Of a stretch of DNA of 64,000 nucleotides, positions 1-64,000 are shown in pieces (position 1 is the first letter of the stretch; every line of letters starts with the position of its first letter). The notes below the pieces were generated by a model that was given only the letters and a program-made list of their open reading frames with translations, ran no database searches and was not told where the DNA came from. The stretch comes from Trichormus sp. ATA11-4-KO1 (GTDB taxonomy: Bacteria > Cyanobacteriota > Cyanobacteriia > Cyanobacteriales > Nostocaceae), in NCBI GenBank assembly GCA_019358915.1, contig JAHHIM010000024.1, positions 1 to 64,000 of the forward strand. Reading direction: 5' to 3'. A program made the translations under genes and the position numbers.

Positions 1-403
1 ATTGGTATGAATTGCAAAGGAACTTATTCACTTTGGTTGTGCGTGATTACATTGTAGAAAATCTTACCAATACTTGTGCTGCTTAATACACATGAATGGA
101 ATTTTTTGTCAATGCGTAACTCCTAGAGAGCATGGTTTGATGGACATGCGAATTTTAATTTAGGGTCATGGAGAAAATAACTTTGCCGTTAACCTACAAA
201 TTTTTTTGCGTGTTTTTGGCTTTTAGCTTTGTAAAGACTATATTGGCATGAAGATAACAAATAAATAGCCATCCAAAACCTAAAAAATTAATTAAGATTT
301 TTGACACCACAATGCCTGCTGATTTTTATCAATACAGCAAAGTAGGTCGTTTGCACGCTGGGCATTTTATATTGAATTTATTACAGAGGTTTTAGAACTG
401 CTC

Positions 404-1225
404 ATGGTTTGGCCTTTTAAGTCTAAGTTTCGTAAACAAATTGCCCGGATTGAAATTACTGGTGCGATCGCTAGTGGTACTCGCAAACGGGTGTTAGAAG
501 CCCTAAAAACCGTAGAAGAGAAAAAGTTTCCCGCTTTACTCCTACGCATCGATAGTCCTGGGGGTACAGTTGGAGATTCTCAAGAAATTTACAGCGCCCT
601 GAAGAGCTTACGCAAAAAAATCAAAATTGTCGCCAGCTTTGGCAATATTTCGGCTTCTGGCGGTGTCTACATTGGCATGGGAGCCGAACATATCATTGCT
701 AACCCTGGTACAATCACCGGGAGCATTGGCGTAATTCTGCGCGGAAATAACTTAGAGCGTTTGCTAGAAAAAATCGGTGTTTCTTTCAAAGTGATTAAGT
801 CTGGCCCTTACAAAGACATTTTGGCATTTGACCGAGAACTGACTGAAGCAGAAAAAAGCATCCTGCAAGAGTTGATTGATATCAGTTATCAGCAGTTTGT
901 CCAAACAATAGCCGAAGCGCGTTCTTTAGAAGTAGAAACTGTCAAAAGTTTCGCTGATGGTCGGATTTTTACCGGACAACAAGCTCGAGAATTGGGTGTT
1001 GTAGACCGCCTGGGAACCGAAGAAGATGCACGTTGCTGGACAGCAGAATTGGTTGGTCTTGATCCTGATAAAACACCTTGCTATACCCTAGAAGAACGAA
1101 AACCTTTATTGAGTCGCGTTCTCCCCGGAAGTCGTCAGGTTTCATCAGGGTTAGGAGCGGGAATTGATTGGCTCGAATTTGAAATGTCTACCAGTGGTCT
1201 GCCATTGTGGTTATATCGACCGTAG
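404..1225 (+). CDS. sppA: Signal peptide peptidase SppA, short type (S49 family)
   Basis: LRIDSPGG, SASGGVYI and GSIGV motifs typical of SppA. Confidence 0.92.
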   Translation: MVWPFKSKFRKQIARIEITGAIASGTRKRVLEALKTVEEKKFPALLLRIDSPGGTVGDSQEIYSALKSLRKKIKIVASFGNISASGGVYIGMGAEHIIANPGTITGSIGVILRGNNLERLLEKIGVSFKVIKSGPYKDILAFDRELTEAEKSILQELIDISYQQFVQTIAEARSLEVETVKSFADGRIFTGQQARELGVVDRLGTEEDARCWTAELVGLDPDKTPCYTLEERKPLLSRVLPGSRQVSSGLGAGIDWLEFEMSTSGLPLWLYRP

Positions 1226-1354
1226 ATGCTGAGATAGTCAGAGGTCGATTATCTGTCGTTAATGACCCTTCGGGTTCGTCAGTTGCTCATTTTGGAAACC
1301 AAAAAGACCGCACTGACTGACCAATGACTAATGCTTATTAAGGAGGATTTTGGC

Positions 1355-1768
1355 GTGGAGTGGCAAATGCGGGCTATTCGCGGAGCAACAACAGTTTCGG
1401 AAAATACTATTGCAGCGATTCGAGAAGCGGTGACGGAACTGCTAGATGAACTAGAACAACGGAATCAACTGCAACCAGAGGAGATGATTAGTGTTACTTT
1501 TTCTGTGACACGCGATTTAGATGCTATTTTTCCGGCGGCGATCGCTAGAGAACGTCCTTGTTGGGATAATGTGGCCATGTTGGATGTTCAGCAAATGCAC
1601 GTTGAAGGTAGCTTACAACGTTGCGTCCGGTTCCTCATCCACGCCTACCTCCCAGTTTCTACCCCAGTTAATCATATTTATTTGCGTCAAGCTGCTAACT
1701 TGCGTCCAGACTGGTGTATCTCGCAACCACTACAAGCATCACAGCCAGCAATTAAGTCAAAAGTTTAA
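1355..1768 (+). CDS. aroH: Chorismate mutase, AroH class
   Basis: RAIRGATT, DLDAIFPA and YL..A..LRPD motifs; GTG start at 1355 follows AGGAGG at 1341-1346. Confidence 0.9.
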   Translation: MEWQMRAIRGATTVSENTIAAIREAVTELLDELEQRNQLQPEEMISVTFSVTRDLDAIFPAAIARERPCWDNVAMLDVQQMHVEGSLQRCVRFLIHAYLPVSTPVNHIYLRQAANLRPDWCISQPLQASQPAIKSKV

Positions 1769-1840
1769 AATACCTTCCTTCTTTGTGTCTTAGTGCCTTT
1801 GTGGTTTTACCACTAAGACACCAAGAAGCATACATTACGT

Positions 1841-3058
1841 TTACAAAGAAGCGTTTTGTAACTCAGCTGTGCGGACTGAAAGTAGCTGTATCTGATTACC
1901 ACGTTGCACTTTCACTTGCAACACCTGACCAAGGCGACTATTTTCTACCAGGTTCTGTAACTGATCGGCACTAGTAATTGCTTGTCCATCAATTTGCACA
2001 ATGACATCACCACGCCGGACACCCGCCGCCGCCGCCGGAGAATTGGGAACAACTCGCATTACCAAAACTCCATTAATTTCTGGGATTTGAATGGGAGAAT
2101 TGGGGTCAGTATTATTCTGCTTCGCTAGCTGAGGCGTTAAAGTTACCATTTGCACACCTAAATAAGGGTGTACAACTTTGCCATCACGTTGCAGTTGAGC
2201 GGCGATCGCTTTAGCTTTATCAATAGGAATAGCAAAGCCAATACCCATAGCGTCGGGACGAATGGCTGTGTTAATCCCAATTACTTCACCACGTTCGTTC
2301 AATAATGGCCCCCCAGAGTTACCAGGGTTAATAGCTGCGTCGGTTTGAATGAAGTCTAAGCGTTTGTCAGCAATCCCGACTTGGGCGCTAGAACGTTTGA
2401 GGGTACTGACAATTCCCAAAGTTACTGTATTATCAAATCCTAAGGGATTACCCACTGCGATCGCCCAGTCTCCTACCTGGACATTACTGGAGGAACCCAA
2501 GGGCGCAACAGGTAAATCGTTACCAGCGTTAATCTTGACAACCGCCAAATCTGTTACTTCATCAATGCCTTGAACTTTTCCTTCATAGGTGCGGCCATCT
2601 TTGAGGCGGACTGTCACTTTATCAGCCTTGTCTACCACATGAGCATTGGTGAGAACCAGACCACTCTTGTCGAGAATGAAACCAGAACCTAGACCACGCA
2701 ATTGTTCAGGCGGTAACTGTTGGGGAAAACCGTCACCAAAAAACCGCCGGAAAAATGGGTCTTCCAGAAATGGGTCCATACGACGAGTAATGGTGCGTTC
2801 AGTATCAATACGTACTACTGCTTTTCCGACACGATTGACTGCTGCTGTGACAAAGCTAGTACTACCTACAGCAGTATTTGCCGATGATGGCTTTTGAGCA
2901 ATCACCTCTGGTACATTCGCAGACTGGGGTGCAGGTTCCGCTTGAGAAGGCAACACCCGCAGGGTGCTAACAGTTAGCGCAACGCCTAAAATCATCGCTA
3001 ACAGATAATAGCTAAGTTGACGTATAGAACCACGTAGTTGGAAAAATTGCATAATCAC
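1841..3058 (-). CDS. hhoA: HtrA/DegP-family serine protease with PDZ domain (HhoA-like)
   Basis: TNAHVV, DLAVV and GNSGGPL catalytic motifs, C-terminal PDZ, N-terminal hydrophobic segment. Confidence 0.88.
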
Positions 3059-3297
3059 AACCTAATCTAGAAGCTTAATTGTTGCTTAGTCGTGAAAAAT
3101 CTGTTGACAGTATTTTTACAGAATTGATGCCCATCCCCGGATGTTGGCTTTTGCACTTCATTTCAGATTTTACTTTTTCCTCAGGGTTGAGTTAGGGTCT
3201 GGTGTGAGCCACCTGTAATTAAAATTAATTGAATATTTAACACAATAGCTATTATGGAGATTCGCCCTTTTAAGGTTCGGGTTTTACCCAATTAATC

Positions 3298-4197
3298 CTA
3301 TTTTGGATTGGTAACTCTAGTTTCCTGAACCAGTAAAACTGACTTTACGGGTCGCTTGACAAAATTACCCTCCGAATTAACCTTCCCATAAAAGGCTTGG
3401 CCACTGTAATACATTGAAGACGAACTCCCTCCATCGAGGTTCATGGCTTTTTGAGCGCCAAGGGTTTTCAGGAAATCTGCCAGTGCTGGTAAGGACATGC
3501 CAGAAGCAGAAGCCGAGGGTTTTTGAGCTACCATTACCAAAATAATGCCACCATCATGAGTAATGCCTAGGGCGGTTCTAGCGTTGGGTTGTTTACTACC
3601 AAGTGCATCTCGTCCTTGGGAATGATCCACAAAACCTTCTTGTACTGAGGTGAGCGCTGGTAATAAGCCCGGGCCAGCACCGATGGCATCGACTAACTGA
3701 CAACCTGCTGGTGGTGACTTTTTGTGTAGAGTAATATCGTAGCGGATAGTTTGCCCACATAGGTAGCGACGGAATTCTGTACGATTGAAAATTTGACTGA
3801 GGTAAGGCTTTAAGGTGGGATTATTCACTAGGCGATCGTTTGCTTGAGGATCGGCTACTATTTGTCCAGAAAGCACAACATAAGATGTAGATTTTTGGTT
3901 GGCTGGGTCAAAAAAGCCCGCATTTAAAATGGCGATCGCTCGATGATTTTGAGCAAACTCCTCTACTGTGTTGACCTTTTTTGATAACGCCGGCGTGATC
4001 AAAAAGCGGCCATTAGCTGGAATCCACAGGACATGAACTATGCTTTGGGGTAAGGTGCGCTGCTCATAGCGGATGGTTTTTTGTGGTAATGGTGTAGCGT
4101 TTGTCACAAACGAAGATATATTTGGTGTAGAGGAACGTAAACTAAACGACATTCCCAAACTAATTATTGTTATACTTAGTATCAGAATTTTTCTCAC
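3298..4197 (-). CDS. Phosphodiester glycosidase (NAGPA-like) family exported protein
   Basis: Signal peptide, NAGFFD, ARTALG and AMNLDGGSSS motifs. Confidence 0.8.
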   Translation of the reverse strand: MRKILILSITIISLGMSFSLRSSTPNISSFVTNATPLPQKTIRYEQRTLPQSIVHVLWIPANGRFLITPALSKKVNTVEEFAQNHRAIAILNAGFFDPANQKSTSYVVLSGQIVADPQANDRLVNNPTLKPYLSQIFNRTEFRRYLCGQTIRYDITLHKKSPPAGCQLVDAIGAGPGLLPALTSVQEGFVDHSQGRDALGSKQPNARTALGITHDGGIILVMVAQKPSASASGMSLPALADFLKTLGAQKAMNLDGGSSSSMYYSGQAFYGKVNSEGNFVKRPVKSVLLVQETRVTNPK

Positions 4198-4530
4198 TTA
4201 TTTATCTCTCCCAAAATCCTCTAAAGCTTGATGGCATTGTCCCGTAAAGGCTTTGGGGCATATTTTCCTATGATTAATAGACTAAAATATAATATTGCAT
4301 TAATAGATAATTTTTAGTATTTTTTTGACCAGGAAATGTAATAAATTTTCATAAGACATCAAAATATATATTATGAAGTAAAAAATGAATTTCTCTAATT
4401 CCTAAAAAGTAAAAGGATTAATTAACTAGAGAATTATTTTTTGTTTTGACATCAAAGTATATATATTATATAGTTAGTAGCAATATCAGACTTTATTTTT
4501 GATGTTAATATCATTGAAAGGCTGAAAAAT

Positions 4531-4836
4531 GTGCTTTTCTTCAAAGAAAAACCAAAAATTAAAAACGATCAATTACATAAAGTAAATAGAGTGTTTTTAA
4601 ATTCTATCAATATTGTTTTATTGACTGGGTTTTTAATAACCTTAGGAATTAGTATTTATGCGACCTTTTCATCTTTGGGATTCCGCTTATTAAATTTTGA
4701 CGTATTTACCTCCATAGAAGAATCGTACCACCCTACATCGATTCCTTGGATAGACAATGCTTACGAATGTCACCGCACTGGCAGAGATTGGCATGAGCAA
4801 GAGTGTTGGGATGATGAACACAATCCTATGTTCTAA
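4531..4836 (+). CDS. Small hypothetical membrane protein
   Basis: 101-aa ORF with one TM segment and a C-terminal C..TGR.W....CWD.EH.P.F tail. Confidence 0.6.
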   Translation: MLFFKEKPKIKNDQLHKVNRVFLNSINIVLLTGFLITLGISIYATFSSLGFRLLNFDVFTSIEESYHPTSIPWIDNAYECHRTGRDWHEQECWDDEHNPMF

Positions 4837-4953
4837 ATTGACATTGTATTAATAGCCTCTGCACATTGGATATTTAGATAAGAGAAACCAACATCTGGGA
4901 AATTTAGATCAAAATGGATATGTATGGATATGTAGGCTATTGTTTGTTCAACC

Positions 4954-6318
4954 TTGAATCAATCTAACTTTGTGCGTAATCTGCAAGAAACTCATTTGAA
5001 CCGTGCCCGTGCTAGTCTCAGACAAGCATTGTCTTGGTATGGATATCTTCGCAAGTCAGGGCAGCTTGCATCAAACCCAGAATTAGCAGGTTTGGTAAAA
5101 CCGGAATTAGAAGCTTTGAACTCCACTCTCAACAAACTAGACTCGAATGTCATTAGAATTGCCGCCTTTGGTTTGGTGAGTCGTGGGAAGTCAGCCGTAT
5201 TAAACGCCTTGCTGGGAGATAAGATTCTGCAAACTGGCCCCTTAAACGGTGTTACCCAATGGCCGCGTTCCGTGCGGTGGCAACCAGGAGGTAAGGTACT
5301 GGTGGAGTTAATTGATACCCCTGGATTAGATGAAATTGCAGGCGAATCACGGGCACAAATGGCGCGAGAAGTAACGCGTCAGGCTGATTTAATTTTGTTT
5401 GTTGTTTCAGGTGATATCACGCGTACTGAGTATCGGGTATTACTAGAATTGCGGCAAGCACAAAAACCGTTAATTTTGGTATTTAACAAGATAGACCTCT
5501 ACCCAGATACAGATAGGGCAGCAATTTATGACAATCTGCAACAACTGGGTGCAGGACATCACCAAGCCAAACCACTACTACCTGATGAAATTGTGATGGT
5601 GGCGGCGGAACCAGCACCAATGGAAGTACGGGTTGAGTGGCCTGATGGTCGGATCAGCTATGAATGGGAAACACCACAACCCCAAGTAGATGAACTCAAG
5701 CAGACAATTTTAAATATTCTTAATCGGGAAGGGCGATCGCTTCTAGCCTTAAATGCACTAATTCAAGCACGAGATGCGGAGGAGGCGATCGCCCAAAAAA
5801 CCATTGATTTACGCGAAAAGGAAGCCGAAAATATTATTTGGCAATTTACGAAATACAAAGCCTTGGCAGTAGGGTTAAATCCCATCGCTGTCTTGGATGT
5901 GATCTGCGGTACAATTGCCGATTTAGCTTTAATTCGTTCTCTGGCACGGTTATATGGGTTACCCATGACTAGCTATGAAGCTAGTAAAATTTTAAAAACA
6001 ATTTTCTTCAGTTCTGGTGGCTTACTGCTGGGAGAATTAGGTAGCAGTTTCGTTTTGGGTTTAGGTAAGAGTACTGCTGCTCTCACCAGTGGTGATCACC
6101 CTACTAATATTACTGCTTATGCTGGCAGTGCGATCGCTCAAGCTGGGATTGCAGGTTATGGCGCATACGCTGTAGGTAAAGCCGCCCAAGTGTATTTAGA
6201 AAAAGGTTGTACTTGGGGACAACTGGGAGCTAGTACTGTAATTCAAGAAATTCTTTCTCAAGTTGACCAGAATACAATTCTGTATCGTCTGCAACAAGAA
6301 ATAAAGATCAAGTATTGA
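4954..6318 (+). CDS. Era-like GTPase with C-terminal DUF697-type membrane region
   Basis: GLVSRGKS P-loop, DTPG, NKID; hydrophobic C-terminal half. Confidence 0.85.
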   Translation: MNQSNFVRNLQETHLNRARASLRQALSWYGYLRKSGQLASNPELAGLVKPELEALNSTLNKLDSNVIRIAAFGLVSRGKSAVLNALLGDKILQTGPLNGVTQWPRSVRWQPGGKVLVELIDTPGLDEIAGESRAQMAREVTRQADLILFVVSGDITRTEYRVLLELRQAQKPLILVFNKIDLYPDTDRAAIYDNLQQLGAGHHQAKPLLPDEIVMVAAEPAPMEVRVEWPDGRISYEWETPQPQVDELKQTILNILNREGRSLLALNALIQARDAEEAIAQKTIDLREKEAENIIWQFTKYKALAVGLNPIAVLDVICGTIADLALIRSLARLYGLPMTSYEASKILKTIFFSSGGLLLGELGSSFVLGLGKSTAALTSGDHPTNITAYAGSAIAQAGIAGYGAYAVGKAAQVYLEKGCTWGQLGASTVIQEILSQVDQNTILYRLQQEIKIKY

Positions 6319-6639
6319 TAATAAATAAAAAATATGTGCCTAATTATTACCATTCATTAGAGTTCATCAATTTCTATCAAATTCTGCTGACAATGGGTTT
6401 AAATTGCTAATTTAAGAGGCAAAATTAAGAAAATGACTGAAACAAAGATGAAGACTAAAAATTAAAATTTTATATTTTATTCTTCATTTGACGGTGTTCA
6501 CTACCAGACTCTTTTGGCAAGCCTATCTAAACTGGAAGTAAGTAGTCATCATCAACTGCTTACATCAGGACTAATGAAAGTCTACTGTGCTGATTCATTA
6601 GCTTTTACACAGCACTCCTCACACAAAGGTGAAAGTATC

Positions 6640-6909
6640 ATGACAAAAACCCTAGAAGTAGTTCAAGCTGCTGTTAACTCCGGAACAAAAACTCTTGAGC
6701 AAGCCATTTTAGAAGCTATTGTTGAAGCTCGTGAAACCTGTGAAATCGACGGCGATAACTCGGCCGGCTGTGCAGTTGCTTGGGATATTGTGGAAGAATT
6801 ACAAGCAGAAAAAGCTCATCAGCAGCAGGTCAAACAACGCAAGACATCTCTGGAAAACTATTGTGATACGCATCCAGAGGCGATAGAGTGTCTCATTTAC
6901 GATGTTTAA
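6640..6909 (+). CDS. cp12: Calvin cycle protein CP12 with N- and C-terminal Cys pairs
   Basis: C...CAVAWDIVEEL core and YCDTHPEAIECLIYD; ATG at 6640 is the likely start. Confidence 0.88.
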   Translation: MTKTLEVVQAAVNSGTKTLEQAILEAIVEARETCEIDGDNSAGCAVAWDIVEELQAEKAHQQQVKQRKTSLENYCDTHPEAIECLIYDV

Positions 6910-7724
6910 CTTTCTCGCAAATCAGCTATGGCTGATTGTGTAATTTGCTTAATTGCATTTAAATCAGGCGGTGGTGTTTCACTTTCCATTCCTAACCAGA
7001 GAAGATATTCAATATTCCCCGCAGGGCCAGTAATTGGCGACCAAGTTAAGCCTTTGTATTTCCATCCTAAATTGTTAGCCACTTGCAACACTTGGAAAAT
7101 AGCATCAGCTTGGTCGTGAGGATCGCGGACAACGCCTTTTTTGCCCACACGGGATTTTCCCACTTCAAATTGCGGTTTCACCAACAATACTGCATCCCTG
7201 GGAGCTTGAGTTAATTGCCAGATAGCAGGCAAAATCTTGGTTAAAGAAATAAACGATACATCCACCACCGCCAAATCGGGGATTTCGTCATCCTCACTGT
7301 ACAACTCTTCGGGTGTGAGATGGCGTAAATTGGTACGTTCTTGCAAAATCACCCGAGGATCATTTCGTAAACCCCAATCAACTTGACCGTAGCCCACATC
7401 AATGCCATAAACCTGTTTTGCCCCAGCTTGCAGGAGACAATCGGTAAAGCCGCCTGTAGAAATGCCGCCATCTAAACAAATTCGTTCGGCGATGGGAATA
7501 GCAAATAATTCCAAAGCTTTTGCTAGTTTCTCTCCGCCACGAGAAACAAAACGCGATCGCTCTTTAATCTTAATTTGCGCAGAAATATCAATTTCTGTAC
7601 CAGGTTTATCAACTATTTGCTGATTTACAGTTACTTCTCCCGCCTGAATCAGTCGCTGTGCCAAGGCCCGAGAAGCACATAAATTTAATTCTACTAATAG
7701 TGTGTCGAGTCGTTGTTTAACCAA
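6906..7724 (-). CDS. tlyA: TlyA family rRNA 2'-O-methyltransferase
   Basis: N-terminal S4 domain, VSRGGEKL, STGGFTD, KPQFE, GNIEYL. Confidence 0.93.
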   Translation of the reverse strand: MVKQRLDTLLVELNLCASRALAQRLIQAGEVTVNQQIVDKPGTEIDISAQIKIKERSRFVSRGGEKLAKALELFAIPIAERICLDGGISTGGFTDCLLQAGAKQVYGIDVGYGQVDWGLRNDPRVILQERTNLRHLTPEELYSEDDEIPDLAVVDVSFISLTKILPAIWQLTQAPRDAVLLVKPQFEVGKSRVGKKGVVRDPHDQADAIFQVLQVANNLGWKYKGLTWSPITGPAGNIEYLLWLGMESETPPPDLNAIKQITQSAIADLRES

Positions 7725-7785
7725 TTAAAGAACTTCCCATGATGATTCGCTTATATACCTAACTTAAAGGCGTACTAGCTGAGAA

Positions 7786-9282
7786 TTACTCTGGTCTAGC
7801 TTCTGTGCTGATAATAACTTGACAATTTACACCCCCATATTGTTCACAGGTTTGTAAAGCATACTGTTCGGCAAGTTCTTTCCCAGCCTGTGGGTGATCA
7901 ACATTAGCTCCCCACCCAGTACCATAAGCACCATTAGAACCAACCGCCAAAGCCCCCCAAGAATTTTTAAACCACAGAGGTACCAAGCAATCATTAGCGC
8001 CAGATTTTTGTTGGCAATCATTAAGCGCGGCCATTTCCGCATCTGCTTGTGATAAACGAGTGGCCAAGCCATAAATTCCTGTTAAAGAAGAGTAGGAAAT
8101 TGCCCCAAATAAATCATCAGAAACTGGTATAGGTGTAGGTACTATATTACGAGGAATTTGTGATTGTATAGGTGTTGTCGCCTCTGGAGATGCGTTGTTG
8201 TTTGTGGTAGGTTGGCTAATTGAAGTTGTTGGCTGTACGGCTGGTTCTTCGGTTACTTGTTGAGGTAATTGATTGAGAACAGAACCGATGATTAAAGAAG
8301 CGCCAATCACACCACCCGCAATTAAACTTCCTCCCAAAATTCCCCTCTGTCTATTACTTTGGTTGTCAGGTTGGTGAGAAACTACTGGGCTGGCAGCAAT
8401 GATATTTTGAGGTGTGACAGTAGGCGGTACATTGCTTATTGGTGGTGGGGTAAAGTTTCCTGTACCCAATTGCCAGGCTGAGAGCATTTCTTTGGCAGTA
8501 GCAAAACGTTCTCGTGGATGGTAGGCGATCGCTCGGTCAATCACTGCTGCTAGTCTAGAACTAACATTCAAAGCATATCGGTGCCAAACAATTTCCCCCG
8601 TCTGCGGATCTAATTCTAATTCTTGTGGTTGTTTGCCTGTGAGCAAATAAATTGCTGTCAGACCTAAACTGTATAAATCACTAGAATAAACTGGTCTCCC
8701 GGCTGCTTGCTCACTTGGCATATATCCAGGCGTACCAATGACAATCGAGCTGGTAGGATTACCCTGGGAATTCATCACTGTTCCCATTGTTTCCCGCACC
8801 GCACCAAAATCAATCAGCACGGGTTTACCATCACGATGACGCAAAATAATGTTATCCGGCTTGATATCGCGGTGAATAATCCCTTTGGAGTGGACATAAT
8901 CCAGAACTGGCAATAAATTCACCAAAATTTCCTGGACTGCACTTTCATGAAATAACCCCTGCTGTTGAATTCTCGCCGTGAGTGTATCGCCTTCAACCCA
9001 CTCCTGAACTAAATAAAATTGCCCACATAACTGAAAGTAGGCATACAAAGTAGGTATCTGGTCAGTGAAGCCGCCCAAATCTTCTAAAATGGCTGCTTCC
9101 CGTTGAAACCGTTCTTGCACCAGTTGATAAATCTGGGGATTATTTTGAATTGGTCTTAGCTGTTTAATTACACAGCGACGGTGGGAGGGCATTTGGGTAT
9201 CTTCCGCGAGGAAAGTCTCACCAAATCCACCAGCCCCCAGTGTCCTAATAACTTGATAGCGGTTGTTTAGCAATGTTTGCAT
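7786..9282 (-). CDS. Ser/Thr protein kinase with TM segment and C-terminal DUF4189-like domain
   Basis: GAGGFG, HRDIKPDN, DFG; TM; Pro/Thr-rich linker; FGAI...AL..C...C...WGALA...C domain. Confidence 0.85.
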   Translation of the reverse strand: MQTLLNNRYQVIRTLGAGGFGETFLAEDTQMPSHRRCVIKQLRPIQNNPQIYQLVQERFQREAAILEDLGGFTDQIPTLYAYFQLCGQFYLVQEWVEGDTLTARIQQQGLFHESAVQEILVNLLPVLDYVHSKGIIHRDIKPDNIILRHRDGKPVLIDFGAVRETMGTVMNSQGNPTSSIVIGTPGYMPSEQAAGRPVYSSDLYSLGLTAIYLLTGKQPQELELDPQTGEIVWHRYALNVSSRLAAVIDRAIAYHPRERFATAKEMLSAWQLGTGNFTPPPISNVPPTVTPQNIIAASPVVSHQPDNQSNRQRGILGGSLIAGGVIGASLIIGSVLNQLPQQVTEEPAVQPTTSISQPTTNNNASPEATTPIQSQIPRNIVPTPIPVSDDLFGAISYSSLTGIYGLATRLSQADAEMAALNDCQQKSGANDCLVPLWFKNSWGALAVGSNGAYGTGWGANVDHPQAGKELAEQYALQTCEQYGGVNCQVIISTEARPE

Positions 9283-9409
9283 AAATAAGCACCAATTTAG
9301 TATTGCAGATTTACTTTTTTCTGCAACTGCAAACCAGCTTTACTCAGTGATGGGGATAAAAGCATAGTTTTCATAGATGTATGTATTATCTCAGGTTAGG
9401 GTACCCTCT

Positions 9410-9540
9410 TCTCTCTGTGTTACGTCATTTGCTACAACACGGAGAACCCGCGCAATGCAATGGCTCCTCTGCGCTTCTGTGGTTTAAAAAAATTATTTAA
9501 CCACAGAGGCACAGAGAGCGCCGAGAAAAAAGAGATTTTA
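9410..9540. repeat. Palindromic dispersed repeat; an inverted relative lies at about 62176-62258
   Basis: CTCTGCGCTTCTGTGGTT...AACCACAGAGGCACAGAG hairpin; 9467-9540 is a near reverse complement of 62176-62250. Confidence 0.7.
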
Positions 9541-9635
9541 CTTTTCTCTCTGCCTCTTTTGGTCATTTCCACCATCACCACAGATGTTGTATCATTCCCT
9601 AATTCAGCAATCCTAAGATATAAACTAAACTTTCT

Positions 9636-11138
9636 ATGCTGGATACACTAGATTTAACCCTTTCCTTAGATAAAGCCACCTACAAATCAGAAATTACCCG
9701 GTTGATGTATCAACTCCGGGAACTACAAAATGCCTGTTGGGAAAAAAAATTGCCTGTGATTGTCGTCTTGGAGGGTTGGGCTGCTTCGGGTAAAGGTGGA
9801 TTGGTCAAGCAAATGGTCTCCTATATGGACCCCAGGGGATTTCAGGTACATCCCATCTGGCCTCCGACTGAAGAGGAGCGCAAATACCCATTTCTGTGGA
9901 GGTTTTGGGAAAAACTTCCTGCCCAAGGCGCAATCAGCTTTTTTTATCACAGTTGGTATACTCATGTGCTGGAAGAACGTTTATTTGATCGGGTAGGAAC
10001 CGATCAAATTCCCACAGTCCCCAAATTAATGGGACAAATTAACGCCTTTGAGCGTCAGATGGTTGATGATGGAGCTGCGATCGCTAAATTTTGGTTACAT
10101 CTGAGCCGTAAAGAATTAAAAAGTCGCTTAAAAGAGTATGCCAAAGATCCATTAACAGCTTGGCGGGTGCGAAAAGAAGACTGGAAGCAAGAAAAACACT
10201 ACGATCGCTATGCAGCCTTTGCTGAAGAGATGCTGGTTCAAACCAGTACCGGTGTTGCTCCCTGGACTTTAATTGAGGCTAACTCCCAACGTTGGGCACA
10301 AGTGAAGGTGCTAAGTCAGCTAGCTGCTACCTTGACGGCTGCCTTAGATCGACTCAAAATTCAGGTTCCTTCCCCTATCTTGCCTGCTCAAACTCATTTA
10401 GAAACCACGGAGTCAGACTTATTAGCGCAAGTCGATTTGAGCTTGACTCTTACAGAAACTGACTACGAAGAGCAATTAGCCAAGGAACAAGTACAACTAC
10501 GTAAGTTACAGTTAAGCATCCACAAGCATCAAATCCCTGTACTGGTGATGTTTGAGGGTTGGGATGCAGCAGGTAAAGGAGGGGCGATTAAGCGCCTCAC
10601 CGATATCCTCGATCCTCGGAGTTACTTTGTTCATCCCTTTGCTGCACCCACAGACGAAGAAAAAGTTCATCATTACCTCTGGCGATTTTGGCGACGATTG
10701 CCCACTGCTGGGATCATTGGCATTTTTGACCGTTCTTGGTATGGTAGGGTACTAGTCGAGCGGGTAGAGGGATTTGCTTCTGAGATCCAATGGCGCCGAG
10801 CCTACCGAGAAATTAATGAGTTTGAGGCTCAGTTAACCAGTGCAGGCTATGTTTTAGTGAAGTTTTGGCTGCATATTAGCCCAGATGAACAACTTAAACG
10901 CTTTATTGAACGTCAAAATGACCCTTTTAAGCAATACAAGCTTACCGATGAAGACTGGCGTAATCGGGAAAAATGGCCTGAATATGAAGTGGCAATAAAT
11001 CAAGCTATTCAGCGAACTACTACCCCCACTGCTCCCTGGACTGTCGTTGCTGCTAATGATAAATACTATGCCAGAGTCAAGGTCATTGAAACTGTTGTAG
11101 AAGCAATTCAGGCTGAATTAAAACACCGTAAGAGTTGA
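9636..11138 (+). CDS. pap: Polyphosphate:AMP phosphotransferase (two-domain PPK2)
   Basis: Two PPK2 domains, EGWAASGKG (degenerate) and EGWDAAGKG with FDRSWYGR. Confidence 0.9.
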   Translation: MLDTLDLTLSLDKATYKSEITRLMYQLRELQNACWEKKLPVIVVLEGWAASGKGGLVKQMVSYMDPRGFQVHPIWPPTEEERKYPFLWRFWEKLPAQGAISFFYHSWYTHVLEERLFDRVGTDQIPTVPKLMGQINAFERQMVDDGAAIAKFWLHLSRKELKSRLKEYAKDPLTAWRVRKEDWKQEKHYDRYAAFAEEMLVQTSTGVAPWTLIEANSQRWAQVKVLSQLAATLTAALDRLKIQVPSPILPAQTHLETTESDLLAQVDLSLTLTETDYEEQLAKEQVQLRKLQLSIHKHQIPVLVMFEGWDAAGKGGAIKRLTDILDPRSYFVHPFAAPTDEEKVHHYLWRFWRRLPTAGIIGIFDRSWYGRVLVERVEGFASEIQWRRAYREINEFEAQLTSAGYVLVKFWLHISPDEQLKRFIERQNDPFKQYKLTDEDWRNREKWPEYEVAINQAIQRTTTPTAPWTVVAANDKYYARVKVIETVVEAIQAELKHRKS

Positions 11139-11150
11139 CTAAATTCAGTG

Positions 11151-11196
11151 CTGAGTGCGCTAGCCCTGAGCGAAGTCGAAGGGGAGTGCTGAGTGA
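11151..11196 (+). repeat. Dispersed intergenic repeat, copy 1
   Basis: CTGAGTGCGCTAGCCCTGAGCGAAGTCGAAGGGGAGTGCTGAGTGA matches 13899-13944 at 44 of 46 positions. Confidence 0.85.
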
Positions 11197-11380
11197 AAAA
11201 AAGAGGAAGAAAGGACTTTCTCACTCGTAAATGTGCCGCCCCTCTCTGACGGGCATAGCTGCGCTTACCGCGTTGCCATAGGCATAAGGCTCCGCCGACT
11301 TATAGCAACTGGCGTGCAAAGTTACAAAGAAAAAGACACTTTATTGTAGTAATTTATACTTTTAATTCAGCAACGCCAAG

Positions 11381-11641
11381 CTACTTTTCTAATCGCACTG
11401 CGTACCACTGTAAATATTGTCCAGGGCCAATATCCAACTCACAACTCGTGTCGATTAAATATTGGGCTTGAGCTTCTACAGAATCAAAGTTTTGTAAGTC
11501 TGCTGGCAAATCATCCTCACTTATTTTTTGCAGCACTATCTTCAGCTTTGCTAATAATTCGTCTGCTGTGAGAAATTTTTCTGGTTGGTCGGTTTCTAGG
11601 ACGACAAAATCATCCTGTTGATACATTAGTGAGTCTGGCAT
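11381..11641 (-). CDS. Chlororespiratory reduction protein 7 (CRR7-like NDH assembly factor)
   Basis: MPD..MYQ.D.FVVLE start and YLQWYAVRLEK end. Confidence 0.85.
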   Translation of the reverse strand: MPDSLMYQQDDFVVLETDQPEKFLTADELLAKLKIVLQKISEDDLPADLQNFDSVEAQAQYLIDTSCELDIGPGQYLQWYAVRLEK

Positions 11642-12049
11642 TTAAGAAGTCTTATTAATAAATTATTGTTTTTCTACAACATTGTTACATGCGCATTTTT
11701 CAATATTTTTGTCTGCTAGCACTTATTACAGTTTTACTTACCACTGGTTAATATCAGTGTTATGTGAGCAAAGTCATCTACACTTAAGATTTCTACACCG
11801 TATTTAAGTAATATACTGATATTCTTACGAAAAAGTCACCTATCTTTTGTAATACATATATATAAGTATATCTATTTTAAATCAGAATTTTCACTTAATT
11901 TTCAGATCAGTCAAGCGATTGAATAATAAAGTTTGTTCTTAGCTTGATATTGACCATATGTATTTTATGTAATTATGCCAAATTCACAGATGGTAAAGCT
12001 TGCTGATGAACATGAATGGGAGTCATATAATCACAGGATTGAAGATAGC

Positions 12050-12180
12050 TAAGTAGGTAGGCACAAATAAAATCAACTATGTAAAGAAAAATGAATCAGC
12101 TTAAAACCCTCTTCCCTTCTGCCTCCTGCCTTCTGCCTTCTGCCTTATCCTAGCGATAAATTTTCCCACCCACCTACTTA
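12050..12180. mobile_element. MITE-like element with internal CTGCCTT heptamer repeats
   Basis: Inverted ends TAAGTAGGTAGG...CCCACCTACTTA; tandem (CTGCCTT/C)n at about 12119-12146. Confidence 0.65.
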
Positions 12181-12852
12181 TCCGTTTACGGCACTTTAAT
12201 AATCTCTCTACTTCCGCTCAGTTGGTGTCTAAAGTAACAGCATAAGCCAATAATTAAGGCTTACATTTGAAGTTTTACCCAACTTTGAAATAACACTTTA
12301 TTACCAGGGAAATATAAAAGTAACAATTCCTCACAAAACCGTAGCCAGACAAAGAGTAACAATTACCTTTACATCTTAAATAAATTGTCTATGCAACTTA
12401 GTGATCTAAATTTTTCTTGGCTCAATTGCCTTGAGCCATCTTATATCCACAAAAACTTACTTGTGCAGCCACATAAACTTGGTATGCAAGTTCTCGTACT
12501 GATGAGAATGCGATTATTTCCAGGCGATGGACAAATAGGCTGTTTTCAATATCCGCTTACAAGTCGCTATTTACATAAATTATTTAAACAGAGGTTAATG
12601 CTGTTAAATACAAAACAAATAGTTAGAACAGTAAAAAATTCTTCACTTGTTTGTTTCAATCCGGTAACAACTAAGCAACCCTTGTAGTCATAAAAAAGGT
12701 TGTACTTATTTATTTTTTACCAAATAGTTTTTGCAGTAGGATTCTCTCTGCTGTAAAAAATTCTCGCTCGCAGACTATTTAGAGATGAGGTCTAGCAGGT
12801 TTTCCTCGATTTGCCCATACCCGATACTCTCAATTTCAGTGGAACGCAACTC

Positions 12853-13875
12853 ATGTCAGGCATAAGCCCATTTTCTATTCCCAAACAACCTCCAGTCATT
12901 CTGGTGGCTGATGATGACAAGACCATCCGAGTACTGTTGCGTGAAGCTATGGAACACGAAGGCTATCGAGTCGTCGAGGTCAGTGATGGTAAGCAGTGTT
13001 TAGATGCTTATGAAACCGTCAAACCAGATATAGTCTTACTAGATGCCATGATGCCTGTAATGGATGGCTTCACTTGCTGTAAGCAGTTGCTGCAAATTGC
13101 CAGAAATAATTTGATGTCAGCACTTGCTAGCCTTGATACTGAATCTGCTTTGGGCAATACTGTGATTTCCAAGATATGGGAGCGCACCCCCATATTGATG
13201 ATTACAAGCTTAAATGATGAAGAGTCAGTAGATCGGGCTTTTGACGCAGGGGCTACAGATTATGTCACTAAGCCAATTCATTGGGCAGTATTACGCCAGC
13301 GATTACGAAGACTATTACAACAAGCACAAGTATATAAACAGTTAGAGGCGGCAAACTTAGCTTTGCAGCATCTCGCCAACGTGGATGGGTTAACTGGGCT
13401 GGCTAATCGTCGTCGCTTTGACGATTATTTAAATACGCAGTGGATTAATTTAGCACAGGAGCAATCTCCTCTATCGCTGATTTTGTGTGATATTGATTTT
13501 TTTAAATTTTACAATGACCACTATGGTCACCCAGCCGGGGATCTTTGCATCCGCAAGGTAGGTACAGTTTTGAGCCATAAAGCACAAAAAACTCAAGATT
13601 TAGTAGCACGTTATGGTGGCGAAGAATTTGCTGTAATTATGCCACATACCCATGAATCTGGTGCATTTCATGTTGCCTCAGCCATGCAAGCTGGAGTTAG
13701 GAATTTGCAAATTGTTCATAAAGGGTCTGCCGTTGGTCAGTATGTCACTATGAGTATGGGAGTAGCGACTATTATCCCTACCTGGGAATCCTCACCTTCC
13801 GATTTGATTGTGGCGGCGGATCAAGCACTTTACCAGGCAAAAGAACAGGGGCGCAATCGTATCATCCTCAAGTGA
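12853..13875 (+). CDS. Response-regulator diguanylate cyclase (REC-GGDEF, PleD-like)
   Basis: VADDD/LLDAMMP/KP receiver, DGLTGLANRR, RYGGEEF; ATG at 12853. Confidence 0.9.
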   Translation: MSGISPFSIPKQPPVILVADDDKTIRVLLREAMEHEGYRVVEVSDGKQCLDAYETVKPDIVLLDAMMPVMDGFTCCKQLLQIARNNLMSALASLDTESALGNTVISKIWERTPILMITSLNDEESVDRAFDAGATDYVTKPIHWAVLRQRLRRLLQQAQVYKQLEAANLALQHLANVDGLTGLANRRRFDDYLNTQWINLAQEQSPLSLILCDIDFFKFYNDHYGHPAGDLCIRKVGTVLSHKAQKTQDLVARYGGEEFAVIMPHTHESGAFHVASAMQAGVRNLQIVHKGSAVGQYVTMSMGVATIIPTWESSPSDLIVAADQALYQAKEQGRNRIILK

Positions 13876-13898
13876 GTGCTACTCAAAGTGCTTCCTTC

Positions 13899-13980
13899 CT
13901 GAGTGCGCTTGCCCTGAACGAAGTCGAAGGGGAGTGCTGAGTGATTTATTTTTCCCAATGCCCAATGCCCTATTCCCCAC
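13899..13980 (+). repeat. Dispersed intergenic repeat, copy 2, followed by CCCAATG heptamer repeats
   Basis: Matches 11151-11196; TCCCAATGCCCAATGCCCTATTCCCCA follows. Confidence 0.8.
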
Positions 13981-15192
13981 CTAAGATGGATACACTGGCA
14001 ACGTGAAATGGAACCACGCACCGTTATTGGGGGCAGAATCTACCCAAATTTGGCCGTAATGCGCTCGAATGATACGTTGGCATAAACAAAGACCAATGCC
14101 GTAACCATCTATACCTTCATCGCGTTGGAGTCGGAAGTGGTTTTCAAAAATGCGATCGCGGTTTTCTATCGGTATACCAGGGCCAGTATCACCAATACTG
14201 AATTGCACTTTTTGGGTGGTGCGGTGCAATCCGGCAATGCTAATTTTGCCACCCTCTGGTGTGTATTTTATGGCATTATCTAACAGATTGGTCAGCACTT
14301 GGCGCAAACGTTCTGGGTCAGCATATACGCTTGGTAAATCTTTAGGAATATCCGTTTCAATTTGTTGGGATTTGGCAATGTAGCGATCGCGCAATTCTGC
14401 CAACACGTCTAAGCAGAGTTTGCCAATTTCCAATTTTTGCGGTGTGATGGGTAGTTCTGTATCGTTTCCCCGGCCTACCTGCAAAAGGTCAGCGATCATG
14501 CGGTCAATTATTTTTGTTTGACTACGGGCTTGTTTGAGTAAATGCGCCGTCATTGCTGGTTTGAGTCGCTGAAATTCACCAGTTTCTGTATTGTAGTTAG
14601 ATTGTAGAGTTTCTATGGCGATCGCCGCAGCTGTTAAGGGATTGCGGAGGTCATGTGCCAGCATGGCTATCACCCTGTCTTTAAATTGTAGCTGCTCCTG
14701 AAGTTTCTCTTTTTCTTGTTTTAAGCGAAAAATTTCGTCTGAGAGTTTGATGAGTTCCGCAGACACAGCCACGGAACTAATTGTTGATTTAGGTGATGAT
14801 ACCCAATTGTCATCTATCTTTTCTTGCAAGTCTTCTTGCAATTTTAAGTAAGCGTCTACAGATGTTTGCCAGCGAGGCCACCAGTTTTTCAATTGGGCGA
14901 TGATATTACTCCCAGCGATAATCTGTCTGGGTTCTGGGTGGATTTTAATTAAAGCTGGGGTGGCTACTAATTTAAAATGTTCTGCTAAGTATGGTTGTTG
15001 CCCGACATCGATAATTTGAAGTTCAAAGTTATACTCAGCCTGCAATTCTTTTAAGTAAGCACGGATGCGCTGCACCTGTTGTCGGGACTTTGGTCGTCCA
15101 TCAACAAATAGCAACAGTTGGAGTGGAGCCTCAGAATAAATCGGCTGATCCTGGGAAACTTGCATGTAATCGTGTTTCAGCACTGGTAACAA
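13981..15192 (-). CDS. sasA: Circadian output histidine kinase SasA
   Basis: KaiB-like N-terminus ([24 protein letters not shown]), AHDLRNPL H-box; true start may be a few codons in. Confidence 0.9.
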
Positions 15193-15314
15193 CCTGGCGA
15201 CGCTTTGCTTTACAGAAAGTAGAATGGACTAACGGTTGTCGATGGTCGTTGTTTTTCTTCAATTTAATATCTATTTTAGATTTTTCATACTCCTATCTGA
15301 TTGGTGTTTTTGAT

Positions 15315-16835
15315 ATGAGATATATGTTTTTTAGCCTTTTGCTGCCTTTTTCTTTAGTTTCTGTTTCAGGAACTGCCCTATCTGCCGAATATCAGTCTCA
15401 ATCTGCCCCAAATCAAAATCTTACATCAAAGCCAACAGGTGAAAAATTTTATACTGAGGCCGGGCGACTGGTGCAGCAACAGATCAATTTAATTGCTCGC
15501 ATTGAGCAAGCACTGATTGAGCCAGATGCTAATCGGATGCGAGCGGTGCGAGGGCAATTAACATCCCAAGTCAAGACAGTAGAAGGTTTTCTGCACCGTC
15601 AGCACAAAAACTCTAAAACTTTGTGTAGCTCTAGAGCGGATTTATCGAGAAATCTTTCCCCCTTACCTGACCCGTTAACCGAAGCCCAAGCTCAAATTTA
15701 CTGCTCTTTGGCTGCTTCTAGCCAGGAATTATTAAAATTGGCGCCAATACTAGACCTGCTGTTATCCCGACGGGGTGAATTAGCCTTAATTAGACAGCTA
15801 CCTCTAGTCACTGGGGAACGCCAATCAGATCCTGTACTTTCTCTTGCACCAATGCAGTATCCCCATCTGGAAAAGTTAGCGATACCTTTCTCTACATGGG
15901 AACCACATTTACCGAATGACAATTTAGGAACACAAGCAGCGTCTTCAGAATCATCATCCCTACCCGTACAAGTAATTGGTAGGACTGCGAAAACAGCCAT
16001 AGCCAGTTATGTACCACCTCGACAACCTGCGATCGCCGCGCCTGAAGCATCACTTATTACTTTAGCAACTGCCAAACAAATTTTAACAGCTACACAAACT
16101 GCATTTCCCCCAGAAATCCACTTTACAGATCCTTGGGAAAATGCGGCGATACTCGAGCGCTTTGCTTACGACATCGACCCCCAAGAACCACAAACTTACG
16201 CCAAGTTTCTGGAATTGCCTCGAACTGGTATTTTTCGTGTACTACAGTCTTCAGTTTACCAACGTCCACTGAATACACTGAGAAATCGTTTGCAACCCAG
16301 TGTGAGCGATCGCTATCCTTTCCCATTTTTGGGTGATGCTAAGGAGGGATTTAATCCTAGTTTAGCACTTCAGGTGATCGGAAAGCGCTTTCAGTTGGTA
16401 GATCAAGGGGTGAATTACAGTTTCATGGTGGATGTTGGTAATGTACCCCTTGAGGAGTTGGATGAGACATTGCAAGCTGTAACGTCACCAACGCGAGAAT
16501 TTTTACTAAACTACAGACCGCCCCAGCAGTTAGATGCTTTACAAATAGAAAAACGGCGATTCTTGACTGGCAAAGACCAGAACTGGAACCAAAGTCAAGT
16601 GATTTTAGCCAATGCTAAAGCCGAGTTAAATCATACTTATATAGTGCGATCGCTGCAATTCCAACTACCAGAAAATGTCTTCAGTGGTCAACCTATTTCT
16701 GTAAACCAGCCACAACAGATACACAGCAGCGATATTCTCCTAGCCTTCCGGCCAGTTCGCCGCCGTTCTGATGGCAGTTACACAGTGCTTTGGCGAGTTT
16801 TAAATCAGTTACCCGCACCGCAAATCGAAGATTAA
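15315..16835 (+). CDS. Hypothetical exported protein
   Basis: Long ORF; ATG at 15315 gives a signal-peptide-like N-terminus and avoids overlap with sasA. Confidence 0.7.
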   Translation: MRYMFFSLLLPFSLVSVSGTALSAEYQSQSAPNQNLTSKPTGEKFYTEAGRLVQQQINLIARIEQALIEPDANRMRAVRGQLTSQVKTVEGFLHRQHKNSKTLCSSRADLSRNLSPLPDPLTEAQAQIYCSLAASSQELLKLAPILDLLLSRRGELALIRQLPLVTGERQSDPVLSLAPMQYPHLEKLAIPFSTWEPHLPNDNLGTQAASSESSSLPVQVIGRTAKTAIASYVPPRQPAIAAPEASLITLATAKQILTATQTAFPPEIHFTDPWENAAILERFAYDIDPQEPQTYAKFLELPRTGIFRVLQSSVYQRPLNTLRNRLQPSVSDRYPFPFLGDAKEGFNPSLALQVIGKRFQLVDQGVNYSFMVDVGNVPLEELDETLQAVTSPTREFLLNYRPPQQLDALQIEKRRFLTGKDQNWNQSQVILANAKAELNHTYIVRSLQFQLPENVFSGQPISVNQPQQIHSSDILLAFRPVRRRSDGSYTVLWRVLNQLPAPQIED

Positions 16836-16873
16836 TGTTTGTATGTAGTGAGGACTTTAGTCCTCTTTAGAAG

Positions 16874-17107
16874 CTAATCTATTTCAGTCTTATGTCCCTT
16901 ACCTTTCGCAGCTTCTAGCTTTTGGCGAATTGCTGCTTGAATTTTTTCATCAAAATCAGGGTCGTCTGGACTGGTAATCACTGTATGTGAGTGCTGATTG
17001 AGTCTATCCAAGTATGCCTGAAAAGCAGCCTTATCGTGACGGTTATTAAGAAAGTAGCGTTTTAATTCAGTATCTGACATGCCATTATAATTAACTTGAC
17101 TCATCAA
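16874..17107 (-). CDS. Small protein, DUF6887-like
   Basis: MS..ELKRYFL..R.D..AF.AY.DR pattern; start overlaps the upstream stop. Confidence 0.65.
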   Translation of the reverse strand: MMSQVNYNGMSDTELKRYFLNNRHDKAAFQAYLDRLNQHSHTVITSPDDPDFDEKIQAAIRQKLEAAKGKGHKTEID

Positions 17108-17289
17108 ACTACCTCTCCATTGAGTAATATTTGCAACTCAAGCTCTTCGTTTTGCCCAGCTAGGATGTAAATGTTACGAGTTCTATTATCAAGGCAGATG
17201 AGGTGTATTGGCTGAAGCATAATATACGTCAGTTGATAGCCGACGCGATATAAACTCTCTAATTGAGCTTGAGTAGCCATTTCAGTCAA
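17104..17289 (-). CDS. Small protein, DUF6888-like
   Basis: T.AQL.SLYR..YQLT....QPIHL..D.RT.NIYILAG pattern; coupled to the DUF6887-like gene. Confidence 0.6.
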   Translation of the reverse strand: MTEMATQAQLESLYRVGYQLTYIMLQPIHLICLDNRTRNIYILAGQNEELELQILLNGEVV

Positions 17290-17379
17290 TCAATTCATCT
17301 ACCGTTAATTTTCATCAGCCATCACGATTATCGAGTAAGGTTGAAGCGAGAAAAACACTGACTACAACCTTTACAAAAT

Positions 17380-17547
17380 AAGGAAGAAGTTAGGAGAAAG
17401 AAGGAAGAAGGAATAACAAAAACTTTAGTTGTGGGTTTAGAGCCGCACTTTAAAAAAGATGTTTTTTGTGCTGCGCAGCGCCAAAAAACGGCTTCGGAGT
17501 TTCAATCCCACTTTTTAAAATGTGGGTCTCTTCTTCCCTCTTCCTTC
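17380..17547. repeat. MITE-like element with GAAGGAAGA/TCTTCCTTC inverted ends
   Basis: Purine-rich left end and complementary pyrimidine-rich right end, with internal inverted segments. Confidence 0.45.
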
Positions 17548-17562
17548 GTGAACCTTAAATTT

Positions 17563-19167
17563 TTAAATTTTTTGTGCAGTAACTTCCTCTTCTTTCTCTT
17601 TGGTTTGCAAAGATGCGTAAAGCCGATTTAACGCATTAACATAAGCTTGTGCAGATGCAACTATGATATCTGTGTTGGCTGCATGACCGGAAAACACCCT
17701 GGATTGGGATCTTAGACGAATTGTTACTTCACCAATGGCATCAATCCCGGCTGTGACTGACTGTACAGAAAACTCAATCAACTCGTTAGGTACGTTCACT
17801 ACGCGGTTAATTGCCTTATAAACAGCGTCTACTGGCCCAGTACCAATTGCTGCATCGGTTAATTCTGCACCATCTGGGGTGCGGAGGGTGACTGTAGCCG
17901 TGGGTTTAGCATTACTACCACAGGAAATTTGCACTAGTTCTACTCGGAATAAATCGGGTGCTTGTTGAATTTCATCATTAACAATAGCTTCTAAATCCCA
18001 ATCAGAAATTTCTTTCTTTTTGTCGGCTAATTCTTTAAACCTCACAAAGGCTTTATTTAATTCGGTTTCTGATAGTTCAAAGCCTAATTCTGTCAAGCGG
18101 GTACGGAAAGCATTTCTCCCGGAATGTTTACCCAAAACTATTTGATTGTCTGTTAAACCAATCAATTGGGCATCCATAATTTCGTAGGTGAGCTTATTTT
18201 TTAAGACCCCATCTTGATGAATACCAGACTCATGAGCAAAGGCGTTTGCTCCAACGATGGCTTTATTAGGTTGTACTAGCATTCCCGTTAAATTAGAAAC
18301 TAGACGGGAGGTTTTGTAAATTTGACGGGTGTCAATTTTTGCTAACGGTTCTTCAGAATCTGCTGGTCTTCCCAAAAAAGGATTGAAATATTGTCGCCGG
18401 ACGTGCAACGCCATTACCAATTCTTCTAAGGCTGCATTTCCGGCTCGTTCACCAATACCATTGATGGTACATTCTAATTGCCTTGCGCCATTTTTTACGG
18501 CTTCTAAGAAGTTGGCAACTGCTAAACCTAAATCATTATGTCCGTGAACAGAAATAATCGCTTGGTTAATATTGGGAACATGCTCTTTAATGCCCTTAAT
18601 TATTGCCCCAAATTCGCTAGGTGTTGTGTAACCGACAGTATCAGGAATATTAACTGTTGTGGCTCCAGCTGCGATCGCTCGCTCTAATACTTGGTAAAGA
18701 AATTCTGGGTCAGAACGTCCAGCATCTTCGGGGGAAAATTCGACATCATCGGTGAAACTCTTAGCATAAGCCACCATTTCTTCGGCGATGGCTAGTACTT
18801 CTGATTTGGTTTTTTTCAGTTTGTATTGGAGATGAATATCAGAAGTTGCAATAAAAGTATGAATTCTGCCATGAGCAGCTGGTTTAATTGCTGCGGCTGC
18901 TGTTTTTATATCATCATGTCTAGCTCTGGCCAAACTACAAATTATCGGGCCATCTTCTGTTCCCACAATTTGGGCAATTTTGTTGATTGCGGCAAAGTCT
19001 CCCGGACTAGCAAAGGCAAAACCTGCTTCAATTACATCTACTCCTAAACGTGACAATTGTTTAGCGATCGCTAGCTTCTCGTCTATATTTAGTGTTGCTC
19101 CCGGACATTGTTCTCCATCTCGGAGTGTCGTATCAAAAATGATAATTCTCTCAGGTTTGCTCATCAT
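17563..19167 (-). CDS. leuA: 2-isopropylmalate synthase
   Basis: [31 protein letters not shown] and C-terminal regulatory domain. Confidence 0.96.
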
Positions 19168-19259
19168 TTTGGCTCGTTGTTTTAGTTTTTACTGTTCGCT
19201 TAAAATATCTTGAACCTTAGTTTTTTACTCTTAGCATTTGTAAATATTTATTAAGCCGA

Positions 19260-19781
19260 TTAACCTTCTACTTTTTCTATACTGTCTCTGATATCATTTA
19301 AATCAATATATCTATCCGTAGCATTACGTAATTCTCTAGCTATCATGCCTTCTGTCGATACTACTGTAATATGCGTATTTTTTGAACGTAATAATTCAAT
19401 TGCTCTTTCAAAATCTCCATCACCACTAAATAAAACGACCCTATCGTATTGATCTACTGTATTAAACATATCTACGACAATTTCAATATCTAAATTGGCT
19501 TTTTGGGAGTAGCGACCGGAAGAATCATCATAATATTCTTTGAGAATTTTAGTTCGTACTGTATATCCTAAACTAATGAGAGCATCTCTGAAACCTCGTT
19601 GATCTTGTGGGTCTTTTAAGCCAGTGTACCAGAAGGCATTGATTAATGTTGTGTCTGATTGCTCGTGTTTGAAGTATTCTAATACTCTTCTTGGGTCGAA
19701 AAACCAACCATTCTTTTGTTGAGCATAGAACATATTGTTTCCGTCTACAAAAATAGACAGACGATTCATTGGGGAACCCAT
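19260..19781 (-). CDS. LabA/NYN-domain protein
   Basis: IFVDGNN, KANLDIEI, SGDGDF, LRNATDRYIDL. Confidence 0.88.
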   Translation of the reverse strand: MGSPMNRLSIFVDGNNMFYAQQKNGWFFDPRRVLEYFKHEQSDTTLINAFWYTGLKDPQDQRGFRDALISLGYTVRTKILKEYYDDSSGRYSQKANLDIEIVVDMFNTVDQYDRVVLFSGDGDFERAIELLRSKNTHITVVSTEGMIARELRNATDRYIDLNDIRDSIEKVEG

Positions 19782-20497
19782 AGAAAAATACACCTAATAT
19801 ATAGAAAAGAATTTAGATTGAACAATAGATTATAGCAATTCTCAAATGATAAATTTGCTAATATCCTTAAAGCAGGTTTTTATGTATAGCTTTTATCTTA
19901 CCTCTTTCACAGCATAAAATTGGCTAAAACATTGGACTTAAGGTGCTGGGACTTGAACCTTTTCACCTTTAACACTATAAGAGATACCTCGTGCTCAAAA
20001 TCTACCAATAAATTTGACTGAGTAACAGCATTCTTAGCTATATAACTGTCAAGTTTACTTCTAAAGAGGTAAAGCATAGGTCTTGCGGTAGGATACAGGA
20101 TGATGACCATCTATAAGTTTTGTCGTCAACAAAAGTACAAGCTTTATGGTAAATTCAGTCTTGTACAAGAGGAGCAAGTTGTACCATAAGAAACTCCTCA
20201 CAGATCAAGTCTAGGAGGCATACCCGTTGGTTTGAGAAAATCAAATCTTACCGCAACAAAGTGCTGAAATAGAGCATTTCCGACTCCAGTCTGAGGCAGA
20301 ATCACGGCTTTGATCTCAATTAAGAGAATAAGTTAGCCAGTATCTGGGTTAAGAGCCAACTGAGTCGAAATTTCTTAACCCAAGTTTGGTCAAAAATATC
20401 AAAGACATTACAAAAGTATAAGATTCTCATTTAAGTCTTATTTCAATCTTGAATAAATAAATAGAGTAGTAGTACGTAAACCAACTATTAACACGAT

Positions 20498-22825
20498 ATG
20501 GCAGAAGAACCTACATCTACCTTAACCAAAAAATATGTTTCTGCTGCCAATATAACGTCAAGTAAACCGACAAAAGTGACTGTGACAGCATCACGCCAGT
20601 CACTGCTAATGGCTCGCTTAGGTCATTTGCTAACTGGTGCTTCCGCAGTAGGTGCAGCATTGCTAACTATCTCTGGTTTGGGTTGGGTTCAATTGATGGA
20701 AAGTCAAACGCTTTCCACATTTTTTCAACTGCGTGGGCCGATAACACCTCCGGAAAATATCGTAATTTTGGCAATTGATGATCAATCAATATCAGTTCCC
20801 GAACAGTACTATAAAACAGATCCGCAACAGTATGCCTACTTAGAACCACTTAAGTCTTTTCCTTTTAAACGCGCTGCATACGGTAAAATAATTGAAAAGT
20901 TGACTAAGGCTGGTGTACGTTCCATAGCACTGGATGTAGTTTTTGATTTGCCTAGTATTTACGGAATTGCTGACGATCGCCAATTCCAGGCAGCATTACA
21001 AAAATACGGCAGTAAAGTTACCTTAGCCGCACTCTACGAAAATTTTGCAACGCACCAAGGCACCTTTATGCAACTGAGGCTACCCCAGGAGATGTTGCAC
21101 ACAGGTTCGGTGTCAATGGGTACGGTGAATTTTCCTTTAGAGGTAGATGGCAAGGTTCACCGATTAGCTAGCGAATTTTCTCAATTAGTAGCCGCAGATC
21201 ATAACCTCTCCGTGACAGTCCGTGACTTTGATCAAGCAGTGTTGCAGACGGCGCAAATTAATTATCCCCAGCCAAAAGGCGATCGCATTCATTTTTGGGG
21301 GCCGAGTGGGACATTTGAGACAATTCCCTTATGGCATGTGCTTGACCCAGCAAACTGGGATACTTATTTACAACAGGGAAAAATATTCCAAGATAAAATT
21401 GTCATCATTGGGGCAACAGCCCAGTTAGGCAATGATTGGCATGGTGTAGCAGTTGCTAATACACCTGAAAAGATGTCAGGAGTGGAAATTCACGCCAATG
21501 CGATCGCCACTTTAATGACAGGGAAAGCAATTAGTCAAGCAATTAAAAGTCCACCTCTGCAAAGTTTGTTTGTACTGCTGCTAGTGGGTAGCACAGTATT
21601 AATTATTACTAGAAGTAAGCGGGGAATTACTAGATTCATCTCTAGCTTAGCCTTAGCTACTATTTGGGGCGGAATTAGCTATGTGATTTTTGTTTCTAGT
21701 CAATTAATTTTGCCGACTGCCATACCCATGATCGCGATCGCCTTTAATGGGTTATCTTATTTAGGAACCGAAGTCGCCAGAGAAAAACTCAGAACCCGCC
21801 AACTAGTAACTATTTTTCAGAGATATAAAACTTCTCCCGTAGTCCAAGAGATTATCAGCCAACAAAACGACCTGCAAGATTTACTTCAGCAAAGAGATTT
21901 GGCAGTCACCGGAAAAATCTTGGCTGGACGCTACAAAATTGTTAAAGTTCTTGGTTCCGGTGGATTTAGCGAAACCTACATTGCCGAAGATATCCAACGT
22001 CCGGGAAATCCCAGATGTGTTGTCAAGCAACTCAAACCAGCCAACACTCAATCAAAAGGGTTAGAACTTGCCAGACGTTTATTTAACTCAGAGGCGCAAA
22101 CACTAGAAAAATTAGGAAAGCACCACCAAATTCCTCAACTTCTAGCTTATTTTGAACAAGATGAAGAATTTTATTTAGTGCAAGAGTATATAGTCGGTCA
22201 TCCTCTCAATCAAGAACTGCGATCGGGCAGAGCTACTGAAGAAATTGCAGTTATCAATATTGTACAGGACTTGTTGCAAATATTAATATTTGTTCATGAA
22301 AACGGTGTGATTCACCGGGACATTAAACCCAACAACATTATCCGGCGACACTCAGACCGCAAGCTGGTATTAATTGACTTTGGCGCTGTGAAAGAAGTCT
22401 CCACATTGCCTTTTGACAGTCCAGAGCAAAGCCCCTTCACTATTGGTATTGGAACTAAAGGTTATGCACCAAGCGAACAATGTTTTGGCCGTCCCCAATA
22501 CAACAGTGATATCTATGCAGTGGGGATGATTGCGATTAAAGCTTTAACTGGTATCTCACCCCACGAGTTTGATAGAGATGCTCATGGAGAGTTGGCATGG
22601 AGTGAAAAAGCATTAGTAAGTCAATCTTTGGTAAATATTCTCAATAAAATGGTAATGGATGATACCAAACAGCGCTATCAGTCTGCATCAGAGGTTCTCA
22701 AGGATATCAACGAGTTAATAGATTCGCAAAACAGCAACTCTGCACTACAAAATGACTCATCTTCAGAAGCATCAGAAACTATCACACAACTTTGGCAAGA
22801 ATCATCTTCAGACACCACCATTTAA
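20498..22825 (+). CDS. CHASE2-domain membrane Ser/Thr protein kinase
   Basis: IVILAIDD and GVEIHANAI (CHASE2), three TMs, GSGGFS, HRDIKPNN, DFG. Confidence 0.9.
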   Translation: MAEEPTSTLTKKYVSAANITSSKPTKVTVTASRQSLLMARLGHLLTGASAVGAALLTISGLGWVQLMESQTLSTFFQLRGPITPPENIVILAIDDQSISVPEQYYKTDPQQYAYLEPLKSFPFKRAAYGKIIEKLTKAGVRSIALDVVFDLPSIYGIADDRQFQAALQKYGSKVTLAALYENFATHQGTFMQLRLPQEMLHTGSVSMGTVNFPLEVDGKVHRLASEFSQLVAADHNLSVTVRDFDQAVLQTAQINYPQPKGDRIHFWGPSGTFETIPLWHVLDPANWDTYLQQGKIFQDKIVIIGATAQLGNDWHGVAVANTPEKMSGVEIHANAIATLMTGKAISQAIKSPPLQSLFVLLLVGSTVLIITRSKRGITRFISSLALATIWGGISYVIFVSSQLILPTAIPMIAIAFNGLSYLGTEVAREKLRTRQLVTIFQRYKTSPVVQEIISQQNDLQDLLQQRDLAVTGKILAGRYKIVKVLGSGGFSETYIAEDIQRPGNPRCVVKQLKPANTQSKGLELARRLFNSEAQTLEKLGKHHQIPQLLAYFEQDEEFYLVQEYIVGHPLNQELRSGRATEEIAVINIVQDLLQILIFVHENGVIHRDIKPNNIIRRHSDRKLVLIDFGAVKEVSTLPFDSPEQSPFTIGIGTKGYAPSEQCFGRPQYNSDIYAVGMIAIKALTGISPHEFDRDAHGELAWSEKALVSQSLVNILNKMVMDDTKQRYQSASEVLKDINELIDSQNSNSALQNDSSSEASETITQLWQESSSDTTI

Positions 22826-22827
22826 TC

Positions 22828-22916
22828 GGCGGTTGCTGAACAAGATTTCAAACTCTTACTCTCTGCGCCTCTGCGCCTTTGCGTGAAACAAATTCATATT
22901 CTCAATCAGCAACGCC
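22828..22916. mobile_element. MITE-like element with GGCGTTGCTGA-type inverted ends
   Basis: GGCGGTTGCTGA...TCAGCAACGCC ends with internal CTCTGCGC repeats; related ends near 11366-11377 and 27968. Confidence 0.65.
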
Positions 22917-22918
22917 AT

Positions 22919-24265
22919 TTAATCTATCGATAAAAAATCTTCAGATGTGGTGGGATGAATGCCTATGGTTTCATGCAAATCTTTCTTGGTAATTCCCTTA
23001 CGAATTGCCACCCCTAAAGTTTGAATAATTTCGGCTGCATCTCCACCTAGCATATGAGCACCCAAAACTTGTTGAGAATCTTCATTTACTACTAACTTCA
23101 TCATCACTGCCTCATCTTGTTCGGTTAACTGATAAAACAATGGTTGAAAACGAGTGCAGTAACATTTCACAGATGCACCAAATTTTTCCCGTGCTTTAGC
23201 TTCTGTCATTCCTACACCAGCACCTTCGGGACGGGAAAACACAGCAGAAGGCACATAATCATAATTTACTTTTTGTGGCTGGTTGCCAAAAACCGTATGA
23301 GCAACGGCAATACCTTCAGCCTTCGCAACTGGAGTTAATTGCACACGGTTGATGCAGTCACCCACAGCATAAATATTTTTTTGGGTAGTGCAGCAGTATT
23401 CATCTACTTTGATTTCACCCTGCTTACCAAGTGCAACTTGGGCTGTTTCTAAACCCAGATTTTGAGTATTGGGGGTGTAACCTGTGGCTACAAGAATGGT
23501 ATCTGCGGCAATAGTTTCTGAACAATCGCCAGTAGTCTTCAACAGTAAACCATCATCTAAGAGTGTAATTGCTTGAGCAGTGCTGTTAGTTAAAACCCGA
23601 ATTCCTCGTTTGCTTAAACCTCGTTGCACGCCAGAGCGGATTTCGTCATCAAATCCTGATAACATCATCTCATCTGTTTCGATTACTGTGACTTCGCAAC
23701 CTAAAGCCTGCATCATGCTAGAAAATTCTGCCCCGATGTAGCCACCCCCAATAATTGCCAACCGTTTTGGCAAATAAGGTAAGTGAAATACCTCACGGGA
23801 TGTAATGGCATATTCTATTCCGGGAATGCTGGGCTTTTTAGCACGTCCACCCACAGCAATTAAAATTTTATCAGCTGTAACTTTGTGTCCACCTACATCT
23901 AGGGTATGGGCATCGCTGAGTACAGCGTGTTCTTTAATTATTTCAATTCCGGCGTTTTGTAACTGCTCACAATAAGAGTAGTGAATGTGTTCTAAATGTC
24001 GGTGTACGGACTTCATAAATAGTGTCCAGTCAAAGTAGCGTTTACACTTACTCCAACCGTAGCAATGTGCTATTTCATTTTCTTGAGCAAAATCAGCTGC
24101 ATAGACAATCAATTTTTTGGGAACACAACCACGATTTACACAAGTACCACCAATAGCTTCCTGTTCAGCAACAGCAACACGGACACCGTAACTAGCTGCT
24201 TTTTTAGCTGCTGCCAACCCTCCAGGCCCAGCACCGATGACAAACAAGTCGTAATCAAATGTCAT
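22919..24265 (-). CDS. gor: Glutathione-disulfide reductase family flavoprotein
   Basis: GGTCVNRGCVPKK redox disulfide, GGGYIG, C-terminal IHPT; ATG at 24265. Confidence 0.85.
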   Translation of the reverse strand: MTFDYDLFVIGAGPGGLAAAKKAASYGVRVAVAEQEAIGGTCVNRGCVPKKLIVYAADFAQENEIAHCYGWSKCKRYFDWTLFMKSVHRHLEHIHYSYCEQLQNAGIEIIKEHAVLSDAHTLDVGGHKVTADKILIAVGGRAKKPSIPGIEYAITSREVFHLPYLPKRLAIIGGGYIGAEFSSMMQALGCEVTVIETDEMMLSGFDDEIRSGVQRGLSKRGIRVLTNSTAQAITLLDDGLLLKTTGDCSETIAADTILVATGYTPNTQNLGLETAQVALGKQGEIKVDEYCCTTQKNIYAVGDCINRVQLTPVAKAEGIAVAHTVFGNQPQKVNYDYVPSAVFSRPEGAGVGMTEAKAREKFGASVKCYCTRFQPLFYQLTEQDEAVMMKLVVNEDSQQVLGAHMLGGDAAEIIQTLGVAIRKGITKKDLHETIGIHPTTSEDFLSID

Positions 24266-24675
24266 AAAAATCTGTTCCTTTTTAAGTGTTTGCAAAGCAG
24301 CGCTATTTTATCTCTTATAGTTATTTAGCTAATATTTTATCTACTGTCTTTGGGTGGATCAAAATTACTGAAGGTTTAGATGTATAATCTGTCATTTATA
24401 CTCACTAATGACATATTTTCAACAAATTTATAACTTGAGTAGGATAGTTATCTGGCTAGCGACAGGTATCTTGAGGAAGGTTAAGCCGACATCTATTGTC
24501 TAGATGAGGTAGAGGGCAGCAAAACCCAGCATATACAAGATTTTGCAAAGTTGGGTTATCCTAAGATTTAGGCTAAATCTACTTGTCTCGATCCAATTTA
24601 TATTTTTCGCGATCGCGTTTCCCGTTGTTATTACGTGATTTTACAGAAATTACTGTAGTGCAAGGATAAAAATTT

Positions 24676-25554
24676 ATGTATACAGTTCTGCAAAAAATGC
24701 GGAATAAGATTTTAAGGGAAATTGATGCCATACCATTTATACAGTATCAAGAAGAACTTGCTTATCAAGCAGCAGTAGAAAAACATATTATAAATTTACC
24801 TATTCTTTCCAAGAATGACTTAAATTTAGTCGAAACAATTAACCATGAAGGAGTTGCAGTTACTTCATTAGCAGAATTGGGCATTCCATCTACTCTTGAG
24901 ATACTTAAAGCAGCAAAAGACCTGATGCCAAAAATCCCACCAAAGATTTCTGGTCATAAAAATGAGTTTGTTGTTCATGCTAATTCCCAGCAAATAATGC
25001 AGTATCCAGAAATTTTCTTGTGGGGTCTGGAACAACGTTTACTCAACATTATAGAGAATTATTTGGGTTTACCAGTAGCCTATAATGGGGTCTATTTCCG
25101 TAGAGACATTGCCAATCAAGTCGAGCAAACTTCTAGGCTGTGGCATGTAGACAGAGAAAATCAAAAAATATTGAAAATTATAATTTATTTAAATGATATT
25201 AATGAGGATACAGGGCCATTTCAATATGTTACACAAACTTTAACTTCAAAAATTACCAAATCTTTAAAATATACATCTGGCTACATCCAAGCACAAACTA
25301 TGCAAGATGTTTTATCCGCAGAACATTATAAATCATGTACAGGACCCGCAGGCACTGTAATTTTTGCTGCTACTGGGAGCATTTTTCATCGCGGTAAGAT
25401 ACCTATAGCTTCTGATAGGTTTGCTATATTTTTTGATTACAGTTCTAGAAGAAAAAGAAAAAGTTTTTATGGGACAAATTCTCTATCATATAAAGATTTG
25501 GTATTACTCACCAAAAATCTTCCAGAACAAAAAAAGCAGTGTGTTTTTTGTTAA
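24676..25554 (+). CDS. 2OG-Fe(II) oxygenase (PhyH-like)
   Basis: WHVD, IIYLND..EDTGPF and FHRG motifs. Confidence 0.75.
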   Translation: MYTVLQKMRNKILREIDAIPFIQYQEELAYQAAVEKHIINLPILSKNDLNLVETINHEGVAVTSLAELGIPSTLEILKAAKDLMPKIPPKISGHKNEFVVHANSQQIMQYPEIFLWGLEQRLLNIIENYLGLPVAYNGVYFRRDIANQVEQTSRLWHVDRENQKILKIIIYLNDINEDTGPFQYVTQTLTSKITKSLKYTSGYIQAQTMQDVLSAEHYKSCTGPAGTVIFAATGSIFHRGKIPIASDRFAIFFDYSSRRKRKSFYGTNSLSYKDLVLLTKNLPEQKKQCVFC

Positions 25555-25579
25555 GAAGGAACAATTGAAAATAATTTAG

Positions 25580-25815
25580 CAGCATTACATTTAGAAGAAC
25601 GTCCTCTACGGGGAGAATCTAATATCGCTTTAAAGGTCGGACAAGTTCTTAACCGTTACAAAGTTGGGAAACATTTTAAAATTTATATTAAAGCTGATAG
25701 CTTTTCATTTGAAAGAGATATACAAAAAATCGCATCAGAAGCGGCTTTAGATGGCTCATACATCATTCGTACATCTGTAGCACCTAAAATTTTATCTGCT
25801 GAAGATACTGTCAAG
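25580..25815 (+). pseudogene. Internal fragment of an IS1634-like transposase
   Basis: Start-less frame translates RPLRGESNIALKVGQVLNRYKVGKHFKI...IASEAALDGSYIIRTSV...LSAEDTVK. Confidence 0.7.
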
Positions 25816-25817
25816 AT

Positions 25818-25849
25818 GGTGCGTTGTTGCACCGCGCAACGCACCCTAC
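25818..25849 (-). repeat. GTAG-type REP element
   Basis: Minus strand reads GTAG-GGTGCGTT...AACGCACC hairpin. Confidence 0.7.
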
Positions 25850-25881
25850 TGGCGTGGTAAGGCTTACTAGTTTTGCCAGCA

Positions 25882-26259
25882 TTACCAACCACGTACACCC
25901 ATTCTTTGACAAACAATTTGCATTGCTTTACCTGGTGAAGAAGCGGCTACAAAAGGGATTTCGCCAGTATTGCGCTCTTGTTGAATTATTTGTCCACTAG
26001 TCCCGTAAATAGTAATGTTATTTAAAAAAAGCCGAGATTCTTGGCACGATGCAGAGAACGTAGTCTCAAATATACCGTCTCCATACATTCCGTAAAGTTT
26101 GTATGTCGTGCCTTTAATAGTTTCTGTATCCAGGGCTATATGGTTTCCTACCTTATCATGCCCCACGGTGATATACCTTTCTGCATCTTGAGCATTTACT
26201 ATACTACTGCTCAACAAAACAGCGATCGCTCCCACTATACTGCCTAGTTTAAAAAACAT
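25882..26259 (-). CDS. Hypothetical secreted protein
   Basis: Signal peptide (VNA-Q) and two Cys, 125 aa. Confidence 0.7.
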   Translation of the reverse strand: MFFKLGSIVGAIAVLLSSSIVNAQDAERYITVGHDKVGNHIALDTETIKGTTYKLYGMYGDGIFETTFSASCQESRLFLNNITIYGTSGQIIQQERNTGEIPFVAASSPGKAMQIVCQRMGVRGW

Positions 26260-26497
26260 GAGTTTGCAAGTCTAAGATTTACATCTTTTTAGCCTTAATC
26301 AAAACAGTTATGGCACGGTATAAGCACCGAATATTAGATGCATCTCTCACCTAAAGACCAAAATCAACTAGTATGAGAAGTCAAAGATAATGCACACAAA
26401 CTTTGAGGATTTTGGCAGGCGATCGCAGTTAAAGTTTTCGCTGTAACAAAATTTGTATACAAATACATTCAAACTAACAAGTTACTCACCTTTTATG

Positions 26498-26550
26498 AAA
26501 AAAGGCCTGGCTAAGCCAAGCCCTGATGTATACCAAGCATTTACTACACC
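26498..26550 (-). ncRNA. Predicted small RNA, array unit A
   Basis: -10 TAAATT at 26557-26562, site at 26583-26599, hairpin GGCUUGGC-UUA-GCCAGGCC plus U6; start inferred. Confidence 0.65.
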
Positions 26551-26645
26551 AAGATTAATTTAAAGCTTCTATTCCTTTAGTTCATCCTCCTAAAGGATGT
26601 GTGCAAACAGCCTGATAACTGATAATAAATGACTTGATTACTCAT

Positions 26646-26701
26646 AAAAAAAGGTTCGGTTGTGAACCAAACCTCAATAATTGTTGTGCTTAACAACGTA
26701 C
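26646..26701 (-). ncRNA. Predicted small RNA, array unit B
   Basis: -10 at 26708-26713, site at 26734-26750, hairpin AGGUUUGGUU-CAC-AACCGAACCU plus U-tract. Confidence 0.62.
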
Positions 26702-26850
26702 TAAATTAATTTAAACCTACTATTTTCGCAGTTCATCTTCCTTTGGGATGTACCCAAATTTTTCGGAAACTGTTAAGTCATGATTTTGTTAAAATATTCA
26801 CTATTTCCTATTACGTAAAGTCAATATTTAAGCTGTATATCAAAAGAATG

Positions 26851-26903
26851 AAAAAGGCTTGGGCAAGAGCCAAGCCTTTATGTATACCAGGTGTTTACCA
26901 TAT
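26851..26903 (-). ncRNA. Predicted small RNA, array unit C
   Basis: -10 at 26910-26915, site at 26936-26952, hairpin AAAGGCUUGG...CCAAGCCUUUUU. Confidence 0.65.
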
Positions 26904-27078
26904 CTAGATAATTTATCTGCAATTTGTTATTAATTCATCTGCCTTAAAGATGTGTACAAATATTCTCAAAGCTGATATGCAGCATCGCACATAACTAAAT
27001 AAATCTCTATAAACCTATTCATACTTTGGTGAGATGTCATTTTGCTATAACCAATATCTCACGAGACTTAATTTACCC

Positions 27079-27135
27079 AAAAAGAAAACCCTGGCTTGAT
27101 TTCCAGGGCATATATGTATTTTTCAAGCATTAATA
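27079..27135 (-). ncRNA. Predicted small RNA, array unit D (most diverged)
   Basis: -10 TAATAT at 27142-27147, degenerate site at 27168-27184 at the same 20-bp spacing, hairpin CCCUGG...CCAGGG plus U-rich tail. Confidence 0.5.
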
Positions 27136-27291
27136 GTCCGAATATTAACTGCACAAAAAGTTTGTTGCCCCTATCTATAGAAGGATATAAGATCAATACT
27201 ATTTATGCTAGTTCTAGAAATTTAATTTTTTGTCAATTAATTAAAAACCTTAATATGTAGTGCTACTTGTTGATTATTTCTCTTTTTTTAC

Positions 27292-27343
27292 AAAAGAGGC
27301 TTGGCTATTAGCCAAGCCTCTCTATACCAAGAGTTTACCATAC
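27292..27343 (-). ncRNA. Predicted small RNA, array unit E
   Basis: -10 TAAACT at 27350-27355, site at 27376-27392, perfect AGAGGCUUGGCU/AGCCAAGCCUCU stem. Confidence 0.65.
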
Positions 27344-27656
27344 CTGGTTAGTTTAAATATGCTATTACTTAAGTTCATCTATCTAAAGGTTGTGTCCAGA
27401 TATTATAAAAGCTGCTAGGGGCTGATTCAGATTACTATAATCAATAAAAGCTAACTATCTACTAGATGTTTGATATAATACTAATTACAGAAAAAATTTT
27501 ATCTGTATAATTTATGTTTACTAAATAGAAAATTTAGTGATTTTATTGACTATATTGTTTTTGATAATACACATAAATTTAAAATATTAGATTTTTAATG
27601 ATACTAAAAGCAGAAAAATATAGTATATAATTTTAGAAGCTAAATTGATAACATAT

Positions 27657-27705
27657 AAAAAAGGCTTGGTTCACTGCCAAGCCTTAAGTAGAAGTAGAAT
27701 CTATA
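27657..27705 (-). ncRNA. Predicted small RNA, array unit F
   Basis: -10 at 27712-27717, site at 27738-27754, hairpin AAGGCUUGG...CCAAGCCUUUUUU. Confidence 0.62.
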
Positions 27706-27794
27706 CAGCATAATTTAGCTATTTAAGTTAAATGATTCATCATCCAATAGAGAGTATACAAATATTCTAGAAGCTGATACAGCAGTAACTCATG

Positions 27795-27848
27795 AAAAAG
27801 GTTTAGCTAAATGCTAAACCTCCATAGAAAGCAGTTATTCGACACACC
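27795..27848 (-). ncRNA. Predicted small RNA, array unit G
   Basis: -10 at 27855-27860, site at 27881-27897, compensated stem GGUUUAGC/GCUAAACC plus U5. Confidence 0.62.
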
Positions 27849-28092
27849 AAAATTAATTTAAACCTTCTATTTCTTGAGGTCATCTTCCTAGCGGATGTGT
27901 GCAAGTATGTTGCCATATGATATGTCATTAACTTGACAAACCTTGATAGGAAGTCGTGTTAAATTATGGCGCTGCTGAGTGCAAGGATGATTAATCTCAC
28001 GCAGAGGAGCCACAACGTTGGGTAGGTTCCCCGACTTGTAGCAAGTGGCGATCGCACAAGTGCAGAGAATAAGATTCTTTATCTAAAATCTT

Positions 28093-28189
28093 AAAAAGCT
28101 ACTGGGTCTAGTTTCCACTTAACGCAACGCCTAGCTAACAGCAAAACTGTAAACCCGTCGTCAAATTAACACAAAAACTAGACCCAGTA
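28093..28189 (-). terminator. 3' stem-loop or terminator of the cpc operon
   Basis: 15-bp perfect inverted repeat (28100-28114 / 28175-28189) with a long loop, followed by a U-run on the minus strand, just after the cpcG4 stop. Confidence 0.55.
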
Positions 28190-28217
28190 TAAAATGTAGT
28201 CAATCAGAGTTTAAATC

Positions 28218-28985
28218 TTAGCGTCTGCTACCACCACGGTAAGGCACTGCATTGAGATAATCAATATCAAATGCAGAAAGCTTTTGTGCGTAGTTACCGT
28301 TACCACTAACTGATGCTGCCATATCCGCATACTTGCGAGGATCACCTTCAGCGAGGCGTTTTTCTTGGAATTTGCGGGTGTAGAATTTCTCCAAAGTAAA
28401 GCGCCAATCGGTTCGGACTGTACCCACTTTTTCTTGGAAGTCTTCGCCGTAGCGGGGAGTTACCAAGTTGTAGGGGCGACCTTCTAAACGCTTGCGTTGG
28501 TAGGGTACGGTGTTGTCACCAAAACTTTGGGTGTACTCGTCGCTATCCACTAGGGCATCAACGAAGCCGCCAAAACCTTTGGTAGCAATAACAATTGACC
28601 AAGCAATTTGTTCGTCTTTGTTGTAAGACGAACGTCCTAACAAACGCTTCAGGGTAATGTCTACTAAACGGTAGTTGTTGTTAACCGAAACTACCAAGCG
28701 ATAGAATGCTTCAGACTTAGCTAGACCTCGGATGAAGTCCCGTACTGATAATGAACCAGTTTTCAGTTGAGATTCCAGAGTCTTTTGGCGGTTGAACTTG
28801 AGAATTTCATGTTCGCTGAAAACTTGGCGATAAGCAGCCCAAGTTATGCTTTGAATATCAGTGTAGGAACTGACATCTTCCAGACGATAGATATAAGGTG
28901 TATCTTCATTCTGGTCAGCTACGCCAAAGCTTTTGACTCGATGATTTTGACTACTGGGTTTGTATTGAAGTAATGGCAGTGCCAT
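28218..28985 (-). CDS. cpcG4: Phycobilisome rod-core linker, CpcG4 type
   Basis: [27 protein letters not shown] start and EGDPRK.ADMAAS tail recognisable as Anabaena CpcG4. Confidence 0.88.
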
Positions 28986-29138
28986 GCTGCGTTCTTCCTC
29001 TTATTAACAAATTAAACAAAAAACTAGCTCTGAAAATGGAAGGAGGTTTGATTACTCAAAATTCTCATTCCGGCTTTACTTATTCTCCCGCATTTATGTT
29101 AGTAGCCGGAGCTGATTCCAAACCAATTTAGTATCAAT

Positions 29139-29882
29139 TTACCGTACAGGGAAATTGGCGCTGGAATCGATAGAAACAGGAACACCTTGCGGTTTAGTGT
29201 TTCTTGTCATGTCAGGAATTTGGATGTTTGCCAGGTTAACTGGTGTGTAGACAACTGTCTTGATTTCGATAGAACTGGCTAATTCCAAGAAATTCTTGAT
29301 ATCGCCTGATTTATACCGCGCATCTTCTAACTTGTCACGCCAGTAGTCACCGTAGCGGGGTGTCACTAGATTAAAGGGTCTATCTTGGAAACGCCGCCGT
29401 TGGTAGGGAACGATATTTTCCCCAAAGTTGGTTTGATACTCTTGAGAGTCGATCAAAGCATCAACAAATCCATTCCAACCGAGAGTGGCTATCTTGATTG
29501 ACCAAGCAATCTCTTCGTCTTTGTTATAAGATGCACGACCTAAAAGTCGTTTGAGGGCAATTTCTACGAGGCGATAGTTGGAGTTGGTTTGTACTACTAA
29601 ATTCCGCAAGGCTTCGGATTTAGCCAAACCCCGGATGAAGTCCCGCACAGTAATTGCTCTATTCTTTACCTGAGATTCTAAATTGCTCTGGCGGTAGAAT
29701 TTCAGGATTTCATGTTCGCTAAAAACCTGCCGATAGGCTGCCCAAATTAACTCTTGGATTTCACCATCAAAGGCATAGTCTTCAATGCGGTAAATTCTGG
29801 GGGTATCTTCGTTAGGTACTTCGTAACCAGGGACGCGTTGGTTTTGGGAACTAGGTTTATATTGCAGTAAAGGGATTGCCAT
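29139..29882 (-). CDS. cpcG2: Phycobilisome rod-core linker, CpcG2 type
   Basis: Linker domain ([19 protein letters not shown]), 247 aa, hydrophilic tail. Confidence 0.85.
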   Translation of the reverse strand: MAIPLLQYKPSSQNQRVPGYEVPNEDTPRIYRIEDYAFDGEIQELIWAAYRQVFSEHEILKFYRQSNLESQVKNRAITVRDFIRGLAKSEALRNLVVQTNSNYRLVEIALKRLLGRASYNKDEEIAWSIKIATLGWNGFVDALIDSQEYQTNFGENIVPYQRRRFQDRPFNLVTPRYGDYWRDKLEDARYKSGDIKNFLELASSIEIKTVVYTPVNLANIQIPDMTRNTKPQGVPVSIDSSANFPVR

Positions 29883-29935
29883 AGTGGATGTGTGGGTGTG
29901 AGTTGGTCTTGGTCATTTGTCCCATGACTCATGCC

Positions 29936-30775
29936 TTAATTTGTCCGGGTTGCCGGAATGTAACGGTAAGGTAGGGACACGGCTGTGGGTTTCACGGTTG
30001 GTTGTGGAGTCCCAACTTCGCGGGAGTTGTCTGGAATCTCCATATCTTTGATTTGGGAAGTAACTGAAGCAATGGTGCGCTGGTAGTTACGTTCGTTGGT
30101 AATCATCTTCCCTGCCATATCTAGGAAGTTGGCGGGAATTACCCGGCGAATCTCTTGTTGAGTGGCGTATCCTGTAGTGCGGGCGTTGTAGAAGGAACGA
30201 CCACCTAGATAAGTCATGGTTTGGCGATCGCGCCAGTAGGAATTGTAGCGGGGATTAACTAAGTTAAAGGGTCTGTCTTGGAAGCGACGGCGTTGAAAAG
30301 GTACGATGTCATCGCCAAAGTTTTGCAGGTACTCTTCGCTGTCTAAGAGACTATCAATGAAACCGTGCAATCCCTTGGTGCCAATCACAATCGACCAGGC
30401 AATTTCCTCGTCTTTGTTGTAGGCAGCACGTCCTAAAAACCGTTTTAAGGTGATATCAACTAAGCGGTAGTTGGAGTTGAGTTCTGCTACCTGTGTCCGG
30501 TAAACTTCCGACTTGCCCAATCCCCGAATAAAATCGCGGACGTTAATAGCCCGATTTCGCAGTTGCGATTCTAAAAATTTTTGGCGATTGCTGTCGATAA
30601 TTAGATGTTCGCTGAAAATTTGCCGATATGCTGCCCAAATGATGGCATCAATATCTGTATCTGAGGTAGCAGCCGCCAACCGGTACATGATTGGTGTATC
30701 TTCGTTGGGTACTTCGTAGCCTTCTACACGTTGATTTTGCGAAGAGGGTGAATAATTCAGTAATGGTATTGACAT
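29936..30775 (-). CDS. cpcG1: Phycobilisome rod-core linker, CpcG1 type
   Basis: Linker domain, 279 aa, LPYRYIP tail, first cpcG after cpcF. Confidence 0.88.
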   Translation of the reverse strand: MSIPLLNYSPSSQNQRVEGYEVPNEDTPIMYRLAAATSDTDIDAIIWAAYRQIFSEHLIIDSNRQKFLESQLRNRAINVRDFIRGLGKSEVYRTQVAELNSNYRLVDITLKRFLGRAAYNKDEEIAWSIVIGTKGLHGFIDSLLDSEEYLQNFGDDIVPFQRRRFQDRPFNLVNPRYNSYWRDRQTMTYLGGRSFYNARTTGYATQQEIRRVIPANFLDMAGKMITNERNYQRTIASVTSQIKDMEIPDNSREVGTPQPTVKPTAVSLPYRYIPATRTN

Positions 30776-30815
30776 ATTTACTTTTGCCTTGTTTTATGGT
30801 ACATAAATCAAGTTA

Positions 30816-31430
30816 TTAGCTATAGGCTAGCTGTACACGGGCCCGGACTGCCTTTTCCACATCGGTTGCTAGCATCTCTTTGAGTCTAGTCTGGATGGGT
30901 TGCTGTAAATCGGGTATTTTGGCCAAGGCTTGCAGACCCACAACGGCGGCATAACGTATTGACCATTCCGAGTCTTGGGAAATGAAAAGCAGCGCTTCCC
31001 AAGCTTTTTTAGGTGCTGTGTGGCTGTCGGGAAAGTTGAGCTGATGCCAGTGCAGGTTTCCTAATCCCTTCGCAGCAGCACGGCGGACACTAGGGGCAAA
31101 GTCTGTAGTTGCTGCTGTGATTAAAACATCTAAAGCACGGGGGTCAGCGATCGCCGCTAAGGTCCGAATCGAATAAGCCCGTGCCCCATAGTTATAATCA
31201 TCAATTTGGGTTAGCAATTGTGGTACTGCTATTTGTCCAAATTCTGTGAGTGCAGCTACTGCCACCGTTGCAGCTGCTGGGTTGTTATAACCAAACACCG
31301 CTATTAAGGTGGGAATGGCTGCGACATCTTTCGCTGCTGCTAAGTTTTGCACTGCCGCCACCATTTTTGCTGGTGTATCTGCCAGGGCGACGGCACAAAT
31401 TAATTCATCAGTCAAGTCGCTTCGCTCCAA
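30816..31430 (-). CDS. cpcF: Phycocyanin alpha-84 lyase subunit CpcF
   Basis: HEAT repeats, FGYNNPAAA, YNYGARAY, DFAPSVRRAA. Confidence 0.93.
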   Translation of the reverse strand: MERSDLTDELICAVALADTPAKMVAAVQNLAAAKDVAAIPTLIAVFGYNNPAAATVAVAALTEFGQIAVPQLLTQIDDYNYGARAYSIRTLAAIADPRALDVLITAATTDFAPSVRRAAAKGLGNLHWHQLNFPDSHTAPKKAWEALLFISQDSEWSIRYAAVVGLQALAKIPDLQQPIQTRLKEMLATDVEKAVRARVQLAYS

Positions 31431-31480
31431 TTAGTAATTAGTAATTCGTAATTCGTAGTTCGTAATTACGAATTACTAAT
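31431..31480. repeat. Heptamer tandem repeats (GTAATTC/GTAATTA) arranged palindromically between cpcE and cpcF
   Basis: TTAGTAATTAGTAATTCGTAATTCGTAGTTCGTAATTACGAATTACTAAT. Confidence 0.8.
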
Positions 31481-31489
31481 TATTAATAA

Positions 31490-32320
31490 CTACAACAGTG
31501 AATCCATCAGGTTCATCACCCGGATTGCATTATCAGAAACAGATACAGCATCGAACTCTTGGGTGAGTTGATGCTCTAGCAATCCTTTGAGGGCGATGAG
31601 TTTGAAGCTGTTTTCTGCTTTGGCGTTAGCGATCGCCTCTGCTGCTGCCATATAGCCGATTGCACCCAAATCGCCTAAGGCAACGCGGCGCAATTTCAGG
31701 TCACCAATGTCCAACATCTTCACTAACCGTTCCCCATAAATAGGGTTTTGTGTCAGTTGGTACATGGCTCTGGCTGCGGCACACTGTACTCGTGGAACTT
31801 CATGCTCCAAGAAAGGTTGAATTAGAGAAATCGCTTCAGTTGCACCAATAGCTCCCAAGGCTTCTAATACCGCTTCATAGGGCTGAGTTAGATGAGGGCA
31901 TCCCGGTATTTGCACGGCCTGTGCGATACCCCCATCTAACATTTTTATGAGTGCTGGCACCGCAGTTTGATCACCCAGCATTTGCAGGGACTGGGCTGCT
32001 GCTTCTCGAACATAAAAGTCAGGGCATTCTAAGCACTCAATTAAGCCTGGTACAGCTTTGGCATTCCCTAGTTTTCCCAGTGCTCTGGCTGCATTGCGTC
32101 GTAGGGGATAACCGCCCAGTTCTGTTCTGTCGGCTTCATCTTTTAACGCCGCAATTAAAGCATCTACAGCAGCTGGTTGATTGACCCGGAACTTGCCCAG
32201 CCACCAAGCTGCATAATAGCGGAGACTTAAATCTGATGATTGCAGGTTGGCGATTGCTAGCTCTGGTGTAAGCTGTGGCGCATTCTCAGCAGAATGTTCT
32301 GCTGCATTGGGTTCTATCAT
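31490..32320 (-). CDS. cpcE: Phycocyanin alpha-84 lyase subunit CpcE
   Basis: LRYYAAWWLG, GGYPLRRNAARALG, MDSLL end. Confidence 0.95.
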   Translation of the reverse strand: MIEPNAAEHSAENAPQLTPELAIANLQSSDLSLRYYAAWWLGKFRVNQPAAVDALIAALKDEADRTELGGYPLRRNAARALGKLGNAKAVPGLIECLECPDFYVREAAAQSLQMLGDQTAVPALIKMLDGGIAQAVQIPGCPHLTQPYEAVLEALGAIGATEAISLIQPFLEHEVPRVQCAAARAMYQLTQNPIYGERLVKMLDIGDLKLRRVALGDLGAIGYMAAAEAIANAKAENSFKLIALKGLLEHQLTQEFDAVSVSDNAIRVMNLMDSLL

Positions 32321-32330
32321 TGCCAGGAAG

Positions 32331-32594
32331 TTAGTTTTCTATGGCTACGCCACGCAAGCTATCAGCGCTCAATGGCTCAATTTTGATGATTTTGCCACCT
32401 AGGCGGTTAATCCGTTGCATTTCTTCGTTCATCCGACTGTATGGCACGGTAATGAATACACTGCCGCTACGACGGATATCGAATTTATTTTTGTCGGTTT
32501 CTGAGTTTTGGCGCAAGCCTACGACTTCATAACGAAATACTCGGCTTGCAGATGAAGAAACGCTACCAGCCCCAAGTGTGGTTTGACCGAACAT
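32331..32594 (-). CDS. cpcD: Rod-capping linker CpcD with a C-terminal insertion
   Basis: SRVFRYEVVGL...VPYSRMNEEMQRINRLGGKI. Confidence 0.95.
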   Translation of the reverse strand: MFGQTTLGAGSVSSSASRVFRYEVVGLRQNSETDKNKFDIRRSGSVFITVPYSRMNEEMQRINRLGGKIIKIEPLSADSLRGVAIEN

Positions 32595-32637
32595 TACTTC
32601 TATATCTCCTCTACTGTTTGAGTAACGTAACGCTACC

Positions 32638-33498
32638 TTACGCTGACGTAATGCTGGCGATTTTGCCGCCTACTCGATGAATCTGCTGCATTTTGTCTAA
32701 CAACCGCTCGTAAGGTACAATAAACACTGTACTGCTACGACGCACACTGGGATAGCCAGTGCCACGGATTGCTGTTACTTCAATGCGGTAAACGCGATCG
32801 CCTTGACCCACAGCATTACCTAAATTCTTCTTGGGCGCTACATCTGCTGATGCCCGGAAATTCCAGTTATCATTACTTCCAGATGGGCCAACAATGGAGG
32901 AAGCTTTGTTACTAGCTAACTCTTGCGCTAACCGCGATTTTTTCCCTTCTACTTGAGCGCGATCGCTATTGGCATAACCCCGGTATAACCGGAAAAGACG
33001 GTTAAAACCTACAGTTTTTTGTCCCGGTTGAGTTTCAAAACCACGATAATAAGGGACAATGCTGTCGCCAAAGTTGTTTTGGTACTCTACAGAATCAATG
33101 TAGGAGTCAATTTCCGCGTCGTAACCTTTTGTTTGGTACAAGTCTAGGTGGTAAACAACTTCCGATTCATCGTAGGGCGCACGACCCAAAAGATGCTTGT
33201 AGTTGAGTTCAATCAACCGGGTTTGGAAACTGTTATAAAAAAACTTGGTTTTGTAGAGTTCTGATTTGGCAACGCTGCGAACAAACTCTCGCACTGTCAG
33301 GTTGCCGTCCCGCAAGAGTGATTCTGCACTAACCAGACGTTCTGATGCCATCAAATAGTCATTACCCAAAACTTGCCGATAAACGGCGCGGATAACTACC
33401 TCTACTTCATCTTTGCTGGCGTTAGGGCGCAGTTCAACTCGACGTACCTCGCTAAAAGGCTCTGTTCCTAGCCTTGATGCTGCTGCTGTAATTGCCAT
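32638..33498 (-). CDS. cpcC: Phycocyanin rod linker CpcC
   Basis: [28 protein letters not shown] and CpcD-like C-terminus. Confidence 0.96.
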
Positions 33499-33593
33499 TT
33501 TTCTTCACTACCTATTTATTTGCATTTCGGCTGCTTTTGCCGAGTGCTGGCTTTGCTAAAGCTTTTCTTTTTAATCTCTGCCTAAATAAAACT

Positions 33594-33657
33594 TTGCCCG
33601 GGGCGAGATCCAACTGCTGGGTGACTCCATCCAACACTTGCATCCCTCTCCGGGCAA
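33594..33657 (-). terminator. Stem-loop after cpcA (stabiliser or attenuator of the cpcBA transcript)
   Basis: TTGCCCGG...CCGGGCAA inverted repeat immediately after the cpcA stop. Confidence 0.6.
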
Positions 33658-33666
33658 GATGGCTAT

Positions 33667-34158
33667 CTAGCTAAGAGCGTTGATAGCGTAGTCAAGGTAG
33701 GTGTTGGCTTCGTTAGCAGCTTGTCCAGTCAAACCATGATTGGCTTTGATGTGCTTGAGAGCTTCAACGTACCAGCTGGGAGACAAATCAAAGGAGCTGT
33801 TGATTTCAGCCAAGCCAGCGATTAAATATTCATCCAAGGGGCCTGTACCACCAGCAACCAAGCTGTAGGTAACGATACGTAGGTAGTGACCAACGTCACG
33901 AGCACACTTGGATTTACCACGGCTGTCAGCAGCAAACTGAGGGCCTGCTGTTTGGGTGGTGTAGGGGAATTTTTGGTATACAGCTTGGGTTGCACCATCA
34001 ATTAGACGTTGTGCATTGGCGGTCAAACCACGAGCAGCTTCCATGCTAGCAATAGCACGTACATAACGACCGTTAACTGCTTGCAGTTCGGTGTTGCTTA
34101 AGAAACGTCCTTGGGTATCAGCAGACGCAATTGCTTCGGTAATCGGTGTCTTAACCAT
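33667..34158 (-). CDS. cpcA: C-phycocyanin alpha subunit
   Basis: [31 protein letters not shown]. Confidence 0.98.
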
Positions 34159-34240
34159 CTTCTAAAATCTCCTTGGTATTTCGTAAATTTTGGACTGGTT
34201 ACCTATATTTATAGGTGCTGGGCTTTTTGTTAACGTGCTA

Positions 34241-34762
34241 TTAAGCAACAGCAGCAGCAGCACGATCAAAGTAGCTAGCTACTTCAGACATCAATTGGCT
34301 GCAATCGCCTTTGGTGATACCGTTAGGATCGTTAGCAATGCTAACCGCAGCATCTTTCATTTTTTGCACGCCTACAGCTACGGAAGAACCAGGTGTACCC
34401 AAAGCTTGGTAGGTTTCACGCAAACCGTTCAAGCAACGGTCATCTAGAACACTGGCATCACCAGCCAAAATAGCGTAGGTGACGTAGCGCAAGATGATTT
34501 CCATGTCGCGTAGACAAGCAGCCATACGACGGTTGGTGTAAGCATTACCACCAGGAGCAATCAGTTGGGGTTGTTCTTCAAACAAAGAACGAGCAGCGTT
34601 GGTAACGATCGCGGAAGCGTTGCTGGTGATGCGGTTAACAACATCCAAGCGCTTGTTGCCTTCTCTAACAACGTTGGATAGAGCATCTAGTTGCTCGTTG
34701 CTGAGGAACTCGCCTCTAGAGTCAGCTTGAGAAACTACCTTGGTGAATACATCTAATGTCAT
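34241..34762 (-). CDS. cpcB: C-phycocyanin beta subunit
   Basis: [28 protein letters not shown]. Confidence 0.98.
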
Positions 34763-35644
34763 GAACTTTAATCTCCTAATTCCTTAGTTGAGAGATGACT
34801 AGATTAAAACTGGCAATGTTTTATCAAATCGGAATGGTTGAAAACAGACTAGGGATCAAACTGCTTCTCGGTTAGTCTCAAATCCCTTTGCTACTACATG
34901 AACTAGAAATTATGAGAATCTGGGGTGATTTATGAGAAGCTGGCAAACTTTACAGATTGATTGCCTTGTTTAACTTTTGTCTGTTATTTAACCCCTCCAG
35001 ATTATGTTTATACAATGCTATAGATCCTTTATTTGTTACAAATTGTGAATAAATAAGATGCATGAATAAGAATCCCCTCAAATGCTTTACATACAAGGAC
35101 TCTACCTGAGAAATATCCAGGATTTTCGTAACATAACTTCGTATTTAGTACATTTATCAGCTAAAAACACTGTTTTTATATTTTCTTAAGATTTCTACAA
35201 ACCTTGAGATAGCAACAGATCGCAGTTTATCTTGTACGGAGAATCAGTACAGTCTTTATTAAGAACTTTTAACTTCATATTTCTAAATATTTGTTGTGAG
35301 TGGTTGTAACTCATCTTTTCAGAATGGGTAGGAGGAGAAAACTTCACAATTCTCAATAGTGGGGGAGCGGGCAAGGCTGTTTCATTCGCTTGTGTTGGAG
35401 ATTTGTCAAGAGGATAATCTCACGCAAAGGCGCAAAGACGCAAAGAAAAATCAGGTATTTCGGACTGAAGATGCCAAAATTTTCGGTCTTAATTGTGGAT
35501 TTGCCCTTGCAATTTTAACCCTTTTAGGGAACGAATCAGCCCTGGGGGAGCGGGGGAGCATGGGAGTAGTAATTTAATTTTTGGAGTTACCTAAATATAT
35601 ATAAATAAGTTTTTTTCTCCTCTACCCCTCCGCCCCTCCGTCTC

Positions 35645-36112
35645 CTATGCAGCGCCAATACATAACGCCTCTAGGGCAAGGGTGATGCGCGATCGCACAA
35701 CTTGATCTGCTTCTTGAGCCATCGCCTGTTGTAAGGCAGCCTGAGCCTGTTGTGTGGCAATTTCTTGCAGAGATACCACAGCAGCATAACGTAGTCTCCA
35801 GTCTTCAGGAGTGAGCAAAGCCCAAGTGAGCTTTTCCTCAGTACAGAGAATTATTTCTGTGTCGTGAGAATTACTACCAATCTTTCCCAGTCCCCGCGTA
35901 GCGATGCGACGGACATTTCCCTGACAGTGATTAGCTACTGTTGTTCCCATAACTGCGGCTAACAAATCAAAAGCTCTCTCGTCGCCAATTTGAGCTAAAG
36001 CCTGAATAATATAGGCTGGGAATCCCTGATCGCTCAAAGTCTCAAAGGCGGCAATTAAGGGTACTACCGTTGCTGGAGCTAATTCCACATCTCTCATCAA
36101 CCAGGGCATCAC
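35645..36112 (-). pseudogene. pecF: Probably 5'-truncated phycoerythrocyanin lyase/isomerase subunit PecF
   Basis: HEAT repeats with VANHCQGNVRRIA.RGLG and EDW.LRYAA motifs; sits upstream of cpcB where pecF lies in Nostocales; no pecBACE upstream. Confidence 0.7.
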
Positions 36113-36134
36113 ACAGATTTCTCAGATTTAAGTT

Positions 36135-37094
36135 CTAAGAGGAGATCGCAACTCGTCGCCGGAGAACTTCTAGCAGAGTTGTGAATGTTTGAGGGGGGGG
36201 GGCTGTCACCTCAATCCAAGCCTCAGAGACTGGATGTTGCAACTTTAGTCGCCAAGCGTGCAGTGCTTGACCTGGTAGATTTACACCGACAGAACGACCA
36301 GAACCGTAAACTGGGTCACCAACAATGGGATGACCGATTTTGGCGCTGTGGACACGAATTTGATGGGTGCGTCCAGTTTCTAATTGAAAGAGGATTAATG
36401 TATAGTTACCCAAGCGTTCTAGTACCTGCCAATCAGTGATGGCAGACCTACCGCCTTTTTCTGTAGGGACAACTGCCATTTTCTTACGGTCTTGAGGATG
36501 GCGACCAATAGGGAAATCAATGCTGCCACTTGCAGTTTTTGGCGCACCATAAACCACACCCAAATATTCTCGCCGTGCAGTTTTTGCCTGGAGTTGTGCT
36601 TGCAGGCTTTGATAAGCAATATCGGTTTTAGCAATAGCGATCGCCCCTGTTGTATCCTTATCCAATCGATGGACAATTCCCGGACGTTGGACACCGCCAA
36701 TACCCGGTAAGTTGGGACAGTGTGCCAACAAAGCATTGACCAGAGTGCCATCTGGGTGACCGGGTGCAGGATGGACGACTAAGCCAGCAGGTTTGTTAAG
36801 AATAAGTAGCTGGTCGTCTTCGTAGAGAATATCTAGGGGGATAGCTTCTGCTTGTAGTTCTAGGGGTTGGACTTCTGGGATTTCTAAGGTGATGCGATCG
36901 CCTGCTTTCACATTAACTTTTTTGGTTGTGCAGACTTTGGCGTTAAGTTGAACATTACCCTGTTCAATTAATTGTTGGATGCGAGAACGAGATAAGTCTG
37001 GTAGTTCTTGTGCAAGGTAGCGGTCAAGGCGTTCACCAGAGGTATTGGCAAAGCGATCGCTGTATTCTTCGACTTGTAAATTAAATTCGGTCAC
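36135..37094 (-). CDS. RluA/RluD family pseudouridine synthase
   Basis: S4 domain, NKPAGLVVHP, HRLDKDTTG, TGRTHQIRVH. Confidence 0.93.
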   Translation of the reverse strand: MTEFNLQVEEYSDRFANTSGERLDRYLAQELPDLSRSRIQQLIEQGNVQLNAKVCTTKKVNVKAGDRITLEIPEVQPLELQAEAIPLDILYEDDQLLILNKPAGLVVHPAPGHPDGTLVNALLAHCPNLPGIGGVQRPGIVHRLDKDTTGAIAIAKTDIAYQSLQAQLQAKTARREYLGVVYGAPKTASGSIDFPIGRHPQDRKKMAVVPTEKGGRSAITDWQVLERLGNYTLILFQLETGRTHQIRVHSAKIGHPIVGDPVYGSGRSVGVNLPGQALHAWRLKLQHPVSEAWIEVTAPPPQTFTTLLEVLRRRVAISS

Positions 37095-37801
37095 AGTTCG
37101 TCTGGATTAATTCCTCGTTCTTGCAGTAAAGCATAAAGAGCTTGCAACTTGGCTTCAGCTTGTTCATCTCTAGCTTCAGCTTGCTCCGCACGTTGTCTTT
37201 CTTGCTGTCGTTGCTGGTCTAATTCCCAATAGGTGAGAAAGCGATCGCCATCAGGACGATAGATTTGCAGTTCTTTTTGAGACAACTCAAAGCGCACCCC
37301 CAATCTGGGACTTACCCAACCAGCCATTTGGTCAATTACTTCTAATCGTGAGTTCCGAAACTGCCAACCTGTCAAGTCAACTACATCAGGTTCATACAGA
37401 TAATATTCTTTTACACCGTAGCGCTCATAAAACTCAATTTTTTTCGCCATTTTCGAGATCCGGTTTCCAGGCGACCAAGTTTCAAACACTACTTGCGGCG
37501 GAATATTGTCTTCGAGCCACTGTTTATAAGAGCCTCGGTATCCTTTTTGTCTACCAAATACTACCATCACATCGGGAGCTTGGCGCAGCTTGTTATCACC
37601 TTCTACGGGATACCACAGCAAGTCACCAGCGACAAACACATTTGGGTCATTGGCAAACAGCAGTTCTAAATTCTCTTTAATCCACACAATCAATTCAAAC
37701 TGCTTGGTGTTGTCTGCCATTAGTTGTCCGTCGCTGTCGGGGTAGATGATGCCTTTTTGGGTAGAAGATGGTAGCTGTGTGACCATTGTGGTGATTCCCA
37801 T
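37091..37801 (-). CDS. Uma2 family endonuclease-like protein
   Basis: YPDSDG..MADNT, APDVMVVFGR, YERYGVKEYYLY and coiled tail; alternative start at 37786. Confidence 0.88.
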   Translation of the reverse strand: MGITTMVTQLPSSTQKGIIYPDSDGQLMADNTKQFELIVWIKENLELLFANDPNVFVAGDLLWYPVEGDNKLRQAPDVMVVFGRQKGYRGSYKQWLEDNIPPQVVFETWSPGNRISKMAKKIEFYERYGVKEYYLYEPDVVDLTGWQFRNSRLEVIDQMAGWVSPRLGVRFELSQKELQIYRPDGDRFLTYWELDQQRQQERQRAEQAEARDEQAEAKLQALYALLQERGINPDEL

Positions 37802-38217
37802 TTAACAGGTGGCATGTTTAATTTTAACGAATCGCCACAAACGGCACAATTATTTCAACAGACAAGCTGCTTGAGAGATAGATAATATCCGCAACCATCG
37901 ACACAAAGACACACTTGTTACCTTTTATTTTCCTAAGTGAAATAACAAACTGTATGAGATAAATACTGTTTGTCATATTTTTCTTAAAAATCCGGTTATA
38001 AATCAGAACTTGCGTAATTACAAACTAGAACATCCCACTTAAAAACAACTTTATTATTATTTGATTGATATGTTTATCTTGTCATAGAAATAACTATGTA
38101 ATTACTTACACCTAACAATTTATTACATTCCATGTGTTATCAATGTTTCTATACTATCGTTAATTTTAGTTTTTTGTAATCCCGTAGTATTACGGTAACT
38201 CTTGTCAAAGTAGGCTT

Positions 38218-38223
38218 TCCGGA
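38218..38223 (+). promoter_or_regulatory. Candidate DIF1 (TCCGGA) heterocyst promoter motif upstream of patA
   Basis: Exact TCCGGA in the long patA upstream region; variant TCCGGT-N17-GTA at 37991. Confidence 0.4.
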
Positions 38224-39112
38224 AAAAATATCACTATTGTCTATTTATATTTGCTTTACTTATTTATCAATATATTCATACAACTTTTTCGCCTTTTTGG
38301 GAAAATTATAGTAATCTAAAATATAGTAAGTAAATGACTTACTATCTACCATTTAGCTGAAAAAAGCTACTATTCTGGTATTTACTACACTTGTTGGATT
38401 TTGCGGTCAATTCGGCGATTCATTAGTCAAAATGGTGCAGGGTGACTATTTATCACCACACAACACTAGACATCCTTTCCAGTGCTTATGAAGTGTTTGC
38501 CTACTGCTAAGTCAGACGCTATTGTATTTCCAAAAACATCTTAATTATCGCCAGACTCGCCTTTAGTATGCAGGCGATAATTTTGCCCAAGCTTGACTGG
38601 AGATAAAATCTACAATCTTGAACTTGGGTAAGGTATTGCCTCTGATTATACTTAATTCAACAGATACATTGTATCTAGCAAAACCCGCCCTCTAATCGCT
38701 TATTGGCTGCAATCTCAATCTATGAAATACGGAATTTAGCAGTGCTTTTGTTACTGCTGGGCTACAGCCAATAGTCTGTATGCGGCAGTTGAGTTACTGT
38801 TAAATTAGCCAGATTAGTGAAAAATACAGAAAGTAAAATAGTATTTCAAATACTATTTTCTGGCAACCTGTCGGGTAATTTTGCTATTTGGCAATAGCAT
38901 AACTGGGTCTACCAAGGTGAATTGTAGTTTGATGAACTATAGCTTAGCAGATATTGGGGAATTCGGAGTTAGGGGTGAAGAGTCTCTGTACTAACCCAAA
39001 TGTGACCGTTATATTTATCTGAACACTACTTTTGAAAATCTCGTTGTGAATTCCGAAAAGGCTATTCACTAATTTTGACGGTGGATGTTAATTATATCTC
39101 AAATCTGTCCCG

Positions 39113-40201
39113 ATGAAGACACTTCCCATTAGTAGATATAGATTTTTCCAAAAACTCCAGCCCATATCTCTTTTAAAAAAAATCACTAGTAAGACGGTTA
39201 CTGGTTGTTTGCAAGTATTTAGCACATCAGGTTCTTGGTCAATATATATAGAGGAGGGTAAGCTGATTTATGCCTGCTACTCTGAGAAAATGTTTGAGCC
39301 GCTTTACAGAAACTTACAAAGCTTAAGTCAGCAAATCTCAACTCTTCCTCGCGGAATTCATGAGCAGTTGCAGGCAATATTTGAAAATGGTATTGAGAAT
39401 CAGGCAATACCAAATCCAGATTATTTGGCTATTTGTTGGTTAGTCAGCCAGAAATATATTAGTCCCTCCCAAGCAGGGATACTGATTGAACAATTGGCAC
39501 TAGAAGTCCTAGACTCATTTCTGGCCTTAGAAGAGGGAAGTTATGAATTTATTCCGGATAGCTTCCTAGATGACATGCCAAAGTACTGCCATCTCAATCT
39601 CCGCTTATTAGTCGAACAGTGTCAAAACTTTAGCCGTGATGGGACTTATCAAGAGAAATCACCAACTTCTTCAGTGCAACCTGCGCCATTAGCGCAGATA
39701 AATCAGCCACAACCTGCGAAAACATTTCCCATAGTCAATAACAGCAATAAAGCGGCACAATTTAACGGTGCAGCGACTAACCATTTTCATACTATCTATA
39801 ATAACGGCCAGCAGAATAAGGCATCTGCTGAAAAGAAACTCTACACAATATTCTGTATTGATGACAGTCCTGCGGTACTGAATACCATAAAAAGTTTTTT
39901 AGATGAGCAAATATTTTCTGTTGTCGGAGTTACCAATTCTCTAAACGCTTTAATGCAAATTCTCCGCACCAAACCAGACATAATTTTATTAGACGTTGAT
40001 ATGCCTAATTTAGATGGTTATGAATTATGCTCTTTATTGCGTAAGCATTCCTATTTTAAACACACACCCGTGATTATGGTGACAGGTAGAACAGGACTAA
40101 TAGATAGAGCCAGGGCTAAGATAGTCAGAGCCTCAGGATTTTTAGCTAAGCCTTTTACCCAAGGAGACTTATTAAAAACGCTCTTTCAACACATTGAATA
40201 A
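39113..40201 (+). CDS. patA: Heterocyst pattern formation response regulator PatA
   Basis: N-terminus MKTLPISRYRFFQKLQP recognisable as PatA; PATAN domain and C-terminal receiver. Confidence 0.9.
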   Translation: MKTLPISRYRFFQKLQPISLLKKITSKTVTGCLQVFSTSGSWSIYIEEGKLIYACYSEKMFEPLYRNLQSLSQQISTLPRGIHEQLQAIFENGIENQAIPNPDYLAICWLVSQKYISPSQAGILIEQLALEVLDSFLALEEGSYEFIPDSFLDDMPKYCHLNLRLLVEQCQNFSRDGTYQEKSPTSSVQPAPLAQINQPQPAKTFPIVNNSNKAAQFNGAATNHFHTIYNNGQQNKASAEKKLYTIFCIDDSPAVLNTIKSFLDEQIFSVVGVTNSLNALMQILRTKPDIILLDVDMPNLDGYELCSLLRKHSYFKHTPVIMVTGRTGLIDRARAKIVRASGFLAKPFTQGDLLKTLFQHIE

Positions 40202-40379
40202 TTTTTCATCCGTCAAATAAATATAAAAGATTATTGCTGTTAGAGATTTAGGATTAAGTATTTCTTGGGTAAATAAGTTGGCGAGAATAAATTAATTTAC
40301 AGATCGCAAGATCCGGGTGGTTTTGGATCTATACCATCGGTAAAGTAAGGTAATGCCAAAATTCTCTTGATGCAGCTAC

Positions 40380-41249
40380 ATGATTTCGATGAACACGAGT
40401 GTGTATGACAGCGAAGACTACAGCCGAATTACTCAGGCGATCGCCTTCATGCGACAACATCACCTGAACCAACCCGATTTATCAACTGTGGCACAGCATA
40501 TAGGTCTGAGTGAATATTATTTTCAAAGGTTATTTACCCAATGGGCAGGCATCAGTCCCAAGCGTTTTTTACAATATCTCACTGTTGAATATGCTAAATC
40601 AAAAATCACCCAAACTAAAAGTCTTTTAGACCTGACCCTAGATGTTGGACTGTCAAGTCCAGGAAGATTACACGATTTGTTTGTGAACTTGGAAGCAATG
40701 TCTCCTGGTGAGTTCAAGACAGGAGGCGCAAGTTTACAAATTCGTTACGGCATTCATGATACCCCGTTTGGCAAGTCCTTACTCGCTACAACATCTCGTG
40801 GTGTCTGTCACCTGTCTTTTTTAGATGCATTAGATGAGCAGACCGCCGAGCAAACCCTGCGTCTGGAATGGAGAAGTGCTGAAATTATTCATGACCAACA
40901 AGCCACCCAACCCCTGCACAACCGGATTTTCCATCCAGATGCCTTCAGTCATCAGAAGCCACTAACGCTCCTGGTTAAGGGTACCAATTTTCAAATTCAA
41001 GTTTGGCGGGCACTTTTGAGAGTACCGTTTGGGGGTATCACAACTTATCAGAATATCGCTGAACTGATTGGTCGCCCAACTGCTGCTAGAGCCGTGGGTA
41101 ATGCTGTAGGCAAAAATTCCATTGCCTATCTTATTCCATGTCATCGTGTCATTCGGGAATCTGGGGAACTTGGTGGCTATAGATGGGGCTGGGAGCGTAA
41201 GACAGCTATTTTAGGATGGGAAGCCAGTCGTACAATCTGCAATTTCTGA
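40380..41249 (+). CDS. AraC-type HTH fused to O6-methylguanine-DNA methyltransferase (Ada-like)
   Basis: HTH (FQRLF..WAGISPKRF), GTNFQ, PCHRV active site. Confidence 0.9.
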   Translation: MISMNTSVYDSEDYSRITQAIAFMRQHHLNQPDLSTVAQHIGLSEYYFQRLFTQWAGISPKRFLQYLTVEYAKSKITQTKSLLDLTLDVGLSSPGRLHDLFVNLEAMSPGEFKTGGASLQIRYGIHDTPFGKSLLATTSRGVCHLSFLDALDEQTAEQTLRLEWRSAEIIHDQQATQPLHNRIFHPDAFSHQKPLTLLVKGTNFQIQVWRALLRVPFGGITTYQNIAELIGRPTAARAVGNAVGKNSIAYLIPCHRVIRESGELGGYRWGWERKTAILGWEASRTICNF

Positions 41250-41259
41250 GGATACTGTT

Positions 41260-42138
41260 ATGCGAGTTTCAGACGTTGCCGAACTCTTACTCTTAGCAGC
41301 GCTATGGGGTGGCTCCTTTTTATTTATGCGAATGACAGCACCTGTACTCGGTCCAGTTTGGTTGATTGAGATGCGAGTGCTATTGGCTGGTCTATTTTTG
41401 CTTCCGTTTCTGATTCGCCTAAATCTTTGGGGTGAAGTGCGTCGTCAAGTCATCCCGTTATTTATTGTGGGTTTTATTAATTCAGCGCTGCCTTTCTCAC
41501 TACTTGCCTTTGCATCCCTATTTTTACCTGCTGGGTTCACCTCTATCTTGAATGCAACATCACCCTTATTTGGCACAATTGTTGCTTCTGTTTGGTTAAA
41601 GGAAAAGCTAACAGTTAGCCGAATGATTGGTTTTGTTTTGGGCTTTGCTGGAGTTGTTGCCCTGATAGGATGGAAGACTTTTGCCGCAACACCCTCTTTT
41701 TTCGCTGCGGTGGGTGCTGGTTTGCTAGCAGCCGTGATGTATGCGATCGCAGCTCCCTACGCCAAGCAGCAATTGTCAAGTGTTCCTTCATTAGTTACTT
41801 CAACAGTTAGCCAACTGAGTGCAGCCATTTTTCTTTTACCAGCTTTACCGTTCACAGTACCAAAAACTGTACCTACAACAGACATCGTTGTAGCAGTTCT
41901 CGCACTCGCTTTATTCTCAACGGCATTAGCCTATATTCTCTACTTCCGGCTGATCAAGAACATAGGTTCAACAAAAGCACTGACTGTCACCTACTTAATT
42001 CCCTTGTTTGCAATGCTATGGGGCGCAATCGTGCTTAAGGAGCCAGTGACTTCATCGATGGTATTTGGCTGTACTCTGATTCTGCTGGGTACAGCGATCG
42101 CCAATGCAGCCAATCCACTAAAAATATCACACAATTAA
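41260..42138 (+). CDS. DMT/EamA family transporter
   Basis: About ten TMs, LWGGSF, LKE repeats. Confidence 0.9.
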   Translation: MRVSDVAELLLLAALWGGSFLFMRMTAPVLGPVWLIEMRVLLAGLFLLPFLIRLNLWGEVRRQVIPLFIVGFINSALPFSLLAFASLFLPAGFTSILNATSPLFGTIVASVWLKEKLTVSRMIGFVLGFAGVVALIGWKTFAATPSFFAAVGAGLLAAVMYAIAAPYAKQQLSSVPSLVTSTVSQLSAAIFLLPALPFTVPKTVPTTDIVVAVLALALFSTALAYILYFRLIKNIGSTKALTVTYLIPLFAMLWGAIVLKEPVTSSMVFGCTLILLGTAIANAANPLKISHN

Positions 42139-43323
42139 ATTTACCCGTGTTATGCCTTCGCGCATTTTATATTGTCGCTTTGACCAAGAGTGTTTGATGA
42201 TTTTACGTAATAAGGGAGCAAGTTGAACCAACAGCGATCGCAGCAATGGATTGTTCAGTTGTTGGCGTTGTCTGGCTTCTTCTAACTGGAGTTGCTGGGC
42301 GCGGATAATTTCTGGCTCACGTTCTGCTTGAATGCGCGACAGTGCCAAATCAATTTCTTGGTGTCCGGCTTTTGCTTGCAACAAAGGCACTAAATGATTA
42401 ACAGCAACAATCACATCACGTAATGCAACATTGATGCCTTGCGCGCGGACAGGAGACATGGGGTGTGCAGCGTCACCTAGAAGCAGTATTCCTGGTGTTT
42501 GCCATTGAGGACAACGACCAACCACAACAGAAAGTTTAATGGGTGATTCAATGGTATCTGCATAATTACGGAAATGTTCCGCCAGCCATGAAGGTGATAG
42601 TGAGGCAAAAATTTCTCCCCAATTTGCTTGCTTGTAGTCAGTTTTTTCATCTGCGGATATTACCCAAGCCAGATGTAGTTTTCCTGCTTCTGCTCCATGA
42701 AAGATGCTAAAAGCGCGATCGCCATTTACAATCGTCCGAAACACATTATCATCGGCAAACTTGGGGCTAGCAGCTAGCTTAAACCAGAGAATATCTATAT
42801 TTTTGGGCTGACGTACCAATTTTAATCCGGCACGTTCTCGCACAATTGAGTTACGACCATCTGCCCCAATCACTAAATCAGCAGAAATTTGCCGCCCATC
42901 ACTCAGGACTACACCGACAACACGTTGATTGCTCCACAATAAATCTTTTACAGGCAAACCCTGGATAAGTTCAAACTCATCATTAAGTTGAGCTTCCGAA
43001 ATCAGTGCTTTGAGTAGCGGCGGTTGTGAAACCAGTGTACAAGGTCGGGTTGCCCCCATTGGTTCCTCAACTCGAAATAACTGTTTCCCCTCAATCATGA
43101 ATTCCCACGCACTCAGTGGTCGATGGGGAATCTGTTCTAACAACGCAGATAGTCCCATTTGTTCGAGTGCATCTAAGCCACTGGGCATTAATCCCTCACC
43201 GCGAAATACACGATGAAAGTCTTTTGCTGCTTCAATTAATGTTACTGCGATACCACGTTTTACAAGGAGTAGGGCAAGTGCTGCACCTGTTGGGCCTGCG
43301 CCCACAATTATAATTTGTGCCAC
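42127..43323 (-). CDS. FAD-dependent monooxygenase/oxidoreductase
   Basis: GAGPTG, GADGRNS, GDAAH.MSP..AQG. Confidence 0.88.
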   Translation of the reverse strand: MAQIIIVGAGPTGAALALLLVKRGIAVTLIEAAKDFHRVFRGEGLMPSGLDALEQMGLSALLEQIPHRPLSAWEFMIEGKQLFRVEEPMGATRPCTLVSQPPLLKALISEAQLNDEFELIQGLPVKDLLWSNQRVVGVVLSDGRQISADLVIGADGRNSIVRERAGLKLVRQPKNIDILWFKLAASPKFADDNVFRTIVNGDRAFSIFHGAEAGKLHLAWVISADEKTDYKQANWGEIFASLSPSWLAEHFRNYADTIESPIKLSVVVGRCPQWQTPGILLLGDAAHPMSPVRAQGINVALRDVIVAVNHLVPLLQAKAGHQEIDLALSRIQAEREPEIIRAQQLQLEEARQRQQLNNPLLRSLLVQLAPLLRKIIKHSWSKRQYKMREGITRVNLIV

Positions 43324-43372
43324 TTCATCCCTCCTGGATGTGTTTTTTAAAACTACATTTATCCAATATTAA

Positions 43373-43466
43373 TAGGACTTACGCACAAGTTACGGAAGAA
43401 TCAAACCGCAGAGGCACAGAGAACACGGAGGAATGAGAGTTAGAGAAGTATTTTGCGTAAGTCCTA
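43373..43466. mobile_element. MITE with perfect inverted ends
   Basis: TAGGACTTACGCA...TGCGTAAGTCCTA; the terminal TA may be the target duplication. Confidence 0.8.
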
Positions 43467-43510
43467 ATTAAAATTCTATCAACTGCGAGACAATTTAGGG
43501 CATTTTCTTT

Positions 43511-43945
43511 CTAAGAATTACGAATTATATCAATGTCATTCCCGTCATATATCCACATTGGTTTGACCCCCTGTGAATGCTGAAAACCAAGTTTTTCATA
43601 AAACGGAACAGCATTATCTATTGCCAGTAATATTTGCTGATGAAAATTAATATAAGGGCTTTGCAGACGTTTCATAATTTCACGTCCTATACCTCTATTT
43701 TGATATGACGGTAATACTAATAAATGAGGGTAGTAAACAACTAAAGCACCATCTGAAATAGCATTACCAAGACCAATCAGCAAATTCTCATGCCATGCAG
43801 AAATAACTGTGTGCGAGTTGGTGAGTGCTAACAAAAGTTGTTCAGGTTTCTCTGCCGATGACCATCTACATTGTGAATAAAGATTGATTACCTGTTCACG
43901 AGGAAGTTTTGTTTGATCTTGATACTCAATTTCTGCATAAGTCAT
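43511..43945 (-). CDS. GNAT family N-acetyltransferase
   Basis: V.PSYQNRGIG motif A and FYEKLGF; ATG at 43945. Confidence 0.85.
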   Translation of the reverse strand: MTYAEIEYQDQTKLPREQVINLYSQCRWSSAEKPEQLLLALTNSHTVISAWHENLLIGLGNAISDGALVVYYPHLLVLPSYQNRGIGREIMKRLQSPYINFHQQILLAIDNAVPFYEKLGFQHSQGVKPMWIYDGNDIDIIRNS

Positions 43946-43986
43946 GGCTATCGTGTTGTTAGATAGGAATATAACAATCAATTAAT

Positions 43987-44598
43987 TCACTTTTTTGCCA
44001 CTCCTTTATATAGATAGCCTGAAATTTTTGGTAAATTTTCGCCGACAAATTCTTCTAGAGTAACAGTATCAAAACTTTGCTCAACTAATTGTCTAATATT
44101 ACGGTTGAAATGACACCCATCTCCTATAATTTTTTGTATGGGTGTTAATCGGTTTTGCCAAACCTGGATTTTAGGTTTATTACTCAATCCATGTTCCAAG
44201 AAAAAGAATTGTCCACCTGGTTTCAAAACTCGATAGACTTCTTTCAATGCTTGTTCAACTTTGGCAATACTACATAAAGTAAATGTACTAACCACACTAT
44301 CAAATGTATTATCTACCATTGGCAAATTTTCACCGTTTAATACTCGATGATCTACTGTAATTGAGGATGATTGAATACGTTTTTGCGCTATTTTATGAAC
44401 TCCAGAATTGACATCAACCGTGATAATTTTTTCCAGTTCTTGAGGATAGTAGGAAAGATTTAAACCTGTGCCGAAACCAATTTCTAAAGTTTCACCTTTT
44501 ACATTTGCTAAAATTTCTTGCCGATACTTGGTAATACTGGGGTCGGATAGTGACCAATCAAGCAGATAAGGAAGTATTTTTTGTGAATAAAATCCCAT
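43987..44598 (-). CDS. Class I SAM-dependent methyltransferase
   Basis: LEIGFGTG, FDSVVS, RVLKPGG, LEHG. Confidence 0.9.
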   Translation of the reverse strand: MGFYSQKILPYLLDWSLSDPSITKYRQEILANVKGETLEIGFGTGLNLSYYPQELEKIITVDVNSGVHKIAQKRIQSSSITVDHRVLNGENLPMVDNTFDSVVSTFTLCSIAKVEQALKEVYRVLKPGGQFFFLEHGLSNKPKIQVWQNRLTPIQKIIGDGCHFNRNIRQLVEQSFDTVTLEEFVGENLPKISGYLYKGVAKK

Positions 44599-44637
44599 TT
44601 TATACTCCTATGAAACTTGATCAGAGTATACAATTTT

Positions 44638-45510
44638 TCACCGTGCGATCGCTACATGAGGCAAACGGCTCCATTCATTCCAAGAGCCGTCGTAATTGCG
44701 AACCTGGGGATAGCCGAGTAAATACTTTAAAACAAACCAAATATAGCCGGAACGCCCACCAATGGCGCAGTAGGGAAATACTTCTTTATCAGTTGTGATA
44801 CCTTGACTTTTGTAAAGAGCTTGTAATTCGTCGAATGATTTGAAGGTTCCGTCTTCGTTTAAAGTCAGGATATGCTCAATGTTAATTGCACTGGGTATAT
44901 GTCCAGCACGCTCAGTTGCTGTTGGGGGCTGATTGAAAAACCACTCGCCACTATACTCTTGAGGTGTGCGAACATCTAATAAGACACAATCATTTTTACC
45001 GATAGATGCCTGAACTTCCTCATGTGAAACTCTGAGGCTAGTATCAGGAGTTTTGGCAGAGTATGGAACTGGTTGATATGTGGATAATTCTGTTGCTAGT
45101 GGACGACCTTCTGATTTCCATTTCTGATATCCACCATTGAGAACTCGTACATTCTCATGTCCAAATAATTTTAATAACCAAAAAATCCAAGCTCCTGTTC
45201 CGGGATAGCTACCATAGGCGATTACCGTCGTCTCGTTGGTGATGCCAGATTTTGACATCAACTGCTCAAATGCGATCGCCTCCGGCGGGGCGTAGCCCAT
45301 CGCATCTAAATTCATTCTCCAATCGGGTAATAATATGTCTGTTAAGATGTTCCAAAACACAGACCCAGGAATGTGAGCATTTTTATATGGCTGTGGCATC
45401 ATATCGACTTCGATAATGCGGAGATTTGGCTCATGCAGGTGATTTGCTAGCCATTCAGTATCAACTAAAACGTCGGGATGGGCATACTGGGAGATGATTT
45501 TTGTTGACAT
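44638..45510 (-). CDS. Tandem-rhodanese sulfurtransferase
   Basis: HIPGS, GHIPSA, YCAIGGRS active-site Cys, YDGSWNEW. Confidence 0.92.
   Translation of the reverse strand: MSTKIISQYAHPDVLVDTEWLANHLHEPNLRIIEVDMMPQPYKNAHIPGSVFWNILTDILLPDWRMNLDAMGYAPPEAIAFEQLMSKSGITNETTVIAYGSYPGTGAWIFWLLKLFGHENVRVLNGGYQKWKSEGRPLATELSTYQPVPYSAKTPDTSLRVSHEEVQASIGKNDCVLLDVRTPQEYSGEWFFNQPPTATERAGHIPSAINIEHILTLNEDGTFKSFDELQALYKSQGITTDKEVFPYCAIGGRSGYIWFVLKYLLGYPQVRNYDGSWNEWSRLPHVAIAR
45280..45303. mobile_element. 24-nt small dispersed repeat inserted in frame at a HIP1 site
   Basis: GCGATCGC (45272-45279) followed by CTCCGGCGGGGCGTAGCCCATCGC; removing it leaves one HIP1 and keeps the frame. Confidence 0.7.
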
Positions 45511-45612
45511 GCTAAAGTCTTCCTTAAAGGTGAATTCATTTCTTATACACAGTTAAGATAAAGCTCATGTTCTGACCCCGCCTAGTCCTCGAACGAGTAC
45601 ACTTTGCAAATC

Positions 45613-46323
45613 ATGGCGAACTTGCAATCTTTATTTCCCCGCATCACCCACGCCCAAAATGAACAAGAATTGCGATCGCTGATTTTGGTAGAAGTTAGTG
45701 AATATTTTGCCGCTAAACGCTCAGGATTATTTTTTGTCGAGCAACTTCCCTTGCTGGAAGGCAAGTTACAAAAAGTTATGCAACTGGCGTTATCTACCAA
45801 GTACAATCCTGTTGTGCGCTACTTGGTAGAGCGACACGCCCCGGTTCACGAAGCTTTGGTAATATCACCGAAAGCATGGCAGTTGATTTGTCCACGTGCT
45901 GACCACTGGCATGTCATGGTGGGGCCAATTGTCAATCAAGGTCAATTAGTTGGTGTGATTGGCTTGACTCGTACCCTGGGAATGCCTGCATTTGATACGC
46001 AAAATTTGCTTGATTTAAGCGCACTTTGTCTGCATTTATCTTCTTGGGTAGCAACGGTGCGCTCGCCAAACTTTTCTCAACACAAATTGCCATACCCACA
46101 ATTCCAGACAAATCGCCTCACACCCCGCGAACTACAAATTGCTGAACTAGTCGCTCAAGGGCGAACCAGTTCACAAATTGGTGCTGAACTTTGGATTACT
46201 GAAAATTCCGTAAAGCAAGCCTTAAAGCGAATGTTCCGTAAGCTGGAAGTTTCGTCTCGCGCAGAGATGGTGGCTCGGTTGTCTGCAAGTACTATGGCAC
46301 ACTATCAAAAAGAATTGTTTTAA
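45613..46323 (+). CDS. GAF-like sensor with LuxR-type HTH regulator
   Basis: LTPRELQIAELVAQG...LWITENSVK HTH; divergent from the sulfurtransferase operon. Confidence 0.85.
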   Translation: MANLQSLFPRITHAQNEQELRSLILVEVSEYFAAKRSGLFFVEQLPLLEGKLQKVMQLALSTKYNPVVRYLVERHAPVHEALVISPKAWQLICPRADHWHVMVGPIVNQGQLVGVIGLTRTLGMPAFDTQNLLDLSALCLHLSSWVATVRSPNFSQHKLPYPQFQTNRLTPRELQIAELVAQGRTSSQIGAELWITENSVKQALKRMFRKLEVSSRAEMVARLSASTMAHYQKELF

Positions 46324-46796
46324 ACTGTTTCTTTATCCACCCAACTCACCTGCTTTTGAACTCCATACCCATCTTCAATAGTGTGGCCTGGATAGGAATT
46401 TGACCGTGATTGAATGACAATCCAGTAAAGTGCTTCTACATCTGAGGTATTGCGAAAACAGCGTTCTCCTTCAGGATCTACCCGTACTACTGTTCCCTCA
46501 CTTATGGGAAAGACACGTTCATCAACTTGAAATTCTCCCTGCCCGCGAATAAAAATGTAAATTTCTTCGTTGAGCTGATGCTTGTGATAAAACGGTATTG
46601 ACTGCTGTGGTAGAAGCATATTGACAGAAATCTCTGCACTGGTGAGGTCAAGCAGTTGTTTCAAAAATACCTTACCCTCGAACTCAAATGGAACCCCTGG
46701 AGCCTGAAATTTAAACTGATGTAACTGAGAGAAATTTCCTAAGTTCACAGCAGCAAAGTTTTGCCCGGTTTTGACAGATAGAGAAAATTGAGTCAT
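46320..46796 (-). CDS. Cupin domain protein
   Basis: PFYHKH...EEIYIFIRGQG. Confidence 0.85.
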   Translation of the reverse strand: MTQFSLSVKTGQNFAAVNLGNFSQLHQFKFQAPGVPFEFEGKVFLKQLLDLTSAEISVNMLLPQQSIPFYHKHQLNEEIYIFIRGQGEFQVDERVFPISEGTVVRVDPEGERCFRNTSDVEALYWIVIQSRSNSYPGHTIEDGYGVQKQVSWVDKETV

Positions 46797-46878
46797 TTTT
46801 AACTTTTAAATTGCAAGTTAAAAGCTAAGATACCAAGATAATTTGTAAAATGCAAGTAATTTAATTTATCCCTGAATC

Positions 46879-47214
46879 ATGCAGTCACGAAGGTCACCAT
46901 GCCCCATAGCTTGTACATTAGATTTAATAGGCGATCGCTGGACGCTGCTGATCATTAGGGACATGATGTTTTTCCATAAGCAGCGTTTTGAGGAGTTTTT
47001 AGACTCTCCTGAAGGAATTTCTACAAATATCTTGTCAAATCGGTTGAAATTGCTAGAAGAGCTAGGTTTAGCAGAAAAACAGCTATATAGTAACCATTCT
47101 CGACGGATGAGCTATCAATTAACAGAACGAGGTCAAAGCCTCCGCCCTGTGTTGAAAACGATGATTGCTTGGGGACTCAAGCACATTCCTGAAACTCAGA
47201 TTCCTGATGAGTAA
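46879..47214 (+). CDS. HxlR family winged-helix regulator
   Basis: CPI...LDLIGDRWTLLIIR, GIS.NIL..RLK, YQLTERG. Confidence 0.88.
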   Translation: MQSRRSPCPIACTLDLIGDRWTLLIIRDMMFFHKQRFEEFLDSPEGISTNILSNRLKLLEELGLAEKQLYSNHSRRMSYQLTERGQSLRPVLKTMIAWGLKHIPETQIPDE

Positions 47215-47314
47215 TTTCAAACTAAGCGACACTCATATTTACTACGGAGGCAGCAATTTTATCAGTTATGCCCCCATGAGCTTATGGGAATAAAAATGGT
47301 GGGTAGCTCACAAG

Positions 47315-47382
47315 TCTTAAATAGGGCGACACCCAGATAAAATACTGTGCATATTTACTACTGAGCCGATAACTGCGATCGC
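47315..47382 (-). repeat. Duplicate of the cobA 3' end (direct repeat of 48045-48112)
   Basis: 67 of 68 nt identical, ending at GCGATCGC. Confidence 0.92.
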
Positions 47383-47434
47383 AGGTACTGTAAATCTAGT
47401 ATAAGCTGTTACGAGCAGGACAACATTCTCTTGC

Positions 47435-47734
47435 TTATGGCAGCCGACTACGCCATTTTTGAGGATTTTGAGAGCAATGAAAAACTGAGTAGACAATGAG
47501 CGTATAGTCAAAATACTCGTAGAAAACAACGTAAGGAAAGCGGCGAACGACAGCCCTTCTATAACTTTCATAAACTACCGGATACATTGTTGGGTTTCGT
47601 CGAACAAAATGAAGGCAAGCATCAACACAACGAAGAAACTCTTCACCCAAACCAGGTTCCTGATTTTCATACCAAGTGTAAGCCTGAACTGTATCCTGTT
47701 CTGCTTCTGGCAGAATAATCAAGTTTCTAAACAT
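47435..47734 (-). CDS. RelE/ParE family toxin
   Basis: EAEQD...Y.WYE...PGLGEEF, RFPYVVFY, VFH.SQNP..W. Confidence 0.88.
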   Translation of the reverse strand: MFRNLIILPEAEQDTVQAYTWYENQEPGLGEEFLRCVDACLHFVRRNPTMYPVVYESYRRAVVRRFPYVVFYEYFDYTLIVYSVFHCSQNPQKWRSRLP

Positions 47735-47954
47735 CGCTGCTGTTTAGGCGAATTCTCTCTTTGACTTCCTCCCATGAACTACCTGAGTCAGGATTCTGCA
47801 AGTATGCTGCTTTTCTCTTAGCAAGTTCTTCTTTCTGCCAGTCAAGCACAGAGATTTGTTCTGGAACAGAGGCAATACTATCCCATAAATCTTCCACAAG
47901 CTGTAACTTTTCCGAGAGGGTTAACTCAAAAATTTGAGTGAACTCTTTGTTCAT
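47727..47954 (-). CDS. Addiction module antitoxin
   Basis: L.LSEKLQLVEDLWDSI...WQKEELAKR...SWEEVK; overlaps the toxin start. Confidence 0.88.
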   Translation of the reverse strand: MNKEFTQIFELTLSEKLQLVEDLWDSIASVPEQISVLDWQKEELAKRKAAYLQNPDSGSSWEEVKERIRLNSSDV

Positions 47955-48046
47955 GCTGACTTTACCAAGGAAAACCTGTTTTTTCTAGTTTATCAGTTAT
48001 ACTCTCCCATGAACTTCTGTAGTGTAAATAGCTAGTTCATGTACTC

Positions 48047-48826
48047 TTAAATAGGGCGACACCCAGATAGAATACTGTGCATATTTACTACTGAGCCGAT
48101 AACTGCGATCGCGGGTGCGCCAAATCCAGTTTCCTCAACTTGCCCAATAATTGACTCTAACGTCCCGACCAATTCTGCTTGTTCTGGTCGTGTACCCCAA
48201 CGCACCAAGGCAATGGGTGTCTCTACACTCAACCCAGCTTGACTTAACTGTTCCACAATGTAAGGTAGATTGTGCATCCCCATGTAAATCACAATGGTTT
48301 CCGAACCGTGGGCGATCGCCTGCCAATTCACCCTCGGTCTATACTTACCTGCTGACTCATGCCCAGTTACAAAAGTTACAGAAGAACTATGCAGTCGATG
48401 AGTTAAAGGTATCCCAGCATAAGCAGGAGCCGCAATTCCTGATGTAATTCCTGGCACAACTTCTACAGATATCCCAGCTTGGACTAAATCTGCCATTTCT
48501 TCGCCACCGCGACCAAAAATAAACGGGTCGCCGCCCTTGAGTCGCACCACTACTGCGTGATCTTGCGCCTTTTCAATGAGCAGATGGGTGGTTTCTTCTT
48601 GTAATAATGAATGTCTCCCCATCCGCTTACCTGCGTTGATTTTTTCGGCTTGGGGATTAATCATAGCCAGAATTGCTGGACTGACCAAGGCATCATAGAT
48701 CACGACATCCGCACATTCCAATAAACCCTTACCTTTAAGGGTCATTAATCCTGGATCTCCAGGCCCCGCACCTATTAAATAAACCTTACCTAAACACCCT
48801 TGCGCTTCTTTCTCTGTGCGGCTCAT
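48047..48826 (-). CDS. cobA: Uroporphyrinogen-III C-methyltransferase
   Basis: GAGPGDPGL, RLKGGDPFIFGRGGEE, VPGITS. Confidence 0.95.
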   Translation of the reverse strand: MSRTEKEAQGCLGKVYLIGAGPGDPGLMTLKGKGLLECADVVIYDALVSPAILAMINPQAEKINAGKRMGRHSLLQEETTHLLIEKAQDHAVVVRLKGGDPFIFGRGGEEMADLVQAGISVEVVPGITSGIAAPAYAGIPLTHRLHSSSVTFVTGHESAGKYRPRVNWQAIAHGSETIVIYMGMHNLPYIVEQLSQAGLSVETPIALVRWGTRPEQAELVGTLESIIGQVEETGFGAPAIAVIGSVVNMHSILSGCRPI

Positions 48827-49536
48827 TTATGTATCAAATCCCCAATTATCTCAGCTAATTCTGTACTTGCTCCCAAAGGTTCTGCCAGTTGGCAAGTTAC
48901 AGCAGGAAATTGTAATTTTAGCGTTTCTACGGACTTTGCGATCGCATCGGTAATACCACCTGTGAATAGAAAATATGGCAAAATTGCAATTTCCCTCTTG
49001 CCAGCAGCCACAAGCTCTTGTACCTGCGATTCTAATTTAGGTGGTACAGCCCAATAAGCCGCCACTGCTCCCAATTTGGCTGCAATTGTTTCTATTGGCT
49101 CTAAGGAACCAGGACGACTGCTACCATGAGCTAACAAAATTGATTTTTCAGCTTTCATCGTAGCCATTTGCTTGACTAGCAATGTGACTAAGCCGGGATG
49201 ACTGCCTAAATGTGGTTGCAGATTAATCATGATATCTTGACCAACAGCCTGTTGCGCCAGTGCAATCTCGACAGGAATATCTGTCATTACATGCACACCC
49301 GGTAGCAGAAATAACGGTATTACCTTGAGGCTACTAGCCCCGGAAACTAAAGCACTGTGGGCAAATTGTTTAATCTGCTCATGCAAAGGCTCAGGTTTTA
49401 ATTCTAGAGAAGCTATACCCATAAGATGTTTGGTATTCCCCAGTTTCTGCGATACCAACCCTGCTAATTGCTGCATAGCAATTTCTGGGCGTGGGTCACG
49501 ACTACCGTGGGATACCAGCAAATACGCAGATGTCAT
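48823..49536 (-). CDS. Sirohydrochlorin chelatase (CbiX/SirB type)
   Basis: HGSRDP, PLFLLPGVH..DIP, PYFLF.G; coupled to cobA. Confidence 0.88.
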   Translation of the reverse strand: MTSAYLLVSHGSRDPRPEIAMQQLAGLVSQKLGNTKHLMGIASLELKPEPLHEQIKQFAHSALVSGASSLKVIPLFLLPGVHVMTDIPVEIALAQQAVGQDIMINLQPHLGSHPGLVTLLVKQMATMKAEKSILLAHGSSRPGSLEPIETIAAKLGAVAAYWAVPPKLESQVQELVAAGKREIAILPYFLFTGGITDAIAKSVETLKLQFPAVTCQLAEPLGASTELAEIIGDLIHK

Positions 49537-49597
49537 ACCAATTAAAAAAAAGAGTGAGACACAAACACAGCCAAAGTCTAATTTTCTTAATTACGAA

Positions 49598-50941
49598 TTA
49601 GTAATTATTTTCAGGGTAACAGCTTGGCAGCTTGGAAACTAAAACACTGGTATGTTGCCACACTTGAGTCCCACCAGCCCAAATTCGGGAGGGGAAGTAT
49701 CCTTTAGGGATAGACCAACTTAGCAGAAATTGAGAACTAGACTGGGAGTTATAAACAGTCCAACCAATAGCAGCACAAAATTTGCCGTAGTCACCATCAA
49801 CGTTTTCATAAATTTGCTTCTGAACACTAAACCCAAACCGTTGTTGGCTGTACTGCATCCACAGTTGGTCAATTGTTTGTAAAACCTCATCTGGCAACTT
49901 TTTCAAATCACTACAAAAAAGATAGCTGTTAATTGGCTTCGAGAGTGCTTGACACATCACCACCCAAGTTTCTTGGTCTGCTTGTTGCCATTTCCTGACA
50001 GCGAGGAAATCGCGCAATTGGCTGTAATCAAGTTCTATCTTTAAATTATCTGGCTGTGTTGTGGCTAAATTTAAGGCTTCCAGGACTTCCGCAGCCGATT
50101 GATAACGTTGAGAAAGGGCATTGTGCAGCAATTTATCAAGAATTTGACCGAGTGCATGACCTACCCTATTTTCACTTAATATATAGTCACGCCATACCCA
50201 GCGATCGCTAATCACATCAAACAACTCAAAGGGAGAAATTCCCGTCAATAAATGAATACAGGTGACACCTAAACTATAAAGGTCACTAGCTGGTAAAGCT
50301 TTACCCCGTGTTTGTTCAGGAGCAATATATTCTGGACTGCCTATTGTTGTTCCTGTATGTAGCAACGCTGTAGTAGTGATGTGTTTAGCAACTCCGAAGT
50401 CAATTAAAACTAGATCACCTTGGGGGACGCGACGCATGATATTTGCTGGCTTAATATCACGGTGAATCACTCGGCGGTCATGGATGAATTGCAGCACTGG
50501 CAACAAATTTTGCAGTAATTCCCCTATTTGGGATGCGTTAAATACTCCTTGCTGTTGTAATTCCTGTGCCAGGGTTTGTCCTGAAATTAATTCCTCCACC
50601 AAATACAGCTGATGCTCTTGTTCAAAGTACCCTAATAGTTGAGGTATTTGGGGATGCTGCAACTCATCTAGACGAACGGCTTCCTGACGAAATAATTCTA
50701 CTGCCTTGTGAAGGCTTTCTCTATCTTCCTCTGGAAAACAGAATTGTTTGATGACACACCTGATTTTGGAGGGAAGGTGTTCATCCACAGCCAAAAAAGT
50801 TCTGCCAAATCCACCGTGTCCTAAGCAACAGAGCAGGCGATAGCGGTCTTGGAGCAACAATTGCCCACCACATTTGGGACAAACTTGAGCCGTGTCAGAA
50901 TTTTGTAAATGCAGACAGCCAATGTTGGGACAGAGTTTCAT
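49598..50941 (-). CDS. Ser/Thr kinase with N-terminal 4-Cys prefix and C-terminal GUN4-like domain
   Basis: C.N..C...N....C..CG, HRDIKPAN, W..ADQET and DQLW..YS..RFGFSVQK. Confidence 0.88.
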   Translation of the reverse strand: MKLCPNIGCLHLQNSDTAQVCPKCGGQLLLQDRYRLLCCLGHGGFGRTFLAVDEHLPSKIRCVIKQFCFPEEDRESLHKAVELFRQEAVRLDELQHPQIPQLLGYFEQEHQLYLVEELISGQTLAQELQQQGVFNASQIGELLQNLLPVLQFIHDRRVIHRDIKPANIMRRVPQGDLVLIDFGVAKHITTTALLHTGTTIGSPEYIAPEQTRGKALPASDLYSLGVTCIHLLTGISPFELFDVISDRWVWRDYILSENRVGHALGQILDKLLHNALSQRYQSAAEVLEALNLATTQPDNLKIELDYSQLRDFLAVRKWQQADQETWVVMCQALSKPINSYLFCSDLKKLPDEVLQTIDQLWMQYSQQRFGFSVQKQIYENVDGDYGKFCAAIGWTVYNSQSSSQFLLSWSIPKGYFPSRIWAGGTQVWQHTSVLVSKLPSCYPENNY

Positions 50942-51018
50942 TACCAGGTAGAACGTTTTCTGGGCTTCATGATCTTAGTATTCCCAATTTATTCCCGACT
51001 CTCCCTCGGCTGCTTGCC

Positions 51019-51399
51019 TTATTGCTGCTCGGCGGTGTAAGTATAAAAGTTATTAAATGCCCCCACTGTCTCAAATCTGTAAGCAGGTATCCAAGAACTC
51101 AGTCTTATATCTGTACTGTAAATGCTAAAAATCATAAAATCTTGCTTTTGCGTAGTCAGAGCCAGGATTTCCCGCATATGGGGATTGGCTGTATCTACCA
51201 GTTGCTCACATTTAGAATTTAGTAAATTTTCTAAGAAACTTGTAGTTTTTTTGCAAACATCCTTTTTTAAATATTCTGTCAGTCGTTGCGCTGCGTACTC
51301 TTCATATTCAGCCTGCGACGGATTAGTTTTCGCCATTGTCACTCCCAAAGTGGCTAATCCTGCTGCTCCCGCGTATGCCATAATAGTCAGTGCTTTCAT
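51019..51399 (-). CDS. DUF4359-like exported protein
   Basis: TM, TNPSQ.EYE.YA, two Cys, FSIY.T, TVGAF.NF. Confidence 0.7.
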   Translation of the reverse strand: MKALTIMAYAGAAGLATLGVTMAKTNPSQAEYEEYAAQRLTEYLKKDVCKKTTSFLENLLNSKCEQLVDTANPHMREILALTTQKQDFMIFSIYSTDIRLSSWIPAYRFETVGAFNNFYTYTAEQQ

Positions 51400-51479
51400 G
51401 TTTCCTAACTGTAATTCAATGTTGTCATTGGACTCCCAAGACTGGGAATAAACAAAGTCCGTTCCTTAAAAAAAAACTC

Positions 51480-51509
51480 TTGATTACTTCTTCAAAGAAA
51501 TGTTATAAT
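51480..51509 (+). promoter_or_regulatory. Sigma70-type promoter of tRNA-His
   Basis: TTGATT-N18-TATAAT with extended TG, 15 bp before the tRNA. Confidence 0.7.
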
Positions 51510-51524
51510 CAGCAATATCGAAAT

Positions 51525-51598
51525 GGCGAGCGTAGCCAAGTGGTTAAGGCAGTGGTTTGTGGTACCACCATTCGTGGGTTCGAGTCCCATCGTTCGCC
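51525..51598 (+). tRNA. trnH: tRNA-His(GTG)
   Basis: Acceptor stem GCGAGCG/CGTTCGC, G-1 and C discriminator, anticodon GTG at 51559-51561, GGTTCGAGTCC T-arm; CCA not encoded. Confidence 0.96.
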
Positions 51599-52000
51599 CT
51601 TACAAAAGCTATTTTTTTGAGTAAATTCAGTGGATACTGGTTAAATCGTGAAATTTTCAATCAGTAAAGAGGCATTACCTAAGATTGGGCTAATTTAGGC
51701 AATGTTCATTAATCACTCTTGACATTAATCGATATTACTTAGATATACATATCATAAGGCATAAGTTTCTGTTTGCAGCCATGAATAACTCTCTAAAATC
51801 AACATTAGCCTCATGATTACATGGCTTAAAATTAGATATGGATAACCCTTAACCTGACAAAGACTTGTTGACACCAATTATTCAATTCCTCAATTACGAA
51901 TTGCCTTACAGGTTCGCGAGTTTGCCAAACTTCTTTAAAGAAATTACCCGAACGACGCCAAGCGCCAAGATGGCGACTCGCTCACGAATTAAGAATTAAT

Positions 52001-53674
52001 ATGACTGTATTTGCCTCTGAACGCCTCTTATTCACTCCCACCACTCCCAACACCGATGCGATACCGCTAATTTTTGCCTTTCCTAATGAGTACAGCGTCG
52101 GTATCACCAGCCTCGGCTATCAGGTGGTGTGGGCTACTTTGGCTATGCGTGAAGATGTGCAGGTGAGTCGCTTATTTACCGATATTCAGGAACAACTTCC
52201 CCGCAACCCGAAAATTGTAGGATTTTCGCTTTCCTGGGAACTAGATTATGTAAATATTTTAAATTTACTCGAATCTCTAGAAATTCCTATTCGGGCTACT
52301 TTCCGTGATGATTCACATCCCATAGTTTTTGGTGGTGGCCCTGTACTCACTGCTAACCCGGAACCTTTTGCAGACTTTTTTGATGTCATCTTACTAGGTG
52401 ATGGAGAAAATCTACTGCCTAATTTTATTGAGGTGTACAAAGAAGTTAGAAACGCCTCTCGCCAGACTCAGTTAAAAGCATTGGCGCAAATTCCAGGAAT
52501 TTACGTTCCTAGTTTATATGAGGTGGAATATCAGGCAAAAGATGGTGCAGTGAAGTCAATTAAACCAATTTTCCCAGAAATTCCCGCAGTGGTGCAAAAG
52601 CAAACTTACCGAGGAAATACCCTTGCATCATCAACTGTAGTGACTGAAAAAGCCGCCTGGGAAAATATTTACATGGTAGAAGTGGTACGAAGTTGTCCAG
52701 AAATGTGCCGCTTCTGTATGGCAAGTTATCTGACATTGCCTTTTAGAACAGCCAGTCTGGAAAGTTCTTTGATTCCAGCCATTGAAAGAGGTTTACAAGT
52801 TACAAATCGCTTGGGTTTATTGGGTGCTTCGGTAACTCAGCATCCAGAGTTTGAGGCTTTGCTAAATTATATTAGTCAGCCAAAATATGATGATGTGCGT
52901 TTGAGTATTGCCTCAGTGCGAACCAATACAGTAACTGTGCAGCTGGCAGAAACTTTAGCAAAAAGAGACACGCGATCGCTTACCATTGCTGTAGAAAGTG
53001 GTTCGGAAAAACTCCGCCAAATTATCAACAAAAAGTTGCATAACGATGAAATCATCCAAGCTGCGGTAAACGCCAAAGCTGGAGGCTTGAAAAGTCTGAA
53101 ACTCTACGGGATGGCAGGAATTCCCGGTGAAGAACCAGAAGATTTAGCACAAACCGTAGATATGATGCTGAGTATCAAAAAAGCTGCCCCAGGACTGCGA
53201 TTAACACTAGGATGTAGCACCTTTGTACCCAAAGCCCATACACCATTTCAATGGTTTGGGGTGAATCGCCAAGCGGAAAAGAGGTTACAATTTTTACAAA
53301 AAAAACTCAAACCTCAGGGTATAGAGTTTCGCCCCGAAAGCTATAATTGGTCGATTATACAGGCTTTGATATCCAGAGGCGATCGCCGACTCTCACAACT
53401 GCTCGAATTAACCCGTGAATTTGGCGACTCTTTAGGTAGCTACAAACGAGCTTTCAAACAACTCAAAGGACAAATCCCCGACTTAGAGTTTTACGTCCAC
53501 ACCAATTGGTCAACAGAACAAATCTTACCTTGGAATCACTTGCAAGGGCCGCTACCACAGTCTACACTACTGAAGCACTTGGCTGATAGCTTATATGGCA
53601 GCCATGATGAAGAAATGAAAAGTAAAAAAACGAATTTCTTTAAATCTGATTTAAAACTACATGGCATAGCCTGA
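52001..53674 (+). CDS. B12-binding-like radical SAM protein
   Basis: CPEMCRFC motif, GGP..TANPEP, ESGSE, FVPKAHTPFQW. Confidence 0.9.
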   Translation: MTVFASERLLFTPTTPNTDAIPLIFAFPNEYSVGITSLGYQVVWATLAMREDVQVSRLFTDIQEQLPRNPKIVGFSLSWELDYVNILNLLESLEIPIRATFRDDSHPIVFGGGPVLTANPEPFADFFDVILLGDGENLLPNFIEVYKEVRNASRQTQLKALAQIPGIYVPSLYEVEYQAKDGAVKSIKPIFPEIPAVVQKQTYRGNTLASSTVVTEKAAWENIYMVEVVRSCPEMCRFCMASYLTLPFRTASLESSLIPAIERGLQVTNRLGLLGASVTQHPEFEALLNYISQPKYDDVRLSIASVRTNTVTVQLAETLAKRDTRSLTIAVESGSEKLRQIINKKLHNDEIIQAAVNAKAGGLKSLKLYGMAGIPGEEPEDLAQTVDMMLSIKKAAPGLRLTLGCSTFVPKAHTPFQWFGVNRQAEKRLQFLQKKLKPQGIEFRPESYNWSIIQALISRGDRRLSQLLELTREFGDSLGSYKRAFKQLKGQIPDLEFYVHTNWSTEQILPWNHLQGPLPQSTLLKHLADSLYGSHDEEMKSKKTNFFKSDLKLHGIA

Positions 53675-53733
53675 AAATTATACTGTATAAGACTTTGGTG
53701 CTAAACTTTAAATTTGAATCAGGAGCAAGTCTC

Positions 53734-54345
53734 ATGTTTCAAGCTTTGCCAAAAACAGTAACTTTTGCAGAATTCCTAAATTGGAAGCCAGACGGTAAAT
53801 GTTATGAACTACATGATGGAGTGATTGTTGAAGTGCAGCCAGTAGGAGATCATGAAGAGATTAATGGTTTTTTAGCTGGCGAAATCACTCTAGAGTTCAA
53901 ACGATTAAAACTTCCTTATCTCATACCCAAGCAAGCATTAATCAAAGTTCCTGCAAGAGAATCTGCTTATTCACCTGATGTAATTGTCATCAATCAAAAG
54001 CATCTTTCATCAGAACCAATGTGGAAAAAGTCTTCGACAGTGACTGAGGCTGCATCTGTTCCTTTAGTTATTGAAGTCGTCAGTACTAATTGGCAAGATG
54101 ATTATGCACACAAGCTAGTTGACTATGAAACTTTTGGTGTTCCTGAATATTGGGTTGTTGACTATTTAGCTTTGGGTGGTAGGCGATACATAGGTAATCC
54201 CAAACAACCTACGATTTCTATTTACTATTTAGTGGAAGATGAGTATCAAGTTAACCAGTTTCGAGGTAGCGATCACATAATATCGCCTACATTCCCAGAA
54301 TTGAATTTGACTGCTGAACAAATTTTTCAAGCTGGGCGACCTTAA
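53734..54345 (+). CDS. Uma2 family endonuclease-like protein
   Basis: YEL.DG.IVE, PDV, IEVVSTNW.DDY..KL.DYE..GVPEYWVVD; ATG at 53734 after AGGAG. Confidence 0.88.
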   Translation: MFQALPKTVTFAEFLNWKPDGKCYELHDGVIVEVQPVGDHEEINGFLAGEITLEFKRLKLPYLIPKQALIKVPARESAYSPDVIVINQKHLSSEPMWKKSSTVTEAASVPLVIEVVSTNWQDDYAHKLVDYETFGVPEYWVVDYLALGGRRYIGNPKQPTISIYYLVEDEYQVNQFRGSDHIISPTFPELNLTAEQIFQAGRP

Positions 54346-54464
54346 TCAAGAGCGATCGCCTAGCCCTGCTTATGTGGGAATATTAGATAATCTTTATTTG
54401 ACACTTTCCATAGACAAACTACCTAGAGTTTTTACATTTGCCTATCGTCTTACGAATTAACTCA

Positions 54465-54653
54465 ATGCAAACCACGGCAGATTATTATTGTGCCTATTGT
54501 GGCGAACCAAACTTAACCTTTATCGATTTAAGCGCTGGGTCACAACAATCTTATGTAGAAGACTGTCAAGTTTGCTGTAACCCCAACATTTTGTATGTGC
54601 GGGTTGATGAAGATACCCTAGATATCGAGATTGATACTGAATGCGAAGGCTAA
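54465..54653 (+). CDS. CPXCG-type cysteine-rich small protein
   Basis: CAYCGE...YVEDCQVCCNP. Confidence 0.85.
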   Translation: MQTTADYYCAYCGEPNLTFIDLSAGSQQSYVEDCQVCCNPNILYVRVDEDTLDIEIDTECEG

Positions 54654-54672
54654 ATTTTAGGTTTTTCTTTCC

Positions 54673-55122
54673 ATGCTGCACTTTCAACATTCCTCAGTAA
54701 TTAATGCACCACCCGAAGTAGTTTGGAAATTTCACGAAAGACCGGATATTTTGCAACTACTAAACCCACCTTGGCAACCAGTTCAAGTAGTCCGTCGTGA
54801 AGGAGGGCTGGAAGTGGGTGCTATCACCGAATTTCGTTTATTTTTGGGGCCATTACCTTTAACTTGGTTAGCGCGTCACACTGAATGTGAACAAAATTGT
54901 CTGTTTATCGACGAACAGATATCTGGCCCTTTTGAGTCTTGGGTACATCGACATGAATTTGCGCCAGAAAATGGTAAAACCAGGCTAACTGATGCTGTTG
55001 CTTTCTCAATGCCGGGTGGTGACACAATTGAATTTATCAGTGGTTGGTTAATCAAAGTGCAACTAGAAGCGATGTTTCGTTATCGTCATCATGTGACTAA
55101 ACGCGAGTGTGAGTCACGATAA
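54673..55122 (+). CDS. SRPBCC family protein
   Basis: I.AP.E.VW.FH, F.DEQ.SGPF..W.H.H.F. Confidence 0.85.
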   Translation: MLHFQHSSVINAPPEVVWKFHERPDILQLLNPPWQPVQVVRREGGLEVGAITEFRLFLGPLPLTWLARHTECEQNCLFIDEQISGPFESWVHRHEFAPENGKTRLTDAVAFSMPGGDTIEFISGWLIKVQLEAMFRYRHHVTKRECESR

Positions 55123-55326
55123 CGCGGTGAGATTAACATCGTGGCATTATCTAATGAGTCTTGTCTACGTTCCTGTACAGTGCCACATTAAATAACAGGG
55201 AGACAAATTTGTGTGGTCAAAGTTGAAGTTATATCTAGCGGCATCTGTGAAGAGAGGTGACTTTTGCTAGCGTAGAGATATGAAAAATTATTGCTCATTC
55301 ACAAATTAGCTTGCACACGAAATAAT

Positions 55327-56205
55327 ATGGCTCATTTAGATATTCGTCGCTGGGAAAATGTTAACGGTGATTTTTATGTAGATACTACTTGTATTGATTG
55401 TGATACGTGTCGCTGGATGGCACCTCAAGTATTTTCTCGTATCAATCAACAGTCCGCAGTACATCATCAGCCACAAAATGAAGTAGAAAGATTAGCAGCA
55501 CTCCAAGCACTTTTAGCTTGTCCAACTAATTCTATTGGTACAGTTGAGAAGCCATGTGATATCAAATTTGCTCAACAAAGTTTTCCAATTTTAGTTGATG
55601 AAAATATCTATCACTGTGGTTATCATTCGGAAAAATCTTATGGTGCTGCTAGTTATTTAATTCAAATTCCAGAAGGTAACATTTTAGTGGATTCTCCTCA
55701 ATTTTTATCACCTTTAGTCAAGCGTATAGAAGAAATGGGTGGAATTCGTTATATGTACTTAACTCACAGGGATGATGTAGCAGATCATCAAAAATTTGTT
55801 GAACATTTTCAATGTCAGCGTATTCTCCATATTGATGAAATTACTGCGGGTACTCGGAATGTAGAAATACAGCTAACTGCAAAAGAACCATTTGCTCTAA
55901 CTCCAGATTTGCTGATTATTCCCGTTCCTGGTCATACCAAAGGACATACGGTTTTACTGTACAAAAATAAATTTTTATTCACAGGCGACCATCTTGCTTG
56001 GTCAGAAAGCTTGCATCAGTTGGTAGCATTTCACGATGTCTGTTGGTATTCTTGGTCAGAACAGATAAAATCAATGTATAAGTTAGTTAAATACTCATTT
56101 GAGTGGGTACTACCTGGTCATGGTCGAAGATTTCATGCTGATGCTGACACCATGCGTCAGCAGATGAACAAGTGTATTGAGTTAATGGAATCAATCAGAA
56201 AGTAG
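55327..56205 (+). CDS. Ferredoxin-like domain fused to MBL-fold hydrolase
   Basis: CIDCDTC...CP, THRDDVADH, PGHT.GH, LPGHG; ATG at 55327. Confidence 0.88.
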   Translation: MAHLDIRRWENVNGDFYVDTTCIDCDTCRWMAPQVFSRINQQSAVHHQPQNEVERLAALQALLACPTNSIGTVEKPCDIKFAQQSFPILVDENIYHCGYHSEKSYGAASYLIQIPEGNILVDSPQFLSPLVKRIEEMGGIRYMYLTHRDDVADHQKFVEHFQCQRILHIDEITAGTRNVEIQLTAKEPFALTPDLLIIPVPGHTKGHTVLLYKNKFLFTGDHLAWSESLHQLVAFHDVCWYSWSEQIKSMYKLVKYSFEWVLPGHGRRFHADADTMRQQMNKCIELMESIRK

Positions 56206-56266
56206 CCATTAGCTTACAATGCTTCAAATTGCATTTGAACAGCTATAAGAAAATTACAAAAGATAC

Positions 56267-57085
56267 CTATTTATCCTGATTTTTTAGACCTTGTTGAGAA
56301 ACCCATTTCATCAAGCCAGGAAATAATCTGTATAAACCCTGCGACACATTTGCCGAACCCACCATTACTTCCGATTTTTGATGCTTAACTGCATCCCAAA
56401 TAGCATTTGCCACATCTTCAGGCTTCTCAATAACAGGATTTTTCAGCACATTATCAAGCTGTTGACGGCGGCTGGTAATATCTTGCTCATCCTTACCTCG
56501 AAAAACTGCCCGTTCCATAAAACTACTTTTGATTAAATTTGGATAAATCCCACAAACAGAAATACCTTTTGGCTGTAATTCTGCCTGCAATGATTCTGTT
56601 AATCCTGTCACCCCAAATTTACTAGTACAGTAAGGAACTAAATAAGCAGTAGGTACTTTTCCCCCAATAGAACTGACATTAACTATGGTTCCACTTCCCC
56701 GTTGGAGAAAATGAGGCAAAAGAGCATGGATAGTATGAATATATCCCCATAGATTAGTATCTATAACTTGGTGCCAATCGTTGAGCGAAAACTGTTCCAC
56801 TGGCCCTGATGCAAAAATACCTGCATTGTTTACCAGCACATCAATGTCAGCATAATGCTCCAAGGCATTTTTCACTAATGTATCTACCTGGGATGGATCT
56901 TTGACATCGCAAGTAATAGTTAATGGTGCTGTACGACCAAGGCTTTGTAATTCCTGTGCTGTGGCTGCCAAGGAGTCAGCATGACGAGCTGCAAGGACAA
57001 GGTTATATCCTTTTCGGGAAAATAAAAGTGCAGTTGCTTTACCAATGCCTTGAGAAGCACCTGTAATTATTACTGTAGGAGCCAT
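56267..57085 (-). CDS. Short-chain dehydrogenase/reductase
   Basis: TGASQGIG, NNAG, YCTSK. Confidence 0.92.
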   Translation of the reverse strand: MAPTVIITGASQGIGKATALLFSRKGYNLVLAARHADSLAATAQELQSLGRTAPLTITCDVKDPSQVDTLVKNALEHYADIDVLVNNAGIFASGPVEQFSLNDWHQVIDTNLWGYIHTIHALLPHFLQRGSGTIVNVSSIGGKVPTAYLVPYCTSKFGVTGLTESLQAELQPKGISVCGIYPNLIKSSFMERAVFRGKDEQDITSRRQQLDNVLKNPVIEKPEDVANAIWDAVKHQKSEVMVGSANVSQGLYRLFPGLMKWVSQQGLKNQDK

Positions 57086-57589
57086 ATTCTAAAATTAGAA
57101 TGTTATTTACTATCTATTTAGTCTGGGCAACAAGGCTCAAAAAAATCTTCTGACTTCCGTTAGATTTTTGATGAGATTTGGAATAGTATTTGGTCACTAT
57201 AATTCATTCATTGTGAAATTTTAGCTAGTAATGAATGGTGAAAAAACATCTACTCAATGAAATAATTATTTAATAAAAAGACTTCCGTGCAAAAATTCTC
57301 TAAATCTCATCCTTTAGACTTGCTGAGAATTTGGCACTAGAGACAGATAGCACTAAATGACCAGGTAAATATTATGAAAAATGTAATTAGATTTTTCAGG
57401 AAAATCCACAATGCAACTTTATTCTAGTGATGCAAATAACACTACATAAAATTGGCAAGAAGCGTCATGCCTTTAAGTTTGATTTTACGCCTCAGTCTGA
57501 AGTTGGAAGCGTGTTGCTGATCTATTAGGAAAAGAGGGAACAGAGGCATTTTCTCGCGATTGAATAGCTTGAGAAAGGCTGAGTCTGAC

Positions 57590-57757
57590 ATCTTGCACCA
57601 ACCCTTGGCGATTAAAATCGCAGCTATACAAACAAAGTCCGCCTTGCGGACTCAAGGAAAAACAAGGGTTTTGAACCCACGTAGGTGGCCTTCCCTCCGG
57701 GAAGACGCTACGCGTCGCGCCTGTGTAGCTGTGACTTCCAGTCGCCTGGTGCAAGAT
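57590..57757. mobile_element. MITE-like element, possibly with a nested small repeat
   Basis: Inverted ends ATCTTGCACCA...TGGTGCAAGAT, internal hairpins and a GC-rich GGGAAGACGCTACGCG segment. Confidence 0.7.
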
Positions 57758-58121
57758 ATGAGGAGTAGGGAAATGAGTAAGGGGGAGAATTTTTTTCTCC
57801 TGTTTCTCTGCTTGAGGATCTCAATGGTAACAATACAGTACAAAAGTACTATGTTGATGCTTCACGCTTCTGACTAATGAGTGACCATCCTTGCTTGCCA
57901 AAGATAACAATAGCAACATCTTTACCTGGGCGACTCAATAAGATCAGTTGTATGTGTAATAATAGTTAAAGTAACTTAACATTTCTACATAGTATAAAAA
58001 TGTTGGTATTGTCTAGTGTAGAACACTAACCACTAATAGACATTTCTAGCTCGTGGTTGGTGCTTTTTACTGTGACTATATTTTGAGAATTTTCACCTAA
58101 AATGCTACGCGGAGTAAAAGC

Positions 58122-58886
58122 GTGATCCAGTTAGAACAACCATATAAAAATCAAAAATCAATCACCCCAGAAGTAAAAAATAACGATTTATTTGGGGGAA
58201 TTTTTATAGCCATTGCCATTATTAGTATATGGGCTATTAGCTTGGGATTATTACTATTTATTGATATCTCAGAAATAAATTTTTTGATTTTATTGCCAAT
58301 TATCCTGTGGCAAACATTTTTATATACAGGATTATTTATTACTTCTCATGATGCTATGCATGGGGTAGTATTTCCCAAAAACACCAAAATCAACCATTTT
58401 ATTGGGTCATTAACCTTATCAATTTATGGTCTTTTATCATATCCAAAACTGTTAAAAAAGCATTGGTTACATCATCATAAACCAGTAAGTAAAATAGATC
58501 CAGACTTTCATGATGGTAAGCATAAAAACTTTTTTGCTTGGTATATTTATTTTATGAAGGGTTACTGGAGTTGGCAACAAATTATTACTTTAACTATTAT
58601 TTATAACATCGCAAAATCCATATTTCATATACCTGGTGATAATCTAACTTATTTTTGGGTAATTCCTTCCATATTAAGTTCATTACAATTATTTTATTTT
58701 GGGACTTTTCTGCCTCATCGTGAGCCAAAAGGCGGTTATATTCAGCCTCATTGTGCCCAAACTATTAACCGGCCAATTTGGTGGTCATTTATTACTTGCT
58801 ACCATTTTGGCTACCATAAAGAACATCATGAATATCCCCATATTCCTTGGTGGCAGCTACCACAAATTTATAAAATTTGTAAGTAA
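58122..58886 (+). CDS. crtW: Beta-carotene ketolase CrtW
   Basis: TGLFITSHDAMHG, HWLHH...DPDFH, CYHFGYH.EHH His boxes. Confidence 0.93.
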   Translation: MIQLEQPYKNQKSITPEVKNNDLFGGIFIAIAIISIWAISLGLLLFIDISEINFLILLPIILWQTFLYTGLFITSHDAMHGVVFPKNTKINHFIGSLTLSIYGLLSYPKLLKKHWLHHHKPVSKIDPDFHDGKHKNFFAWYIYFMKGYWSWQQIITLTIIYNIAKSIFHIPGDNLTYFWVIPSILSSLQLFYFGTFLPHREPKGGYIQPHCAQTINRPIWWSFITCYHFGYHKEHHEYPHIPWWQLPQIYKICK

Positions 58887-59132
58887 TCAGCAAAACCACA
58901 GAGGATCAAGGGAAGATGCATCTGATAAAAAAAAATAAAATCCTATTTGGTAGTCACGGATTCCTCTCTTGTTCAGGGTGATCAGGACTGGACTCAAGAC
59001 AGGGGAAATTGCACCTATCTTGTTCGGTTCTACGACTGTCGCTAGTACACAAAAGACTATAACCTCATAAGTAATGATGAAATACTTAATCTAAACGCCG
59101 CCAGCCGCTCTAAAATTAAGGGGTGAAAACCT

Positions 59133-60614
59133 GTGTACGAATGGATATTGCCAAGTCTGAGTGAAGTTTTAGCCGAAAGTCAATCAATCATGGCTGAATG
59201 TTCACCAACCAAAGCAGAGCGGCAATGGCGCGTCAGTTTAGCAGCGACAGAACAACTGCTAATCAACACTTTAGCAACCACTTCACCTGAGGCGAACCAA
59301 GGATTAGTGCTAGCTGCACCAGCACCCTTATTTAGTCAGCCTAGACTAACTCAAAGCTTACAAACTGTCACTTTTACAGCTAAGCCATTTAACCCCTTGG
59401 CACTGATGCCATTTCACATGCCAACAGTGATCGCCATGGCAGATGTAGAAAAGGTTCCCCACGAATCAGTACTACCCTTGCTACCTGCCGACCCACTGGC
59501 AGCAGAGCAATTTTGTTTGGTTTTTACAGAAAAATTTCGCTTAGTCTTAGTTTTAGCAGAACACAAAAACGGTAATAAAACATTTTCATTTTCTTTTGAG
59601 CCAGAAATAGTCCAGCAGGCTTGGCGATCGCTAGGCGCGCGGGTAATGCTGAGTAATCCAGAATTTTTTGCTGAACTGGATACATTAGTACAAAAATATG
59701 CTCCTGTGACAGCAGATTATCGGACTGTGATGCAGTTTAGCCAGTTGTTGCTTCAAGAATTAACACAACCAGAAGAAACTAAGGAAGCATCACAAAACCC
59801 TGGAGACTGGGGACAAAAGAGTGAGCCTCATCTTTATTGCCCAATTTCCCATCCCCAATCCTCAATTTCCCACACTCAATCTCCAGTCCCTGACATCGAA
59901 TTACTCCAAGCTTTTGCTCATGAAGTTCGCACTCCATTGACAACCATTCGCACCATGACGCGCCTGCTGCTGAAGCGGCGAGACTTACCAGCTAATGTAA
60001 TTCATCGGTTAGAAATTATCGACCACGAGTGTACCGAGCAAATTGATCGGATGGAGTTACTATTTAAAGCAGCAGAACTAGAAACTTGCACCTCGGTAAA
60101 ATCTCCAAACACTCAACTTACACCCATGTCGTTAGATCAAGTGTTGCAGCAGAGTATTCCTCGCTGGCAACAAGCAGCGCATCGGCGGAATTTGACTTTA
60201 GATGTGGTTTTACCCCAGCAACTGCCAACAGTGGTCAGTAATCCGAATATGCTGGATCAAGTACTCACCGGGTTGATGGAGAATTTCACTCGCAGCTTAC
60301 CACCAGGCGGTCATATTCAAGTACAGGTGATCCCGGCGGGAGACCAACTAAAATTGCAATTATCGCCCCAAATCCAATGCCAAGACACCAGTAAAGTAGC
60401 CGCAACTCCACCAATTCGTAAAGCCCTTGGTCAACTGCTGATGTTTCAGCCAGAAACAGGTACGATTAGCTTGAACATTGCCGCAACCAAGCATTTATTT
60501 CAGGCTATTGGCGGTAAACTAATTGTCCGCCAACGCCCACACAATGGGGAAGTTTTAACTATATTCTTGCCTTTGGAAGTCAGCAGTAAGCACAAGTTAG
60601 GAATTAGAAGTTAA
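59133..60614 (+). CDS. Sensor histidine kinase, Hik2/CSK-like
   Basis: DIELLQAFAHEVRTPL, IDHECTEQIDRM, FQPETG.ISL degenerate ATPase domain. Confidence 0.82.
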   Translation: MYEWILPSLSEVLAESQSIMAECSPTKAERQWRVSLAATEQLLINTLATTSPEANQGLVLAAPAPLFSQPRLTQSLQTVTFTAKPFNPLALMPFHMPTVIAMADVEKVPHESVLPLLPADPLAAEQFCLVFTEKFRLVLVLAEHKNGNKTFSFSFEPEIVQQAWRSLGARVMLSNPEFFAELDTLVQKYAPVTADYRTVMQFSQLLLQELTQPEETKEASQNPGDWGQKSEPHLYCPISHPQSSISHTQSPVPDIELLQAFAHEVRTPLTTIRTMTRLLLKRRDLPANVIHRLEIIDHECTEQIDRMELLFKAAELETCTSVKSPNTQLTPMSLDQVLQQSIPRWQQAAHRRNLTLDVVLPQQLPTVVSNPNMLDQVLTGLMENFTRSLPPGGHIQVQVIPAGDQLKLQLSPQIQCQDTSKVAATPPIRKALGQLLMFQPETGTISLNIAATKHLFQAIGGKLIVRQRPHNGEVLTIFLPLEVSSKHKLGIRS

Positions 60615-60628
60615 GAAGGGAATGGGGA

Positions 60629-62026
60629 TTATGGATTTTTTACAGCGATCGCTCTTGGTGTTTTGCGAACTCTTGGTAGCTGCACAATAAAGGTAGACCC
60701 TTCATCCAGCTTACTTTTAACATAAATAGCACCACCACAACGCCACAACAACCGTTTGACAATCGTTAAACCCAAACCAGCGCCACCCATATCTTCAGTA
60801 ACTCCCGAACGGACTCGATAAAAGCAGTCAAAGATTTTGGGAATTTCGTTTTCACTAATTCCCATACCTGTGTCGCGGAATTCTAATTGCACATAGTCGT
60901 TGTGAACACGCGTCCTTACCCACACTTGGCCACCATTGGGGGTAAACTTAATGCTGTTATGTAGCAGATTAATCACTATCTGCCTTAGTCCACCCATTAC
61001 ACACCACACACCGGGAAGTTCAGATGGTATGGTGTAAGCTAACATAATGCCTTTTTCATGAGCTACAGGCTGGTAAGTGCTCACTATCCCAGGCACAATA
61101 TCTGCAAGATTTACCAACTCTAAGTTCGTCCCCTCCAAATTATGCTCCAGATTTACCAAATCTAATAAACCTGTAATCAGAGTACTTTGGCGATCGCACT
61201 GGGTATTGAGCATTTGTAAATAACGTTGTCGCTGCGGTGGTTTAAGATTAGGCGAATTTAACAACGAAAGTGCTGTCTTCATGTGCGTTAGAGGTGTCCG
61301 TAGTTCTTGACACACACTGCTCAAGTATTCATCCTTAAGTTGCTCTTGGTTTTGTAGCTTTTGATTTTGCAGCCGCAACTTAGCGATGCGTTTAGTCGAG
61401 ATGTAGCAATTAATTTCCTCCTGTCGCTGGAGTTGTTTGGTCAACAGCTGACTCATAATTGCTGATGCGGATACACTTGGGCAAATCAAATCCGCAGGTA
61501 CAACAGATGATTCTGGTAACCTCGCCTGCTTAATGCCATCTAACACTCGCTGAATGACTCTTCCTTCAACAGTAGTTATAGCTAGTAAAGGCGGGTGTTT
61601 CTGGGTGTGCGCCTTCCCCATACCGTGGGTTTTATTTTTCAGCGATCGCTGCACTACAATTAAATTGCAAAACTGCGGCGACAACACTATGAGAAAGTAT
61701 TCCCGCCGCAATAGCCTATTTGGTGGTAGTTGCACGCAGACATGATTAGATGCGTTGAAATTTGCATTTCCTCTCATCTGGCAAGTATAGATCACGCCAG
61801 AACCACTCATCGAAGATTGATATCGCAATAATTCTGCGTCCCAAATTTTTCCTGGTGGTAGCTTAACCCAAAACGTTGCGGTGATCTGTTGCTCAATCAG
61901 TAAATCTATTTGTGACCTCACTAGAGATAGCAGAGTAGCAGGATTGAGGGGCAATGGTTGAGGAGGCGCTTGCGCTCCCAAAGCCAGCCGATAAACAGAT
62001 AGATCCTGACGCGGAGAATCATTCAT
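60629..62026 (-). CDS. DICT-like sensor with histidine-kinase-like domain lacking the canonical H-box His
   Basis: WVKLP and REYFL sensor motifs, CQELRTPL, NSIKFT, DTGMGI, GAGLGL. Confidence 0.8.
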   Translation of the reverse strand: MNDSPRQDLSVYRLALGAQAPPQPLPLNPATLLSLVRSQIDLLIEQQITATFWVKLPPGKIWDAELLRYQSSMSGSGVIYTCQMRGNANFNASNHVCVQLPPNRLLRREYFLIVLSPQFCNLIVVQRSLKNKTHGMGKAHTQKHPPLLAITTVEGRVIQRVLDGIKQARLPESSVVPADLICPSVSASAIMSQLLTKQLQRQEEINCYISTKRIAKLRLQNQKLQNQEQLKDEYLSSVCQELRTPLTHMKTALSLLNSPNLKPPQRQRYLQMLNTQCDRQSTLITGLLDLVNLEHNLEGTNLELVNLADIVPGIVSTYQPVAHEKGIMLAYTIPSELPGVWCVMGGLRQIVINLLHNSIKFTPNGGQVWVRTRVHNDYVQLEFRDTGMGISENEIPKIFDCFYRVRSGVTEDMGGAGLGLTIVKRLLWRCGGAIYVKSKLDEGSTFIVQLPRVRKTPRAIAVKNP

Positions 62027-62175
62027 GAGTACAGCACAACAAACAGGAAAAAGTAGTTATGTCATCGATTTTCACCCCTATGTGTACCTTTTTTACAAAA
62101 AAGCTACGGAAAAAATATAAATTATAAATTCACAAGGCTGAGATTCTAGGTATTAACCCTTTAAATATGACTCGT

Positions 62176-62258
62176 AAAATTTCTTTTTTTCTCGGCGCTC
62201 TCTGTGACTCTGCGGTTTAAAGTAATTTATTTAACCACAGAGGCGCAGAGAACACAGA
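62176..62258. repeat. Palindromic dispersed repeat related to 9410-9540
   Basis: CTCTGTGACTCTGCGGTT...AACCACAGAGGCGCAGAG. Confidence 0.7.
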
Positions 62259-62282
62259 GTTAAGAGATGGAAAGGGTTAATT

Positions 62283-63383
62283 CTAGCTCGCTTTCAGAGA
62301 TGGATAATCTGTGTAACCATTCTCCAAATTTTGCTCTTTCACACCATAGAATGTTGCAGGATTGGGCGAGTTTAACTCAGCATCAATTGCAAAACGCTCA
62401 GGTAAATCAGGGTTAGCGATAAATAGCTTGCCGAAGGAAACTAGATCCGCTTCATTTGTCACCAAAATTTGATTTCCCTGAGATTTATCATACCCTCCGT
62501 TGGTGATGATTAAGCCTTGATAGAGGGGGCGAAAGGTGGAAATTACGGGATTGATAACATCGCGGGTTGCTAAATCTTGTTCATTTGGCTCCATTAAATG
62601 AATGTAAGCAAGCGCAAATAAATTCAGCTTTTTAATCACATAGCTAAATGTTGCTTGAGGCTGAGAATCGTGCATTCCGTAAAATGTATTGCTGGGAGAT
62701 AACTTAATCCCGACGCGATCGCTTTCCCAAACTTGGCAAACTGCCTCGACCACTTCTAGGAGAAATCGCGCGCGATTTTCAATGGAACCGCCGTATTTAT
62801 CTGTTCTCTGATTTGAGCCGTCTTGCAAAAATTGATCGATTAAATAACCAAAAGCACCATGTAACTCAACGCCATCAAACCCTGCGTTCATGGCATTTTT
62901 TGCACCTTGGCGGAACTGCTCGATAATTTGCGGTATTTCGTCAGTTTCTAGAGCGCGGGGTGTTTCTAAGGTAACTTTGCCTCTTGGGGTGTGGAGTGTT
63001 CCCGTTGCGGCGATCGCACTAGGAGCTACAGGTAACTCACCATCCAAAAGAAATGGATGTCCTACCCGCCCACTGTGCCACAGTTGCAAGAAAATTTTGC
63101 CTCCTTTGGCATGAACGGCATCGGTGACTTGTTGCCATGCCGTTACCTGCTCAGGTGAGTAAATACCTGGACAGTTGATATATCCATTACTCAATGGTGA
63201 AATCATCGTGCATTCAGTGATGATCAACCCGGCTGAGGCTCTTTGGGCATAATATTCTGCCATCAAAGGAGTGGGAATTGATCCCACAGCCCGGAGGCGA
63301 GTCATCGGGGCCATGACCATCCGGTTTTGTAATGCCTGACTCCCCATTTGCATGGGTGAAAACAGATTAATGGTAGAACTCAT
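62283..63383 (-). CDS. Old yellow enzyme family alkene reductase
   Basis: MAPMTR, QLWHSGR, ELHGAFGYL.DQF, YGGSIENRARF, GYTDYP; ATG at 63383. Confidence 0.92.
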   Translation of the reverse strand: MSSTINLFSPMQMGSQALQNRMVMAPMTRLRAVGSIPTPLMAEYYAQRASAGLIITECTMISPLSNGYINCPGIYSPEQVTAWQQVTDAVHAKGGKIFLQLWHSGRVGHPFLLDGELPVAPSAIAATGTLHTPRGKVTLETPRALETDEIPQIIEQFRQGAKNAMNAGFDGVELHGAFGYLIDQFLQDGSNQRTDKYGGSIENRARFLLEVVEAVCQVWESDRVGIKLSPSNTFYGMHDSQPQATFSYVIKKLNLFALAYIHLMEPNEQDLATRDVINPVISTFRPLYQGLIITNGGYDKSQGNQILVTNEADLVSFGKLFIANPDLPERFAIDAELNSPNPATFYGVKEQNLENGYTDYPSLKAS

Positions 63384-63489
63384 GACTTTTCTTTGGTTTA
63401 AGCGCAAAGGTTCAATTGGTTACCACTTCAGGCTAAAATGACTGCTGCACAAAAACAATTAGGTACCAAATGGTGCGTGAAAAATTTTG

Positions 63490-63861
63490 ATGGTACAAGA
63501 CTTTCCCGAACCAGAATTATTCACACTCAATTGCCCGACTCAGCAAATTCTTGATGTGATTACAGATAAGTGGAGCGTGATTGTGCTATATTGCCTAGCC
63601 TACCGTTCACGACGATATAACGATATTCAGCGACGCATTGAAGGAATTTCCCAAAAGGTGCTAACTCAAACCCTGCGTAAACTAGAACGGCATGGGTTAG
63701 TGGAGCGTCAAGTATTATCACAGATGCCTTTGAGTGTGGAATATTCTCTAACACCTTTGGGAGAAACACTAATAGAACCATTACTAGCGATCGCTAATTG
63801 GTCAAGAGAACACTTTTCTAAGGTAGTTGCATCACGCAATCACTACGATCAGCAAGACTGA
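63490..63861 (+). CDS. HxlR family winged-helix regulator
   Basis: CP...LD...DKWS, GISQKVLTQTLR.LE, VEYSLT.LG; divergent from the OYE gene. Confidence 0.9.
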   Translation: MVQDFPEPELFTLNCPTQQILDVITDKWSVIVLYCLAYRSRRYNDIQRRIEGISQKVLTQTLRKLERHGLVERQVLSQMPLSVEYSLTPLGETLIEPLLAIANWSREHFSKVVASRNHYDQQD

Positions 63862-64000
63862 TCACAGTTATGATTAAGCACAAATAGTGAAGAGGCGATC
63901 GCATAATACGTAAAACAATTTTTGGAGCATTATCTTTCTCCTATGTTATGGTTGCAAAAATTTAGTTAAAGTTAATAACAAGATAACTCGATTACAGATG

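Follow-up and report, generated by a model that had tools for sequence, protein, structure and literature searches.

A fixed-order cassette of predicted small-RNA genes with nearly invariant, paralogue-specific 5' segments in Nostocales

Organization of the locus

We analysed a window of 64,000 nucleotides from Trichormus sp. ATA11-4-KO1 (contig JAHHIM010000024.1). Seven small units, A to G, occupy the minus strand of the gap between cpcG4 (28218..28985, minus strand, upstream neighbour; NCBIfam Rod_Core_CpcG4 over cut-off) and a hypothetical 125-aa gene (25882..26259, minus strand, downstream neighbour; no Pfam or NCBIfam family). The original prediction had described them as an array of small-RNA-like genes, and all seven were found in the window sequence at the positions proposed. 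Units A, B, C, E, F and G share one layout: an element ending in GATGA comes first, 20 bp ahead of a -10 box (TAAATT or TAAACT), and after about 25-30 nt a stem follows with its U run. In unit G (27794..27921, minus strand) the promoter element lies at 27921-27879 and the -10 box at 27860-27855, and the predicted RNA with its terminator covers ~27848-27794. Unit F (27657..27778, minus strand) has the promoter element, a -10 box at 27717-27712, a predicted RNA at ~27705-27657 and a terminator at 27685-27661, while unit E (27292..27416, minus strand) has the element, a -10 box at 27355-27350 and a predicted RNA at ~27343-27292. For unit C (26851..26976, minus strand), which also carries the element, the -10 box is at 26915-26910, the predicted RNA at ~26903-26851 and the terminator at 26879-26853. 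Units B (26646..26774, minus strand; -10 box 26713-26708) and A (26498..26623, minus strand; -10 box 26562-26557) are orthologues of the Nostoc PCC 7120 RNAs 5335648r and 5335498r, and their predicted RNAs run from 26700 to ~26646 and from 26549 to ~26498, respectively. Unit D (27079..27215, minus strand) is small-RNA-like and has its own promoter variant, with a predicted RNA at ~27138-27079 and a terminator at 27109-27088. The proposed 20-bp spacing to the -10 hexamer and the shared terminator scaffold hold for six units and fail for D, which has a stem of its own; the proposed CATC-N9-GATG site is exact in A, B, C and G, has CAAC in E and CTCT in F, and is missing from D. Mean column identity among the window units is 67%.

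Eight terminator-like sites were detected between 26300 and 28220, compared with 0.7 +/- 0.9 in shuffled sequences, and five of the seven units were covered; E and G were missed by the terminator scanner, and the stems of both fold in separate folding. As predicted, the A and B stems favour the minus strand, with folding energies of -20.7 vs -11.4 kcal/mol for A and -16.3 vs -12.7 kcal/mol for B. The stems also covary as proposed: two-sided changes were found in 6 of 10 pairs across 34 units, a level reached by 0 of 500 shuffles and with lower values for slid controls, the structure having been read from the same 34 units and the shuffle not controlling for relatedness. We regard it as almost certain that the units are small-RNA genes.

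The linkage to cpcG4 that had been suggested did not hold up, as cpcG4 adjoins none of the 93 further loci with an array (the GTDB loci extend no more than 2.5 kb from B, and neighbours beyond long arrays could be missed). It is incidental, and cpcG4 is not part of the system. The same applies to the 125-aa gene, which lies beside the array in 1 of 93 loci, that of the same-genus genome. Array neighbours change from genus to genus and no protein gene travels with the array. Such differing flanks, together with the position of the array behind cpcG4 on the same strand, would suit repeats of the mobile-element or REP type, or 3' elements that belong to the cpc operon. This reading is extremely unlikely, however, given that only the array and one solo copy exist genome-wide, that unit order is fixed, that starts have been mapped for orthologues and that cpcG4 is absent from the other loci. 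The genome-wide scatter of a MITE or REP family, raised in the original prediction as a competing outcome, was absent, and the promoter element is kept at the units.

Two observations concern the surroundings. The phycocyanin operon (28218-34762) has three rod-core linker genes; the two scanned are CpcG4 and CpcG2, and the third, of 279 aa, is like CpcG1, so that cpcG3 appears to be missing. On the other side, a stretch at ~25560-25850 that resembles a transposase remnant, which may be IS1634-like, overlaps the end of a 292-aa ORF.

Relation to RF02596 and to mapped RNAs

The units had not been recognised as a described family. An Rfam search of the window matched RF02596 to E (32.6 bits), B (29.1 bits), G (29.0 bits), C (22.7 bits) and F (18.4 bits, stem only), all below the gathering cut-off of 35.7 bits, and gave no RF02596 match for A and D. 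A full-score RF02596 match of 87.1 bits lies elsewhere in the genome, at G000:C55:77338-77393. This solo copy has its promoter element, -10 box and terminator stem in common with A, B, C, E, F and G. A leave-out profile was built from 53 units of other genomes, with own-genome, same-genus and D-class units excluded. In the 5.97-Mb genome it recovered all window units except D, as well as the solo copy, with scores of 63-108 bits (E 108.3, C 104.8, G 104.5, F 62.9), and the other matches at E<0.3 were only short stem matches of 18 bits at best (the same loci and two weak ones). When up to one mismatch is allowed, the 19-mer of the solo RNA has a single match in this genome, the solo locus itself, and B shares most of the solo 5' segment. 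Judged by their sequences, A, B, C, E, F and G are paralogues, not formal members, of RF02596, whose orthologue is the solo copy elsewhere. Both kinds of gene would encode RNAs of ~50-56 nt, agree in promoter element, -10 box and terminator stem, and occur in the same genome set; RF02596/4547237r is a single gene at another locus, whereas the array units have their own 5' segments and sit in a cassette.

Unit D was not detected by the profile that finds the other six. It has a CCCTGG/CCAGGG stem and its own 5' segment. Among the matches listed, D was present in 42 of 80 GTDB loci (78 of them cyanobacterial). Its 19-nt segment is identical in 32 of these, and the copy in this genome deviates from it. 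D is a conserved gene of like build and at most a putative homologue of the other six.

Three members of the family coincide with entries of a published map of Nostoc PCC 7120 (PMC4734099). In the portion of that paper covered here, the sRNA 4547237r, which the solo copy matches in sequence, is described as verified by primer extension and Northern analysis and as induced in dense cultures and upon long nitrogen starvation. The orthologues of A and B are separate entries of its Table S3, without family comment or function, and 5335648r is marked as Northern-validated with the blot not shown. They lie in the same order as here, 150 nt apart compared with 151 for A and B, and their starts correspond to 26549 and 26700, in good agreement with the predicted 26550 and 26701. 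Read numbers with vs without ammonium are given as 121 vs 9 for the B orthologue, 8 vs 4 for the A orthologue and 4 vs 1 for the solo RNA. No rows for C to G were found in the covered portion of Table S3, and the covered main text mentions neither an array nor a link among 4547237r, 5335498r and 5335648r. These mapped orthologues add to the support for the original proposal of individual minus-strand RNAs of ~50 nt, each having a promoter and a terminator of its own. The claim that no described family was involved has to be given up, since the units are paralogues of RF02596/4547237r and two of them have orthologues in a published table.

We found no description of the array or of targets in the literature covered; subscription papers, theses, figures and supplements may hold more. 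The "tandem array" of PMC3610870 refers, in the part covered, to NsiR1. The fixed-order cassette with paralogue-specific invariant 5' segments appears to be new, and the solo RNA and the A and B orthologues had already been catalogued. In PCC 7120, according to the covered part of PMC4734099, the heterocyst sRNA NsiR8 has its start ~320 nt ahead of 4547237r and runs in the same orientation; upstream of the solo copy in this genome, a hairpin with a T run (L001:1100-1210, G000:C55) occupies a similar position.

Distribution and conservation

An exact scan with the B segment returned 112 stretches, and the 80 that were listed entered the analysis. Two of these 80 were chance matches in Catenovulum, 74 had Nostocales titles and four were otherwise labelled cyanobacteria. 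Among the matches listed, 74 of the 78 cyanobacterial loci contained 2-9 units, and the order G-F-E-D-(C)-B-A-H was kept in all 78, a count that uses labelled classes only and is trivial for short arrays. Arrays of 3-8 profile-detected units, some of them split, were found in 10 of 10 relatives with a full-score solo copy. In the 201 family genomes sampled, the solo 19-mer was exact and single in 102, with no one-mismatch variant, and C/E-type segments occurred in 98 (98 of the 102 with the solo copy, none of the 99 without). Bearers are nitrogen-fixing filamentous cyanobacteria and include records of Nostoc, Anabaena, Dolichospermum, Aphanizomenon, Nodularia and Raphidiopsis.

Several smaller rearrangements were noticed among the relatives. 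Part of genus g66 (G066, G142, G163, G179 and G192 vs G112, G204 and G213) seems to have lost the family or to be losing it; the A and H units that remain in G179 are degenerate. G068, G113 and G143, which belong to one genus, have their C and E-type units on opposite strands at a distance of ~200 bp, indicating an inversion within the cassette, and in G103 the C/E-type pair is duplicated 5.3 kb apart. Two loci (L021:3927-4050 in G005 and L018:5178-5245 in G018) combine the shared promoter with unfamiliar 5' segments, so more unit classes may exist.

The 5' segments (19-25 nt) differ between paralogues and are nearly invariant between genera. Their description as diversified was therefore right for paralogues, and their description as variable was not. 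Column identity is 0.99 for A (46 units), 0.97 for G (53), 0.96 for C (60), 0.92 for E (35), 0.87 for F (25) and 0.86 for H (25), while within-class identity is 0.78-0.90 for the promoter element and 0.56-0.85 for the spacer. The segments are better kept than the promoters of their own class. B was left out of this argument as it had been selected by its own sequence, which would be circular, and four units were unassigned. Segments kept base for base across 35 genera point to strong selection. Promoters of one class taken from different genomes resemble each other more closely (0.65) than those of different classes taken from the same genome (0.55), which indicates that the paralogues are old and have not been homogenised.

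Promoter element

The CATC-N9-GATG site, poorly conserved in its left half, turned out to be only the right part of a longer element of ~43 bp. Trained on other genera, this element scored >40 only at six units and the solo copy, with the next score at 18, and a scan for the element plus -10 box had the same outcome, with no other strong promoter. A weak match of this kind (18.4) at G000:C46:4388 (L330) lies upstream of a probable glycosyltransferase gene and is not followed by an RNA unit. Scanning with a sigma-70 consensus gave no -35/-10 pair at the unit promoters, and the -10 box is present; we infer from this combination that an activator binds at about -73 to -32. The geometry of the element is reminiscent of LysR boxes, and the positions, near -65 and next to -35, would fit, but the LysR-type motif T-N11-A was found as a proximal site in only 150 of 305 units and as a distal site in only 118 of 305. 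A LysR-type regulator would be a weak candidate; seven LysR genes were located. The shared element also suggests co-regulation; the published read numbers of the B, A and solo RNAs differ from one another. One dedicated regulator, probably an activator, would likely switch on the cassette. As published cues, the covered part of PMC4734099 offers culture density and prolonged nitrogen starvation for the solo copy and ammonium for B.

Candidate targets and mode of action

For individual mRNA targets, the best scores obtained in the single genome were no better than those of shuffled segments. Eleven candidates, picked by hand from the ranked lists, were therefore followed into relatives. Three of them held: a 276-aa hypothetical gene, psaK and desB, all with GUG starts.

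The 276-aa gene (G000:C65:25148) lies downstream of a group-2-type sigma factor gene and matched no Pfam, NCBIfam or named Atlas family. B can pair with an uninterrupted run of 12 bases from the GUG onward, and pairing by the solo RNA would extend from about -8 to +14. Orthologues were compared using one genome per genus, with the same-genus genome and three genomes without a locatable start dropped. In this set, the predicted B duplex reaches -15 kcal/mol or better in 24 of the 32 genomes that have the solo RNA, the remaining 8 having a weak B site, and in none of the 16 that lack it. With a Shine-Dalgarno sequence included, the site is present in 62 of the 102 genomes that have the solo RNA, compared with 6 of the 99 that lack it. 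Among site-bearing genomes without the solo seed, five were checked: three gave no RF02596 match (G066, G142 and G163), one has decayed A and H units and one gave only stem-like matches. Within the site, leucine at codon 2 is CTT in 25 of 28, while six control leucine codons range from 0.41 to 0.66 and 37 control codons have a mean of 0.58 and a maximum of 0.84. Asparagine at codon 3 is AAC in 26 of 28, codon 4 alternates between C and T as wobble allows, codon 6 drifts, and identity drops past codon 5, the limit of the pairing region.

Pairing with this GUG site is possible for B, for the solo copy and for class H alike. This shared site could mean that redundant copies only raise the dosage on one shared target, and in line with that C and E differ at two bases and some genomes keep 1-2 units near B. 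Such redundancy is nevertheless very improbable, as the classes are held separately in fixed order at 78 of 78 loci among the matches listed and F, G and D share little with the other units.

For psaK (PF01241), GTG is the start codon in 17 of the 20 family genomes and TTG in all 7 of the others, and only GTG pairs with C; mean C duplexes are -15.7 in family genomes and -7.4 in the others. The third candidate is a PF00487 desaturase whose sequence suggests a desB-type enzyme. Position -2 of this gene is C or T, which pair, in 18 of 22 genomes with the family and A in 4 of 4 without. Family-bearing genomes form one clade, so these target contrasts are not independent and could be explained by shared ancestry.

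Of the other candidates, an antiporter-like gene, a CheY-like gene, a pilin-like gene and a PadR-like gene were not conserved in relatives; apart from the receiver domain of the CheY-like gene, these names are readings of the sequences. A NarL-type regulator (1 of 5) and a UbiA-like gene (1 of 5) were too sporadic for a verdict, a 139-aa gene was absent (0 of 5), and dps as a target of F was uninformative. So was an 87-aa gene considered for E, which had an equally good site in 9 genomes without the family and in 22 with it; the start region of this gene (L328:1767-2027, G000:C73), which has no Pfam family, is near-identical in 31 of 31 genomes.

Taken from these comparisons, the reading that we favour, and consider somewhat probable, is that the RNAs act in trans and block translation by pairing their 5' segments with mRNA start regions. 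The ~20-nt segments would likely pair with the translation starts of different mRNAs and block ribosome loading. The predicted targets are the 276-aa gene for B and the solo copy, desB for the solo copy and psaK for C. A precedent is found in the covered part of PMC9045159, where NsiR1 copies repress different mRNAs at start codons. Our confidence is held at this level by the single clade, by the candidates that mostly failed or were uninformative, and by A, D, E, F and G having no supported target among those followed. It also counts against pairing that invariance extends over 19-24 nt and so exceeds the 10-12 bp seeds of B and C.

This invariance over the whole 19-24 nt would suit RNAs that mainly bind and titrate a protein, as in an RsmY/RsmZ-like sponge, with paralogues differing in affinity or timing. 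Weak 5' stem-loops in A, B, C, E and F and the five of seven units without a supported target agree with this. We consider it unlikely all the same, since no motif is common to all 5' segments, D and G have no stable 5' fold, and a single protein would not need a different sequence kept per class.

Another possibility is that the RNAs are guides, with the conserved stem as a handle for a shared protein and the 5' ~20 nt directing the complex to RNA or DNA. The layout is that of a guide plus handle, the primary sequence of the stem is kept (four pairs unchanged in 30-33 of 34 units), and cyanobacteria lack RNA-binding Hfq, ProQ and CsrA (PMC11797042, in the part covered). The stem conservation may, however, reflect common descent, and no protein gene accompanies the array. 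The segments have no match of at least 15 nt elsewhere in the genome, nothing longer than 9 nt against the 23S region of G018 (the genome's own rRNA being unassembled) and nothing longer than 10 nt against its 43 tRNA/tmRNA genes. Segment A, the one class searched, had no exact matches in viral contigs. Guides of this kind thus appear quite improbable. A CRISPR-like guide array in particular was rejected, since the segments are conserved across genera, show no self match of at least 15 nt and have no constant neighbour.

Comparison with known systems

A close precedent for the pairing reading in Nostocales is NsiR1 (RF02399), which, in the covered part of PMC9045159, likewise consists of tandem sRNA genes with individual promoters. 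It differs in its DIF1 promoters, in having 7 identical copies of 12, and in its hetF linkage. The array has neither identical copies nor a constant neighbour, and its classes are each kept across genera. As originally stated, it is not NsiR1: the window gave no RF02399 match at E up to 5, and the DIF1 motif TCCGGA was seen by eye in none of the units. NsrR1 was dismissed as it has a different locus and size (PMC6166021, in the part covered).

Paralogous trans-acting sRNAs with shared promoter input are familiar from other bacteria. Vibrio Qrr1-5 with LuxO, OmrA/B, PrrF1/2 and AbcR1/2 are examples, and the siblings of the Qrr, OmrA/B, PrrF and AbcR groups mostly share one seed and need Hfq. 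In the array, by contrast, every paralogue retains a ~20-nt segment of its own. What had been an orphan Rfam RNA and a pair of table entries is thereby united into a single family. Its eight to ten paralogues share a private promoter, and roughly half of the 201 family genomes sampled carry it. With three members mapped in the tractable PCC 7120, targets, regulator and sRNA action without RNA-binding Hfq become testable. A bolder and rather unlikely version would make the cassette a bacterial counterpart of a microRNA cluster, in which one private transcription factor controls eight to ten ~50-nt RNAs that are loaded by their conserved stems on a novel cyanobacterial effector protein and whose fixed ~20-nt 5' guides each silence a separate set of mRNAs at start codons; if true, it would define a developmental or stationary-phase programme of one Nostocales clade. 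Elsewhere in the genome, phage-tail-like genes (sheath- and tube-like by sequence) were noted beside a two-component pair (L149, G000:C17:21000-29400).
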